A stretch of DNA of 53,250 bases from a virus. Its lineage: Duplodnaviria > Caudoviricetes. Each line of letters begins with the position of its first letter. The first letter of the stretch is position 1. Under the pieces are notes generated by a model that saw nothing but the letters and a program-made list of their open reading frames with translations, made no database searches and was not told the DNA's origin. Positions 1-53,250 of this stretch are shown here, piece after piece. A program made the translations under genes and the position numbers. The stretch lies in the IMG/VR virus record IMGVR_UViG_3300027672_001250, positions 1 through 53,250 of that record. One strand, given 5' to 3'.

Positions 1-1
1 A

Positions 2-409
2 AGTTCTTCAACTGACACTACATTCAGTTACGATGGTGTTGAGAGTGGTGGTCATTATGCAAGATTTGATATACATGGAAGTGATAATAATGTAACAGGT
101 TATCAGGCAAATTCAGGTAATGGTGGTCATACATATAATCAGTTAATTTTTAGTGATAATAATAATGTTTGGGTTGAACAACGAGGAAACGTTGCTAAGA
201 CACTTAATCTTACTATACGGAATCCTAATAATAATGTCCAGATTCAACAGAAAGAATATGGGGTGCATACTGCTACTATTGATTTAACTGGATCATATGG
301 CACATCATTAGATTTAATACAAACAGGCACCTCAAACCAAACATACAATCTTTATCAGGCTTGCTATACTGTAGGCGGTTGTGCAGTGTCAATCCAGCAA
401 GGTAATTAA
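2..409 (+). CDS. Curlin-like (CsgA/CsgB-type) beta-repeat protein, C-terminal part, 5'-truncated by the window
   Basis: Not in the ORF track. Frame 2 is open from base 2 to TAA at 407-409. It shows repeated N/Q/G beta-strand units (GSDNNVTGYQ, SDNNNVWVEQRG, NPNNNVQIQQK, TSLDLIQTG) and ends CYTVGGCAVSIQQGN. Confidence 0.6.
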   Translation, partial: SSSTDTTFSYDGVESGGHYARFDIHGSDNNVTGYQANSGNGGHTYNQLIFSDNNNVWVEQRGNVAKTLNLTIRNPNNNVQIQQKEYGVHTATIDLTGSYGTSLDLIQTGTSNQTYNLYQACYTVGGCAVSIQQGN

Positions 410-602
410 TAGGTTGAGACGCGGCAAGCCTAGAGCTCCTAGTTTAGTTAAGTCACCCTGCATTAAACTATGTACGTTTGATAAGACGGGCGAGTACTGC
501 ATCGGCTGTTACAGAACTGCTGAAGAGATGCGTGACTGGTACACAGCCACAGATCAGGAAAAGCATGCGGTACTGGCGAGAATAGCGGCAGTTACGGTAT
601 AA
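381..602 (+). CDS. DUF1289-family small Cys-rich protein; true start probably downstream (e.g. TTG 414)
   Basis: SPCIKLC...YCIGCYRTAEEMRDW pattern typical of DUF1289/YdhL-like proteins. Confidence 0.75.
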   Translation: MQCQSSKVINRLRRGKPRAPSLVKSPCIKLCTFDKTGEYCIGCYRTAEEMRDWYTATDQEKHAVLARIAAVTV

Positions 603-625
603 CTATAACACAGGACTGAGAATAT

Positions 626-757
626 ATGGAAGGCAGAGATTGGAGCAAAGTAAAACCCGGGCAACCTGGGCAAGACTTTAGAGAGAAATCAACATGGGTT
701 GGTTTAGTTTTTATTTTAACATTTATGAGTACAGTTATATACTTAGGTTTAGGTTGA
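626..757 (+). CDS. Small single-TM membrane protein, 43 aa
   Basis: Below the ORF-track cut-off: MEGRDWSKVKPGQPGQDFREKSTWVGLVFILTFMSTVIYLGLG*. AGGA/GAG upstream; fills the gap between neighbours. Confidence 0.6.
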   Translation: MEGRDWSKVKPGQPGQDFREKSTWVGLVFILTFMSTVIYLGLG

Positions 758-782
758 CGTAGTACGATTTTCGTACTATAAT
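754..782 (+). promoter_or_regulatory. Sigma70-type promoter with a palindrome in the spacer
   Basis: TTGACG-17nt-TATAAT, with TAGTACGA-TTT-TCGTACTA at 760-778. Confidence 0.7.
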
Positions 783-789
783 GTTTAGT

Positions 790-990
790 ATGAAACATAT
801 GATCAAGTGGTTAAAAATATCCGCAGGTATAAACATATACCTTAGCTTCATACTAACATTAGTATTAGTAGCACTCATGGTAGATATCGGCCTAGATAGT
901 TACTGGCATGGCGCAGACTTCAAAAACAGTATTCTAGAAGAATTGCACAATGCAAACGAACAAAAACTTGACGATAGTAACACAGGATAA
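790..990 (+). CDS. Small membrane protein; start probably ATG 790
   Basis: One hydrophobic segment (IYLSFILTLVLVALMV). The ORF-track ATG at 781 overlaps the -10 box. Confidence 0.6.
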   Translation: MKHMIKWLKISAGINIYLSFILTLVLVALMVDIGLDSYWHGADFKNSILEELHNANEQKLDDSNTG

Positions 991-1291
991 GCTCAATACT
1001 GCACTTTCTCAGTATAAGAGATCTGTACAATTATTATTGATACCGCCACACTTTTTAATATTCGCATACTTCTTTCCTGTAGTTTTACTGAAACTTGTTT
1101 TTATACCGCTTATTTTTGTAGTATTTTGGGCATGGTGTGATTTAATTCACACAATCGAAGAAGCACACAGAAACGACATATTAAATTTAATATACACCTC
1201 CGATAGCGACCAAACCAAACAACTTTTAGCCTATCAATTGTTTGAACACGATCAACACAGTTTAGCAGGCGGCCACCCATTTAACCGGTAA
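950..1291 (+). CDS. Hypothetical membrane protein
   Basis: 113-aa ORF with a long central hydrophobic stretch. Confidence 0.6.
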   Translation: MQTNKNLTIVTQDKLNTALSQYKRSVQLLLIPPHFLIFAYFFPVVLLKLVFIPLIFVVFWAWCDLIHTIEEAHRNDILNLIYTSDSDQTKQLLAYQLFEHDQHSLAGGHPFNR

Positions 1292-1306
1292 CGTATCTAA
1301 TTTTCC

Positions 1307-1314
1307 GATAAATA
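1307..1314 (+). promoter_or_regulatory. Late-type promoter GATAAATA
   Basis: Resembles the T4 late promoter TATAAATA and recurs before many genes in the window. Followed by a leader hairpin and AGGAG RBS. Confidence 0.75.
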
Positions 1315-1361
1315 ATAGCGTAATATAGCAGTTTGCTTATTACATAACCTAGGAGAAGAGT

Positions 1362-1643
1362 ATGAATAGATTATTCAAAGCTCTTGTAGTTTCTGGGTTT
1401 GTTATATTTTTACCATCGTGTGCCTCAGTTGGAGCAGTTATCGAGGGTGGAAAGGCTTTTACAACAGGCGTAATAGATGGATCAGTTAATGCAGTTAGCA
1501 CAGTTAGTGTTGCCGTATTACAGGACGCATCAAGCATTGCGACTACTGCGGCAACTATTGCCTCTAATACAGTAGAAACTGTTGCTAATGAAGTAGACAA
1601 ACAAACCGACGAATTGCAAGACACTCCAGAAAAAAAGGACTAG
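1362..1643 (+). CDS. Small lipoprotein, 93 aa, with a probable -1 frameshift extension to 1753
   Basis: AGGAG RBS; signal peptide ending in lipobox-like LPSC; A/V/T/S-rich helical body; ends on a slippery GAA AAA AAG GAC TAG. Confidence 0.8.
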   Translation: MNRLFKALVVSGFVIFLPSCASVGAVIEGGKAFTTGVIDGSVNAVSTVSVAVLQDASSIATTAATIASNTVETVANEVDKQTDELQDTPEKKD

Positions 1644-1674
1644 GCCTATTCTCTGATCGCAAAGAGAATAAGGC
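1631..1674 (+). other. Programmed -1 ribosomal frameshift signal
   Basis: In-frame A_AAA_AAG (1631-1637), spacer GACTAG, then hairpin GCCT-ATTCTCT/GATCGCAA/AGAGAAT-A-AGGC (1644-1674). The -1 frame is open to TAA at 1751-1753. Confidence 0.7.
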
Positions 1675-1755
1675 AAGTAATGATACTGACATTAAAATGC
1701 TAATAAAGCAAATTAGGTCATATTGTTCACAAAATCCTTTGGAGTGCGAATAACG

Positions 1756-1784
1756 AAAAGGGGCAGGCAACTGCCCTTTTTTTT
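1756..1784 (+). terminator. Intrinsic terminator
   Basis: GGGCAG-GCAA-CTGCCC followed by T8, immediately after the -1 frame stop. Confidence 0.9.
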
Positions 1785-1786
1785 AC

Positions 1787-1794
1787 GATAAATA
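1787..1794 (+). promoter_or_regulatory. Late-type promoter, 5 nt before ATG (leaderless)
   Basis: GATAAATA-CTATT-ATG, no SD. Confidence 0.75.
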
Positions 1795-1799
1795 CTATT

Positions 1800-3857
1800 A
1801 TGAAATGGTTACTAAGCGGTTATGCCGTAGCAATAAGTATTATTCTACTAGCGGCATTAAAGATTGCTGATCCTACACCAATACAAAGTTTACGCAGTCA
1901 AACATTCGATGCACTGCAACAATTAGACGAAGTTAAGCAAAGCAACGAAGTTGTTGTGTTAAACATTGGTGAACAAAGTTTACAACAGTGGGGACAATGG
2001 CCATGGCCAAGACAGAACATAGCACAACTAGTATCGGATTTGAGGAGCAAGAACGCTGGAATAATTGGTTTAACAATTATGTTTCCAGAAACGGACCGAT
2101 TTGGCGGGGACGCAGTTTTGTCAAGTTGGATGTCGGACAACGGAGTGGTTTTGTCCCAGACCCCATCTTCCAGAGGAATAAAGAGTACAGGTCCTCACAT
2201 TGGTACAGCAACGATAGGCCCAGTATCCGCTACGGACTACTTGCTGACATGGCCGAATCTCGTAACGAATATTGAAGTACTAGAGAAGTCAGCGGCAGGC
2301 ATAGGTGTAGTAGCAAGTGCTCCGCAACCAGATAATCAAACAAGAACTTACCCTCTAGCAATCGGAGTAGAGGGAAAGATATATCCTAGTTTTGCTATTG
2401 AGATGTTAAGAGCTCACACAGGTAAGCCTAGCTACTATTTAAAGACTAGCGAAATAGGAATACAAGAATTTGCTGTACCGCCGTTTGATCCAATAATAAC
2501 GACACCCGCTGGCACAGCATATATACGTTTTAATAACACGTTTGAAGAATACGAATACATTACAGCGAGTGAACTACCTGACTTAGGTGGAAAGTTCGTA
2601 ATTGTGGGTGTTAGTGCAGAAGGCGTTGCTAATCCGGTACCCACACCCAGAGGCAACGTATTACCACAGCTTATACAAGCGTCTATGCTACAAAACTTTA
2701 TAGACGGGAGTAACATTACCAGATCTGAACTAGCGTTGCTTACAGAGCTTCTGTGTGCGTTATTAGGCATGCTACTAGTGGCTTTGTCGATCTATAGATT
2801 GCCTATATGGGCAGGATTAGTTACTACAGTAAGTATTATAGGCGGAATGGTATATTACAGTATACATTCTTATACTGCAAACTTAGTTTTATTTGATGCT
2901 ACATATCCTGCAATAGCAACATTCTTAATATTTACACAGGCAAGTTTTAATAACTTTTGGGTACAGTTTAAATTACGACAAGAAATACAAAAACAATTTG
3001 CCGGTTACGCTTCACCTACAGTTGTTAGAATGTTGCAAGAAAATCCAGACTTAATCAAACAAGGCATGAAGAAAGAAGTTAGTATATGCTTCTCAGATTT
3101 GCGTGGCTTTACTCCACTAGGTGAGAGCTTTGGCGACGATGTGCAAGGCTTAACAAAAATGATGAACGAGTATATGGATGCTATTACGCAACCTATACTT
3201 GATGCAGACGGTATGGTGATTAAATATATCGGCGATGCAAGTATGCACATACACAATGCTCCTATGGACGATCCGGATCATCCTAAGAGTGCAGTGCAAA
3301 CAGGCATACAAATGCTCAGGGCAGTAGACCAGTTCAATGATAAAATTGTTAAAGAGGGCAGACCACCCATTGGTATGGGTGCTGGTATTAATACTGGGCT
3401 CGGTTATATTGGGGAAATGGGCTCCACTGCAAGACACAGTTATGACATACTTGGAGACGCAGTTAGTACCGCGGCAAGAATAGAAAGCAAGTGCAAAGAG
3501 TATGGGTGCTTATTACTTGTAGGTGGGGACACATACAAGCATACTAAGGACGATTTCTTTTATCTAAAAGTAGATGACTTGCAAGTAAAAGGTAAAAGTG
3601 TTGGCATAGAAATATACACTGTACTGGATATTAAGCGAACTAAGTATGTTAAAGGCAAGCAACTACACGCACAGATGCATAAACATTATCGTAACCAAGA
3701 CTTTGATAAAGCAATCAAATTATGTAATCAACTATCTAAAACCTTTGATGGAAAGATGTGTGGCTATTACGACATGTGGATTGAACGTTGCGAGTTTCAA
3801 AAGACACAAGACTTGCCAGTTGATTGGAACGGCATTATGATTGCCACAGGCAAGTAG
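1800..3857 (+). CDS. CHASE2-domain class III adenylate/guanylate cyclase
   Basis: N-terminal TM; CHASE2 motifs (GQWPWPR, MFPETDRFGGD, DNQTRTYPL, VPTP); 3 TMs; cyclase motifs FSDLRGFT, KYIGDA, GINTG, YDILGDAVSTAARIES. Confidence 0.93.
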   Translation: MKWLLSGYAVAISIILLAALKIADPTPIQSLRSQTFDALQQLDEVKQSNEVVVLNIGEQSLQQWGQWPWPRQNIAQLVSDLRSKNAGIIGLTIMFPETDRFGGDAVLSSWMSDNGVVLSQTPSSRGIKSTGPHIGTATIGPVSATDYLLTWPNLVTNIEVLEKSAAGIGVVASAPQPDNQTRTYPLAIGVEGKIYPSFAIEMLRAHTGKPSYYLKTSEIGIQEFAVPPFDPIITTPAGTAYIRFNNTFEEYEYITASELPDLGGKFVIVGVSAEGVANPVPTPRGNVLPQLIQASMLQNFIDGSNITRSELALLTELLCALLGMLLVALSIYRLPIWAGLVTTVSIIGGMVYYSIHSYTANLVLFDATYPAIATFLIFTQASFNNFWVQFKLRQEIQKQFAGYASPTVVRMLQENPDLIKQGMKKEVSICFSDLRGFTPLGESFGDDVQGLTKMMNEYMDAITQPILDADGMVIKYIGDASMHIHNAPMDDPDHPKSAVQTGIQMLRAVDQFNDKIVKEGRPPIGMGAGINTGLGYIGEMGSTARHSYDILGDAVSTAARIESKCKEYGCLLLVGGDTYKHTKDDFFYLKVDDLQVKGKSVGIEIYTVLDIKRTKYVKGKQLHAQMHKHYRNQDFDKAIKLCNQLSKTFDGKMCGYYDMWIERCEFQKTQDLPVDWNGIMIATGK

Positions 3858-4484
3858 TTACTCAAACATCGAAGCGTCTATATCTATAAACACGCCAGCA
3901 TAATGACGGAAGTCACTAATAGTCTGTTTAGCATGAAATAGCTCTAGCGGTATATCTTTAGAGTTGTTAACTATTGGCAAATAGTATCTAGCAATAATTT
4001 TTTCTAATCTCTTTATGTCTTTTGTTAATGCATCTTCGACAATATTTCTAAAGCCTTTGTCTGTGATTAATTCAGTCAACCAGACGTGGTAGTCGTTTTC
4101 ACTACTAAAAGTTCTTTTTACTTCTCGTATCTCGTAATACAATGCTCTTAACGGATTCATTCCAGGTCTATATTTGTTCTTAACATGTTCAAATATAAAC
4201 GCTTCGTGTTCCGAAGACAAATCAGACATCACAGCCACATACTCTTTTTTCAACGCAATACGCAAACTTGTTATACAGTTGGTTAAAGTAGTAGCATAGT
4301 TACTCTTTAAATGATCTGCAATTAGTTTGTGTTTCGGTGTGAGTTTGTCGTAATAGTCATTAAATATTTCATCTAACTTATATGACCCGTTCAACAGTAG
4401 GTGTGGCAATGTTTCTGTACGACTATAATTATCAAGTTCGCTCTGTATTCGTAGAACCTCGAAGTCTATTACTTCGCCTTTCAT
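3858..4484 (-). CDS. Hypothetical protein
   Basis: 208-aa ORF; GATAAATA lies 6 nt upstream on the minus strand (4491-4498). Confidence 0.8.
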   Translation of the reverse strand: MKGEVIDFEVLRIQSELDNYSRTETLPHLLLNGSYKLDEIFNDYYDKLTPKHKLIADHLKSNYATTLTNCITSLRIALKKEYVAVMSDLSSEHEAFIFEHVKNKYRPGMNPLRALYYEIREVKRTFSSENDYHVWLTELITDKGFRNIVEDALTKDIKRLEKIIARYYLPIVNNSKDIPLELFHAKQTISDFRHYAGVFIDIDASMFE

Positions 4485-4496
4485 AACATATATTTA

Positions 4497-4919
4497 TCAG
4501 GAATTTACTTCTAGAATTGTGTGAATCTTTTCGGCACCTTTGTTTCCTATTAGCGTAACTTTTGCGCCAGTGTGCAACGGAGTAGGCCACCAATCAATAT
4601 CAACCCAGCAGTAACCTGCACTTTCGTTATTTAATATAGGTGAGAATTCTGTGTCTACTACATATATAAAACTGTAGTAAAAAAACTTTTTGTCTTTGCT
4701 TTGGAATATATCTATAGGATTAAGTTTTTGAAGTTGTGGTACAAATCCAATTTCTTCGTTGAGTTCACGCTGAATGCATTCGAATGGTGTTTCCGATTTA
4801 TGCATAGTGCCTCCCCAGAAGCCCCATGTGTTCTTAAATCTTTTTTCAGCTTTTCTTAATTGAAAAAGACATCTACCTGTGTCTTTAGCAAGAAATAAAA
4901 CTCCTGCTGCTGTAGTCAT
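4497..4919 (-). CDS. Nudix hydrolase
   Basis: Complete Nudix box G-TMHKS-E-TPFECIQ-RELNEEIG. ATG 4919 has a GAGGA RBS. Confidence 0.9.
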   Translation of the reverse strand: MTTAAGVLFLAKDTGRCLFQLRKAEKRFKNTWGFWGGTMHKSETPFECIQRELNEEIGFVPQLQKLNPIDIFQSKDKKFFYYSFIYVVDTEFSPILNNESAGYCWVDIDWWPTPLHTGAKVTLIGNKGAEKIHTILEVNS

Positions 4920-4930
4920 TTGCTTTCCTC

Positions 4931-6280
4931 TTAAAGCAACAAACGCCAAAACCCTGTGTTGTAAACACCTTCGTGACTGCTAACCCACGATTCGTTGTAC
5001 CATTTGTATTGCTTAGTTGTGTATGTGTTTGTAAGATACTGTAAATCAGTAGTAGCAATTGCATCAAATACTACAGTCCATTTGGTTCCGTTGTACTGTA
5101 TGATGTCATTTTCTTTTGCTTCGATATCCCAATTAGTGTATCCTGCCTTAGTAATTGTTTCTGTGATTAAGTATCGCTGACCATCTGCTGCGGCAGCTAA
5201 TGCCCCATCCCCCGGGTAAGTTGCTCGCGGGTCTAATATTTTATCTACGTTAGTTAATGTGTCAGCTGGCAACGTCTCCGGATCAATATTGAATACTAGT
5301 TTTGTGTCATCTAGTGTATTAACGGAAACACTTCCTATAACAGCATCTAAGTCGTTGTCGCTGTCATTGGTAAGATTTAATTTAAGTTTACTTGTAGTTG
5401 TTAACTTACCTTGCATTTCAATTAAGTCTGCCCACTTAATGCCGTTGTATTGTTTATCTAATAACACAGCACTAGCACCGTCAATCTGTAATTTATAGTC
5501 ACCGGGCGTAGTAACAATTTCAGCAACTTCTGGTACAGTTGAGAAAAAGTCTGCTAAGTCTGTACTAAATCCTAGATCTTCGAGGTTGTTGGTTTCGTGC
5601 ATGTCTGTGACAATGCGTTGTATAATTGTTTGCTTTTTAACTTTAGCAGGCGGACTAATCCAGATAGGTACTGCAAAACTCATTGTTGCAATGTCTAAAG
5701 ATTCATCTACCCCTTGCGGTATACTTCTGCTACTCCATTGTACGTCAGTTAACTCAACTTCAAATACATTACTCCAGTCTAACGGATTATCATTTGACTG
5801 TAATTGTATATTAGGATTAAACAATATCATTAACTGTTCTAATATTTGTAACTTAGTATCAGTGTTTGTAGTCCATACATCTACTTGCAATGTTAAGTTA
5901 TACGGCACAGGCATATAACGCTGTACAGTATACAAGTTACCTTGCCCTGTTTCGTATTGGCCTGTATCTGTGTTAAATTCTCTTTCTGCTACCTGCTGAG
6001 TACTAACAAAATTTGGTTCATGTATTCTATCTCTAGCAACTTGTAAACTTTGTATGCTACATGCAATAAAAGGAGCACTTGCAATAACGTTCTCTGAATT
6101 ATTACGCAGTATTTGTGCAACCATTCTGCTTTGGTCAGCATAACGGCAAGGTACAGTGTTATAGTTTACACCGTTAGATGTATTTTCTGCTACTTGAAAG
6201 TTAGAAAATATCCTGATAAGTTGTTGCAAGTATCTTTTAACTTGCCCATCATACCAGTAATCTAAGTTTTTCTTTGCCAT
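4931..6280 (-). CDS. Tail completion / sheath terminator protein (T4 gp15-like N-terminal domain) with C-terminal extension
   Basis: YWYDGQVKRYLQQ, PVPYNLTLQVDVW, LQILEQLMILFNP patterns of gp15-like proteins. Confidence 0.7.
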   Translation of the reverse strand: MAKKNLDYWYDGQVKRYLQQLIRIFSNFQVAENTSNGVNYNTVPCRYADQSRMVAQILRNNSENVIASAPFIACSIQSLQVARDRIHEPNFVSTQQVAEREFNTDTGQYETGQGNLYTVQRYMPVPYNLTLQVDVWTTNTDTKLQILEQLMILFNPNIQLQSNDNPLDWSNVFEVELTDVQWSSRSIPQGVDESLDIATMSFAVPIWISPPAKVKKQTIIQRIVTDMHETNNLEDLGFSTDLADFFSTVPEVAEIVTTPGDYKLQIDGASAVLLDKQYNGIKWADLIEMQGKLTTTSKLKLNLTNDSDNDLDAVIGSVSVNTLDDTKLVFNIDPETLPADTLTNVDKILDPRATYPGDGALAAAADGQRYLITETITKAGYTNWDIEAKENDIIQYNGTKWTVVFDAIATTDLQYLTNTYTTKQYKWYNESWVSSHEGVYNTGFWRLLL

Positions 6281-6295
6281 TATATATTACCTTTG

Positions 6296-6739
6296 TTACC
6301 CAAAGTCCTTGAGCATCTTTTTAATCTCTAATGCATGTTGTTCTTCCATGCCAATTTGTCCTCTAGCATATTCTTCTAACATAATACTTGCATCAGCAAC
6401 TTCTTCTAATAGTTCTTTGTACTTGTCTACAGCATTTGTTTCGTGTTGTAGGCTTTCTTTTAAAATTTGTAATACACTATGGTCGTGGTTTTCTTCTATC
6501 TTAGAAATTTGCTGACTTGGGTGTCCTTCAAATCCTGTAATAAACTCGCCTGCTTGTAGTGCATGTGCTAAACTTTCAGTTGCTTGTTCTTGTAAAAACG
6601 CTACAATAGGTAATCTGTAAGGACCAGTAATCATTAATGAGCTATGTGCATATCTAACAACACCGGCCATCTCTAGCTCTATGATATCATTTAATAATTC
6701 ACAAACTCGTTGTTCGTTTAATTCTCTCATTTCTGCCAT
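6296..6739 (-). CDS. Bacterioferritin / ferritin-like protein
   Basis: Ferroxidase-centre pattern ELEMAGVVRYAH, EQATESLAHA, ETNAVDKY, EEQHA in a four-helix bundle. Confidence 0.85.
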   Translation of the reverse strand: MAEMRELNEQRVCELLNDIIELEMAGVVRYAHSSLMITGPYRLPIVAFLQEQATESLAHALQAGEFITGFEGHPSQQISKIEENHDHSVLQILKESLQHETNAVDKYKELLEEVADASIMLEEYARGQIGMEEQHALEIKKMLKDFG

Positions 6740-6745
6740 AATACC

Positions 6746-7189
6746 TTAGACTTGTTCTAGTCTTTCCATTAATCTTTCAGCACGGTTAGTAACCTGTTTG
6801 TGCCAACGGCTATCTCTGCCTTCGATTCCTGCTTGTTTCCAATCCTGAGCTTCTAGTGCCTTGCGGAAGTTATTAAACTTACCTAAACGTGTTCGACCCA
6901 TGTTGAACATCATGTTCACTAGGACTTCTTGTACGACTCCAGGCCAATCTGTGAAACCATCTCCATATAATGCAACGCATTCTGAGATGCTGGTGTCAAG
7001 GTCTTTTTCGAAACACTGCTTTGTTCGTTCTTCTGTGACTGGTGTCCCAACGTCTTGTCCAAACTCTGGATCTGATTCGAGGACCAAGTGTCCAACTCCG
7101 AAAGTTGGGTAGCCCAAATGGTCTTTATAAATTTCATAAACAACTCCTTCATCTATTTTCAGTTGTTCAAATACTGATTCTCTATTCAT
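6746..7189 (-). CDS. GH24 (T4-type) lysozyme
   Basis: LKIDEG...YKDHLGYPTFGVGH (E-D-T triad), NMMFNMG, SRWHKQVTNRA. ATG 7189 follows AAGGA. Confidence 0.92.
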   Translation of the reverse strand: MNRESVFEQLKIDEGVVYEIYKDHLGYPTFGVGHLVLESDPEFGQDVGTPVTEERTKQCFEKDLDTSISECVALYGDGFTDWPGVVQEVLVNMMFNMGRTRLGKFNNFRKALEAQDWKQAGIEGRDSRWHKQVTNRAERLMERLEQV

Positions 7190-7218
7190 TTTATTTCCTT
7201 TATTAAAAATGCTAAACA

Positions 7219-8280
7219 TTAGTTATCTGTCTTTGGCTTAACTACCCGGCTGAGATTGACTTTCTCGCCCGTGATCTTGCCGTCTGTATTTACTGCAAGG
7301 TTATCGTTGTTAATAAACCCTGTGAGTATTTTGTTTGCTGCTGACCATGCACCTTTAGTGTTAGATCTTATAAACTTGAAACGTGTTCCTTCTTTCTGGA
7401 ATAGTCTATTAGGTACAAAGTCTGTACGCAAAAAGTAATCGCCTTCGTTAATGCCTGTAGTTGGGAATGATGTTCCACTGCCTACAACACTTGCACCATT
7501 AGGCGGTGCTCCATCTTCGTTTTCAAAGTCAATCGATGGTTTGCCCTTTGCATCTTTGTCAACATATAAATGTGCAGTCTTTCTATAACTAGGATCAAGT
7601 GCAACATCTTTTTCTGATGCTGCTACAATAGCTTCGCTAATTGCAATCTCGTCTGCGTATGTACTAATGAGGTTACGAAGATCGCCTTCTTCCTCACCAG
7701 TACCAAGAATATCTCTGTACTCTTGTGAATCTGTTATAGGACCTAATTTAACTCTCCACAAATGTGGCCACCAACGTGGGTCAAATCCTTCTGCAGGTCT
7801 ACTAGCATCAGTAACAACATAAAATCTGTTTATTGCTTCGTCACTGCCTAGTAATAAATCGTCTCGTAAATGTGGCAACTCTAAAACGTCACCAGCCATT
7901 AACTTTCTGCCTAATGCTTCTACCATACTTTCGATATGGAAGTTCATAAACAGTGTATCGTTTGCTAAGAACATGCCAAACTGTGTGAGATCAAACCCAT
8001 CATTGTCGCCAATGTTATATTGTCCACGCAATTCATAAATGTTTTTGTCGTATCGCCGATCCCTGTTCTCTAAAAACAGCAAATCTTGTATAAACACTTC
8101 TGTGTTGTTGCCGTCAGTTGCTGGTCTTGTAGGATCATTTGTATTAGCCTGTGCCTGCGTTCCTAAGTATTTGTGCAAATGCACACCGGTTCCGCCTGCA
8201 TGCAGGTGCTCACCAACGACTCTATCTATAAAATTGAAGTCGTTTGTTTTTGTTGGATTCCATAACGATAACTTTGGCAT
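7219..8280 (-). CDS. Neck / head-closure protein (T4 gp14-like), putative
   Basis: IQDLLFLENRDR, FDLTQFGMF, LMAGDVLELPHL motifs. Start placed at ATG 8280, 5 nt after GATAAATA (8286-8293, minus strand). Confidence 0.6.
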   Translation of the reverse strand: MPKLSLWNPTKTNDFNFIDRVVGEHLHAGGTGVHLHKYLGTQAQANTNDPTRPATDGNNTEVFIQDLLFLENRDRRYDKNIYELRGQYNIGDNDGFDLTQFGMFLANDTLFMNFHIESMVEALGRKLMAGDVLELPHLRDDLLLGSDEAINRFYVVTDASRPAEGFDPRWWPHLWRVKLGPITDSQEYRDILGTGEEEGDLRNLISTYADEIAISEAIVAASEKDVALDPSYRKTAHLYVDKDAKGKPSIDFENEDGAPPNGASVVGSGTSFPTTGINEGDYFLRTDFVPNRLFQKEGTRFKFIRSNTKGAWSAANKILTGFINNDNLAVNTDGKITGEKVNLSRVVKPKTDN

Positions 8281-8369
8281 AACACTATTTATCAAGATCT
8301 AAAACGCTACTGGATTATTACTTGAATTCGTTAAACACCCGCTTTTTTGAGTCATTTCATAAGTAGTTC

Positions 8370-8398
8370 TTGACATCGATGATATATAATGTTAAAAT
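8370..8398 (+). promoter_or_regulatory. Sigma70-type promoter
   Basis: TTGACA-17nt-TAAAAT upstream of a GGAG RBS and the 8426 gene. Confidence 0.7.
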
Positions 8399-8425
8399 AG
8401 CATTTTTACAAGTGGAGAGTATGGT

Positions 8426-8653
8426 ATGGGATTAGGCGAATATATAATTTTTGGAGTATTTGTAGTACTCAACAGTTACTTTTCATTTAGAGCTGGGGAA
8501 ACCAATGCACGGTTTGCTGGTATTATAAGTATTGTTCAATTTCTTAAGGATAAAAATGCGTTAAAGGATAAAAATAGCATAGAAGGGTTTAATCAGTGGC
8601 CTGCATTGGTTAAGGAAGTATATAATAATCCGTATGAAATTGAGAGCGACTAA
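8426..8653 (+). CDS. Small membrane protein
   Basis: 75-aa ORF with an N-terminal hydrophobic segment; stop overlaps the next start (TAATG). Confidence 0.7.
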   Translation: MGLGEYIIFGVFVVLNSYFSFRAGETNARFAGIISIVQFLKDKNALKDKNSIEGFNQWPALVKEVYNNPYEIESD

Positions 8654-9786
8654 TGGCAAGAAGAAAAACAAAAGAAGTATATTTAATGCCCGAACCAAAA
8701 TGGGCATCTATACATACTCAGAAAACAGAACAAGATAGGCAGAAGCTACTTCGTAACTTTGAATACTTTGTACATTACGAAGTAGCAGATAAGAAGTGTT
8801 CTAGTACTATTGTTCCTTGGCTTGAACAAGACAGTGGGTTAGACCCTGATCTTATTAAGATGCTAAAGAAGGTGCCAGATGTTTGGTTCCATTCATTTTC
8901 TAAGTACACATTTATATGGCACAAAACAAATGGCTTTATGCACCCTGACGTTAAGGAACACTTACTAGGTAAGATCCCACAATTGATTGATAAAGCAGAA
9001 GAAATTATAGAAGAGAAAGAAGCAAAGGCGGTTGATAAGCCTAGAGTTAGTATCCAGCAACGAATGCATGAACAAGTTGAAGGCTTACTGGGCAATTGGG
9101 AAGGAAACATAGACGAATTACAAATGGGTACGTTTGATCTTAAGAAGTTTGACCCATACAATGAGATGAGAGCGTATGCAGGTGGAGTTATTAAACCTAA
9201 TCATGCAAAAATTATTAAAGATGGGTTTGCAGTACCGTATGCCGAAGCACTAGAAGTGTTGGAATGGAAAGACGACGACATCAAAGAAGCATATGACTTT
9301 ATGAATCTTAAGGCTCGTAAACAATTTGTAGAAATTTATGAAAAGATAATTGCCGCATGCGACACAATGATCTTAACAGGCAAGGCAACTAGGAAAACTA
9401 GAAAGCCTAAGCAAGTAAGCAAAGAAAAACAAGTAAGTAAACTAAAGTTTCAAATCAATGACAGTGTATTAGGTATAGCAAGTATTAATCCTGCAGAAGT
9501 AATCGATGCAACTGAAATTTGGGTATACAACACAAAGACTCGTAAAGTTGGTGTGTATGTAGTAGATGACTTAAAGTCTGGCATACTTGTTAAAGGTACA
9601 ACACTGCAGGACTTCCATCCTACTAAGAGTGTACAGAAAACATTGCGTAAGCCAGCCGAACAAGTTAAAAATTGGACAGGAAATGCCAAGACTAAGTTTA
9701 GTAAAGCATTTAAGGAGCTTACGACCACGGACACTAAGATGAATGGTCGTTTAAATGACACGACTATCATACTAAAAGCCTTTTAG
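8653..9786 (+). CDS. Hypothetical protein with basic C-terminal domain
   Basis: 377-aa ORF, translationally coupled; no motif recognised. Confidence 0.85.
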   Translation: MARRKTKEVYLMPEPKWASIHTQKTEQDRQKLLRNFEYFVHYEVADKKCSSTIVPWLEQDSGLDPDLIKMLKKVPDVWFHSFSKYTFIWHKTNGFMHPDVKEHLLGKIPQLIDKAEEIIEEKEAKAVDKPRVSIQQRMHEQVEGLLGNWEGNIDELQMGTFDLKKFDPYNEMRAYAGGVIKPNHAKIIKDGFAVPYAEALEVLEWKDDDIKEAYDFMNLKARKQFVEIYEKIIAACDTMILTGKATRKTRKPKQVSKEKQVSKLKFQINDSVLGIASINPAEVIDATEIWVYNTKTRKVGVYVVDDLKSGILVKGTTLQDFHPTKSVQKTLRKPAEQVKNWTGNAKTKFSKAFKELTTTDTKMNGRLNDTTIILKAF

Positions 9787-9788
9787 TA

Positions 9789-9796
9789 GATAAATA
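9789..9796 (+). promoter_or_regulatory. Late-type promoter, 5 nt before ATG (leaderless)
   Basis: GATAAATA-GTGTT-ATG. Confidence 0.75.
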
Positions 9797-9801
9797 GTGT
9801 T

Positions 9802-10560
9802 ATGGCGATTAATAAAATAGGTTACAGCAACAGAGAAGAGCTCATTAGCGAAATTAAGCTGCGTTTAGCAGATGGTATTGTTGACGTTGAGCTAGACCGC
9901 GAGCATTACGATATAGCGGTCAACAAAGCAATGGCTAAGTATAGACAACTTAGTTCGGGTGCTGTCGAAGAAAGCATGATCTTCATTACTACACAGGAAA
10001 ATGTAACAGAATACGTTTTACCAGATGAAGTAATGGAAGTTAGACGACTTTATCGTAGAGGTATAGGCGGTAGTAGCGGCGGCGCAAACTTTGATCCGTT
10101 TGATGTTGCATTCAACAACATGTACATGATGCAGGCAGGACAAATAGGCGGACTAGCAGTTTACGATGCTTTTTCACAGTACAAAGAAACAGTTGGACGT
10201 ATCTTTGGTAGTGAATATAACTTTATTTGGAATCGCAATAGTAAAGTATTACAGATTTTAAGAAATGTTAGACATAATGAAGAAGTAGCAGTTGGCGTAT
10301 ACAATTTTGTACCAGAGATGATATTGCTAAAAGACGTTTATGCAAGTGATTGGTTGAGTGCATACGCATTAGCACAAAGTAAGTTTATACTAGGCGAAGC
10401 AAGAAGCAAGTATACTTCGGGCTTACCAGGCGCAGGTGGTGCAATTACTCTTAACGGCGAAGCATTAAAATCTGAAGCTCAGGCAGAATTAGAGAAACTA
10501 AATGAAGCGGTTCACATGATGGAAGAAGGCAGTGACCCACTAGGATTTGTAATAGGTTAA
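9802..10560 (+). CDS. Neck protein (T4 gp13-like head-tail adaptor)
   Basis: REELISEIKLRL..VDVELD, WLSAYALAQSK.ILG..RSKY, LPG.GG.ITLNG, C-terminal PLGFVIG. Confidence 0.8.
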   Translation: MAINKIGYSNREELISEIKLRLADGIVDVELDREHYDIAVNKAMAKYRQLSSGAVEESMIFITTQENVTEYVLPDEVMEVRRLYRRGIGGSSGGANFDPFDVAFNNMYMMQAGQIGGLAVYDAFSQYKETVGRIFGSEYNFIWNRNSKVLQILRNVRHNEEVAVGVYNFVPEMILLKDVYASDWLSAYALAQSKFILGEARSKYTSGLPGAGGAITLNGEALKSEAQAELEKLNEAVHMMEEGSDPLGFVIG

Positions 10561-10563
10561 TAT

Positions 10564-11226
10564 ATGATTATAGGATTAGTTGGACTAATAGGTTCAGGCA
10601 AAGGCACTGTAGCAAACATGTTCGTAGAACGTGGCTGTATAGAAGATAGCTTTGCTGCCCCATTAAAAGACTTATCAGCATCTATATTTGGTTGGCCAAG
10701 AGACATGGTGGAAGGCGATACTATTGAAAGTAGAGACTTCCGTGAAACACCCGATCTGTATTGGGCTCGCAAATTAGGCATTCCGAACTTTACACCAAGA
10801 CTAGCACTACAATTAATAGGCACAGATGTGTTACGCACACACTTTGATCCTAACATTTGGCTACACAGTTTAGAATATCGCATTATGAAACAAGGCGATG
10901 ACGCACCCTGCACAGTTGTTAGCGATGCAAGATTTAAAAACGAACTAGACCTCATTAAGGAAATGGGTGGAGTTGTTATTTGGGTACAACGTGGAGAACT
11001 ACCCGAGTGGTTTGAGACAGCAAAGACCGCACACACTAACGCAATTAGTCATAAAATAATGAAAACTAAATATGCAGACGTACATGAAAGCGAATGGAAC
11101 TGGGCAGGACACCCAGTAGACTATATAATTACAAACAATGGGTCAATCGAAAGCCTAGCAAAACAAGTAGAAAACATTCGCGATTGGAACACAGGCGAAT
11201 TCAAACAAACACTTAAACTAGTATAA
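10564..11226 (+). CDS. Deoxynucleoside monophosphate kinase (T4 gp1-like)
   Basis: IIGLVGLIGSGKGT P-loop, SFAAPLKD, TPRLALQLIGTD, VVSDARFKNE. Confidence 0.9.
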   Translation: MIIGLVGLIGSGKGTVANMFVERGCIEDSFAAPLKDLSASIFGWPRDMVEGDTIESRDFRETPDLYWARKLGIPNFTPRLALQLIGTDVLRTHFDPNIWLHSLEYRIMKQGDDAPCTVVSDARFKNELDLIKEMGGVVIWVQRGELPEWFETAKTAHTNAISHKIMKTKYADVHESEWNWAGHPVDYIITNNGSIESLAKQVENIRDWNTGEFKQTLKLV

Positions 11227-11277
11227 TATCCCCTAATACCTTTCAATTCCCTTAAAGCCCACTAATACCTAAATTCT

Positions 11278-11285
11278 GATAAATA
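11278..11285 (+). promoter_or_regulatory. Late-type promoter with 5' leader hairpin
   Basis: GATAAATA-N5-ATACGA(TCAA)TCGTAT, then AGGAG. Confidence 0.75.
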
Positions 11286-11330
11286 AGTGCATACGATCAA
11301 TCGTATCTTAATATATTAGGAGAAAACAAA

Positions 11331-14144
11331 ATGGCAACATTAGTATCGCCAGGCGTTAGTCTAAGTGTATCAGATGAAAGTTTCTACGCACCTGCAGGTG
11401 CTGGTACTGTTCCTCTTATCGTGATTGCAACAGCACAGGATAAGAAAGCACCAGATGGAACTTCAACTGCCGCTTATACTACAAAGGCAACAGCAAACAA
11501 GTTATATAACATAACAAGTCAACGTGAATTATTACAAAACTTTGGTAACCCATCATTTAAAACAAGTGGCGGAACACCAGTTCATGGAGACGAAACAAAC
11601 GAATACGGTCTAGCAGCAGCATACAGTTTCTTAGGATTATCCAACAGGGCTTATGTACTACGAGCAGACGTAGATTTAGATCAACTAAACGCAAGTGCAA
11701 CTGCACCATCAGCTAAGCCAGCAGCAGATTCTTTATGGATCGATACTGCTAACAGTGCTTGGGGTATTAAAGAATGGGACGGAAGCAAGTGGGTCAGTCA
11801 AACTATTTTACTAGCAGGCAAAAATGACGTACAAGCAAACACAGTACCAAAAACAGCTTTCTCTACTAATGACTCTTTTGCATTAGTATCAGTAGTAGCT
11901 GCAGGTACCAAATCTGATTTCTTATCAATATATGAAAAGTTAGCAGGCAACTGGTATTCAGTAGGTACAACTGCTTGGTCAAGTGCTAAATCAAGTGCAG
12001 ACTTCCAACATGCAACCCATACAACTATTCCAACTACTCAACAAGGTGGTGGAGCATTAGTAGCTGGTGATGTGTTTATGCAGTCAACAGCACCTAACAG
12101 TGGCGCAAACGTACAGGTTAAGAAATATAGTGTTTCAACTGGACAATTTGTATCTCAAGACGCTCCTATACTATCAACAACAGCAGAAGCTTATGCTTAT
12201 CATACAGCAGCTGGTTCGTTAGTAAAAGGCGCACTGTGGTTTGATCAAATTAATGATTCATTCCAGAGATATGCAAGTACAAGACTTAACATGTGGAACG
12301 GTTTGTCAACATTATCATTCGCAAGTACAGCAGCAATTACTGATACAGAAATTGTAGGCTCTAAAGTAGATGCATCAGCATCAGCGTTTAAAATTAATGT
12401 AAACAATTCTACAACAGCAATTGATGTGTTTTTGACAAGTAGTACTTCAGGCAACATAGCAGTAGATGACGCAGTAACAGATATCCAAACAGCTCTTTCA
12501 GCAGCCGACGCAGCTACTACATTCTCAGACCAACTTGTTGTGTCTAATGTAGGCGGTAAAGTTAGCTTTGTAAACAGCAAAGGAAATGACATAAAACTAA
12601 CAGCAGGTGCTACTACTAATGGATTCGCATTAGCAGACCTTAACTTGGCAGTAGTACGTTATAGTAACTTTAAAGTATCTACAGCGACTTACACACCAAG
12701 TACAACTCAGCCAGTAGGCGCAACAGCAAATGCTACATTATGGTATGACGCTGATATTAGTACTAATAACATTGACTTGTTAGAGCATAACGGTACAACA
12801 TGGGTAAGTTTAACAACTGATTTCCAAACTAAAGCAACTGAACCAACTGTACAATCAGATGGAACAACTTCTTTAGTAAGTGGTGATGTATGGTTAGACA
12901 GCTCAGATACTGAAGCCTTAAAACTTTACAAGCACAATGCTACAATATGGGTACTAGTTGATCTTACAGATCAGAGCACACCAGACGGTATATTGTTTGA
13001 TGATTTTAGACAATCAAGTGCAGGTTCATTAGACGCAGACGCTCCGAGTGCAGCTTTATATCCACAAGGTATGCTAGGTTTTAACTACAGAGCTTCAGGT
13101 GGTAATGTTAAGCAATGGCGTATAAACTATGCATTAAGTGCATCAAGTACTGCTAATGTTTGGGTTTCATTCTCAGGCAACGCAGCAGACGGTTCAGGCT
13201 TATTGTTAAGAAAGGCACAGCGTAAAGCAGTTACTAAATCACTACAATCAGCAATAACAAGTAATGCAGACATTCGTAATGAAACAAATCGTTTCAACTT
13301 AGTTGCAGTACCAGGTTATCCTGAACTAGCAGACGAAATGCTTACATTGAGTGTTGATAGAAAAGACACAGTCTTCTCAATCATTGATACTCCTTTAAGA
13401 CTAGCGGCAGATAATACTAGCACAGCAGCTTGGGCAACCAATGCTAATACAGCAGTAGAAAATGGCGAAAACGGTCTTGTAAGTGCAAGTGCTCAAGCAG
13501 GTGTTTACTACCCGCATGCATTAACAACTAACACTGATGGTACAAATATTTTAGTACCAGCATCACACATGGCATTGCGTACTTTTGCATACAATGACCA
13601 GGTTGCTTTCCCTTGGTTTGCACCAGCTGGTTTCCAACGTGGTATCGTTAGTAATGCTACTTCAACAGGATACTTAGATTCTAAAGAAGGCGAATACGTC
13701 CCAGTTTCATTGAACGAAGGACAACGTGATGGTTTATACTTAAACAAGGTAAACCCAATTGCGTCATTCCCAGGAAGAGGCATTAGTGTATTTGGACAAA
13801 AAACATTGAATCCATCAGCAAGTGCGTTGGATAGAATTAATGTTTCAAGACTAGTTATCTACATCAGAGAACAACTCGATGATGCAGTTAAGCCATTCTT
13901 GTTTGAGCCAAACGACAGTGTTACTAGAACTAACGCAAAATCAGTAGTTGATAGATTCTTAAGTGAATTAATCACACAACGTGGTCTATTTGACTTCGTT
14001 ACTGTTTGTGACGAGTCTAACAACACACCAGCAAGAATTGATAGAAACGAATTGCACATTGATGTAGCTATACAGCCTGTCAAAGCAGTTGAGTTTATAT
14101 ACATTCCGATTAGAATTCAAAATACTTTGGGTTCAACTGGTTAA
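11331..14144 (+). CDS. Contractile tail sheath protein (gp18-like) with a large central insertion
   Basis: LVSPGV N-terminus, PWFAPAGFQRG, RDGLYLNKVNPI, FGQKTL, LDRINVSRL, FLFEPND, CDESNNTP. Confidence 0.95.
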   Translation: MATLVSPGVSLSVSDESFYAPAGAGTVPLIVIATAQDKKAPDGTSTAAYTTKATANKLYNITSQRELLQNFGNPSFKTSGGTPVHGDETNEYGLAAAYSFLGLSNRAYVLRADVDLDQLNASATAPSAKPAADSLWIDTANSAWGIKEWDGSKWVSQTILLAGKNDVQANTVPKTAFSTNDSFALVSVVAAGTKSDFLSIYEKLAGNWYSVGTTAWSSAKSSADFQHATHTTIPTTQQGGGALVAGDVFMQSTAPNSGANVQVKKYSVSTGQFVSQDAPILSTTAEAYAYHTAAGSLVKGALWFDQINDSFQRYASTRLNMWNGLSTLSFASTAAITDTEIVGSKVDASASAFKINVNNSTTAIDVFLTSSTSGNIAVDDAVTDIQTALSAADAATTFSDQLVVSNVGGKVSFVNSKGNDIKLTAGATTNGFALADLNLAVVRYSNFKVSTATYTPSTTQPVGATANATLWYDADISTNNIDLLEHNGTTWVSLTTDFQTKATEPTVQSDGTTSLVSGDVWLDSSDTEALKLYKHNATIWVLVDLTDQSTPDGILFDDFRQSSAGSLDADAPSAALYPQGMLGFNYRASGGNVKQWRINYALSASSTANVWVSFSGNAADGSGLLLRKAQRKAVTKSLQSAITSNADIRNETNRFNLVAVPGYPELADEMLTLSVDRKDTVFSIIDTPLRLAADNTSTAAWATNANTAVENGENGLVSASAQAGVYYPHALTTNTDGTNILVPASHMALRTFAYNDQVAFPWFAPAGFQRGIVSNATSTGYLDSKEGEYVPVSLNEGQRDGLYLNKVNPIASFPGRGISVFGQKTLNPSASALDRINVSRLVIYIREQLDDAVKPFLFEPNDSVTRTNAKSVVDRFLSELITQRGLFDFVTVCDESNNTPARIDRNELHIDVAIQPVKAVEFIYIPIRIQNTLGSTG

Positions 14145-14167
14145 GGTTACACTTAAACTACTTAAAG

Positions 14168-14192
14168 AGCACTCTTCGGAGTGCTTTTTTTT
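14168..14192 (+). terminator. Intrinsic terminator with C(UUCG)G loop
   Basis: AGCACTC-TTCG-GAGTGC followed by T8. Confidence 0.9.
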
Positions 14193-14233
14193 GACTAAAT
14201 TAAAACTCGAGTTTATGGTTTTGGAGTCTTTTT

Positions 14234-14241
14234 GATAAATA
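14234..14241 (+). promoter_or_regulatory. Late-type promoter
   Basis: GATAAATA-N5-ATA, short hairpin, then AGGAG. Confidence 0.75.
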
Positions 14242-14281
14242 TTAGCATATAAAACATTTATAGATTTTAGGAGAATATAAA

Positions 14282-14914
14282 ATGGCAGTAACAAAGGATA
14301 AATTCGGCGTACCGTTAAACACTAGTGCTAATAGTGCCGGCGGCATCTTAATGCCTAAATTGAAGTATCGATTCCGTGTAAACTTTATATCACCATTTGC
14401 AGGAACACAGGCTACTACATCTTTGACACAGAACATTCAAAGTGTTACTAGGCCTTCTGTCAGCGTTGATGAAGTAGAAGTACACAGTTTCAATAGTAAG
14501 ATTTATGTACAAGGAAAGCATACATGGCAGACAGTTGACATTGTTATACGTGACGACATTACTAACGCAGTTTCTAAACTAGTAGGTAATCAAGTACAAA
14601 GACAAGTTAACCATTTCCAACAAACAACAGCAGCATCAGCTAACGATTTTAAATTTCCAGTTACCATTGAAGTGTTAGACGGAACTAACAATAATGAAGC
14701 TTCTGAGACATGGGAACTAGAAGGTTGTTTTGTTCAGAACGTAACATACGGTGATCACGATTACTCAGCAGCAGAATCACAGATTATTACTTTAACATTA
14801 CGTTTCGATAACGCAGTGCATTTAGCAGGTGGTAATGCTGGAGCAGGCAGAGGCGAATCAGGTAATCCGTTTACTGAACTAGCTACTGGACTTGGAACAT
14901 CGATTCTAGGTTAA
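14282..14914 (+). CDS. Tail tube protein (gp19-like)
   Basis: Follows the sheath; PKLKYRFRV, GKHTWQTVDIVIRDD, WELEGCF, ITLTLRFD. Confidence 0.88.
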   Translation: MAVTKDKFGVPLNTSANSAGGILMPKLKYRFRVNFISPFAGTQATTSLTQNIQSVTRPSVSVDEVEVHSFNSKIYVQGKHTWQTVDIVIRDDITNAVSKLVGNQVQRQVNHFQQTTAASANDFKFPVTIEVLDGTNNNEASETWELEGCFVQNVTYGDHDYSAAESQIITLTLRFDNAVHLAGGNAGAGRGESGNPFTELATGLGTSILG

Positions 14915-14932
14915 GGTTAAGGCAGGTATATA

Positions 14933-15817
14933 ATGCCGTTTAATTTTGGTCAAACATACTTTAGGAATTGGCGTAACGCAGACAGGTTCAACCCTGGCGT
15001 TACGCCTCCTAGACAAAAGTTCCAAGGCTTTGCAGAGTTTCATTTTAACCCTGCAATTGCTAACGTAATACAAGATAGTGAAACACTAAGAACACAACTC
15101 AGCACGTTAGTGCAGACTGTTAAGATTCCTGAAATCACTTTTCAAACAGCAGTCAAGAGACAATACAACCATCGTAGAATAGTACAAACTGGGGTCGATT
15201 ACGGCCCTTGTAGTATTACTGTGATCGACACAGTTGCTAACGAATGGTTAACAATGTTCATGAAATATTTTGCATTTCAATATAATGATCCTCGTAACAG
15301 AACAACTGAAGGCGTTGGAAACAACCGTGACCAAAGTGCTGTACAGTGGGATTCTAATAAAACATCAGTCAGCACCAACAGTGCATACATGAGCGGTGGT
15401 TACAAAAGTAATGATGCAGGAATGGACATACACGAAGAGACCCACTTCATTGATAGTATCCGCATAATTAATTATCACGGCGGTAAAGGAGTAGAATATA
15501 TTTTATTTAGACCTCAAATTACTTCATTTACTCCAGAGTCATTAGACTATACTGATTCAGGAATTAGAACATTTGACATTGATTTTGAAATAGAAAGTAT
15601 GACTGTTAACAGTAAGTTTAACTTCGAAATGGATGAAACAGACTTAGCAAGATTTGAACAAAACAATGTTAAAGATAATGCTTTTGATCTAATTGGGACA
15701 TGGACAGAACTTGGAAAAGATCAAATTAAAGGCAATGTTCGAGGAACAAGAAATAATGAATTCCTGGGATCGCCCGGCACCCCTAGAGCTAGAGCAGGGC
15801 AGGAGCTTAAAAAATAA
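14933..15817 (+). CDS. Tail tube-like / baseplate tube initiator protein
   Basis: Tube-fold pattern (VKIPEITF, QYNHRRIVQTGVDY, ITVIDT, LDYTDS); position after the tube gene. Confidence 0.6.
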   Translation: MPFNFGQTYFRNWRNADRFNPGVTPPRQKFQGFAEFHFNPAIANVIQDSETLRTQLSTLVQTVKIPEITFQTAVKRQYNHRRIVQTGVDYGPCSITVIDTVANEWLTMFMKYFAFQYNDPRNRTTEGVGNNRDQSAVQWDSNKTSVSTNSAYMSGGYKSNDAGMDIHEETHFIDSIRIINYHGGKGVEYILFRPQITSFTPESLDYTDSGIRTFDIDFEIESMTVNSKFNFEMDETDLARFEQNNVKDNAFDLIGTWTELGKDQIKGNVRGTRNNEFLGSPGTPRARAGQELKK

Positions 15818-16251
15818 TGTCTTCTAGCCTATACGATACATTCGGTAATACTACTTCCTACGAAATGGTTAACGGAACACTGGTTGCATATTTAGAATCT
15901 GCAACTATAAAATTTCCTCTACCGGAAGCAAGCTCAGAACTACTTGCAACGCTAACCGCTAAAGGAAATAAAACATATAACCCTGCAACAGTTAGTATGG
16001 TAGAAAGTAAATTACAAAAAACAGGATTTAAGAACTCGGCTGCAAAAGCAATGACAGATGTGCTAATGGCAGTATCCAGTGCCAGCAACGTAGACCCGCT
16101 TGAATATTTTGATGTCAATGAGAATTCACTTAACTTAACAGTTGATGCATACAACGCAATGAATAGTTTACGTCCGGCAGGAAGCCGTGTAGGAATTGCA
16201 GTACCGAGTATCAATAGCAACACTAAGGTCGCAGGCCTAATCCAGCCATGA
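15817..16251 (+). CDS. Hypothetical virion-region protein
   Basis: 144-aa ORF coupled to both neighbours. Confidence 0.75.
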   Translation: MSSSLYDTFGNTTSYEMVNGTLVAYLESATIKFPLPEASSELLATLTAKGNKTYNPATVSMVESKLQKTGFKNSAAKAMTDVLMAVSSASNVDPLEYFDVNENSLNLTVDAYNAMNSLRPAGSRVGIAVPSINSNTKVAGLIQP

Positions 16252-16703
16252 GCAAATTCGCTCAGGGTGTTTACGAAGTAGTAAACACACCTAAGTATGC
16301 CGGCAGTAAAAAACCATATTATCGAAGCAGTTGGGAACTAGCCTTTATGCGTATGTGCGACAGCCACCCCAACATAAAAAAATGGGCTAGTGAGAATGTT
16401 AAAATACCTTATCAAAACCCATTAACAGGCAAGTACACTAACTATGTGCCTGACTTTATGATACAATACATAGACAAAGGCGGAGCAGAACATGTTGAGC
16501 TAATTGAAATTAAGCCAGCAAATCAAACTACAATGGAAAATGCTAGAGGCAAAGGACAGCAAATACAAGTTGCTATAAATGCCGCTAAGTGGACTGCCGC
16601 ACAAGAATGGTGCAAACGCAAAGGCATTCGTTTCAAAGTAATCAACGAAGACCAAATATTTCGAAACAATAAACCTCGAAATCCTAAGAAACGTAAAAAA
16701 TAA
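16248..16703 (+). CDS. Head completion nuclease (T4 gp4-like, TnsA-like PD-(D/E)xK)
   Basis: YRSSWE, WASE..KIPY, YVPDF, IEIKP, N.AKW.AA..WC. Confidence 0.9.
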   Translation: MSKFAQGVYEVVNTPKYAGSKKPYYRSSWELAFMRMCDSHPNIKKWASENVKIPYQNPLTGKYTNYVPDFMIQYIDKGGAEHVELIEIKPANQTTMENARGKGQQIQVAINAAKWTAAQEWCKRKGIRFKVINEDQIFRNNKPRNPKKRKK

Positions 16704-16704
16704 C

Positions 16705-16712
16705 GATAAATA
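16705..16712 (+). promoter_or_regulatory. Late-type promoter, 5 nt before ATG (leaderless)
   Basis: GATAAATA-GCATT-ATG. Confidence 0.75.
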
Positions 16713-16717
16713 GCATT

Positions 16718-17440
16718 ATGCAATTAGGTAAATTAGGAATGCAATATAGTCTTTTTGCTGGCCAAGTAGCCAGTATGCTTGCCATTGTGCCTATGTTTAT
16801 GTATGCAACAGCAACACAGTGGGCTATCGGTGCAACAATGTATTCCTGTATAATGTTGTTTGGTTTAACATTAGGTTACCATAGATATTTAAGCCACAAA
16901 ATGTTTAAGTGTCCTAAATGGTTTGAACTAGTAATGCTATTCTTTGCACATATAATGATGGTAGGCCCTGCAATACTTTGGGTAGCAACTCATCGAGCAC
17001 ATCACAAGTTTACTGATACTGACAAAGATCCACATAGTCCTTTATTCAAGGGATACCTTTATGCACACTTTTTACAAGTGTTTACCGAACCTAATGTTAA
17101 ATGGGCTGGTAACTTATTAAGGGACAACATATATAGGGCACAGGTTAAGTACTACTGGGAGTTTATAGCAGTATATGCAGTTATACTAGCACTAGTAGAC
17201 CCATTTGCATTAATATATGCTTGGCTAGCACCAGCAGGATTTGCTAAATTAATAGGCAGTTTAGTGTTTTCTTACTCGCATAGAAACGGAGCGGCACACA
17301 ATGATCTAATTGTAGGACTACTTACATTTGGTGAAGGCTTCCACACATTACACCACAAGACACAACGCGAAACATTGTTTCATCCTCTAGACATAGGCGG
17401 TAGAACAATACAGTTGATAAAACTAGGATTTAAACAATGA
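16718..17440 (+). CDS. Membrane fatty-acid desaturase (delta-9-like)
   Basis: His boxes HRYLSH, HRAHH and GEGFHTLHH; DKDPHSP; TM segments. Confidence 0.92.
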   Translation: MQLGKLGMQYSLFAGQVASMLAIVPMFMYATATQWAIGATMYSCIMLFGLTLGYHRYLSHKMFKCPKWFELVMLFFAHIMMVGPAILWVATHRAHHKFTDTDKDPHSPLFKGYLYAHFLQVFTEPNVKWAGNLLRDNIYRAQVKYYWEFIAVYAVILALVDPFALIYAWLAPAGFAKLIGSLVFSYSHRNGAAHNDLIVGLLTFGEGFHTLHHKTQRETLFHPLDIGGRTIQLIKLGFKQ

Positions 17441-17916
17441 CAAAGAAACTAGAAGAAGAATTTAATCTACCATCTATGGAAGAAGCAATAGAAGCAGAAA
17501 AAGTGCCCACTATCGAAGAAACAAAACAAGAAATAGAGATTGTAAACAATGGGTTAACAATCGCAGAAAAGATCAACGATGCATTTAAAGAAGTCAGAGG
17601 ATTAGGTGATCACGAAGTAGAGATGAATGATATAGCACAAAAAGCCTTAGACAGTTATGCACAATTAATGACGCTAGGTATGAATGTAAGCGATATGGCG
17701 GCAGGTAAAATATTTGCTGAAGCAAGCAACATGCTAAAGATTGCACTAGAAGCACAAGATACAAAAACAAAAGCAAAACTACAACAACTAGACCTAATGA
17801 TGAAAAAAGCAAGGCTAGATAAGACAAAAAATCAAAACGATAACTACGACGACGGCTCAGGCCCTACACAAGTATATGATCGTAACGAATTACTAAGGAT
17901 TATAAAAGGTGATTAA
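17437..17916 (+). CDS. Helical protein, candidate terminase small subunit
   Basis: 159 aa, coiled-coil character, upstream of the large terminase. The assignment is inference. Confidence 0.45.
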   Translation: MTKKLEEEFNLPSMEEAIEAEKVPTIEETKQEIEIVNNGLTIAEKINDAFKEVRGLGDHEVEMNDIAQKALDSYAQLMTLGMNVSDMAAGKIFAEASNMLKIALEAQDTKTKAKLQQLDLMMKKARLDKTKNQNDNYDDGSGPTQVYDRNELLRIIKGD

Positions 17917-17971
17917 TTTTTACATCAATTTGATAAATAGTTGTAACGATTGGATTACTTAGAGAGACAAT

Positions 17972-18673
17972 ATGAAATTATTTAAAGATTATATAACAGA
18001 ATCCTTTAAAAAGGAATACGGATACAGAGTCAAGTTTGCTGCTGATTGCGGTGCAGACCATATGGCCAAAGTTGAAAGTTGTTTAGCAAAATATAACTTA
18101 GTCAGTGCTACTCCTTTTAAAAGAACACCTATAGAAGAAAACCCAATAGAGTTTGTGCGTTACAAAGGCACACAATGCACTAGCGAAGTTTGTTCTTCTG
18201 ATATTATCCTAAAGTACCCAGTCAATGAAAGAATTTTAGAAGTATGGTTAGCAGTTAACTTAGGCTTAGATCACAGTAGAGTATTATGCTACGGTGTCAA
18301 CGATCCTAGACGTGTTGAAAGTGAAATGGCCGCAGAGCGTAAAATAAACGACGACGGAAGATTGGTTAATAAAGAAGAGGCAGTATTAGCACAAGAAGAA
18401 ATAACACATGAATCATACGAAGCCGCACAAGGCGCCGACGTTGACTTTGATCTATTCGGCGAAGCATACAACACTAAGTTTTTAGCAGAGTTAGAAAGAC
18501 TTAAAGCAGAAAAAGGTGCAGATTACTTTACTAACTACCCAACAAAATCTCAACTGATGGGTGATGACTTAAGAGCAATGCATGACGACATGATGAACCA
18601 ACCTAACATGGGTCGTACTGGCGAACAAACTAAAGAAGTTGATAATATCAGCCAAGCAAGCAACAAGGTTTAA
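17972..18673 (+). CDS. Hypothetical late protein, probably head-internal
   Basis: GATAAATA at 17932-17939; N-terminal MKLFKDYITES resembles T4-type head propeptides. Confidence 0.75.
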   Translation: MKLFKDYITESFKKEYGYRVKFAADCGADHMAKVESCLAKYNLVSATPFKRTPIEENPIEFVRYKGTQCTSEVCSSDIILKYPVNERILEVWLAVNLGLDHSRVLCYGVNDPRRVESEMAAERKINDDGRLVNKEEAVLAQEEITHESYEAAQGADVDFDLFGEAYNTKFLAELERLKAEKGADYFTNYPTKSQLMGDDLRAMHDDMMNQPNMGRTGEQTKEVDNISQASNKV

Positions 18674-18685
18674 CGGGAAAGTATA

Positions 18686-19111
18686 ATGAATAATCATGAC
18701 GAAAACAAAAGACTAATACAACTTATGGAAAATGCTATGCCAATGGCAGGCGAGCCATATGGTATACCAGATCAAGAAGAAGACAAAGAAAACGTTTCTT
18801 ACAGCAAAACCAAAAGAAAGGGTGATGCTAGTGTAACAGTTAGTGCAAATGCTTCAAGCATGCAAGAACTACATGACGTTTTAAGACTAGCAGGCATTAC
18901 ATTACCTAATCAAGAAGAGCCCCAAGCAGAGCCAGAAGCTGAAGTATCAGGTGACGAAGAGCCAGAAACAGCAGTAATTGTACACCCAGATCACGATGAA
19001 GAGTCTGACTCACCATGCGATGGCGGCGACGAAGACCCTGCTTACACCACCAATAGACAAACAATTATTGATAGACTCCGCGATACCCTGAAGGCCAAAC
19101 TCATTCGCTGA
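18686..19111 (+). CDS. Acidic hypothetical late protein
   Basis: 141 aa, E/D/P-rich. Confidence 0.75.
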   Translation: MNNHDENKRLIQLMENAMPMAGEPYGIPDQEEDKENVSYSKTKRKGDASVTVSANASSMQELHDVLRLAGITLPNQEEPQAEPEAEVSGDEEPETAVIVHPDHDEESDSPCDGGDEDPAYTTNRQTIIDRLRDTLKAKLIR

Positions 19112-19122
19112 TAAATATCTGC

Positions 19123-19947
19123 ATGTCAGATTTATATGTTAATGGTTCTAGTTATGCAACTGGGTGGAATGAAGAGTACAAAGATCTAAAATTTGTTACT
19201 CCTGCACCTAGTTATGCTGATTTTTTAGCAGAGTTGCTCGGATCAGATCAATTATACAAGCACTGCTATAACGGCAAACCCCCACAATCCTCAGTAAATC
19301 AAACCATAGAGTTTTGCAACGCATACAAGCAAAAGCATGGTTCATTGGAAAATTTAAAGGTTGTTATAGAGCTTACAACAGCACGATATAGACAGTGGCA
19401 AACGATTAAAGATAAAGATGGAAATGATGTACAACCAGTATCATTTCCATCAAGTGACAATATATTAGAATTAACGTTATACTTCATGCGTAGGTATATG
19501 GATAGCAATACCTTACAAGAACACGGTGAAGAAATAGCAATGTCAGACATTCCAGAAAGTGAACTACAAAAATACTATGACGAAGTAAAGATGTGGTATC
19601 CTTTTGAAATGACTAGTGTGGCAAGTAGAAAAGAAATATGGAAATTTGTTACAGATTGCGTTGGGCATTTATCTAGAGGGATAAAATACTTCGAAGATAA
19701 TAATATTGATTATGTGTTTTGGTGGGTAAATGGCAGAACACTTGGTACTAGAAGAATACTAGGCGGCATATCTGAAAAGTTAGGACCGCGAGTAATCTCA
19801 AACAAAAAGTTTAACGGTACAGACATAGTTGATCCTGATCCAGCGTCTTACAATGGTCACCCAGGGCACACAGGGCATAAAAAAATTGCACAAGGAATTT
19901 TTGAGTATGCTACTAAACACAACTATTTAGGAACTAACAATGGCTAG
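19123..19947 (+). CDS. SGNH/GDSL-like hydrolase, putative
   Basis: LYVNGSSYATG (block I-like) and GHPGHTGHKKIA (block V-like). GATAAATA (19110-19117) lies 5 nt before the ATG. Confidence 0.6.
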   Translation: MSDLYVNGSSYATGWNEEYKDLKFVTPAPSYADFLAELLGSDQLYKHCYNGKPPQSSVNQTIEFCNAYKQKHGSLENLKVVIELTTARYRQWQTIKDKDGNDVQPVSFPSSDNILELTLYFMRRYMDSNTLQEHGEEIAMSDIPESELQKYYDEVKMWYPFEMTSVASRKEIWKFVTDCVGHLSRGIKYFEDNNIDYVFWWVNGRTLGTRRILGGISEKLGPRVISNKKFNGTDIVDPDPASYNGHPGHTGHKKIAQGIFEYATKHNYLGTNNG

Positions 19948-21520
19948 AGGAACAGTAGATGCTAGTTTAATTAAGCAAGGCTATGCTAAAGTAGCATACA
20001 CACCTGAGACTCTACGAGACTTTAAAAACTGTGCTCAACCAGAAACAGGTTCATTATACTTTATGGTTAACCATATGCGTATACAGCATCCTACAAGAGG
20101 CGGTATAGACTTTGAACCATTTGATTACCAGTTAGACTTAATAGAAAACTATAACAACAACAGATTTAGTATTAACATGCTGGGCAGACAGATGGGTAAA
20201 ACCACTGTAGCAGCAGGTTACTTACTTTGGTTTGCAATGTTCAAGCCAGACAGTACAATACTAGTAGCGGCACATAAGCAGTCAGGTGCTAGTGAAATTA
20301 TGCAACGTATACGTTATGCATACGAATGTGCTCCTGATCATATTAGAGCAGGTGTTACAGAATACAATAAAGGTAGCATTACATTTGATAATGGTAGTCG
20401 TATTGTAAGTACTACAACAACTGAAAACACTGGACGTGGTATGTCCTTAACACTTATTTACTTAGACGAGTTTGCGTTTGTGCCTCCACGTATTGCTAAA
20501 GAGTTTTGGACAGCACTATCTCCTACACTAAGTACAGGTGGTGCTTGTATTGTAACAAGTACACCAAACAGTGATGACGATACTTTTGCACTTATTTGGG
20601 CAGAAGCAAACAAGCTGTTTGATGAGTACGGCAACGAACAGGACGTAGGTCGTAATGGATTTAAAGGATATATGTCAACATGGACTGCTCATCCTGAGCG
20701 TGATGACGAATGGGCGTCAGCGGAACGTGCAAGGATCGGTGAAGAAAGGTTTAGACGTGAACATGAATGCGAATTTATCATTTACGATGAAACACTTATC
20801 AGTCCATTACAATTAGTTGACATGCAGGGAGTTGACCCTGTAGGCAAAATGGGCGAAACACGCTGGTACGATAAGCCTAACCCTAACCACATATACAGTT
20901 TAACACTTGATCCAAGTAGCGGCACAGGTGGCGATAACGCAGCCATACAGATTATGAATGTGTCTACAATGACCCAAGTAGGCGAATGGGCACATAACAG
21001 AACACCAGTAGAAGGCCAAATGCGAGTAATGATGGAAATGCTTATATACTTGCGTGACAATGGTTGTAAAAACTTATACTGGACTGTGGAGAATAATACA
21101 ATCGGTGAAGCGGCACTTGTGGTTATTAGAGACACTGGAGAAGAGAACTTTCCGGGTGATTTCTTACACGACCCTAAGAAGATTGCAGGCAAACGTGGAC
21201 GCAAAGGATTCCACACAGGGCATAGAAGCAAGATGGAAGCATGCTTAAACTTTAAGCGTTTATTAGAACAAGATAGAATACATATTAAAAGTAAGGTACT
21301 TATTAGCGAATTAAAGAACTTTGTTTCCAGAGGTAATAGTTTCAAAGCAAAGCCTGGTGAGATGGATGACTTGGTAATGGCTATGATGCTTAACGTGCGA
21401 ATGATTAACTACATTAGTACATTCGAAGATGCTGTATACAGTGTAGTACACAGCGGAATTGTAGATACTGATGATTATGATGACGACGGCGATCAACCAT
21501 TGCCAGTTGGTTTCCTCTAA
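19940..21520 (+). CDS. terL: Terminase large subunit (T4 gp17-like)
   Basis: FDYQ, GRQMGKTT Walker A, IYLDEFAF Walker B, TSTP, LDPSSG, VENN, DDLVMA. Confidence 0.96.
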   Translation: MARGTVDASLIKQGYAKVAYTPETLRDFKNCAQPETGSLYFMVNHMRIQHPTRGGIDFEPFDYQLDLIENYNNNRFSINMLGRQMGKTTVAAGYLLWFAMFKPDSTILVAAHKQSGASEIMQRIRYAYECAPDHIRAGVTEYNKGSITFDNGSRIVSTTTTENTGRGMSLTLIYLDEFAFVPPRIAKEFWTALSPTLSTGGACIVTSTPNSDDDTFALIWAEANKLFDEYGNEQDVGRNGFKGYMSTWTAHPERDDEWASAERARIGEERFRREHECEFIIYDETLISPLQLVDMQGVDPVGKMGETRWYDKPNPNHIYSLTLDPSSGTGGDNAAIQIMNVSTMTQVGEWAHNRTPVEGQMRVMMEMLIYLRDNGCKNLYWTVENNTIGEAALVVIRDTGEENFPGDFLHDPKKIAGKRGRKGFHTGHRSKMEACLNFKRLLEQDRIHIKSKVLISELKNFVSRGNSFKAKPGEMDDLVMAMMLNVRMINYISTFEDAVYSVVHSGIVDTDDYDDDGDQPLPVGFL

Positions 21521-21536
21521 ATAGATAAATAGTATT

Positions 21537-22799
21537 ATGAGCGTAAATATCCCAGTAATAGCAGAAAAGACATTTAATGTACTAAAAGGCCTAGGTTTCG
21601 GTGTAGACAGTTTTAGTGCAGACGGCAAGCAGGTCATAGACCCAACAGAAGCTACTCGTTTTGTTGTAAGTGAGCCTAATATTCTAGTTAGACTAGACCC
21701 AGCTACAACTACCATGGTATTGAATACTAGTGAAGATTTAAGTGAACATAAAGTGAGAACAATGTTGAAAGATATTGCTCAAGACTACTTAATGAAATTC
21801 GACTACAAGATATTTGGTAAAAAATTAAAAGCTGTAGGAGAGAAACAGGATATCGCAAAACAAGCGGAGAAAGACATGGCAGATATTAAAGAAGGATTCG
21901 ACACAATGTCTGGGTCTAGTAAAACAAGTTATCAATCTTTAGACAATGTAAAGATTGTTGTTAAACATAAGAAAGCAGTTAATGAAGAAGTGCGTGGTTC
22001 AAGAAGTAGAAACATACACAGTATCTTTATACAACGTGGCGATGAAAGATTTAAACTACCTGAGAACAATTTAGCAATGGCTAGAGCAATGGCTCGTCAT
22101 GTGCAAAAGGGTGGTGAAGTATTTGATGAAGGTGCTACTAGCATTATCGAAATGGCACAGGATCTAAAGAAGCTCAGAGAATTTGTAAACTATGTTAGAA
22201 CAGCAAAAATCATGAACGAAGATAATGCAGAGTATGTACAACTAGCAGTAGAGAACATTGAAAACATTAAGAATACACTTAAGAAATTAAGTGGTGCTAA
22301 AACATACGAAACAACAATTGAAAACTTAGCTGCAACAGCAGTTGAGCTTTCTGAAGATGATGATATAGAGTTAAGAGACAAGTTTACTGTATCACATTTT
22401 GATGACAAAGTTGGTAATGTGTTAGGACAACTAAAATCATTATCTCTTAAGAAAAATGCATTTGAAAGTTACATTACAAAAGCAGTAGCAACAGAAACAT
22501 TTGCTAACTTAAAAAACTTACTACAAGAAGCTGATTTAGTAGACTTTGCTTCTGCAGAAGCAAGACTAGGACACCAAGTTAATCAACTAAGTTATGCAGC
22601 CAACGATGCTAAACTAGCTGAGTACTTACAGGGTGTTAGTAAGAAGATTACAACAGGTGGTCAGTTGAACCAATTCGAGTACGGCACAATTAAGAGCTGT
22701 TTACTTGGTGCAACAACTAATACAACTACTGTACAAACTCCAGCAGTTGATGCAGGAACAATGTACGAAGACTTCTTAGAGCAATACGATATACTATAA
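21537..22799 (+). CDS. Late/virion protein of unknown function
   Basis: 420-aa ORF; GATAAATA (21524-21531) 5 nt before the ATG; possible internal start at 21876. Confidence 0.8.
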   Translation: MSVNIPVIAEKTFNVLKGLGFGVDSFSADGKQVIDPTEATRFVVSEPNILVRLDPATTTMVLNTSEDLSEHKVRTMLKDIAQDYLMKFDYKIFGKKLKAVGEKQDIAKQAEKDMADIKEGFDTMSGSSKTSYQSLDNVKIVVKHKKAVNEEVRGSRSRNIHSIFIQRGDERFKLPENNLAMARAMARHVQKGGEVFDEGATSIIEMAQDLKKLREFVNYVRTAKIMNEDNAEYVQLAVENIENIKNTLKKLSGAKTYETTIENLAATAVELSEDDDIELRDKFTVSHFDDKVGNVLGQLKSLSLKKNAFESYITKAVATETFANLKNLLQEADLVDFASAEARLGHQVNQLSYAANDAKLAEYLQGVSKKITTGGQLNQFEYGTIKSCLLGATTNTTTVQTPAVDAGTMYEDFLEQYDIL

Positions 22800-22843
22800 A
22801 AAGAACGTTGTGAAACGTCTACAAGAGTAGAAAACACCAATTT

Positions 22844-22867
22844 AAACCCGCCTAGTGCGGGTTTTTT
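22844..22867 (+). terminator. Intrinsic terminator
   Basis: AAACCCGC-CTAGT-GCGGG followed by T6. Confidence 0.85.
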
Positions 22868-22921
22868 CATAAATAAACATGTTAGAGAAAAATGTGTCAA
22901 CATTTAATACAAAATAAACGG

Positions 22922-22950
22922 TTGACTTTCTCTATCTAGGCAAGTATAAT
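22922..22950 (+). promoter_or_regulatory. Sigma70-type promoter for the ssb-uvsX operon
   Basis: TTGACT-17nt-TATAAT. A late-like CATAAATA also lies at 22868-22875. Confidence 0.8.
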
Positions 22951-22981
22951 AAACCCAGTTACGAGCAATTATGTAAGTAAC

Positions 22982-23008
22982 ACATATGGCACATATGGCA
23001 AACATGGC
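22982..23008 (+). repeat. Three tandem 9-nt repeats in the SSB leader
   Basis: ACATATGGC ACATATGGC AAACATGGC; the ATGGC core recurs at the start codon. Confidence 0.85.
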
Positions 23009-23026
23009 AATTAAAGGAGAAACATC

Positions 23027-24073
23027 ATGGCCTCATTAGCAGAAATCCGAGCAAAGCTCTCGGCAATGGAATCGAAAGGTTCAAATTCAAACAGCTCTCA
23101 ACAGAGCGACAACGCAATATACCCACACTGGAATATCGACGAAGGAACATCAGCAGTTCTTAGGTTTTTACCTGACGCTGATACTACTAACGATTTCTTT
23201 TGGGTAGAGCGACAAATGATTCGTCTCACCTTCCCAGGTGTATTAGGCGGAGAAAACAAACCAGTAACTGTACAAGTACCTTGTGGTGAAATGTATGGCG
23301 AAGTTTGTCCAGTATTAACTGAGGTTCGTCCTTGGTTTAAAGATCCGTCTTTAGAAGACATGGGTCGTAAGTATTGGAAAAAGCGTTCATATATCTTTAA
23401 CGGATTCGTTACTGATAATCCATTGAACGAAACAGCACCAGAAAACCCAGTGCGTAGATTTGTAATATCACCTCAAATCTTTAACATTATTAAAGCGTCA
23501 TTAATGGACCCAGATATGGAAAACATTCCAACTGATTACCTTAATGGTTCTGACTTTAGGGTTAGTAAAACTACTAAAGGACAGTATGCTGATTACAGTA
23601 CGTCTAAATGGGCTCGTAAAGAGAGTTCGTTAGATGAAGTGCAACTAGCCTCTATTGATACTAATGGTTTACATAATCTTAAAGATTACCTACCGGCAAA
23701 ACCTACAGCGGACCACTACAATGCAATCAGTGAAATGTTTGCAGCATCAGTAGATGGTGAGTTGTATGATCCTGCAAAATGGGGTAACTTCTACAAGCCA
23801 TATGGCGTTGAAGTTCCTGCAAATGCACCAGCACCTGGTTTACAAGCAACTGCGGCACCTGTACAAGCACAGGCACCAGTAGCAGCACCAGTAGCAGCAC
23901 CAGTAGCGGCTCCAGTAACAGCAGACATTCCGTTTGACGTTACACCAGTAGCAGTTGCAGAAGCGGCTCCAGTAGCAGCTCCAGTAGCAGCTCCAGTGGC
24001 GGCACCAGTAGCGGCTCCGGCTAGTACTGCTAGTGCAGATGATATTCTAAACATGATTAGAAACCGTTCTTAA
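23027..24073 (+). CDS. Single-stranded DNA-binding protein (T4 gp32-like)
   Basis: AVLRFLPD, PC.EMYGE.CP, KYWKKRSY, ADYSTSKW; Ala/Pro/Val-rich tail; AAGGAG RBS. Confidence 0.88.
   Translation: MASLAEIRAKLSAMESKGSNSNSSQQSDNAIYPHWNIDEGTSAVLRFLPDADTTNDFFWVERQMIRLTFPGVLGGENKPVTVQVPCGEMYGEVCPVLTEVRPWFKDPSLEDMGRKYWKKRSYIFNGFVTDNPLNETAPENPVRRFVISPQIFNIIKASLMDPDMENIPTDYLNGSDFRVSKTTKGQYADYSTSKWARKESSLDEVQLASIDTNGLHNLKDYLPAKPTADHYNAISEMFAASVDGELYDPAKWGNFYKPYGVEVPANAPAPGLQATAAPVQAQAPVAAPVAAPVAAPVTADIPFDVTPVAVAEAAPVAAPVAAPVAAPVAAPASTASADDILNMIRNRS
23872..24020 (+). repeat. 12-nt coding tandem repeats (APVA)n in the SSB tail
   Basis: Repeated GC(A/T)CCAGTAGC(A/G) units in two clusters. Confidence 0.85.
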
Positions 24074-24083
24074 GGAGACTGTT

Positions 24084-25190
24084 ATGCAAAGACCATTTGA
24101 CTTAACAAAGTTTAGGACGTCTGTTACTAAATCCATTAGTGGAATTAGTGCAGGCTTCCATGACCCACAGGATTGGATTAGTACAGGAAATCTTACACTA
24201 AATTATCTTATAAGTGGAGACTTTAATAAAGGTATCCCACTAGGTAAAGTTAGTGTGTTTGCAGGTGAGTCTGGATCAGGTAAAAGTTTTATCTGTTCAG
24301 GCAACATTGCAAAGGCAGCACAAGATCATGGCTGTCAGGTAGTACTGTTTGATTCAGAAAACGCACTTGACGAAGATTGGCTACAAGCATTAGATGTAGA
24401 TACTACTCCTGAGAAACTTCTCAAGATAGGTGTCAGCATGATCGATGATGTTGCTAAAACTTTAAGTGACTTTATGAAGGACTATAAAACTAACTACAGC
24501 GATCTTCCTTACGAAGAAATGCCTAAACTACTATTTGTTATAGATAGCTTGGGTATGTTGTTAACACCAACTGATGTGAATCAGTTTGAAAAAGGTGACA
24601 TGAAAGGTGATATGGGCAGAAAGCCTAAAGCACTTACAGCACTTGTTCGTAACATGGTTAATCAGATTGCACCGTTCCCAGTAGGTATTGTTGCAACTAA
24701 TCATACTTATGCATCACAAGATATGTTTGATCCAGATGATAAAATCTCAGGCGGTCAGGGCTTTATCTATGCATCCAGTATCGTAGTTGCAATGCGTAAA
24801 CTTAAACTCAAGGAAGACTTAGATGGTAACAAAGTCTCAACCGTACAAGGCATCCGTGCCGCATGTAAAGTTGTGAAGTCACGTTACAGTAAGCCATTCG
24901 AAGGTGTACAGATTAAGATTCCTTACGAGAGCGGCATGGACCCATACAGCGGTTTGGTTGATATGTTAGAAGCTAAAGGACTACTTGCGAAAGTAGGTAA
25001 CAAGCTATCTTATGTGTCACCAGTAACAGGCGAAGAAATCAAAGAGTTCAGGAAAGGTTGGACTAGTGAGAAACTTCAAGTTGTTATCGATGAATGGGAA
25101 ATGAATCCAGAAGCAGAAGCAATAGATGTCGGCGACATGGATGGAGATGATATGCTAGATCAAATGGAGGATATGGCAGATGAATCATGA
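24084..25190 (+). CDS. uvsX: RecA/UvsX-like recombinase
   Basis: ISTG, GIPLGK, GESGSGKS, FDSENA, VIDSLG, TNHTY, SGGQG..YASS. Confidence 0.95.
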   Translation: MQRPFDLTKFRTSVTKSISGISAGFHDPQDWISTGNLTLNYLISGDFNKGIPLGKVSVFAGESGSGKSFICSGNIAKAAQDHGCQVVLFDSENALDEDWLQALDVDTTPEKLLKIGVSMIDDVAKTLSDFMKDYKTNYSDLPYEEMPKLLFVIDSLGMLLTPTDVNQFEKGDMKGDMGRKPKALTALVRNMVNQIAPFPVGIVATNHTYASQDMFDPDDKISGGQGFIYASSIVVAMRKLKLKEDLDGNKVSTVQGIRAACKVVKSRYSKPFEGVQIKIPYESGMDPYSGLVDMLEAKGLLAKVGNKLSYVSPVTGEEIKEFRKGWTSEKLQVVIDEWEMNPEAEAIDVGDMDGDDMLDQMEDMADES

Positions 25191-25422
25191 TGTTAGTTTT
25201 TTACATGAGTTATGGGATAGTGCAAAACACTTTATTCCTAAGAAAGACAAGCTACAAACCGCTGAAGTACTAGTTAGAGTATTCGATGATAACGCTGATA
25301 TTGGCGAAATCGAAGAAAGCATGAATGAGTTTGATGGCATAATGAAAGCAGCCATTGTATCTCATTTTGAGATTAGTTCACATGACGGCGAAGACGAAGA
25401 CGAAGACGGGGATTGGGATTAA
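25180..25422 (+). CDS. Small acidic hypothetical protein
   Basis: 80 aa with GGAGG upstream, between uvsX and the uvsY-like gene. Confidence 0.8.
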   Translation: MNHDVSFLHELWDSAKHFIPKKDKLQTAEVLVRVFDDNADIGEIEESMNEFDGIMKAAIVSHFEISSHDGEDEDEDGDWD

Positions 25423-25884
25423 ATGAGTACTTGGTATAACAAAGTTACTTCGAACCTAAGTGATATAGTTGGCGCTATTGGTCATTTTGAGAATGAACTT
25501 GAAGGTGCCAAGTACGAATGCCGAATCAAAGGAAGCCTAGAAAAAGCTAGTGCTTCCTTACCCGGTATCACCGAACACCGTTTTAATCAACTTCAAGAGA
25601 TCGAAGCCATTCTAGAACACTTAAACATTGCACTCCGAAAGGAACGCAGTAGTGTATTTAGAAAGTTCTTTGAGACATATAACAGACAACTTACTAGTAG
25701 AGATGCTGAAAAGTATGTTGACGGTGAGCAATCTGTTATAGACCTCTCACATCTATGCAACCAATTCGCTTTAATTCGTAATAGATATCTAGGCATCATG
25801 AAAGGCTTGGATACTAAGCAATGGCAGATTGGACATATCACTAAACTTAGAACAGCAGGTATGGAAGATATCACAATAGACTAG
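25423..25884 (+). CDS. uvsY: Recombination mediator (UvsY-like)
   Basis: 153-aa helical protein with DAEKYVDGE and KGLDTKQWQIGHITKLR..G; context after uvsX. Confidence 0.7.
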   Translation: MSTWYNKVTSNLSDIVGAIGHFENELEGAKYECRIKGSLEKASASLPGITEHRFNQLQEIEAILEHLNIALRKERSSVFRKFFETYNRQLTSRDAEKYVDGEQSVIDLSHLCNQFALIRNRYLGIMKGLDTKQWQIGHITKLRTAGMEDITID

Positions 25885-25887
25885 ACG

Positions 25888-25947
25888 TAAGTCATTGATT
25901 TATTTGTGATGTCTTTTACTTGACTTCCCACACTTTTACTGTATAAT
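25888..25947 (+). promoter_or_regulatory. IHF-like box plus sigma70-type promoter
   Basis: TAAGTCATTGATT (matches YAANNNNTTGATW) at 25888-25900; TTGACT-16nt-TATAAT at 25920-25947. Confidence 0.65.
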
Positions 25948-25978
25948 ATACATATAATGCAAAAAAGAGTAAGATAAT

Positions 25979-26128
25979 ATGTTAACGTTTATAGCCGCAC
26001 TCATACCAATATATATATTTTGGCGTGTACTCACTATGCCATTTAGGACAGATGATGGTGCTGAAGCGTTAGGTCAAGTCATTGGAATTGTATTATTTTT
26101 TAGTTTTGTTAGCTGGTTAATCGGTTGA
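25979..26128 (+). CDS. Small two-TM membrane protein, 49 aa
   Basis: Not in the ORF track: MLTFIAALIPIYIFWRVLTMPFRTDDGAEALGQVIGIVLFFSFVSWLIG*; has its own promoter. Confidence 0.65.
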   Translation: MLTFIAALIPIYIFWRVLTMPFRTDDGAEALGQVIGIVLFFSFVSWLIG

Positions 26129-26153
26129 CATTGACTGATTAATACTGTATAAT
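26125..26153 (+). promoter_or_regulatory. Consensus sigma70 promoter
   Basis: TTGACA-17nt-TATAAT. Confidence 0.85.
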
Positions 26154-26193
26154 AACTGTATTGTTTAAATTAATGCCTGTGGGAGGGCTAGAT

Positions 26194-27228
26194 ATGAGTA
26201 ACTTTGTAAAGATAGAAAACGGCGTATACCGTAACCAACCGATCGAAGGAGTATTTCCTTTGATCAAACCAACTCAACAAGGAAAGAAAGGATACTTTGT
26301 GACTGTAGATGCATCAGCATTATTAGGATCAGAGCGTACTTCAATCCGTGTTGTAGTACCAACACTAGCAAGTGTTGAACCTTTAACAGATGTTGAAGGC
26401 GAGAGTCTTGCTGTAACTGCTTCAGAAGCGAAAGAGGCTAAGCCTAAAGAAACTGACGAGCAGGCAATGATTAGAATTAGAGAGCGTTTTGCTATTCTAG
26501 ACCAAATGACTGATGCTGTAGCAAACGGTGTTGTCAGAGGTCTTATAGTAAGTGGCCCTCCAGGAGTTGGTAAATCATTTGGTGTTGAAAGTATCATCGA
26601 TATGTATGATGCAGAAACTAAACTCGCTGGTCGTCCACCGAGAACGGAAGTAGTAAAAGGTTCAATGACCCCAATTGGTCTGTACCAGACACTGTTTAAC
26701 AATTCAGCAAAAGGTGATATCCTTGTGTTTGATGACTGTGACAGTATCTTGTTTGATGAAGTATGCTTGAACATGTTGAAGGCAGTACTAGACTCAGGTA
26801 AGAAGCGTACAATTAGTTGGAAGTCAGAATCAGTTGCATTACGAAGAGAAGGCATTCCAGATAGGTTTGAGTTCTCAGGTGGTGTAATTTTTATTACTAA
26901 CGTTAACTTTGAAAATGTTCGTAGCAAGAAGATACAAGACCACTTAGCGGCACTTATGTCAAGATGTCACTACATGGACTTAGAAATGAACAGTGTTAAC
27001 GATCGTTTCCTTAGAATCCATCAGATTGTTGGAGACGGTATGTTAGACTGCTACAAGTTTGGCGAAGAAGGAAATGCAGAAGTCGTAGACTTTATGCATG
27101 AAAAGGCAAGTAGGCTTAGAGAGATATCATTAAGAATGGTACTTAAAATAGCTGACCTAAAACAAATGAGCCCGGACACCTGGAAAGGATTGGCCGAGAG
27201 CACTTGTATGAAGCGTTTGGGATTATAA
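26194..27228 (+). CDS. AAA+ ATPase
   Basis: GPPGVGKS Walker A, ILVFDDCD Walker B, IFITN sensor 1, ALMSRC Arg finger. ATG 26194 follows GGGAGG. Confidence 0.9.
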   Translation: MSNFVKIENGVYRNQPIEGVFPLIKPTQQGKKGYFVTVDASALLGSERTSIRVVVPTLASVEPLTDVEGESLAVTASEAKEAKPKETDEQAMIRIRERFAILDQMTDAVANGVVRGLIVSGPPGVGKSFGVESIIDMYDAETKLAGRPPRTEVVKGSMTPIGLYQTLFNNSAKGDILVFDDCDSILFDEVCLNMLKAVLDSGKKRTISWKSESVALRREGIPDRFEFSGGVIFITNVNFENVRSKKIQDHLAALMSRCHYMDLEMNSVNDRFLRIHQIVGDGMLDCYKFGEEGNAEVVDFMHEKASRLREISLRMVLKIADLKQMSPDTWKGLAESTCMKRLGL

Positions 27229-27268
27229 AATACTCCCACGGTAATAGTAGCCTAGACGCTTCACCCTA

Positions 27269-27303
27269 GTACACTCCCTAATTTTGGGGAGTGTGCTTTT
27301 TTT
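27269..27303 (+). terminator. Intrinsic terminator directly upstream of the TonB-dependent receptor gene
   Basis: GTACACTCCCTA-ATTT-TGGGGAGTGTGC followed by T7. Confidence 0.85.
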
Positions 27304-27324
27304 ATAATATAATAAGGAGAATAA

Positions 27325-28914
27325 ATGAAAAACGTAGTACACAAATTAGTCGCAGTAGTAGCATTATCAACAATGTTATCGACTAATACACACGCTGAAG
27401 ACTCGAGCTACATTGAAGAGATAGTAGTTGTAGGATCAGTAAATCAAGTAGACACTACTGATGTAACAGACGACATGGCAATAATCGAATTGGTTATGCC
27501 GGCAATGTCTTTCAGTGCAGGTGGTTATGGCGGCTTTGCTGGTTATAGCGAACGTGGTACCCAAACTACACATACAACAGTGTATAAAAATGGCGTACCT
27601 GCAAATGATTCCGGCTCAGGTTGGTATGACTTTGCACATGATATTGTCAGCGGACTCGAAACAGTTAATATTGTTTCTGGACCTAACAGTGTTCTGTATG
27701 GCTCTGGTAGCCTAGGTGGAACAGTGTTTATCAATGATACAATCGAAGACCAAGCAGTTGTTAGACTGGGAGAGAGTCATCAATTAATAAATGTAGCAAT
27801 ACTTGACACTATAAGTATTACATCATTTGATGTATCTAACGACAGTGTGCGTAACGATAATACCGAAAGAGATGACTATAAAAATACATCTATTAAGACT
27901 GTGAAAGAACTACTTGGATTTACAGTAGCAATGTCGCATGTTGATTACGACTATGATTATGATAACTGTTACACATCATCTTTTGCACAGTCAAATGATT
28001 GTTTGCAATCGGGTAACAAAACTGATATTAGTATTAGAAACGAAAATGTAACATTAGGTTATAGCGACACATCAAGCGAATACTTCACCGAAGGTGTAAG
28101 CACATATTCTAGTGATGCAGATCGTATTTACTTTGATGCTAGAGATACGTTTACAATTAATACAGTAACAAATATTGTTACGGGTATTACATATAATAAA
28201 GAAAACTACATTGGCGAATCGCAAGATGAGGTCAGTGGATACGCTGTTGTGACATATAACGATAATCTACAGTTTGGTACTCGTGTAAGCGAAGATGCTA
28301 GAGTGTACAGATTAGGGTATGACGGCGGCAATGGTTTCTTTGCTAACATTAGTACAAGTTATCGTAACCCTACATTATATCAACAGTACGGAGACTCATG
28401 GGTGCAACCAAATCTAGGTTTAGATCCTGAAGAAGGATTAGGTTTTGAAATTGGGTACTTAGGTCTTTCATACTTTGCATATGACTTTGAAGAAAACATT
28501 GACTACGACGGAAGTTCTAGACAGTATGTTAACACAGGTGAATATGAAACTAAAGGTATTAGGTACATGGATATGTATGCTGTGCCATATGGTAGTTTGA
28601 ATGTGATGGTTGGATACACAGATACTGATCAACCTAGAGTACCTAAGTACAAAGGTCGTGTTTCATACTTTGCAAGTTTTGGCGAGACAACTGCTGAACT
28701 AAGTTATACAGCACAGTTTGACAGAGACCCTGGACCGTACGATGGACCATCGTTGGCTGATATCAAGTCAATTGACTTTGTGATGAGAAAGCAACTATCT
28801 GATAAACTTGGATTAGCATTCACAGTACAAGATGTACTAGATGATGTTGTCGAAGTATTACCTGGATATGACGCAGGAGGACGTAAGTTCTTCTTGACAT
28901 TAACCTACAAGTAG
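27325..28914 (+). CDS. TonB-dependent outer-membrane receptor (compact, BtuB-like)
   Basis: Signal peptide; TonB box IEEIVVVG; plug motifs RG, VYKNGVP, VNIVSGPNSVLYGSGSLGGTVFI; YRNPTLYQ, LDPEEG; C-terminal GRKFFLTLTYK. Confidence 0.92.
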   Translation: MKNVVHKLVAVVALSTMLSTNTHAEDSSYIEEIVVVGSVNQVDTTDVTDDMAIIELVMPAMSFSAGGYGGFAGYSERGTQTTHTTVYKNGVPANDSGSGWYDFAHDIVSGLETVNIVSGPNSVLYGSGSLGGTVFINDTIEDQAVVRLGESHQLINVAILDTISITSFDVSNDSVRNDNTERDDYKNTSIKTVKELLGFTVAMSHVDYDYDYDNCYTSSFAQSNDCLQSGNKTDISIRNENVTLGYSDTSSEYFTEGVSTYSSDADRIYFDARDTFTINTVTNIVTGITYNKENYIGESQDEVSGYAVVTYNDNLQFGTRVSEDARVYRLGYDGGNGFFANISTSYRNPTLYQQYGDSWVQPNLGLDPEEGLGFEIGYLGLSYFAYDFEENIDYDGSSRQYVNTGEYETKGIRYMDMYAVPYGSLNVMVGYTDTDQPRVPKYKGRVSYFASFGETTAELSYTAQFDRDPGPYDGPSLADIKSIDFVMRKQLSDKLGLAFTVQDVLDDVVEVLPGYDAGGRKFFLTLTYK

Positions 28915-28922
28915 ACTATAAT
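28894..28922 (+). promoter_or_regulatory. Consensus sigma70 promoter, 5 nt before the uvsW ATG
   Basis: TTGACA-17nt-TATAAT-AGCGT-ATG, no SD. Confidence 0.8.
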
Positions 28923-28927
28923 AGCGT

Positions 28928-30385
28928 ATGCCTAAAGTAACTTTAGAAATAAGAGATGAAGTAAACGTTAAGTTCGTAGGACTTGACGTAAAGACTCGCA
29001 GAAAAATATCTGATGCAGCCAAGTATTTTCTACCCTATGCATTTCATATGCCGGCCTACAAGTTAGGTCGTTGGGATGGTTGTGTAAGATTCTGTGATGT
29101 CGGCGGAAGAACGTATCTAAATTTGCTTGATCGTTTATTGCCACTAGTAACCGAAGCAGGTTATGAAGTAGTAGTAGACGATCAAAGGCAACCTATCCAA
29201 TTATCATTTGATAATGTAACTGAAACTGATTACGAAGATACAGCATGGCCTAAGAACCATCCAGCAGAAGGCATGCCAGTTATACTTCGAGATTATCAAG
29301 TAACAGTTATTAATAAGTTCTTACAAAATCCACAGTGCTTACAACAAGTAGCAACAGGAGCAGGTAAGACACTTATTACAGCCGTACTAAGTCACAAGTG
29401 TGAGAAGTACGGACGCACAATCGTAATCGTACCAAACAAAGACTTGGTAGTGCAGACAGAAAGAGATTACAAAAATTTAGGGTTAGACTGCGGCGTACTA
29501 TTTGGAGATAGAAAAGAGTATACCAAGACCCACACTATTTGTACTTGGCAAAGTTTATCCATGCTATCTAAGAAGTCAAAGAAAGGTGAAGCACCTATTG
29601 ACATTGAACAGTTCTTAGATGGAGTAGTATGTGTAATGGTAGACGAAGTACACAAAGCAAAAGCAGACGTGCTTAGAGACCTTCTAAGCAGTGTGTTCTC
29701 TAACGTACCTGTACGTTGGGGACTAACAGGAACCATACCCAAAGACGAACACGAAGCAGTAGCATGTACATGCTGTCTAGGCCCTGTTGTAAGCGAACTA
29801 AGCAGTAAAGAATTACAAGACATGGGTGTACTAGCAGACTTAGACATAGATATATTTCAATTACAAGACGGCACCTTAGGCTTCCAAGGATATGCCCAAG
29901 AGTTAAAATGGCTTGTAACAGACCCACAGCGAATAGATCAAATTAGTTCTATCATTAACGGACTTGCAGTAAACGGCAATACACTAGTGTTGATTGACCG
30001 TATTGCAACAGGAGAAATGTTAGCAGAAAGAAATCCTGATTGGGCATTTGTTAGTGGCAGGATGAAGACCACAGATAGACAAAACGAGTATGCAGAAGTT
30101 TCGGAGATGGATAACAAGGTAATTGTTGCTACATATGGCGTAGCATCAGTGGGTATTAACATACCTAGAATTTTTAACTTAGTTCTTTTAGAACCAGGCA
30201 AAAGTTTTGTAAGGGTAATACAAAGTATTGGTAGAGGAATTCGTAAGGCAGAAGATAAAGATTATCTGAAAGTGATTGACTTATCGAGTAATCTAAAGTA
30301 TAGTAAGAGACACTTAACAAAAAGAAAGCAGTTTTATGCAGAACAACAATTTAGGTACAATGTAACCAAGGTAGAATACAAATGA
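28928..30385 (+). CDS. uvsW: SF2 DNA helicase (UvsW-like)
   Basis: LRDYQ, ATGAGKT, VDEVH, GLTGT, SVGINIP, QSIGRGIR. Confidence 0.93.
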   Translation: MPKVTLEIRDEVNVKFVGLDVKTRRKISDAAKYFLPYAFHMPAYKLGRWDGCVRFCDVGGRTYLNLLDRLLPLVTEAGYEVVVDDQRQPIQLSFDNVTETDYEDTAWPKNHPAEGMPVILRDYQVTVINKFLQNPQCLQQVATGAGKTLITAVLSHKCEKYGRTIVIVPNKDLVVQTERDYKNLGLDCGVLFGDRKEYTKTHTICTWQSLSMLSKKSKKGEAPIDIEQFLDGVVCVMVDEVHKAKADVLRDLLSSVFSNVPVRWGLTGTIPKDEHEAVACTCCLGPVVSELSSKELQDMGVLADLDIDIFQLQDGTLGFQGYAQELKWLVTDPQRIDQISSIINGLAVNGNTLVLIDRIATGEMLAERNPDWAFVSGRMKTTDRQNEYAEVSEMDNKVIVATYGVASVGINIPRIFNLVLLEPGKSFVRVIQSIGRGIRKAEDKDYLKVIDLSSNLKYSKRHLTKRKQFYAEQQFRYNVTKVEYK

Positions 30386-30879
30386 AAATATTAACAGTTG
30401 AGAATGACGTTTACGAATTAGATACAGTACCGGATGAAATTGATGACTTGCGTTATTGCGTGTTTGATACTAGCGATCCTGACTACAAAGACTACTTTTT
30501 CCTACCCCTTATATTCTTAGAGAGCTTTCATGCTCCAGCAATATGTTTACAAATAGGCGAATTTAAATTACAGATGCCTATGGATTGGAGCATTCTAACT
30601 ACAGACACTACGTTTGGCAGTTTAGAAGTTATTCCACTAGCAAGTCTAAACAATAGAGGCTTTGTTACGCCAGTGTTCAACCCGATGCGTAACGGCATTC
30701 CTGACACTGAAGAAATACAGATTACTAACGTATACCAAGATGTCAAATGGTATTTCCCAAGACTTAAGAATGGACATATATTGGTAATTCCTTTAGAAGA
30801 TAAAAAGGAACCTAAATGTGCAATGTTTGTTAAAGAAGCAAACAAGATTAAAGATATAGAATTTGGAGAACTATTATGA
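30382..30879 (+). CDS. Hypothetical protein
   Basis: 165 aa, coupled to uvsW (ATGA overlap). Confidence 0.8.
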   Translation: MKILTVENDVYELDTVPDEIDDLRYCVFDTSDPDYKDYFFLPLIFLESFHAPAICLQIGEFKLQMPMDWSILTTDTTFGSLEVIPLASLNNRGFVTPVFNPMRNGIPDTEEIQITNVYQDVKWYFPRLKNGHILVIPLEDKKEPKCAMFVKEANKIKDIEFGELL

Positions 30880-31667
30880 GTAAAAGATATTTTAGAATTA
30901 ACACCGGTCGTTATGGCGGTGAATTAGCAATTGGCAGTGTTAGCAAAGAGTTTGTTGATTACTGGAAGCCAAAAGTTGCAGAAGATGGCGATAGCGATCT
31001 TATTGGACACTTACAAGGCATCGAATGGGATGACGAAGACATGATGGATTCGGAATCACCTAAGCCTAATGAAGAGTATTACTGCTGGAATGAAACCGAT
31101 GACTTAGAACATGCTAATGGTCCTTTTGCAGATAATGATTTCCTTGTTAATGAAATTACATTACATGAAGATGCTACTTACGAAGATGGAATAATACAGT
31201 GGAAAGAAGATGTTGACCACGACTACAGCACAATGATGTTTGAAGAACTAAACGAAGGCGAGTACTTTCCCTACACATCATGTATTTACAGTAGAGAATG
31301 TCACAGTGGTGATGCTGATGCAGAAAAAGAAGAAGATTATCAACCAGCATTATTTTTCTTTAGTTCAGAGAAAGGTGAATTTGGTGGAGTGTGTGTTGAA
31401 ACCAATGGCGAAGATTTTGACCCAGAATTATTACAAACAGGACAACTTGAATGTGATATGGGTGAGATAATTGAGTCATATTGGTATGATCGTAAACCTT
31501 TACAAGTTGACTTTGATTATTCGGAATCAACTGGCAAAGGTTATTATGCAGGTGTTGGCTATGTTAACACTAAGTGGCATGATGTTGCAGAGAAATATGT
31601 CAGCTATGATATGGAAGAAACTGAGATTGTAAAAGAAGCATTTGACGATTTATACGAAGATAGATAG
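30876..31667 (+). CDS. Highly acidic hypothetical protein
   Basis: 263 aa, D/E/Y-rich; GGAG RBS. Confidence 0.8.
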   Translation: MSKRYFRINTGRYGGELAIGSVSKEFVDYWKPKVAEDGDSDLIGHLQGIEWDDEDMMDSESPKPNEEYYCWNETDDLEHANGPFADNDFLVNEITLHEDATYEDGIIQWKEDVDHDYSTMMFEELNEGEYFPYTSCIYSRECHSGDADAEKEEDYQPALFFFSSEKGEFGGVCVETNGEDFDPELLQTGQLECDMGEIIESYWYDRKPLQVDFDYSESTGKGYYAGVGYVNTKWHDVAEKYVSYDMEETEIVKEAFDDLYEDR

Positions 31668-31741
31668 TAACCAGGAAATAATGTATGCAGTAACTATAAA
31701 CTGTAAATACATGATACACAATATAACAGGAGATAGAATAT

Positions 31742-32848
31742 ATGTCTTATCAATTTACTAGCGAAAGTGTTAGCGAAGGACACCCAGATAAAATTGCTGA
31801 TTTAATTTCAGATACTATTGCTAACGCAATCATTGATGGCAATATAAATCACAGAGCGGCAGTAGAGACTTTAGTAACCACTAATAGTGTTATTGTTGCA
31901 GGCGAGTATAAAAGAGATATTCCGATAGATGACGACACCGTTGAATCTATAGTTCGACAAGTAGTTAAAAATATTGGCTACGAGCAAGACGGTTTCCATT
32001 GGGCTAACCTAACAGTAGTAAACAAACTACATGGTCAAAGTGCAGATATTGCGTTAGGTACAGATGAGTTTGGTGCAGGCGACCAAGGACTTATGTTTGG
32101 CTATGCTTGTGACGAAACACCAGACTTAATGCCTAGTGCAATTTATTACAGTCACCGTATTCTAAAAAGACTAGCAGCAGAAAGACGTGGGTCTGATGGG
32201 GAATGGATTGGACCAGACAGTAAATCACAGGTAACAATGCAATACGATAGTATCGGTAAGCCAGTTGGTATTAAGACTATTGTATGCAGTACTCAACACA
32301 GCGATGACGTAAGTACACAAATGGTGCGTGATAGAGTTGAGCAAATTATTACAGATGAATTAAGTGACCAAACCCTTTTGAACACTGAGTTTTTGATTAA
32401 CCCTACAGGCAGATTTGTTATAGGTGGACCAGACGGAGACACAGGACTCACAGGACGTAAGATTATTGTAGATACATATGGCGGCTATGCTCCACATGGT
32501 GGCGGAGCCTTTAGTGGTAAAGATTGTACTAAAGTAGATAGAAGTGCGGCTTATATGGCACGTTACTTAGCAAAGAATATAGTAGGCTCAGGCAAAGCAA
32601 GTAACTGTACAGTACAACTAAGCTATGCAATCGGTGTAGTTGAACCTACTAGTGTTTATGTTTATGCAGACGGCAAAGTTAGAGAAGACTTAGTTGCAGA
32701 AATTATAAGTCTTGTTGATCTAACACCAAAAGGTATTATTGATAAGTTTGGATTGTTTAATATGGACTTAACAAAAACTACTAACTACGGACACTTTGGC
32801 AAACCAGATCTACCATGGGAGCAATTAGATCTTTATGGACCTAAATAA
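31742..32848 (+). CDS. metK: S-adenosylmethionine synthetase
   Basis: FTSESVSEGHPDK, GAGDQGLMFGYA, GGPDGDTGLTGRKIIVDTYGG, GGGAFSGKD.TKVDRS. Confidence 0.98.
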   Translation: MSYQFTSESVSEGHPDKIADLISDTIANAIIDGNINHRAAVETLVTTNSVIVAGEYKRDIPIDDDTVESIVRQVVKNIGYEQDGFHWANLTVVNKLHGQSADIALGTDEFGAGDQGLMFGYACDETPDLMPSAIYYSHRILKRLAAERRGSDGEWIGPDSKSQVTMQYDSIGKPVGIKTIVCSTQHSDDVSTQMVRDRVEQIITDELSDQTLLNTEFLINPTGRFVIGGPDGDTGLTGRKIIVDTYGGYAPHGGGAFSGKDCTKVDRSAAYMARYLAKNIVGSGKASNCTVQLSYAIGVVEPTSVYVYADGKVREDLVAEIISLVDLTPKGIIDKFGLFNMDLTKTTNYGHFGKPDLPWEQLDLYGPK

Positions 32849-33365
32849 AATACTTCGTACCGTACCTGACTTCCCAATTAAGGGAGTTATGTTCAAAGAC
32901 ATATCGAGCATACTAGAAGACCCAAAAGCGTTTAAGTACACTGTGGATAAGATGGTTGCGTATTGCAGAAGTATCAAAACAACACAAATTGTTGCACCAG
33001 ATGCTAGAGGATTTATATGGGGAGCTCCTGTTGCACTAGCATTAGGTATCCCTTTGCACATAGTTCGCAAACCAGGTAAATTACCGGGCAGAGTAAAGAC
33101 GTATTCGTATATATTAGAGTACGGTAGCGAAACACTTGAAATGTTAGACAGTGTTAAGTTTGGATTCACTGATAGAATTTGCATCATAGATGACGTAAGT
33201 GCTACAGGTGGAACTGCTAATGCTATGGTAGAGTTGATTAAACAAGCAGGCGGGTATGATATAAATTATGCCTGTGTAATAGACTTGACTTTCCTAGAAG
33301 GAACTGCTAAACTAACAGACTATTGCAACATAAACACATTTAGTGTCCTGGAAGTAAACGAATGA
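32835..33365 (+). CDS. apt: Adenine phosphoribosyltransferase
   Basis: PDFPIKGVMFKDI, DARGFI, RKPGKLP, LEYG, IIDDVSATGGT (PRPP motif). Confidence 0.95.
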   Translation: MDLNKILRTVPDFPIKGVMFKDISSILEDPKAFKYTVDKMVAYCRSIKTTQIVAPDARGFIWGAPVALALGIPLHIVRKPGKLPGRVKTYSYILEYGSETLEMLDSVKFGFTDRICIIDDVSATGGTANAMVELIKQAGGYDINYACVIDLTFLEGTAKLTDYCNINTFSVLEVNE

Positions 33366-33892
33366 AAGATTTGATATTAATTGCACTTGAAAGTGAAGCA
33401 CCTACTATGGCTAAGTGGGATAATGTATTCTTTACAGGTGTTGGTAAAATTAATGCGGCACTAACCGCGGCAAGACTTATTGAAAAACACAATCCACAAA
33501 CTGTATGGAATTTTGGTACAGCAGGTGGCATTAAGTTAGATAACGGTTGTCATGAGATGGTAAACTTTGTTGAACGAGATAAAGGGAAATGCCCGGAAGC
33601 AATCGAATTATTTTTACCAAAAGATCCTATTACTATTTCTCTTGGAGTTGGATATACATGCAGTACAGGAGACAACTTTGTTACAGATCCTAACTTAGAA
33701 CACCCAGCCCATGTTGTGGATATGGAAGCATTTGCAATTGCTAAAGCCTGTACTAACAGGAAGGTTAACTTTAAATGCTTTAAGTATGTAAGTGACAGTG
33801 CAGATGAGTCTGCAGATACTACTTGGTTAGAGAACGTTGCAAAGGGCGAAGAACATTATATTAATGTCTACAAGGAACATACAGATGGCTAA
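33362..33892 (+). CDS. mtnN: 5'-methylthioadenosine/S-adenosylhomocysteine nucleosidase-like (PNP/UDP family)
   Basis: ALESE, TGVGKINAA, NFGTAGG, STGDNFV, VDMEAFAIA, KYVSDSAD. Confidence 0.85.
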   Translation: MKDLILIALESEAPTMAKWDNVFFTGVGKINAALTAARLIEKHNPQTVWNFGTAGGIKLDNGCHEMVNFVERDKGKCPEAIELFLPKDPITISLGVGYTCSTGDNFVTDPNLEHPAHVVDMEAFAIAKACTNRKVNFKCFKYVSDSADESADTTWLENVAKGEEHYINVYKEHTDG

Positions 33893-34355
33893 AAAGGCAC
33901 CAGCAATACCGCTAAAGGATATTATGGCCGCACTTGATAAACGTGACAAGGGATATTACAATAGATTAACAGCAGAACAAAAGAAAGCATTTAGCTCATG
34001 GATGATGATGCGTTATGCAAGTAGCGTACAAGGCAAGGATGCCGCTCACTACATTTATATGACTAACGAACTTGTTAATAGAGATTACAGCGAAGTTAGT
34101 AGACATCCAGAACTACAATGGTTATTGCTAAGTGCATGTGGTGTTGGTAAAATACAGTTTCATCCTTATCTAAAGCCGCCAAATGCTAAGAAGAAAAAAG
34201 ATAAGGTAAGCGAATTTATTAGTAGTATACATCCTCACATGAAAAGTGAAGAAGTAGCATTGTTACAAGAAATAAATTCAAAAGACGAATTAAAAGACTA
34301 CGCAAGGTCACACGGATACGATGACAAATCAATTAAAGACATCTTCGGAAAATAA
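33885..34355 (+). CDS. Hypothetical protein, possibly clamp-loader small subunit-like (T4 gp62-like)
   Basis: ATG 33885 follows AGGA. FSSWMMMRYAS..NE..N..HPELQW is weakly reminiscent of gp62; the function is tentative. Confidence 0.45.
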   Translation: MAKKAPAIPLKDIMAALDKRDKGYYNRLTAEQKKAFSSWMMMRYASSVQGKDAAHYIYMTNELVNRDYSEVSRHPELQWLLLSACGVGKIQFHPYLKPPNAKKKKDKVSEFISSIHPHMKSEEVALLQEINSKDELKDYARSHGYDDKSIKDIFGK

Positions 34356-35022
34356 TACTTGCCGGTGGTGCGGTAAGAACTTTAAGAGTGAACGCACTCT
34401 TATAGTTCATATGTGTGTTAAAAAGCGTCGAAATGCTGATAAAGAAATGACGCATGTAAGACTTGGGTACAGAGTTTTCCAAATGTTTTATGAGCTGAGT
34501 ACTACTTCTAGTAAAACTAAAAGCATAGAAGAATTTATCAATAGCCAATACTACGAAGGCTTTGTAAAGTTTGGCAGAAGTTGCATACGCAATGAATATT
34601 TAGACCCAGAAAAGTTTGCAGAGTGGTTAATTAAAGAAGGTAAGAAATTAAAAGACTGGGCAAGTGATGCAGTCTATGATGAATACTTACTAGGGTATGT
34701 AAAAAAAGAAAGTGGTATGAGAGCATTAGAACGTAACATAATGTACTTGGATAAATGGGCAGAAGAACACGAATGTGTTTGGCAAACATACTTTGCTGAA
34801 GTAAGTCCAAATAGAGCAGTGCATGATATAAGAAGTGCAAAAATATCACCGTGGTTGTTGTACTTGTCAGGCACAGGTGACCAACTGCTAACTAGATTCA
34901 ATGATGAACAAGTAGTAATGATTGAACACATAATTGATGCACCTTTTTGGATGCAACTGTTTAAGAATAATAGAGAAGAAGTAAAAGAAATTCAACAAAC
35001 TTGCCAAGCAGCAGGAATTTAA
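34321..35022 (+). CDS. Protein with N-terminal C2H2/C2HC zinc finger
   Basis: CRWCGKNFKSERTLIVHMC. Confidence 0.75.
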   Translation: MTNQLKTSSENNTCRWCGKNFKSERTLIVHMCVKKRRNADKEMTHVRLGYRVFQMFYELSTTSSKTKSIEEFINSQYYEGFVKFGRSCIRNEYLDPEKFAEWLIKEGKKLKDWASDAVYDEYLLGYVKKESGMRALERNIMYLDKWAEEHECVWQTYFAEVSPNRAVHDIRSAKISPWLLYLSGTGDQLLTRFNDEQVVMIEHIIDAPFWMQLFKNNREEVKEIQQTCQAAGI

Positions 35023-35035
35023 CCAAAGGAATGAA

Positions 35036-35719
35036 ATGAAAGCAAATATAGTTAGTTACAGTCAAGCACCAGCACTAACAGGTGCTGACCCTAGTCTATT
35101 AGACTTAGTAGCATATTGTGCAAGAGTAAGTAACCCAGATAATCAAAACAACACAGACACAAATGAAAAACTTGTTAAGTATTTGATGAAACACAAACAT
35201 TGGTCGCCACTCGAAATGGTAAGTGTTTGTATCGAAGTAGAAACTACCAGAGACATCGCTAGGCAATTACTAAGACATAGAAGTTTTAGTTTCCAGGAGT
35301 TTAGTCAACGTTACGCAGACCCTGTCAAAGAGTTAGAAATGATTCCGCGTGAAGCACGACTACAAGATACCAAGAATCGACAAAACAGTATTGCAATTGA
35401 TATGCTAGATGAAGACCAACGACGTATCCGTGAAGAATGGAATATGAAACAAATGAAGCATATTCGAGATACTGAACAACTTTATAATTGGGCTATTAAG
35501 AAAGGTATTGCAAAAGAGCAAGCTAGAGTAGTACTACCAGAAGGAAACACTGTAAGCAGACTGTATGCTAACGGTACTCTCCGTAGTTGGATTCACTATA
35601 TTGAACTTCGTAGTGCTAATGGTACACAGTTAGAACACATGGAATTAGCATGGGCAGTAGCAGATGCTATTGTTAAGATATTCCCTATGGCAGAAGAATT
35701 CAAGGGTAACAAAATATAA
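35036..35719 (+). CDS. thyX: Flavin-dependent thymidylate synthase
   Basis: AYCARVS, HWSPLE, RHRSFSFQEFSQRY signature, AKEQARVVLP, LRSWIHYIELR. Confidence 0.97.
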   Translation: MKANIVSYSQAPALTGADPSLLDLVAYCARVSNPDNQNNTDTNEKLVKYLMKHKHWSPLEMVSVCIEVETTRDIARQLLRHRSFSFQEFSQRYADPVKELEMIPREARLQDTKNRQNSIAIDMLDEDQRRIREEWNMKQMKHIRDTEQLYNWAIKKGIAKEQARVVLPEGNTVSRLYANGTLRSWIHYIELRSANGTQLEHMELAWAVADAIVKIFPMAEEFKGNKI

Positions 35720-36369
35720 TGGAAGTACTTGAAGCATTTGGCCCAAGGATTGTAAAATATAATCTTACAGAGTCAGAGACACAAAGTTTATATAATATGT
35801 GTAAACCAAACAGCGATAAGGCTAATGCAAATCTTATAAGTTTTATTAGCGAAGAATACAAAATAGCTAGGCAGTTACGAGAATTAGATGTGTATCAAAC
35901 TATACATCAAAATATGGAATCGTACTTAACGGTTGACTGTGGGCATTACAATAATGCACTATTGCATGGTATAGACACGTTAGAGTTAACTGCTGCGTGG
36001 TATAACAATCAAGTAGACATGGAATACAATCCGCCACATATACATTACCCTGGTGCGGATGTAGTTTGTGTAATATTTCCAAAAATAATACTTGATGATG
36101 ATGCCAAACAGTTTGTTGTGCTTGAGCAGGGTGGTCTTACCGGGTCTCGCAAGGCGCTTGGTCAATTACACTTCCAACACGGTGAGCCAAGTCCCAATGG
36201 ATTTGGAAGAACACAGATAACTGTTCAACCAGAAGAAGGGGAAATGTACATATTTCCTTCTTCTCTTTTACATTATACTAGTCCTATACTAGGAAACAGC
36301 ATAAGATACAGCATTAGTTGTAACTTTAAATTCACAAAACTAGCAATAAAAGCACAATTCCAAATCTAA
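35719..36369 (+). CDS. Putative 2OG-Fe(II) oxygenase
   Basis: AWYN, YNPPHIH, QPEEGEMYIFPSSLLHY, RYSISCN. Confidence 0.8.
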   Translation: MEVLEAFGPRIVKYNLTESETQSLYNMCKPNSDKANANLISFISEEYKIARQLRELDVYQTIHQNMESYLTVDCGHYNNALLHGIDTLELTAAWYNNQVDMEYNPPHIHYPGADVVCVIFPKIILDDDAKQFVVLEQGGLTGSRKALGQLHFQHGEPSPNGFGRTQITVQPEEGEMYIFPSSLLHYTSPILGNSIRYSISCNFKFTKLAIKAQFQI

Positions 36370-36427
36370 GTTACTGATTTTAAAACATAATTTACTTCTT
36401 GACTTTGATACAAATCCACTGTATAAT
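36367..36427 (+). promoter_or_regulatory. IHF-like box plus sigma70 promoter
   Basis: TAAGTTACTGATT (one mismatch to consensus) at 36367-36379; TTGACT-17nt-TATAAT at 36399-36427. Confidence 0.65.
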
Positions 36428-36460
36428 AACTACTGTATTAACATTATAGGTAGGACTATT

Positions 36461-38146
36461 ATGCACATAAATTACTTGACATCATTACTTTGTACATTAT
36501 TTTTAATAGGATGTGGAGGCGGAGGCGGCTCTTCAGCTGAACCCACACCTCCCCCAGCATCTCCACCACCACCAACAACTGCACCACCAGCAGTAACAAA
36601 GCCAGCGTTTGATGTAGAATATAACAGTAGCCCAGACGCAACTATTGTTAATGCAGTAAGTCAGTTGGAAATACCTAATTGTACATTATCTAGAATACAG
36701 CATACAATGATTGCAGACCTAAATAATGACAATCATAAAGACATTTTAATGTTTGTGCTATGTGGAGATATTAATCACCCTAATCAAGGCACTGCGATAG
36801 CACACGACGATGATACACCTAATACAATGCTGGCATTGATTGCGGATGGATACGGGTCGTTTGAAGTAAATAACATAGACACATTTGGTACAAACTATGT
36901 ACAAATTGGTGGCGAGAAAGGTGGCGTTGCAGGCTTCTTTACATTGTTAGAAGATACTAACAGTGGTATTGGATTGCCGCACATTACTTATATGATTTCA
37001 AGAGATGACCATCGTCGTAAGCGTAGTGATGATTGGTCTAACCATTTCTCTCAGCAAGGTGTTTTTACAGCAGACTATAACAACACATACAACTTAGTAG
37101 ACTTAGGCGAATCATTATGGGCACAAGGTGTTGCGGCACTGCCTAACATGAACTATGAGTGGGACCTGTTATTTGGATATTGGGATAATGATTACACAAC
37201 TGAAAACCCACCACTAGCCTATCGTAACAGTGGACAAGTTTGGGTTGATGTAAGTGACGAATATAACAATGATGCTGATAAAAAGAAGATGTCGCAACAT
37301 GCTTATCTTCTAACTTTTGATGTTAATGATCACAGACCTTTTGGCGAAGTTAAATCAGTAACATCCACCCATGCTATTGGTGCAGTTGGGCAAGGATTTT
37401 CAATATACGATATTGTACAAGGCCAAGTAACTGAGACACTAGTTTATGATACTTGTGATGAGTTAGGCTGTATTGAATGGGGCGATCCTAATGTAGATCA
37501 ATGGTGTGGTCGTAAAGAGATTGTAGAAATTGATGGCGTACATTACTTCGGTGGACTTGCATGGGACCACTTTGAACTATGGTGGCCCACTCCAGACAGT
37601 GAAGTAATGCTACTTGGATTTGCGGCTATTGAGCGTTTACCAGATGGTGTTCAGTATGATGAGAACAAAGAGTACGATTGCGATACACAATTTGAAGGCG
37701 GAACTGTTAGAGTATTATTTTCATTAGAAGGTGATAGACTTGTAATGCAGGATAACCCATTTCCTGAAAAGTATATCAATGGTGCTGGCGTACACAAACA
37801 AACTTTAGATCTAAACGGCGACGGCTATATGGATTATTGGTCATCGGGTGGTTGGGCACAAGAAGGTGAACCTCAAATTTATATCAATGACAAAGAAGGT
37901 AATTTAGTATATCATCAAAGAGGACAATTGCCATACCTACCACAGCAAGATTTTTGTAACAGTGTTGGTTGTATTACTGCTACAGAAGAAAGTTTTTTAG
38001 GTGATCTAAATGGCGATGGTATTACTGATCTTATACAATATCACGCAGGCGGACATGTGCCTAACTTACCAGAACATGTACAAGGTGGGGACTTAACACC
38101 ATTTGAAAACGAGTCAGGACAAATAAGTATTTGGTATGGAAAGTAA
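36461..38146 (+). CDS. Lipoprotein with FG-GAP/VCBS-type Ca-binding repeats
   Basis: Lipobox LIGC-GGGGGS, Pro-rich linker, ADLNNDNHKDIL, DLNGDGYMDYW, GDLNGDGITDLI. Confidence 0.85.
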   Translation: MHINYLTSLLCTLFLIGCGGGGGSSAEPTPPPASPPPPTTAPPAVTKPAFDVEYNSSPDATIVNAVSQLEIPNCTLSRIQHTMIADLNNDNHKDILMFVLCGDINHPNQGTAIAHDDDTPNTMLALIADGYGSFEVNNIDTFGTNYVQIGGEKGGVAGFFTLLEDTNSGIGLPHITYMISRDDHRRKRSDDWSNHFSQQGVFTADYNNTYNLVDLGESLWAQGVAALPNMNYEWDLLFGYWDNDYTTENPPLAYRNSGQVWVDVSDEYNNDADKKKMSQHAYLLTFDVNDHRPFGEVKSVTSTHAIGAVGQGFSIYDIVQGQVTETLVYDTCDELGCIEWGDPNVDQWCGRKEIVEIDGVHYFGGLAWDHFELWWPTPDSEVMLLGFAAIERLPDGVQYDENKEYDCDTQFEGGTVRVLFSLEGDRLVMQDNPFPEKYINGAGVHKQTLDLNGDGYMDYWSSGGWAQEGEPQIYINDKEGNLVYHQRGQLPYLPQQDFCNSVGCITATEESFLGDLNGDGITDLIQYHAGGHVPNLPEHVQGGDLTPFENESGQISIWYGK

Positions 38147-38147
38147 T

Positions 38148-38393
38148 ATGCAAAAGCGAGAAGAAATGTTAGTGATCACAATGGAAGAATGTGGAGAGCT
38201 AATACAAGCATGTAGTAAAATGCTACGATTCGGTGAAGACCAAGACTACACTCAACTGCAAGAAGAGATAGGCGATGTTATGTGTATGATCGAAATTTTA
38301 CGTGATGGTGGCCTTGTAAATGATAAACAAATAGCAGATAGAATAAAAGTTAAAAAAGAAAAACTAATGAAGTGGAGTTTGCTTTACAAATGA
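38148..38393 (+). CDS. MazG-like NTP pyrophosphohydrolase
   Basis: EECGELIQA...LQEEIGDV. Confidence 0.85.
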   Translation: MQKREEMLVITMEECGELIQACSKMLRFGEDQDYTQLQEEIGDVMCMIEILRDGGLVNDKQIADRIKVKKEKLMKWSLLYK

Positions 38394-38959
38394 AAATAAA
38401 TTTTGATGTAGATATTGATATGGCTAACCGAGAAGACTTTCTCAGATTAGTCAAGCATACCACTGCAAGTATTGAAAAGGATAGTAAGTTTACTAAACAC
38501 AATACTGGCGTCTACTTTCAAAATATTCCTAAGTTTCCATTAGAAGGTTACAGCACAATAGATCATAAACAAGCAGAACAAGAAGGTTGGTTTAAAGTTG
38601 ACTTTCTTAACAACAGTGTGTATTCTGATATCGAAGACGAGGCGCATCTTAATAAACTACTTGCAATAACACCAATGTGGGAGTTGCTACAACACAGCGA
38701 AGTAGTATCGAAATTGTATCATGTAAGCAACTATCTAAATGTGTTGCAAGACTACAAGCCTACGAGCATTGAGCAACTAGCAATGATACTTGCTATTATT
38801 AGACCTGGTAAGAAACATCTATTAGGTAAGAGTTTTGATGAGATAGAAAAGACTGTTTGGATTAAACCCGAATCAGGTGAATACTATTTTAAGAAGGCTC
38901 ATGCTATTGCATTTTCTACAGCAATTGTAGTGCAATTAAATAGGCTTTGCGAAATCTAG
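38390..38959 (+). CDS. Miniature DNA polymerase III alpha (DnaE)-like catalytic core, 189 aa
   Basis: Collinear DnaE motifs DVDID, KHNTGVY, GWFKVDFL, LAIIRPG, YYFKKAHAIAF. Confidence 0.8.
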   Translation: MKINFDVDIDMANREDFLRLVKHTTASIEKDSKFTKHNTGVYFQNIPKFPLEGYSTIDHKQAEQEGWFKVDFLNNSVYSDIEDEAHLNKLLAITPMWELLQHSEVVSKLYHVSNYLNVLQDYKPTSIEQLAMILAIIRPGKKHLLGKSFDEIEKTVWIKPESGEYYFKKAHAIAFSTAIVVQLNRLCEI

Positions 38960-39327
38960 TCTAAACGTTTTATGTTTTGCAACTGAATCCCTCTACGTTT
39001 AATACGTTTCTTTAACATATTTTGTAAAGTAGTCATTGGTCCAAACATGTGGTCTACATCTTTCATAACCATTGTGGTTAGATACTTTTGAAAAGGTTTC
39101 ATCTCATGATGTAGGAATACATCAATTGGTAATATCCTATTTGACTCCCACCACCATGTTTCTCCCAAAGTAATAAACAATGCTCTAACGGCTTTGTCTG
39201 GCATCTTTGATAAATCATACATGGTTAAAATTGTATTATCGTAATTAACAACTATCCCATAGTACTCTGACTTTGCGTATGTTAATCCGGTAATGAATGG
39301 AAATTGCTCTTGGTTGATTTCTTGCAT
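38956..39327 (-). CDS. Hypothetical protein
   Basis: 123 aa; GGTAAATA (39333-39340, minus strand) lies 5 nt before the ATG. Confidence 0.8.
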   Translation of the reverse strand: MQEINQEQFPFITGLTYAKSEYYGIVVNYDNTILTMYDLSKMPDKAVRALFITLGETWWWESNRILPIDVFLHHEMKPFQKYLTTMVMKDVDHMFGPMTTLQNMLKKRIKRRGIQLQNIKRLD

Positions 39328-39332
39328 AACGA

Positions 39333-39357
39333 TATTTACCTAACAGATAGATAAATA
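39333..39357. promoter_or_regulatory. Back-to-back late-type promoters
   Basis: TATTTACC (39333-39340) and GATAAATA (39350-39357), 9 nt apart. Confidence 0.7.
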
Positions 39358-39381
39358 CTGTAACAGAAAGGTATATATTTT

Positions 39382-40170
39382 ATGAATCCTGCCAATAACA
39401 GATTATTTTTATACGAAGACTCAATAGATCTCGTAATTACCGCCGACAACTTATATGTGGACAACAAACCAATGAACAATAAATCAATAATAGCACACAA
39501 AGGTTTAACTAATACAATTAACTTTAATATTAGGAACCGTGATAGACAATTACAGCCTGTATTCACAGATGAAGTTGTTGCATACATAGTAAACCCTGCA
39601 ACTCGTAAAAGATTACTTTCTAAAAGATTAGAAGTAACTAGCGATGCAGGAATGGTTAAACTACATCTAGCATCAGGTGACTTGCAAGATATCGATGCAG
39701 GCTTATACAGACTATATGTAACTAGAACCAATGCAGAAGGTACAGACCTTCCGGTGTATTCAAATCAAAATAATGATGTTGCCTTGGATATTCAAATATC
39801 AGAACAAGCAGTTTTAGATCCTGTACCTACACAATTTAATGTAACAATGACAGAGCCAACTAATAATGTATTTGTTTCAAGTGCGTTCTTTGGTAACTTG
39901 GATAGCAACTTTAAAAATGCTCAACATACGGTTGCAATATATCACACAACATACACCGGCAATATTAAAATACAAGCAAGTTGTATGCAAACAACGCCAC
40001 AAGGCGACGATAGACATGCTGACTGGTTTGATGTAGTTAGTAATGTTGCTATTGCAGGGACATCAGATATATTATATAAAACTTTTGCAGTAAACTGTAA
40101 TTGGGTAAGAGTAATAAGTTATCCATCAGACGATGACAGCACTATTTCCAATATTCACGTAAGAAACTAA
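39382..40170 (+). CDS. Late beta-rich structural protein, putative
   Basis: 262 aa, late promoter, beta-strand-rich composition. Confidence 0.7.
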   Translation: MNPANNRLFLYEDSIDLVITADNLYVDNKPMNNKSIIAHKGLTNTINFNIRNRDRQLQPVFTDEVVAYIVNPATRKRLLSKRLEVTSDAGMVKLHLASGDLQDIDAGLYRLYVTRTNAEGTDLPVYSNQNNDVALDIQISEQAVLDPVPTQFNVTMTEPTNNVFVSSAFFGNLDSNFKNAQHTVAIYHTTYTGNIKIQASCMQTTPQGDDRHADWFDVVSNVAIAGTSDILYKTFAVNCNWVRVISYPSDDDSTISNIHVRN

Positions 40171-40177
40171 AAAACAT

Positions 40178-40206
40178 TTGACTTTCTAATGTAACTCTGC
40201 TATAAT
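40178..40206 (+). promoter_or_regulatory. Sigma70 promoter for primase-helicase
   Basis: TTGACT-17nt-TATAAT, 6 nt before ATG 40213; no SD. Confidence 0.8.
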
Positions 40207-40212
40207 ATGCCT

Positions 40213-41190
40213 ATGAGTGTGGATTCAGTAGTAGAACAAGTACATAGATTATTAGTAGATAATCTCCCGGTGCGTAGTAGCAGTACTCCAAGCGGCTGGA
40301 AAACGTTTGATTGTCCTGTGTGCAGTGACAACCGCAAACGTGCAGGTGTTATAGCAAACGGTGCAAAGATTAGTTTCCATTGTTTTAACTGTGGGCATAA
40401 GACAGGATGGTCACCTAACCCGTACATGGGTAAGAAGTATAAAGACTTAGCAATGAAGTTAGGTGCAACAACTGCTGATGTGCATGCGGTGCAAGTAGAG
40501 ATGCTAAAGTTAGGTGACGAGTTAAATGTAGCAGAAGGCGATGAGTATGTGTACAGTTTTAGTAAGTTTGATTCTGTTCCACTCCCAGATGATGTGCAAA
40601 CATTAGAAAGTTTAGCAGATGGGCATGAGTTAAAAGAGTATGCAAGACAACGCGGCGTACTAGGTGTTTATCCATTATTACATTTTTCTGATATGGCAAA
40701 TAAGAAACGTGTTATCATACCATTTATGTATAACAACGAACTAGTAGGATGGACTGGAAGACATATAAATCCACCCACAAAAGAAACACCTAAGTTCTTA
40801 AATAATATAAAACCAGGCTATGTGTTTAACGTAGATGCATTTGCAGGCACAGAAAGAGAAATAGTTATTGTAACAGAAGGTATATTTGATGCAATATTAG
40901 TAGACGGTGTTGCTGTACAAGGAAATGCAGTAAGCCCGGAGCAAGCACAATTGATAGACAAGTTAGGAAAACGTGTTATACTATGTCCAGACAGAGATAC
41001 AGCAGGCAAAGATTTAATCGAGCAAGCAATAACACTCGGTTGGGAAGTAAGTTTTCCACCGTGGGATAAAGATGTAAAAGATGCAGCTGATGCTGTATCC
41101 AAATATGGTAGACTTTTAACAGTTGCAAGTATAATTAAACATGCTACCAAAAATAAAATGAAATCACAAGTTAAGATGAGGATGTTATGA
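40213..41190 (+). CDS. DNA primase (T4 gp61-like)
   Basis: Zn finger CPVC...FHCFNCG, RVIIPF, GWTGR, TOPRIM VTEGIFDA, PDRDTAG, KDAADA. Confidence 0.93.
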   Translation: MSVDSVVEQVHRLLVDNLPVRSSSTPSGWKTFDCPVCSDNRKRAGVIANGAKISFHCFNCGHKTGWSPNPYMGKKYKDLAMKLGATTADVHAVQVEMLKLGDELNVAEGDEYVYSFSKFDSVPLPDDVQTLESLADGHELKEYARQRGVLGVYPLLHFSDMANKKRVIIPFMYNNELVGWTGRHINPPTKETPKFLNNIKPGYVFNVDAFAGTEREIVIVTEGIFDAILVDGVAVQGNAVSPEQAQLIDKLGKRVILCPDRDTAGKDLIEQAITLGWEVSFPPWDKDVKDAADAVSKYGRLLTVASIIKHATKNKMKSQVKMRML

Positions 41191-42572
41191 GTACAAGTAT
41201 TAAAGAATATAACCAAGACATTGAGAGAATGTTTATTCAGTTCCTTATGAGCGACCATGATTTGTTTGCTAGATGTCAAGCTATTATAGCACCAGCATAT
41301 TTTAGTAGAAAATTTAGAGGCACAATTGAGTTAATGCTTCAGCACAGTAACGAGTACAACAGTGTGCCTACATTAGATCAACTAAACGCTGTAGGTGGAC
41401 AAGGCATTACACTTATAGATAACGTTACTCCGGATCACCAGAACTGGTTTATGGATGAGTTTGAAACTTTTTGTAGACACAAAGCACTTGAAATAGCAAT
41501 TATTGAAAGCACAGACTTACTTGAAAACAAAGATTACGGTGCAGTAGAAAATAAAATTAAAGAGGCTGTGCAGATAGGGTTAGTAAAAGACTTAGGTCTT
41601 GAATATTTTGAAAATCCTAAAGAAAGATTGGAATGGATCAAAGCACAGAGTGGTGCAACAAGCACAGGATGGAAAGGCATTGATCAAAAGCTATACGGTG
41701 GCATGAATAGAGGTGAGATTAATATCTTTGCCGCACCAAGTGGCGGTGGTAAAAGTTTGTTCTTGCAGAATCTAGCAATTAATTGGGCATTAGCAGGACT
41801 TAATGTTGTATACATTAGTTTAGAACTTAGTGAGCAACTTATTAGTATGCGTTTAGATGCAATGGTTACTGGATATAGCACTAGAGAAATAATGAAGAAC
41901 ATTGATGATGTTGATCTTCGTGTACAAATGAAGGCAAAGAGTGCTGGTAAGTTCCGTGTTAAGCAAATGCCAAGTGGTATTAACGCAAATGACATTAGAG
42001 CATTCTTACGTGAATACGAAATACAGTGTGGCGAGAAAGTAGATGCATTGTTAGTAGATTATTTAGACTTAATGATGCCTATCAGTGCTAAGATATCAGC
42101 AGAAAATATGTTTGTTAAAGACAAGTACATATCAGAGGAGTTGCGTAACTTAGCAATGGAACGCGATATACTACATGCAACAGCATCGCAGTTAGGTAGA
42201 AGTGCAGTAGAAGAAGTAGAATATGATCATAGTCATATTGCAGGTGGTATTAGTAAGATCAACACAGCAGATAATGTAATTGGTATCTTTACAAGTAACG
42301 CAATGCGTGAAAGAGGTAGGTATCAGGTACAGTTTATGAAAACACGTTCTAGTGCAGGAGTTGGTAGCAAAGTAGATCTCAAATTTAGCACAGATACTTT
42401 AAGAATTGAAGACTTAGAGGATGGTGATGAAGATGCAATGACAGTTACTACAAGTAGTTTAGTTGATCAACTAAAAAGAAACAATAGTATTAAAGCAGAT
42501 GATAGTGGAAATAAGGACACTATCAAACAAGCAATGAATATGCGAGAGTTTTTATCCAAGAACGACGACTAA
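41187..42572 (+). CDS. Replicative DnaB-like helicase (T4 gp41-like)
   Basis: STGW..ID..LYGG, APSGGGKS, YISLEL, VDYL, TASQLGR, KTR. Confidence 0.95.
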   Translation: MSTSIKEYNQDIERMFIQFLMSDHDLFARCQAIIAPAYFSRKFRGTIELMLQHSNEYNSVPTLDQLNAVGGQGITLIDNVTPDHQNWFMDEFETFCRHKALEIAIIESTDLLENKDYGAVENKIKEAVQIGLVKDLGLEYFENPKERLEWIKAQSGATSTGWKGIDQKLYGGMNRGEINIFAAPSGGGKSLFLQNLAINWALAGLNVVYISLELSEQLISMRLDAMVTGYSTREIMKNIDDVDLRVQMKAKSAGKFRVKQMPSGINANDIRAFLREYEIQCGEKVDALLVDYLDLMMPISAKISAENMFVKDKYISEELRNLAMERDILHATASQLGRSAVEEVEYDHSHIAGGISKINTADNVIGIFTSNAMRERGRYQVQFMKTRSSAGVGSKVDLKFSTDTLRIEDLEDGDEDAMTVTTSSLVDQLKRNNSIKADDSGNKDTIKQAMNMREFLSKNDD

Positions 42573-42613
42573 GAAATGATAAATACTGTTAAGCCTAGTT
42601 ACAGGAGAGTAAT

Positions 42614-42886
42614 GTGCGGAAAACTCGTAGCATAATTGAAGAACTAAATCTAATCTCTGTCGATAGAGACAGAAATCATGCGGTTGAAAGCCGTGGCGAA
42701 CACCTTATTGAAAGTGTAATATATTTAATTGAAAAAATTGAAGCAAATTACAATGAGGCCCAAGCCAAAGATTTAACTAATCGTATAGTCAATAGCATTC
42801 GTGCTAAAGATTCTTCCAAATTCTCCCGAGGCATAAAAAAAGTAATTAAAGAGAGCCAACGGGAAGAAAAGAATGATATTACGTGA
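42614..42886 (+). CDS. Small late protein
   Basis: GATAAATA at 42578-42585, AGGAG RBS, GTG start. Confidence 0.8.
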   Translation: MRKTRSIIEELNLISVDRDRNHAVESRGEHLIESVIYLIEKIEANYNEAQAKDLTNRIVNSIRAKDSSKFSRGIKKVIKESQREEKNDIT

Positions 42887-45683
42887 TTCACTTAACACTA
42901 AATTAAACCTATACGAAAGCAAAAGCCACCAGATATTATCTGAAAGTGTGTGGCGTCAACTTGACGAAGATACTAAATCCTACGTTAATAGATGGGAAAA
43001 AGAACTTTGGCCTTTACTAGAAGAATATCAGAGTTTATCAGAAGCTGAACTCACAGCAGATCAGATTACAGCAATCTTTGGCAATGCAGAAAAAATTGCA
43101 GTAGATTCAGGCAAGTACAAAACAAAATTAGGCCAAGCAGGACTTGCTGCACAAGATGCAGGTAAAGCAGTTGTCGGTGGTGTTAAGATAGCCGCTGATG
43201 TAATGAAAAAAATTAACAATAAAGTTAATGAATTAGGTAAAGTAATACAAGACACTGCACCAGTTCAAGGTTTAGACCAAGCATTTGAAAAAGCAAAACT
43301 AGATTTAAATACTAAACTAGGCGGCAAAGATTCTAAAGTTAACAAAGCTATTGCTAAAATGGCAGAAGCAGCTAAAGATAACCCAGGTAAAACAAAATTC
43401 TTAATAGCACTACTAACAACAGCAGCAGCATTTGGTGCCGGCCCAGCAGGCGGTGCCGCAGCAGGTTTTGTTTTAAGGTTAGGTAATGATTTACTAGCAG
43501 GTGATAAACTTTCAACAGCAGTAGGCAAAGGTGCTAAGACAGCAGTTGCTGGTTTCTTAGCAGGTAAGGCATTTGAATTCCTAGGCGGAGAACTAAAAGA
43601 TATGTTCTCTAGTGGTGTCGAATCAGATTTGGCGGCTGCTACTCAATCATTACAAGATGCAACAGTAGATGAGTTCTCACAAGAAGCTATAGCACAAGGC
43701 GGCCCAGCAAAAGAATTATGGAATCAAACATTCCCAGATGGTTCTGCAGAAATATCTGTATCGACTACAGGTACTACAGGAAATTATTTTAGTGGCAATG
43801 TTATACTGACCACAGATCAGTATGAACAATACAGTGTATTAAAAGATGCAGCATCGCAGTTTGATACATTTAGCGATGAAGCAGTACAGCAAACAGCAAA
43901 AGCATATAACTGGCTTGAACAAATTAAAGCAACTACTGATCAAGCAATGCTAATGCAAATCAAAACCGCAGGTGTAGAAGCATCTAATGCTATCATCGAC
44001 GCAGGTCAAGCAGCGTTAGTAGATCCATCGCTACAAGCAGAAATAGCATCCTTAACAGGTGACGCCGCACAAGATGTTGCCAAGATGGCAAATATTGCTG
44101 ACATAGCAGCAGCATTAGGTCAAGGTGCCGCAACAGCCGCAACAATACCTGGAAAGAAAGCAGAGCCAGAAGCAGAAGAGAAACCTAAAGCAGAAAGTAT
44201 TGATTACGATTTACTTTACACTAAACACTTAGCTGGCATACCACTAAATGAAGCAGAACAACAACTAGTAAATGAAATTGGAATAGCAGACATTAAACGT
44301 GGAGCCGCTAAAGCAGCCGATGCTATCAAAGGAACCGCTAAGAAAGCAGGCGGTGCATTAGTAGGTAAAGCAAAAGAAACAGGTAAAGAGTTAGGTAACA
44401 GCATTACTGTTAAAAAACTTACAGCATTATGGAACAAGGCCAAGAAGCCAACTGATTCTCAATCAATTGCAAACATATTAGCACAAGGTGGCATGGAACC
44501 AGAGGATATTGCAACAGCAGGTCCTGAGTTACCGGCACCAACTGCACCTACAGCAAAACCAGAACCAGAAGAACAACCACAAGCAGGTGGCGAACAACCA
44601 CAAGCAGGGCAAGAACAGCCACAAGCAGATGCTAATCAAGACGGCAAAGATGACGCTACAGGCGCACCAATTACTCCTCAGGGTACAAATACCCCAGCTA
44701 CTCCACAAACAGACGCACAGGGCACTACAAGCGGTGCTGCAGGTGGTTCTACAGGTGGACAGGGTGCTATACAACAAGGTGTTCAACAAGCTAAAGGCGG
44801 AGAAGCGCCAGCACCAGCAGACGGAGAAACACCATCAGTTGGAAAGAGCAGTAACGATTTAGTAGCCGGAAAGACAACAGCCACAGTTAATAAAATTAAG
44901 TTCACGTGGGATGGTGCAGGTTGGAAAGACGAAGCAGGTAGACCAGCAACTGGTGCAATGCAACAAGCGTTATTCAAACAGCACGGACTAAACGGCGACG
45001 GCACACCTTTAAAGAAAGGCATTATAGGTAGAGCAAAAGATTATATACAAGGTAAGACACCGGGTCTTGCACAGGCCACACGCTCAGATCCTAACGCAAG
45101 TTTAGGAAAGAAAGCAGCAGGCATGGCTGGAGCAGCAATTGGTGGAATATTTGGTAAGTCAGGTGGTGGGAAACCAGCAGAACCAGGAACACCAGAACAA
45201 CCAGTAACACCAGGGACACCAGGAACACCAGCAGAACCAGTAACACCAGCACAGCCACAAGCAGGTGAACAACCAGCACAACTTAAACCAGTACCAGGTC
45301 CTACTACAGCAGAACTAAAAGCATTACAATCTAAGACACTACAAGGTGACTTAGCATCTGCAAAAGCATTGGTTGCTAAATTAAGTGAACTAAAAACTAA
45401 AGGATATGATGCAGATAACTTTATCCAATCAGCCGCACCTGCAATGAAACGAGGTGGCCTAGCAAAAACAGATCCACAAGCATACGCAAACTTTGTTAAG
45501 ATGGCAAGAAGTATGAGAGCAGAAGCATACGAACACATGTGTTCTATACTAGAACATGCAGGACTTACTTGGGCAGACATAGGATATGAAGTATTAATAT
45601 CAGAAAGTGTAACATCACATGTTATGCTAATACCAACTGACGTTGTTCAAATGTCAGAAATGAAAAAGTTAGCAGGTATATAA
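42873..45683 (+). CDS. Large Ala/Gly/Pro-rich late protein, probable head-internal or ejected protein
   Basis: 936 aa; LYES/LSES N-terminal sites; Gly/Ala hydrophobic hairpin (LIALLTTAAAFGAGPAGGAAAGFVL); P/Q/G/T low-complexity linkers. Confidence 0.75.
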   Translation: MILRDSLNTKLNLYESKSHQILSESVWRQLDEDTKSYVNRWEKELWPLLEEYQSLSEAELTADQITAIFGNAEKIAVDSGKYKTKLGQAGLAAQDAGKAVVGGVKIAADVMKKINNKVNELGKVIQDTAPVQGLDQAFEKAKLDLNTKLGGKDSKVNKAIAKMAEAAKDNPGKTKFLIALLTTAAAFGAGPAGGAAAGFVLRLGNDLLAGDKLSTAVGKGAKTAVAGFLAGKAFEFLGGELKDMFSSGVESDLAAATQSLQDATVDEFSQEAIAQGGPAKELWNQTFPDGSAEISVSTTGTTGNYFSGNVILTTDQYEQYSVLKDAASQFDTFSDEAVQQTAKAYNWLEQIKATTDQAMLMQIKTAGVEASNAIIDAGQAALVDPSLQAEIASLTGDAAQDVAKMANIADIAAALGQGAATAATIPGKKAEPEAEEKPKAESIDYDLLYTKHLAGIPLNEAEQQLVNEIGIADIKRGAAKAADAIKGTAKKAGGALVGKAKETGKELGNSITVKKLTALWNKAKKPTDSQSIANILAQGGMEPEDIATAGPELPAPTAPTAKPEPEEQPQAGGEQPQAGQEQPQADANQDGKDDATGAPITPQGTNTPATPQTDAQGTTSGAAGGSTGGQGAIQQGVQQAKGGEAPAPADGETPSVGKSSNDLVAGKTTATVNKIKFTWDGAGWKDEAGRPATGAMQQALFKQHGLNGDGTPLKKGIIGRAKDYIQGKTPGLAQATRSDPNASLGKKAAGMAGAAIGGIFGKSGGGKPAEPGTPEQPVTPGTPGTPAEPVTPAQPQAGEQPAQLKPVPGPTTAELKALQSKTLQGDLASAKALVAKLSELKTKGYDADNFIQSAAPAMKRGGLAKTDPQAYANFVKMARSMRAEAYEHMCSILEHAGLTWADIGYEVLISESVTSHVMLIPTDVVQMSEMKKLAGI

Positions 45684-46978
45684 TGCGATTTATAGAAATA
45701 TCTAAACCCCTAGTTACTAGAATATTAAGTGAGAGCTTAATGCTAGAAGCAGACGGCAAGAACACCCACATGGAACATCTAGAAGATAACATTTTCAACA
45801 AAGGTTATCAAGGTGCTAAAGAAGCAGTGGACTATTTGTACAGTTTACATCAAATGTTAGAAGGCTCAGCAAAGGGTGCGTTTGATATGACAGTTAAGTG
45901 GGACGGTTCGCCTGCATTAGTATGCGGAAAAGATCCGCAAACTGGTAAATTCTTTGTAGGTACTAAGGGTGTGTTTGCAGGAAAAGCAAAACTTAACTTC
46001 ACAGACGAAGACATTGATAACTACCACGCAGACCAAGCCGGGAAAGACGGTAGCGGCTTACGAAAAAAATTAAAAGTAGCACTTAGAACGTTAGGTAAAC
46101 TACAGTGGGACACAGTTGCACAAGGCGACATGATGTTTATGAAAGGCGACATCAAAGAATTAAATCATGATGGCGAAGCACTTATATATTTTAAGCCTAA
46201 CACTCTTGCTTATGCTTTACCAAAGGACAGCGACTTAGCAAAGCAAATGTTGGCAGCTGAAATTGGTATAGTATGGCACACAGAATATGCAGGCGGCCCA
46301 ACACTAGCAGATACAACAGCAACATTTGGATTTGATTCATCTAGATTAGGTGATGGCAGTAATGCCGGTGTTTGGCAAACTGATGCAAACATCAAAGATG
46401 TATCAGGTACAGTAACAATGACTGCTCAAGAATCAGCAGAAGTACTAGCAACTATCAAAGCCGCTGACACTTACACTAAACAAATTAGTGGAGAAGTATT
46501 TAATTGGTTAGAGAAAGGCAACGACTTAGTAGGCAAAGATTTCTTACAACAACTAAAAGCCACAGTAAATAATAAGATTAGAGCAGGAGACTTTGGCTCC
46601 CCTGAAAGTTTAGCAAAAGAATTTGTTGTAAAATGGATTGACAAGTCTACAAAAGAAATTGACAAAGTAAAAATGCAAAAGACTAAAGATGCCAAAACTG
46701 ATAGCATGGTTAAAACTGTAGCATTTATTAAACAACATGCTAAAGAAATAACAGCAGTGTATGATTTATACTTGATGTTAATTAAAGCAAAACTTGTAAT
46801 CATAGACAAGTTAGGAAAATTACAAAGCACACAAACGTTTGCTGCAGATGGTGAAGGATTTAAAGCCACAAGCGGAGAAGGGTTTGTTGCAATTGATCGA
46901 ATAGGCAACGCTCTTAAACTAGTTGATAGAATGGAGTTTAGTAGATTAAACTTTGGAACAGGAAAACCTACATCATAA
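45683..46978 (+). CDS. ATP-dependent ligase-fold nucleotidyltransferase-like protein (DUF6267-like)
   Basis: KNTHMEHLED, TVKWDGSPA (KxDG motif I), QGD, GEGFV (motif IV), LKLVDR (motif V). Confidence 0.7.
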   Translation: MRFIEISKPLVTRILSESLMLEADGKNTHMEHLEDNIFNKGYQGAKEAVDYLYSLHQMLEGSAKGAFDMTVKWDGSPALVCGKDPQTGKFFVGTKGVFAGKAKLNFTDEDIDNYHADQAGKDGSGLRKKLKVALRTLGKLQWDTVAQGDMMFMKGDIKELNHDGEALIYFKPNTLAYALPKDSDLAKQMLAAEIGIVWHTEYAGGPTLADTTATFGFDSSRLGDGSNAGVWQTDANIKDVSGTVTMTAQESAEVLATIKAADTYTKQISGEVFNWLEKGNDLVGKDFLQQLKATVNNKIRAGDFGSPESLAKEFVVKWIDKSTKEIDKVKMQKTKDAKTDSMVKTVAFIKQHAKEITAVYDLYLMLIKAKLVIIDKLGKLQSTQTFAADGEGFKATSGEGFVAIDRIGNALKLVDRMEFSRLNFGTGKPTS

Positions 46979-47778
46979 TGGAATTTGAATTTATAGATCA
47001 AGAAATATCAGAAAGTAGATTGTACAGATCTTCTGGTAACATGCGCCAACTCACAGGTAGAGACGTTGCTGACTTGCTATATCTCAACACTATTGCATTA
47101 TATTTAATGGTGCAAGATGATGTACAACATAGGTATGCAAGTAACTATGCAAAGCAAACTACCCAATACGGTGGTTACAATACTTTTAGAACAAGTGCTA
47201 CTGATTTATATCTACTAGGATACATGCTAAATCAACCCAAGAGTGATAAAATAAGTTTAAAGAATAGAATGTCGAGTGTTTCTTTCCTACAAGGATTAAA
47301 CTTTGATAGTCGTAAGCACTTTATGTTTATGAAAAAGATAGCAAATGGATCAGATAGAAAAAACGAAGCAGTGGGCTACTTCTTTAGATTAGAATCACAA
47401 CTTAAGATTAAAGATTCTAAATTTAAACAATACCGTAGATATATCACTGACTGGGGTAACTTAAAATTTTCAAGTAGACAATTAGTTGTAACTAAACTAT
47501 TACAAACAATGCGTTATTTAGGTAGAGGCAGTGAACTTATAAGTCCAATGACAGCTATGGTTAAATACAAAGCATTTACTTCTGAGCCAGCATACAGTGT
47601 ACCTAGAACTAGTTTTGCAAAAAAAGTTGGTGGTGCAGCTCTTGGTGCAGTTGCAGGAAGATATGCCGCTAAGAAACTAACAAAACTTGCAAAAAATAAA
47701 CCAGATACACTTAAAAAAGCAGGCACAGGTATAGGTGCAATTGCAGGCTATTGGGCAGCTGGCAGGAAAAAGAAATGA
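46978..47778 (+). CDS. Hypothetical late protein with C-terminal glycine-zipper helices
   Basis: ISES near the N-terminus; GGAALGAVAG and GTGIGAIAG. Confidence 0.75.
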   Translation: MEFEFIDQEISESRLYRSSGNMRQLTGRDVADLLYLNTIALYLMVQDDVQHRYASNYAKQTTQYGGYNTFRTSATDLYLLGYMLNQPKSDKISLKNRMSSVSFLQGLNFDSRKHFMFMKKIANGSDRKNEAVGYFFRLESQLKIKDSKFKQYRRYITDWGNLKFSSRQLVVTKLLQTMRYLGRGSELISPMTAMVKYKAFTSEPAYSVPRTSFAKKVGGAALGAVAGRYAAKKLTKLAKNKPDTLKKAGTGIGAIAGYWAAGRKKK

Positions 47779-48305
47779 AGATAAATGAAATTATTCTTTT
47801 AGAAAACGATGCTGAACTAAGAGATAGATTAGGACAGGAATTTGATGACGAGTATGGAAATCCAAAACTACCCCAATTCATAATGTTAGACAAATCAAGT
47901 GTTGTTGCATTAGCAGTAGGTTATATTAAAAGACCTAAATGGAGCCCGGGTATGGCATTAAAGTTTGCTGTAAAACAAAGATACCCAGACTTTAAAGTAA
48001 CATATACTGGTATGTCTGATGATCAAATTGACACGGTTAAAAATGCTAAACCGGATACAAAGCCAGACGACAGCGTTCAGGCTAGAATCAAGAACGATAT
48101 GAAAAGAAAAGCTGATCAACCTACCGGAACTGTAGGCGGGCAAATAGGTAATACAAATAGATTAGGTACCGGATCAGGTAACACTAGTAGATTTAATCCT
48201 CTTGCCGGCACCGATCAATCAAGTTTAAGAAAAGCAGTCGGCAGCGGTTTAGCAAAAGCAAAGCGTAACTTTAAAAATTCAGACATATTTAAGGTCGGGA
48301 AGTAA
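47775..48305 (+). CDS. Hypothetical late protein
   Basis: Start MKINEIILLE overlaps the previous stop (ATGA). Confidence 0.75.
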   Translation: MKINEIILLENDAELRDRLGQEFDDEYGNPKLPQFIMLDKSSVVALAVGYIKRPKWSPGMALKFAVKQRYPDFKVTYTGMSDDQIDTVKNAKPDTKPDDSVQARIKNDMKRKADQPTGTVGGQIGNTNRLGTGSGNTSRFNPLAGTDQSSLRKAVGSGLAKAKRNFKNSDIFKVGK

Positions 48306-48364
48306 AGAAAAAAAGGTAAATATACGCATAGAGCAATTAGCTCGCTATATTTAGGAGAATTAAC

Positions 48365-48625
48365 ATGGCACAAACAGATAGAAGATCAGTAGCAGCAGCA
48401 GAATTTATCGGCAAGGACGTATTTTTAAAGTCTTTCCAACAGCAATCAGGAAACATCTCAGCAACTCAACTAACAGCATTAGTTAGCTCAGTTCAAAACT
48501 TAAACTTATCAGTACTTAAAGTTGGAACAGTAACAACAGATACAGTTAAAATGATAGTAGAAGGCGCTGATAACTTAGCAAATGGCGACATTGTAGGACA
48601 CGTTATTGCTGACGCAGCATTCTAA
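48365..48625 (+). CDS. Small virion protein, paralogue 1
   Basis: GGTAAATA at 48315-48322, leader hairpin, AGGAG, own terminator. Confidence 0.85.
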   Translation: MAQTDRRSVAAAEFIGKDVFLKSFQQQSGNISATQLTALVSSVQNLNLSVLKVGTVTTDTVKMIVEGADNLANGDIVGHVIADAAF

Positions 48626-48646
48626 GTTTACATAAACTTATGTATT

Positions 48647-48672
48647 AAAAGGCAGTTTTACTGCCTTTTTTT
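48647..48672 (+). terminator. Intrinsic terminator
   Basis: AAAAGGCAGT-TTT-ACTGCC followed by T7. Confidence 0.85.
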
Positions 48673-48739
48673 ATGAGTGTAATGATAAATAAGTACATAG
48701 AGTAAAAATTAACTCTACATTATATTTAGGAGAATAACA

Positions 48740-48982
48740 ATGGCACAAGCAAACCCAAACGCAGCAGTAAGAGCAGCAAACGGATTCGTAGGAACAACAT
48801 TCATCTTAGAAGTAGATGACGTAACAGCAGTAACAGTTGCGGCCGCAGTAACAGAAGCACAAGTAGAAGGCTTCATCGTTGTAGCAGTTGAAGGTATAGT
48901 AAGTGGAAGTCACATCGCTTTACAAGGCGCAGGCGCAACACCATCTATCGGCGGAACTACATTAATCGCAACATTTGATTAA
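48740..48982 (+). CDS. Small virion protein, paralogue 2
   Basis: GATAAATA at 48684-48691, leader hairpin, AGGAG, own terminator. Confidence 0.85.
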   Translation: MAQANPNAAVRAANGFVGTTFILEVDDVTAVTVAAAVTEAQVEGFIVVAVEGIVSGSHIALQGAGATPSIGGTTLIATFD

Positions 48983-49000
48983 TATTTAACGTTTATGTTT

Positions 49001-49030
49001 AAAAATCCTCACTAAGTGGGGATTTTTTTT
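49001..49030 (+). terminator. Intrinsic terminator
   Basis: AAAAATCCTCAC-TAA-GTGGGGA followed by T8. Confidence 0.85.
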
Positions 49031-49091
49031 GGGTATAATTTGATAAATATTAGCATAGGGCAACAAGGCCCGAACAATTTGGAGAGATAAA

Positions 49092-49388
49092 ATGGCACAA
49101 ACAAGAGTACATGGTTTTACTGAAGACTTAAATGCTTTCGGTAGAGAACTACACGTTGCAACAGCAACAGTTTCAACAAACATGACGCAGGTGAAGATGG
49201 ATGCTTTAATAGCAGCAATCACAGTGCAAAACTACACTGTTACTGGAATCGAAGGATTTGTAGTAGACGTAGCAACAGCAGTTCACGTAGCATACGAAGG
49301 CGGACCAGCAATTGCTGATGATGCATCGGATGCGTTTAGCGTAGCTGGTTGTGCATGGGCAGCAGTGATTTCATTTAACGCAGGCTAA
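49092..49388 (+). CDS. Small virion protein, paralogue 3
   Basis: GATAAATA at 49042-49049, leader hairpin, GGAG, own terminator. Confidence 0.85.
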   Translation: MAQTRVHGFTEDLNAFGRELHVATATVSTNMTQVKMDALIAAITVQNYTVTGIEGFVVDVATAVHVAYEGGPAIADDASDAFSVAGCAWAAVISFNAG

Positions 49389-49434
49389 ACTAATTCCTTA
49401 CTACCTTAGGGATCGTGCTTAGTTGCACACTAAA

Positions 49435-49459
49435 AGCACTCTTCGGAGTGCTTTTTTTT
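49435..49459 (+). terminator. Intrinsic terminator, identical to 14168-14192
   Basis: AGCACTC-TTCG-GAGTGC followed by T8. Confidence 0.9.
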
Positions 49460-49526
49460 GACTATCGGAATATTTTTAGATACATGTTATTAGTTTGATG
49501 ATAAATAGTGTGTATAGGAGACACAC

Positions 49527-49931
49527 ATGACTTTGAATAGATCAGGCGCAATGAACAGCCAAGAAGTTGTTACAGGAAACATAGAATTCTACACACTATT
49601 TACATCACTAGATATTACACATACTGGTGATTTTACAGATGAAACGCAGAAGGATTTTGAAAGTGTTGTTCAGGTTATTGGATTAAGAGCTATGCCAATT
49701 ATCATGAATAGACCAGTTGAGTTAAATGGTGTTGGTGCTAACGTATTAGAAGGTTACGGCGCTCCAAGTATAACAGGCGCAGGCTGGATTTTTAAATTTG
49801 CTTTTGAACGTGAAAGTGTGCATAGCATTACTACATTACAAGACGAACTTAACGGTATTGTATTAAATGGTGGCACAATAGATACAAAAACTACTGTGAA
49901 CATGGAGTTCACTAAACAGGATTTATTATAA
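49527..49931 (+). CDS. Small virion protein, probable more divergent paralogue 4
   Basis: GATAAATA at 49500-49507, AGGAG; residue pattern similar to the three preceding ORFs. Confidence 0.75.
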   Translation: MTLNRSGAMNSQEVVTGNIEFYTLFTSLDITHTGDFTDETQKDFESVVQVIGLRAMPIIMNRPVELNGVGANVLEGYGAPSITGAGWIFKFAFERESVHSITTLQDELNGIVLNGGTIDTKTTVNMEFTKQDLL

Positions 49932-49932
49932 A

Positions 49933-50184
49933 ATGGTCAAGAAATCAAAACCAGAGTTAGATATAGCAGCCGATGCATTGCCTGCATATTCTGGAAATAT
50001 CGAAGCACACATTATTGCTGACATGCTTCGTATAGAAGCTATTACTACAGAAGTGCGTGAATTTAAAGAAGATACTAAACAGCGATTGAATAGAATAGAA
50101 GGATGGGTTATTGCTATAGTCGGTGTTACTATTACTACCTTGTTAGGCACAATTGCAGTACTAGTACAGAGTCTATTAAAATGA
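49933..50184 (+). CDS. Small coiled-coil protein with C-terminal TM helix
   Basis: RLNRIEGWVIAIVGVTITTLLGTIAVLV. Confidence 0.75.
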   Translation: MVKKSKPELDIAADALPAYSGNIEAHIIADMLRIEAITTEVREFKEDTKQRLNRIEGWVIAIVGVTITTLLGTIAVLVQSLLK

Positions 50185-50462
50185 AGCTTGACGAAGTAAC
50201 AGGCGGCGAATTAGTTGAGGCCCGCATGGTATGGCGTCGAATGGGTAACAAGATCAAACGTGCTGTACGTTGCACTAGTGGCCCAAGAGCAGGCAGAGTT
50301 GTAAAAAATTCTAGCCAGTGTGCAAAGCCGATAGACCTTAAAAAACGTATGACGCTTAGAAGAACAAAAGCCAAAATGGGCAAGCGAATGATTCGTAAGG
50401 CTCGCAGAACAAAAAGATTTAATCCAGTTGCAAAACGATTAAAAACACTTAATAAGCGGTAA
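50181..50462 (+). CDS. Small, very basic (R/K-rich) protein
   Basis: Start MKLDEVTGGELVEA overlaps the previous stop; two Cys; R/K-rich body. Confidence 0.75.
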   Translation: MKLDEVTGGELVEARMVWRRMGNKIKRAVRCTSGPRAGRVVKNSSQCAKPIDLKKRMTLRRTKAKMGKRMIRKARRTKRFNPVAKRLKTLNKR

Positions 50463-50472
50463 TAATAAAGAT

Positions 50473-53250
50473 ATGAAGTCTAAAGATATACGCACAATAA
50501 AATCGTTAATCTCTGAGTACGGAATGAATAGCGGAGTTAGTACTCCTAGTTCTCAACAACAAACTGGGTCAACTGCTAAAGCAACAGCAGCCGCTAAGCC
50601 GGCGAAGTCAGGTGTAAATAAACCACAGGTTAGTCCTAGCAGTCAGCAAAATAAAACTAACACTGATGGACCAGCACCGGTTGAACCAATTATATCAAAA
50701 GCAAAAGAGTTAGCACAAGACTTTGAATACCTAGACGACAAAGGCGATACTGTTAAAGTAATGAGCCCTGTAAACAACGGTCTAAACAAAAATGCAGTTG
50801 TTGTACAAAATCAAAAGAACAAAGAATTTTATACATTAGATCCTGACGATGATATTACAACGTCAGCTGGCGAACCAGTTACAGAAAAAGCAAAACTACC
50901 TAACAATGTTAAACGTAAGCATAACTTATCTAACAAGATTAAAAGATTACTCAGAGCACAGAAGCATATACAACAAGGTGATCCAATATTTGAACTAAAC
51001 TTTAATAAGCCAGACTTAGCAAAGCAAGCATTAAGTGCTCCGGTTAAGTGTGGATTTGAAGCAGAAACAGTTTGGAATGATTTATCCGGCTCCGATGGAG
51101 ATGAAGATTGGTTAGATGGCAACAACTGGTACGATATTAGCTCAAAGCTAGAAGATCAAGAAGGGGATCGCGGTGTAGAGTCAGTAGAAGAAGGATTCAG
51201 AGAATGGATTCAGGAAACTGATTATTTCTACGATGCAGAAAGAGAAATAATAGATGATCTAGTACGCGACCGTAAAGATGATGAAGACTATACTGACCGT
51301 TATGTAGATGATAAAGTATCTATGGACGATGTTGACGAATATAAAGAAATGATTATGTCAAATTTAGCCAAAGGCAGCTCAGACACTGACGAAGCCGCTG
51401 CCGAAGAGACCGAAGAACGCAAATCATGGGAAGACGATGCCTGGGCTAGAGAATATGTTGAAATAAATGAAGATGACGCATTTGAAGAATGGCTAATAGA
51501 TGATATTAGAGATAACGGCGAAGCATTTGATGATGCATGGAGTAACGTACTAGACAACCATGACCCAGAGACCTGGTGTGATGACGAGTACAGAGGGAAT
51601 TGGAATGCCCTACTAGGTGATCTCGATATATTTTTGTACAATGAGCAAGGCGGTGGACAAGAAGAAGTTGCTCAATATTTAACCCAATGGGCAGATAAGA
51701 ATAGCTTTAGATCAGAAGTTGAAGCAGGAGAATATCACAGCGGCACAGCAGTTGATAATGCCTACTGGCGTGTAGAAGATGATAGTTCAATTGACGGCTC
51801 TGGATTAGGTTCTGAACTTATTAGTCCTGTATACGATACACCGCAAGACATGCTTAAAGAAATAAAAAGTTTGTTTGATTGGATGAGCGAAGAACACGCC
51901 GTAGAAACAAATAGCTCAACTGGTTTACACATTACAATGAGCATGGCTGACAGTGGCTCAGGCGAAACAAACAAATTAAAAATGGCTTTACTGCTAGGTG
52001 ATCAATACTTGTTAAAACAGTTTAACAGAGCAGATAATAGTTATACAGCAAGCCAACAGGCACGAATTAAAAAGTATGTAGAGGATTTAACTAAAGATCA
52101 AAAGGCTGAAAAGAGTCTTGCAGGTCTAGAAGAGATACTAAGCAGTGGTATTAGTTCTGGTAAGTTTAGTAGTATCAACTTCAAGGAACAGAAAAACAGC
52201 GAAGGAAATAAACTAATAGAATTTCGTGTTGCAGGCGGATCAGATTATACTAAAGATGTAGACTTAATTGTTAAAACGGTTATTCGTTATGCGGCAGTAA
52301 TGCAAGCAGGACATGACAAAGATGCATACAGAGCAGATTATATTAAAGCATTATTCCGTATGCTAAATTCAGTAGACGAAATTGACCCAGACACTGTAAA
52401 GAATGCATCGTCATATATTGACCCTTCTGTTGCTGATGCTAAAGTAATAGATGCATTTAAAGATTTAGCAAGTAAACGATCCTACAAAGATGCACTAGAA
52501 TACTTAGGTATGGCGTATACTGCATTAGGACGTTACACGCAGATGGCATCAGCAGACATGCAAGGTGACTTATTTCAAGAAAATGAAGCAGAAGATGAGA
52601 CACCTGAAGACGAGTCATTGCAACAAAGTCGTCAACGTCAGCAAGCATATTTAGATCATGCTAAAAAATACTTTAGTAAAGCATTTGCAATGATTATTAG
52701 TGACTTAGCAAATGGAAACAATCGCACTGAGCCTAAAGTAAAACAAATTGCAGGTTTTAGAAAAGGATTTAAAGATTTTGGTATTCCGGGTGCAGAACTT
52801 TGGGATATGCTGAAAAAAGAAAAATTGTTTACTAACTCACCGACAACCGTACATCAAAAAGAAATAGACTGGGCTGAAGGATTTAATAAGCTATTAAACG
52901 TAAACGTAGCTAAAGCAAGAGTTGCAGACTTTAACGTTAATTTCGATGCTAATAACGATGCACTGTTTATGACTGGTACATACCGAAATTACATACAGAA
53001 AGACGCTGGGTTAGATTTATTCAACGATGACAAAGCCACAGGCGAAGACCCTGGTGATATACTAAACCCAGAAATGTTTACAGTTGTACCTGACAAAGAG
53101 TTAACCGCAGTAGAAAGAACTGTATACGATTACGACGAAGCCGTAATAGATTACAAAAATGATGTAGAAAGGGCAGACAACATGCAACGTGAGTTAGATA
53201 CAAAGGATTCGGATAGTTATAATGATCCATCTACTCTTAGTAATAAAATG
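50473..53250 (+). CDS. Large amidoligase (COOH-NH2 ligase)-domain protein, 3'-truncated by the window
   Basis: Not in the ORF track (no stop before the window end). Frame 1 is open for 926 codons. Motifs CGFEAE, WRVEDDSSI, SELISP, TNSSTGLHIT, KFSSINF, LIEFRVAGG. Confidence 0.85.
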   Translation, partial: MKSKDIRTIKSLISEYGMNSGVSTPSSQQQTGSTAKATAAAKPAKSGVNKPQVSPSSQQNKTNTDGPAPVEPIISKAKELAQDFEYLDDKGDTVKVMSPVNNGLNKNAVVVQNQKNKEFYTLDPDDDITTSAGEPVTEKAKLPNNVKRKHNLSNKIKRLLRAQKHIQQGDPIFELNFNKPDLAKQALSAPVKCGFEAETVWNDLSGSDGDEDWLDGNNWYDISSKLEDQEGDRGVESVEEGFREWIQETDYFYDAEREIIDDLVRDRKDDEDYTDRYVDDKVSMDDVDEYKEMIMSNLAKGSSDTDEAAAEETEERKSWEDDAWAREYVEINEDDAFEEWLIDDIRDNGEAFDDAWSNVLDNHDPETWCDDEYRGNWNALLGDLDIFLYNEQGGGQEEVAQYLTQWADKNSFRSEVEAGEYHSGTAVDNAYWRVEDDSSIDGSGLGSELISPVYDTPQDMLKEIKSLFDWMSEEHAVETNSSTGLHITMSMADSGSGETNKLKMALLLGDQYLLKQFNRADNSYTASQQARIKKYVEDLTKDQKAEKSLAGLEEILSSGISSGKFSSINFKEQKNSEGNKLIEFRVAGGSDYTKDVDLIVKTVIRYAAVMQAGHDKDAYRADYIKALFRMLNSVDEIDPDTVKNASSYIDPSVADAKVIDAFKDLASKRSYKDALEYLGMAYTALGRYTQMASADMQGDLFQENEAEDETPEDESLQQSRQRQQAYLDHAKKYFSKAFAMIISDLANGNNRTEPKVKQIAGFRKGFKDFGIPGAELWDMLKKEKLFTNSPTTVHQKEIDWAEGFNKLLNVNVAKARVADFNVNFDANNDALFMTGTYRNYIQKDAGLDLFNDDKATGEDPGDILNPEMFTVVPDKELTAVERTVYDYDEAVIDYKNDVERADNMQRELDTKDSDSYNDPSTLSNKM

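Follow-up and report, generated by a model that had tools for sequence, protein, structure and literature searches.

The small lipoprotein gene described here, carried by an uncultured virus, is in all likelihood (probability of about 0.86, judged from sequence comparisons) decoded with a programmed -1 ribosomal frameshift that gives a short and a long form of the protein from one gene. It lies in the window, by which we mean the whole stretch of 53,250 nucleotides that was analysed, a 53-kb fragment of the viral genome. A sequence-only reading of this DNA had proposed that a programmed -1 frameshift takes place at A_AAA_AAG, followed by a 3' stem-loop, and that the long form has a C-x6-C motif; this proposal came through the comparative tests well supported. 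The gene and its signals are arranged as follows.

1351 to 1355, plus strand: Shine-Dalgarno-like AGGAG, 6 nt 5' of the ATG (sequence read directly).
1362 to 1643, plus strand: 0-frame ORF, TAG included, for the 93-aa lipoprotein precursor (short form); 140 homologues of similar length.
1362 to 1421, plus strand: signal peptide and lipobox L-P-S-C (sequence pattern), the Cys20 codon being 1419-1421.
1631 to 1637, plus strand: slippery heptamer A_AAA_AAG in X_XXY_YYZ phase (sequence; conserved among relatives).
1638 to 1643, plus strand: 6-nt spacer, made of GAC and the 0-frame stop TAG (sequence, fold).
1644 to 1674, plus strand: putative stimulatory hairpin of 11 bp with an 8-nt loop and one bulge (fold, compensatory changes, stability rank).
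1637 to 1753, plus strand: -1 frame extension of 38 codons and TAA (translation, pN/pS, invariant residues, AlphaFold2).
1721 to 1747, plus strand: codons of the Y29-C30 ... P34 ... C37 motif in the -1 frame (alignment of 25 diverse tails).
1755 to 1784, no strand assigned: intrinsic terminator, G+C core 1760-1776 flanked by an A-run and a T-run (fold).

According to the mechanism that we propose, most ribosomes would stop at the TAG at 1641-1643 and release the 93-aa precursor with its signal peptide and lipobox Cys20. Some would pause over the hairpin at 1644-1674 with two Lys-tRNAs on AAA AAG, move back by one base on A_AAA_AAG and go on to translate 38 more codons, now in the -1 frame. The slipped product would be a 131-aa precursor whose tail consists of a linker, an amphipathic helix and a Cys-x6-Cys loop. 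The efficiency of the frameshift could be anywhere from very low to a level at which the long form is the main product.

The final codons of the ORF at 1362-1643 are CCA GAA AAA AAG GAC TAG, which places the heptamer at 1631-1637 in X_XXY_YYZ phase. The 93-aa ORF, its GAA AAA AAG GAC TAG end and the in-frame heptamer were all found where they had been described, the 6-nt spacer and the 11-bp bulged hairpin at 1644-1674 were confirmed by folding, and translation of 1637-1753 reproduced the quoted tail of 38 aa, which ends at 1753 with the TAA at 1751-1753. In the hairpin, 1644-1654 pairs with 1663-1669 and 1671-1674, leaving a bulge at 1670. The -1 extension is laid out as a linker over the hairpin, an amphipathic helix and then a Y-C-x3-P-x2-C loop. 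The 166-nt stretch as a whole folds at z = -5.05, and none of 200 shuffles folded as well. Within the stop-to-stop ORFs of at least 80 aa of the 53-kb window, both strands included, the A_AAA_AAG at 1631-1637 is the sole in-phase copy, and in those of at least 100 aa none of the 7 AAAAAAG copies is in slippery phase.

The terminator hairpin (1755-1782) is followed in the fold by the T-run. The earlier statement that the -1 stop lies 2 nt before the terminator holds for the extended A/U-paired stem and not for the G+C core, which is about 7 nt away. As it is flanked by both an A-run and a T-run the element is predicted to be able to act on both strands; the terminator scan listed the 1755-1784 element on the minus strand. 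Two studies provided RNA contigs that stop within it, at 1763 and 1770; given that a DNA contig breaks at 1795 too, this is only a weak hint of a transcript end. Scanning of 1150-1900 revealed no sigma-70 promoter, and Rfam gave no match at threshold within 1200-1900. A T4-late-like GATAAATA at 1307-1314 was spotted by eye only.

To find related loci we scanned IMG/VR with a back-translated pattern, which yielded 99 relatives, and fetched the best 80 of them. In all 81 loci (these 80 and the window) an in-phase X_XXY_YYZ heptamer is present, the -1 frame is open from there and the heptamer ends 0 or 3 nt 5' of the 0-frame stop. In 49 of the 81 loci A_AAA_AAG is directly followed by TAG, in 24 A_AAA_AAG and the stop are separated by one codon, in 7 G_GGA_AAG is directly followed by the stop, and one locus, L032, has two overlapping heptamers. 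In many loci the -1 frame opens just 7 nt 5' of the 0-frame stop, and in those loci the shift is consequently possible nowhere else.

Two more scans, seeded with P0115, a database protein without the terminal Lys-Lys, gave more distant relatives. The three scans pooled amounted to 207 locus rows, with contigs recurring between scans; after 2 truncated genes and 3 tails running off the contig were left out, these correspond to 74 distinct loci. The heptamer and a -1 tail with [YF]C-x6-C are present together in 61 of the 74 and absent together in 13, with no discordant locus. Of the tail-bearing loci, 52 out of 61 contain AAAAAAG, in runs of 6-7 A (7 A in the window), and 8 contain G_GGA_AAG, where the longest homopolymer is 3; the heptamer is in X_XXY_YYZ codon phase in 61 out of 61. 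Among aligned relatives the heptamer is therefore either kept or swapped for another slippery heptamer. We built a maximum-likelihood tree from 55 distinct mature proteins and 75 columns. This tree is weakly resolved, with 16 of the 52 inner branches open, and two G_GGA_AAG rows were dropped from it by the lipobox pattern. The state with neither heptamer nor tail requires 3 changes on the tree, and the well-supported branches force at least 3: L163, for example, is nested in the A_AAA_AAG-TAG clade and L197 is sister to L023. This indicates that heptamer and tail were lost or gained jointly several times. The A_AAA_AAG and G_GGA_AAG types substitute for each other on the tree, and the G_GGA_AAG loci occur in more than one part of it with unchanged architecture.

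Another reading would be that the A-run carries an indel, or that the gene was recently broken, and that the true gene is a single ORF of 131 codons. A-runs are indeed error-prone, and one database sequence, P0146, reads through in frame. P0146, however, has a second frame break near its end, and its fusion is probably a homopolymer sequencing error; the 120 listed out of 140 protein matches include no homologue with a clean natural in-frame fusion. The same frame structure recurs in 188 locus rows, equal to the 61 distinct loci, from many independent assemblies, and the G_GGA_AAG variants have it without a long homopolymer. Furthermore, RNA contigs from two metatranscriptome studies, which cover 1331-1763 and 1308-1770, and a DNA contig covering 1300-1795 contain no indel, the DNA and RNA contigs coming from 4 runs. 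Only one difference falls within the tail, 1684 T>C in an RNA contig, and it is synonymous in the -1 frame. With independent assemblies and RNA contigs in the same frame and 8 distinct G_GGA_AAG loci, an assembly indel is excluded, and we give next to no credence to a recent breakage.

We then asked whether the -1 frame bears the marks of a translated protein, using Nei-Gojobori counts on codon alignments of two groups of relatives, group A with 14 sequences and group C with 19. For the tail, group A has a pN/pS of 0.34 in the -1 frame and of 1.06 and 1.50 in the others; in group C the -1 frame gives 0.27 and the others 0.77 and 2.03. For the 30 codons upstream, the low value is that of frame 0, namely 0.35 in group A (0.75 and 1.50 in the other frames) and 0.28 in group C (0.93 and 0.91). 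The tail in its -1 frame thus has a pN/pS as low as that of the upstream part of the gene, and at the heptamer the phase of selection shifts by one base. Across 25 out of 25 diverse tails there is no variation at the two Cys and one Pro and hardly any at the Tyr or Phe that precedes, so that both the coding-type conservation of the -1 frame (pN/pS 0.27-0.34) and that of the two Cys, raised as checks by the sequence-only reading, were observed. In the family the extension is 31-55 residues long. In the AlphaFold2 prediction from the tail alignment, residues 7-32 form a helix, a turn closes the structure and residues 21-38 have a pLDDT of 92-96; the conserved part of the tail has a confident predicted fold.

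These data also bear on the possibility that there is no recoding at all, the -1 ORF being either a small peptide with its own start or untranslated, and its conservation being due to RNA elements in a 3' UTR. Gene callers annotate only the protein of about 90 aa, two database proteins (P0147 and P0149) have the loop module with a Met of its own, and the conserved RNA stem overlaps the linker; as the stem encodes this linker, part of the conservation of the linker amino acids may be RNA-driven. Yet between the upstream stop and the heptamer ATG, GTG and TTG are all absent in 53 out of 53 distinct -1 ORFs. The whole tail lacks a start codon in 10 of the 53, and otherwise the first start is 4-38 codons in. 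As there is no start before the slip site, independent initiation cannot explain the conserved tail. An RNA element, for its part, would have to account for a pN/pS that is low in the -1 frame alone and about 1 or more elsewhere, for Cys, Pro and Cys codons that are invariant far 3' of the stem, and for the co-occurrence of heptamer and tail (61 both, 13 neither, 0 discordant). We hence consider the absence of recoding to be very improbable. Comparative analysis shows the putative signal (heptamer, spacer and hairpin), no other entry into the -1 frame and selection at the protein level.

With regard to the hairpin, the 40-nt segment that starts 3 nt past the heptamer of the window is more stable than 99.2% of the 40-nt windows of the first 6 kb. 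When 43 distinct downstream segments were each ranked among the 40-nt windows of their own locus, 34 beat 95% and 38 beat 90% of them; the remaining 5 (L082, L201, L023, L196 and L200) are without a notable hairpin at the usual place. In nearly all lineages the stems begin 5-7 nt past the heptamer, and their sequence differs between lineages. RNAalifold run on 12 group-A sequences returned the same 11-bp stem with compensatory changes at 4 of its 11 pairs, so the stem, for which covariation had been proposed as a check, persists and shows some compensatory changes. There is no conserved upstream Shine-Dalgarno element of the dnaX kind: an SD-like 4-mer 6-14 nt 5' of the heptamer is present in 5 out of 35 distinct contexts, that of the window not being one of them, and the other 30 have none.

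The same long protein could also be made from an edited mRNA if RNA polymerase added one A on the A-run, that is by transcriptional slippage. The window has a 7-A run, 52 of the 61 distinct tail-bearing loci have AAAAAAG, and contigs hide rare variants, so minor +1A transcripts are compatible with the RNA data. Efficient transcriptional slippage usually needs runs of about 9 or more. The RNA contigs from the two studies have the genomic number of A, and the 8 distinct G_GGA_AAG loci, whose homopolymers do not exceed 3, have the same architecture in several parts of the tree. In addition codon phase is irrelevant to a polymerase, yet the heptamer is in X_XXY_YYZ phase at 61 out of 61 loci, and a hairpin placed 5-7 nt 3', as in 38 of 43 segments, has the spacing expected of a ribosomal stimulator. 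Slippage by the polymerase is for these reasons a remote prospect beside ribosomal frameshifting.

The signal peptide of the window protein has a basic N-terminus and a hydrophobic stretch followed by the lipobox L-P-S-C with Cys20. Cys20 and the residues that follow it are invariant in 26 out of 26 aligned sequences, with V-G-C, Q-S-C and A-S-C as variants of the lipobox, and we infer from these patterns that the product is lipidated and exported. The mature body, of about 70 residues, ends in Lys-Lys-Asp and has an 11-residue repeat with a hydrophobic period of 3.65-3.7. It is predicted with modest confidence (mean pLDDT 68) to be one long helix, and a trimer prediction for it scored 0.01, which speaks neither for nor against oligomerisation.

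Searches of protein databases gave 140 homologues; among the 120 listed, nearly all are 87-100 aa long, and the longer ones that we inspected are N-terminal over-calls. None of these 120 carries the tail, indicating that current annotation misses it. One of them, P0093, has a deviant end that resembles the +1 frame, as far as its protein sequence goes. The 93-aa protein was compared by tblastn with 50,697 records of named phages, and no homologue was found. Among the genomes of 185,579 prokaryote species a pattern scan picked out 86 matches, none of them a relative, hence no cellular homologue. Pfam, PHROGs and NCBIfam contain no credible family for the body or the tail, the only family match being phrog_27316, a PHROG of unknown function (E 0.0034). 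An ESM Atlas lead to DUF6726 scored 0.89, below the trustworthy level, and the search otherwise returned the protein's own viral clusters only. The Lpp family was likewise rejected, since the window protein has no Pfam match and 0 of 26 family members match any Pfam lipoprotein family.

To determine whether the Cys-loop occurs in other proteins we searched the tail profile against 1.84 billion representative proteins with a cut-off of E <=0.001. Out of the 11 matches obtained, six are fragments of -1 ORFs of the family and one is P0146, the in-frame fused reading described above. Four proteins (P0147, P0149, P0150 and P0151) carry the loop in their ordinary frame. In P0147 and P0149 the module has a Met of its own, and P0150 and P0151 combine a signal peptide with tandem copies of [YFW]C-x2-[NH]P-x2-C-E, three in the former and four in the latter. 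A combined word-based and tail-profile search for longer proteins had P0141 as its sole match; as 8,000 candidates were scored, this is weak evidence for the absence of fused forms. In P0141, a fragment of 176 aa, the first 120 residues match tape-measure proteins in their C-terminal part (phrog_37649, E 4.8e-11), and the final 43 share 60% identity with the L200 tail. The presence of the loop in frame in P0141, P0147 and P0149-P0151 indicates that the tail is a real, portable protein module.

This module matches no named family in searches of Pfam, PHROGs, NCBIfam or the PDB, and sequence searches of solved structures with the tail profile and with P0151 gave chance-level matches only. CP12 proteins are C-terminal Cys-loop regulators that are common in marine cyanophages, and a CP12 identity was considered for the Y-C-x-x-N-P loop. 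It was rejected: 0 of 25 tails match Pfam CP12 even at E <=10, and the only sub-threshold match is that of the repeat protein P0150 (E 0.16).

The frameshift mechanism itself is classical, and several known systems resemble the lipoprotein gene in part. E. coli dnaX (tau/gamma) also has A_AAA_AAG in phase and a stem-loop about 6 nt 3', and makes from one mRNA two products with a common N-terminus. In dnaX, however, the shifted ribosome stops almost at once and the frameshift product is the shorter one, whereas here it is the longer; dnaX belongs to an unrelated gene family and has an upstream Shine-Dalgarno-like enhancer, which is absent in 30 of 35 lipoprotein contexts. The orfA-orfAB arrangement of IS3/IS911 shares A_AAA_AAG and a 3' structure, but its shift fuses two large ORFs into a transposase, in another biological setting. 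The closest match in layout is T7 gene 10A/10B, where ribosomes that slip by -1 a few codons ahead of the stop give a minority of otherwise identical molecules a short C-terminal tail; gene 10 has another slip sequence and encodes a capsid protein, in contrast to the lipoprotein, which is probably exported and is not known as a part of the virion. With respect to the body only, Braun's lipoprotein Lpp is also a small lipoprotein with one long helix and a Lys at or near its end. It differs in having a heptad and a trimeric coiled coil, as opposed to the 11-residue repeat found here, and there is no sequence match.

End-of-gene frameshifts in T7 10A/10B, lambda G/GT and dnaX fix the ratio between forms that assemble together, and we favour a co-assembly model for the lipoprotein. 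Presumably both forms are required, probably as parts of one assembly in which the frameshift signal would set their ratio, and the two Cys of the tail would be expected to form a disulfide in the periplasm. As a working guess, we picture a stalk anchored in the envelope, with a small disulfide-closed binding head on a set fraction of its subunits. A bolder reading, which we regard as a long shot, starts from the loop that ends the tape-measure protein P0141 and is repeated in the secreted P0150 and P0151: it may be a portable periplasmic binding module, and the fraction-decorated stalk could use this module as a decoy for, or to block, the envelope partner of incoming tails. If true, the gene would be a superinfection-exclusion device with its dose set by recoding.

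The lambda tail assembly chaperone G/GT has G_GGA_AAG, the heptamer used by 8 distinct lipoprotein loci, and its ribosomes likewise slip right where the upstream ORF ends, which lengthens the protein. By contrast G/GT is a tail gene whose extension is a domain of more than 100 residues, against 31-55 residues in the lipoprotein, and a downstream hairpin is the rule in the lipoprotein family. Another likeness is that the signal is conserved across many phages despite diverged sequences (PMC10885494, citing Xu et al.).

Conserved phage recoding sites are known mainly from tail chaperone and capsid genes, and here the site is in a small gene for a presumably exported lipoprotein. Full-text literature searches found no report of a frameshift in a phage lipoprotein gene: the main texts of the Melnitz paper (PMC9004378) and of the pelagimyophage paper (PMC7029224) contain 0 occurrences of 'frameshift' or 'lipoprotein', and in the available text of the PRFect paper no phage lipoprotein frameshift was found. 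The gene is widespread in uncultured marine T4-like and jumbo myophages and is truncated by gene callers in all 120 listed database proteins. In practice it offers a test case for frameshift predictors and a reason to seek junction peptides in marine metaproteomes. For comparative work it has the advantages that its two heptamers are interchangeable, that the structure persists as the sequence drifts, and that lineages with neither heptamer nor tail provide natural controls. An unnamed Cys-x6-Cys module, found in other secreted and tail proteins, is defined by it as well.

Finally, we analyzed the genomic setting. The nearest named relatives of the T4-type tail sheath stabiliser encoded in the window are those of jumbo myophages (PA5oct and Phosso among them), with 36-39% identity. 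In the window and in L008 the lipoprotein gene lies between a curlin-repeat/FecR module and a CHASE2 cyclase, a module known from phage Melnitz. The placement of the long lipoprotein directly upstream of a periplasmic-sensor cyclase, to which the sequence-only reading had drawn attention, is accordingly correct for the window. It does not extend to a general association: a cyclase is directly downstream in 15 of the 71 loci with enough downstream sequence, and a functional link to it would be local at best. The gene appears to behave as a self-contained cassette in varied neighbourhoods of marine T4-like and jumbo myophages. In L024, for example, it follows the scaffold and major capsid genes, and in L034 the DNA polymerase and UvsX genes flank it, with two small membrane-protein ORFs preceding it.

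Two small ORFs, both predicted to encode membrane proteins, lie ahead of the lipoprotein gene in the window and likewise, at 2516-2909, in a related viral locus, L034. The first of them has relatives in 44 of the 81 loci compared (the window and 80 viral relatives), a count suggesting that the two membrane-protein ORFs and the lipoprotein form a conserved three-gene cassette. The features of the window discussed here are the following.

2-409: ORF open at its 5' end, at the start of the window, with relatives in 18 of the 81 loci
381-602: small Cys-rich ORF matching DUF1289 (E 1.6e-17)
781-990 and 950-1291: the two small membrane-protein ORFs
1307-1314: GATAAATA, about 50 nt 5' of the lipoprotein ATG
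1800-3857: phage gene for an adenylate/guanylate cyclase domain with a fused CHASE2 sensor
2372-2378: G_GGA_AAG, in phase, inside the cyclase gene, the sole in-phase copy in the window
4497-4949, minus strand: NUDIX hydrolase gene adjoining the tail sheath stabiliser gene

A Pfam search with the ORF at 2-409 returned no match, and its 3' end is overlapped by the DUF1289 ORF. Late promoters of T4 carry the motif TATAAATA, from which GATAAATA differs by a single mismatch. The metatranscriptome contigs covering the lipoprotein region begin at 1308 and 1331, and a scan of 1150-1900 for sigma-70-like promoters found none.

Downstream, the cyclase gene shares 73% DNA identity over 855 bases with that of the Methylophilales phage Melnitz. 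In Melnitz the cyclase is preceded by curlin-repeat and FecR genes and not by this lipoprotein, which precedes it in the window; in the related locus L008, the stretch 854-2897, 5' of the lipoprotein gene, encodes one protein with a FecR domain and one with curlin repeats. As the -1 frame at the G_GGA_AAG heptamer is open for only 3 codons, slippage there would cut off the cyclase after the first part of CHASE2. This heptamer is probably a chance occurrence.

One database homologue of the lipoprotein, P0093 (99 aa, from one contig), diverges from the family just 5' of the slip site, and its divergent C-terminus is similar to the +1 frame of that region. Such an ending points either to an indel or to a lineage in which the region is arranged differently.

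According to the protein records, the tail's Cys-loop, [YFW]C-x2-[NH]P-x2-C-E, also occurs outside the lipoprotein. The signal-peptide proteins P0150 and P0151 carry it as 3-4 tandem repeats, the small proteins P0147 and P0149, each with a Met of its own, contain it too, and P0141, a fragment of a tape-measure protein, has it at the C-terminus. The loop appears to be a periplasmic module as yet without a name.

The NUDIX hydrolase gene has the same neighbour, the tail sheath stabiliser gene, in PA5oct-like jumbo phages.
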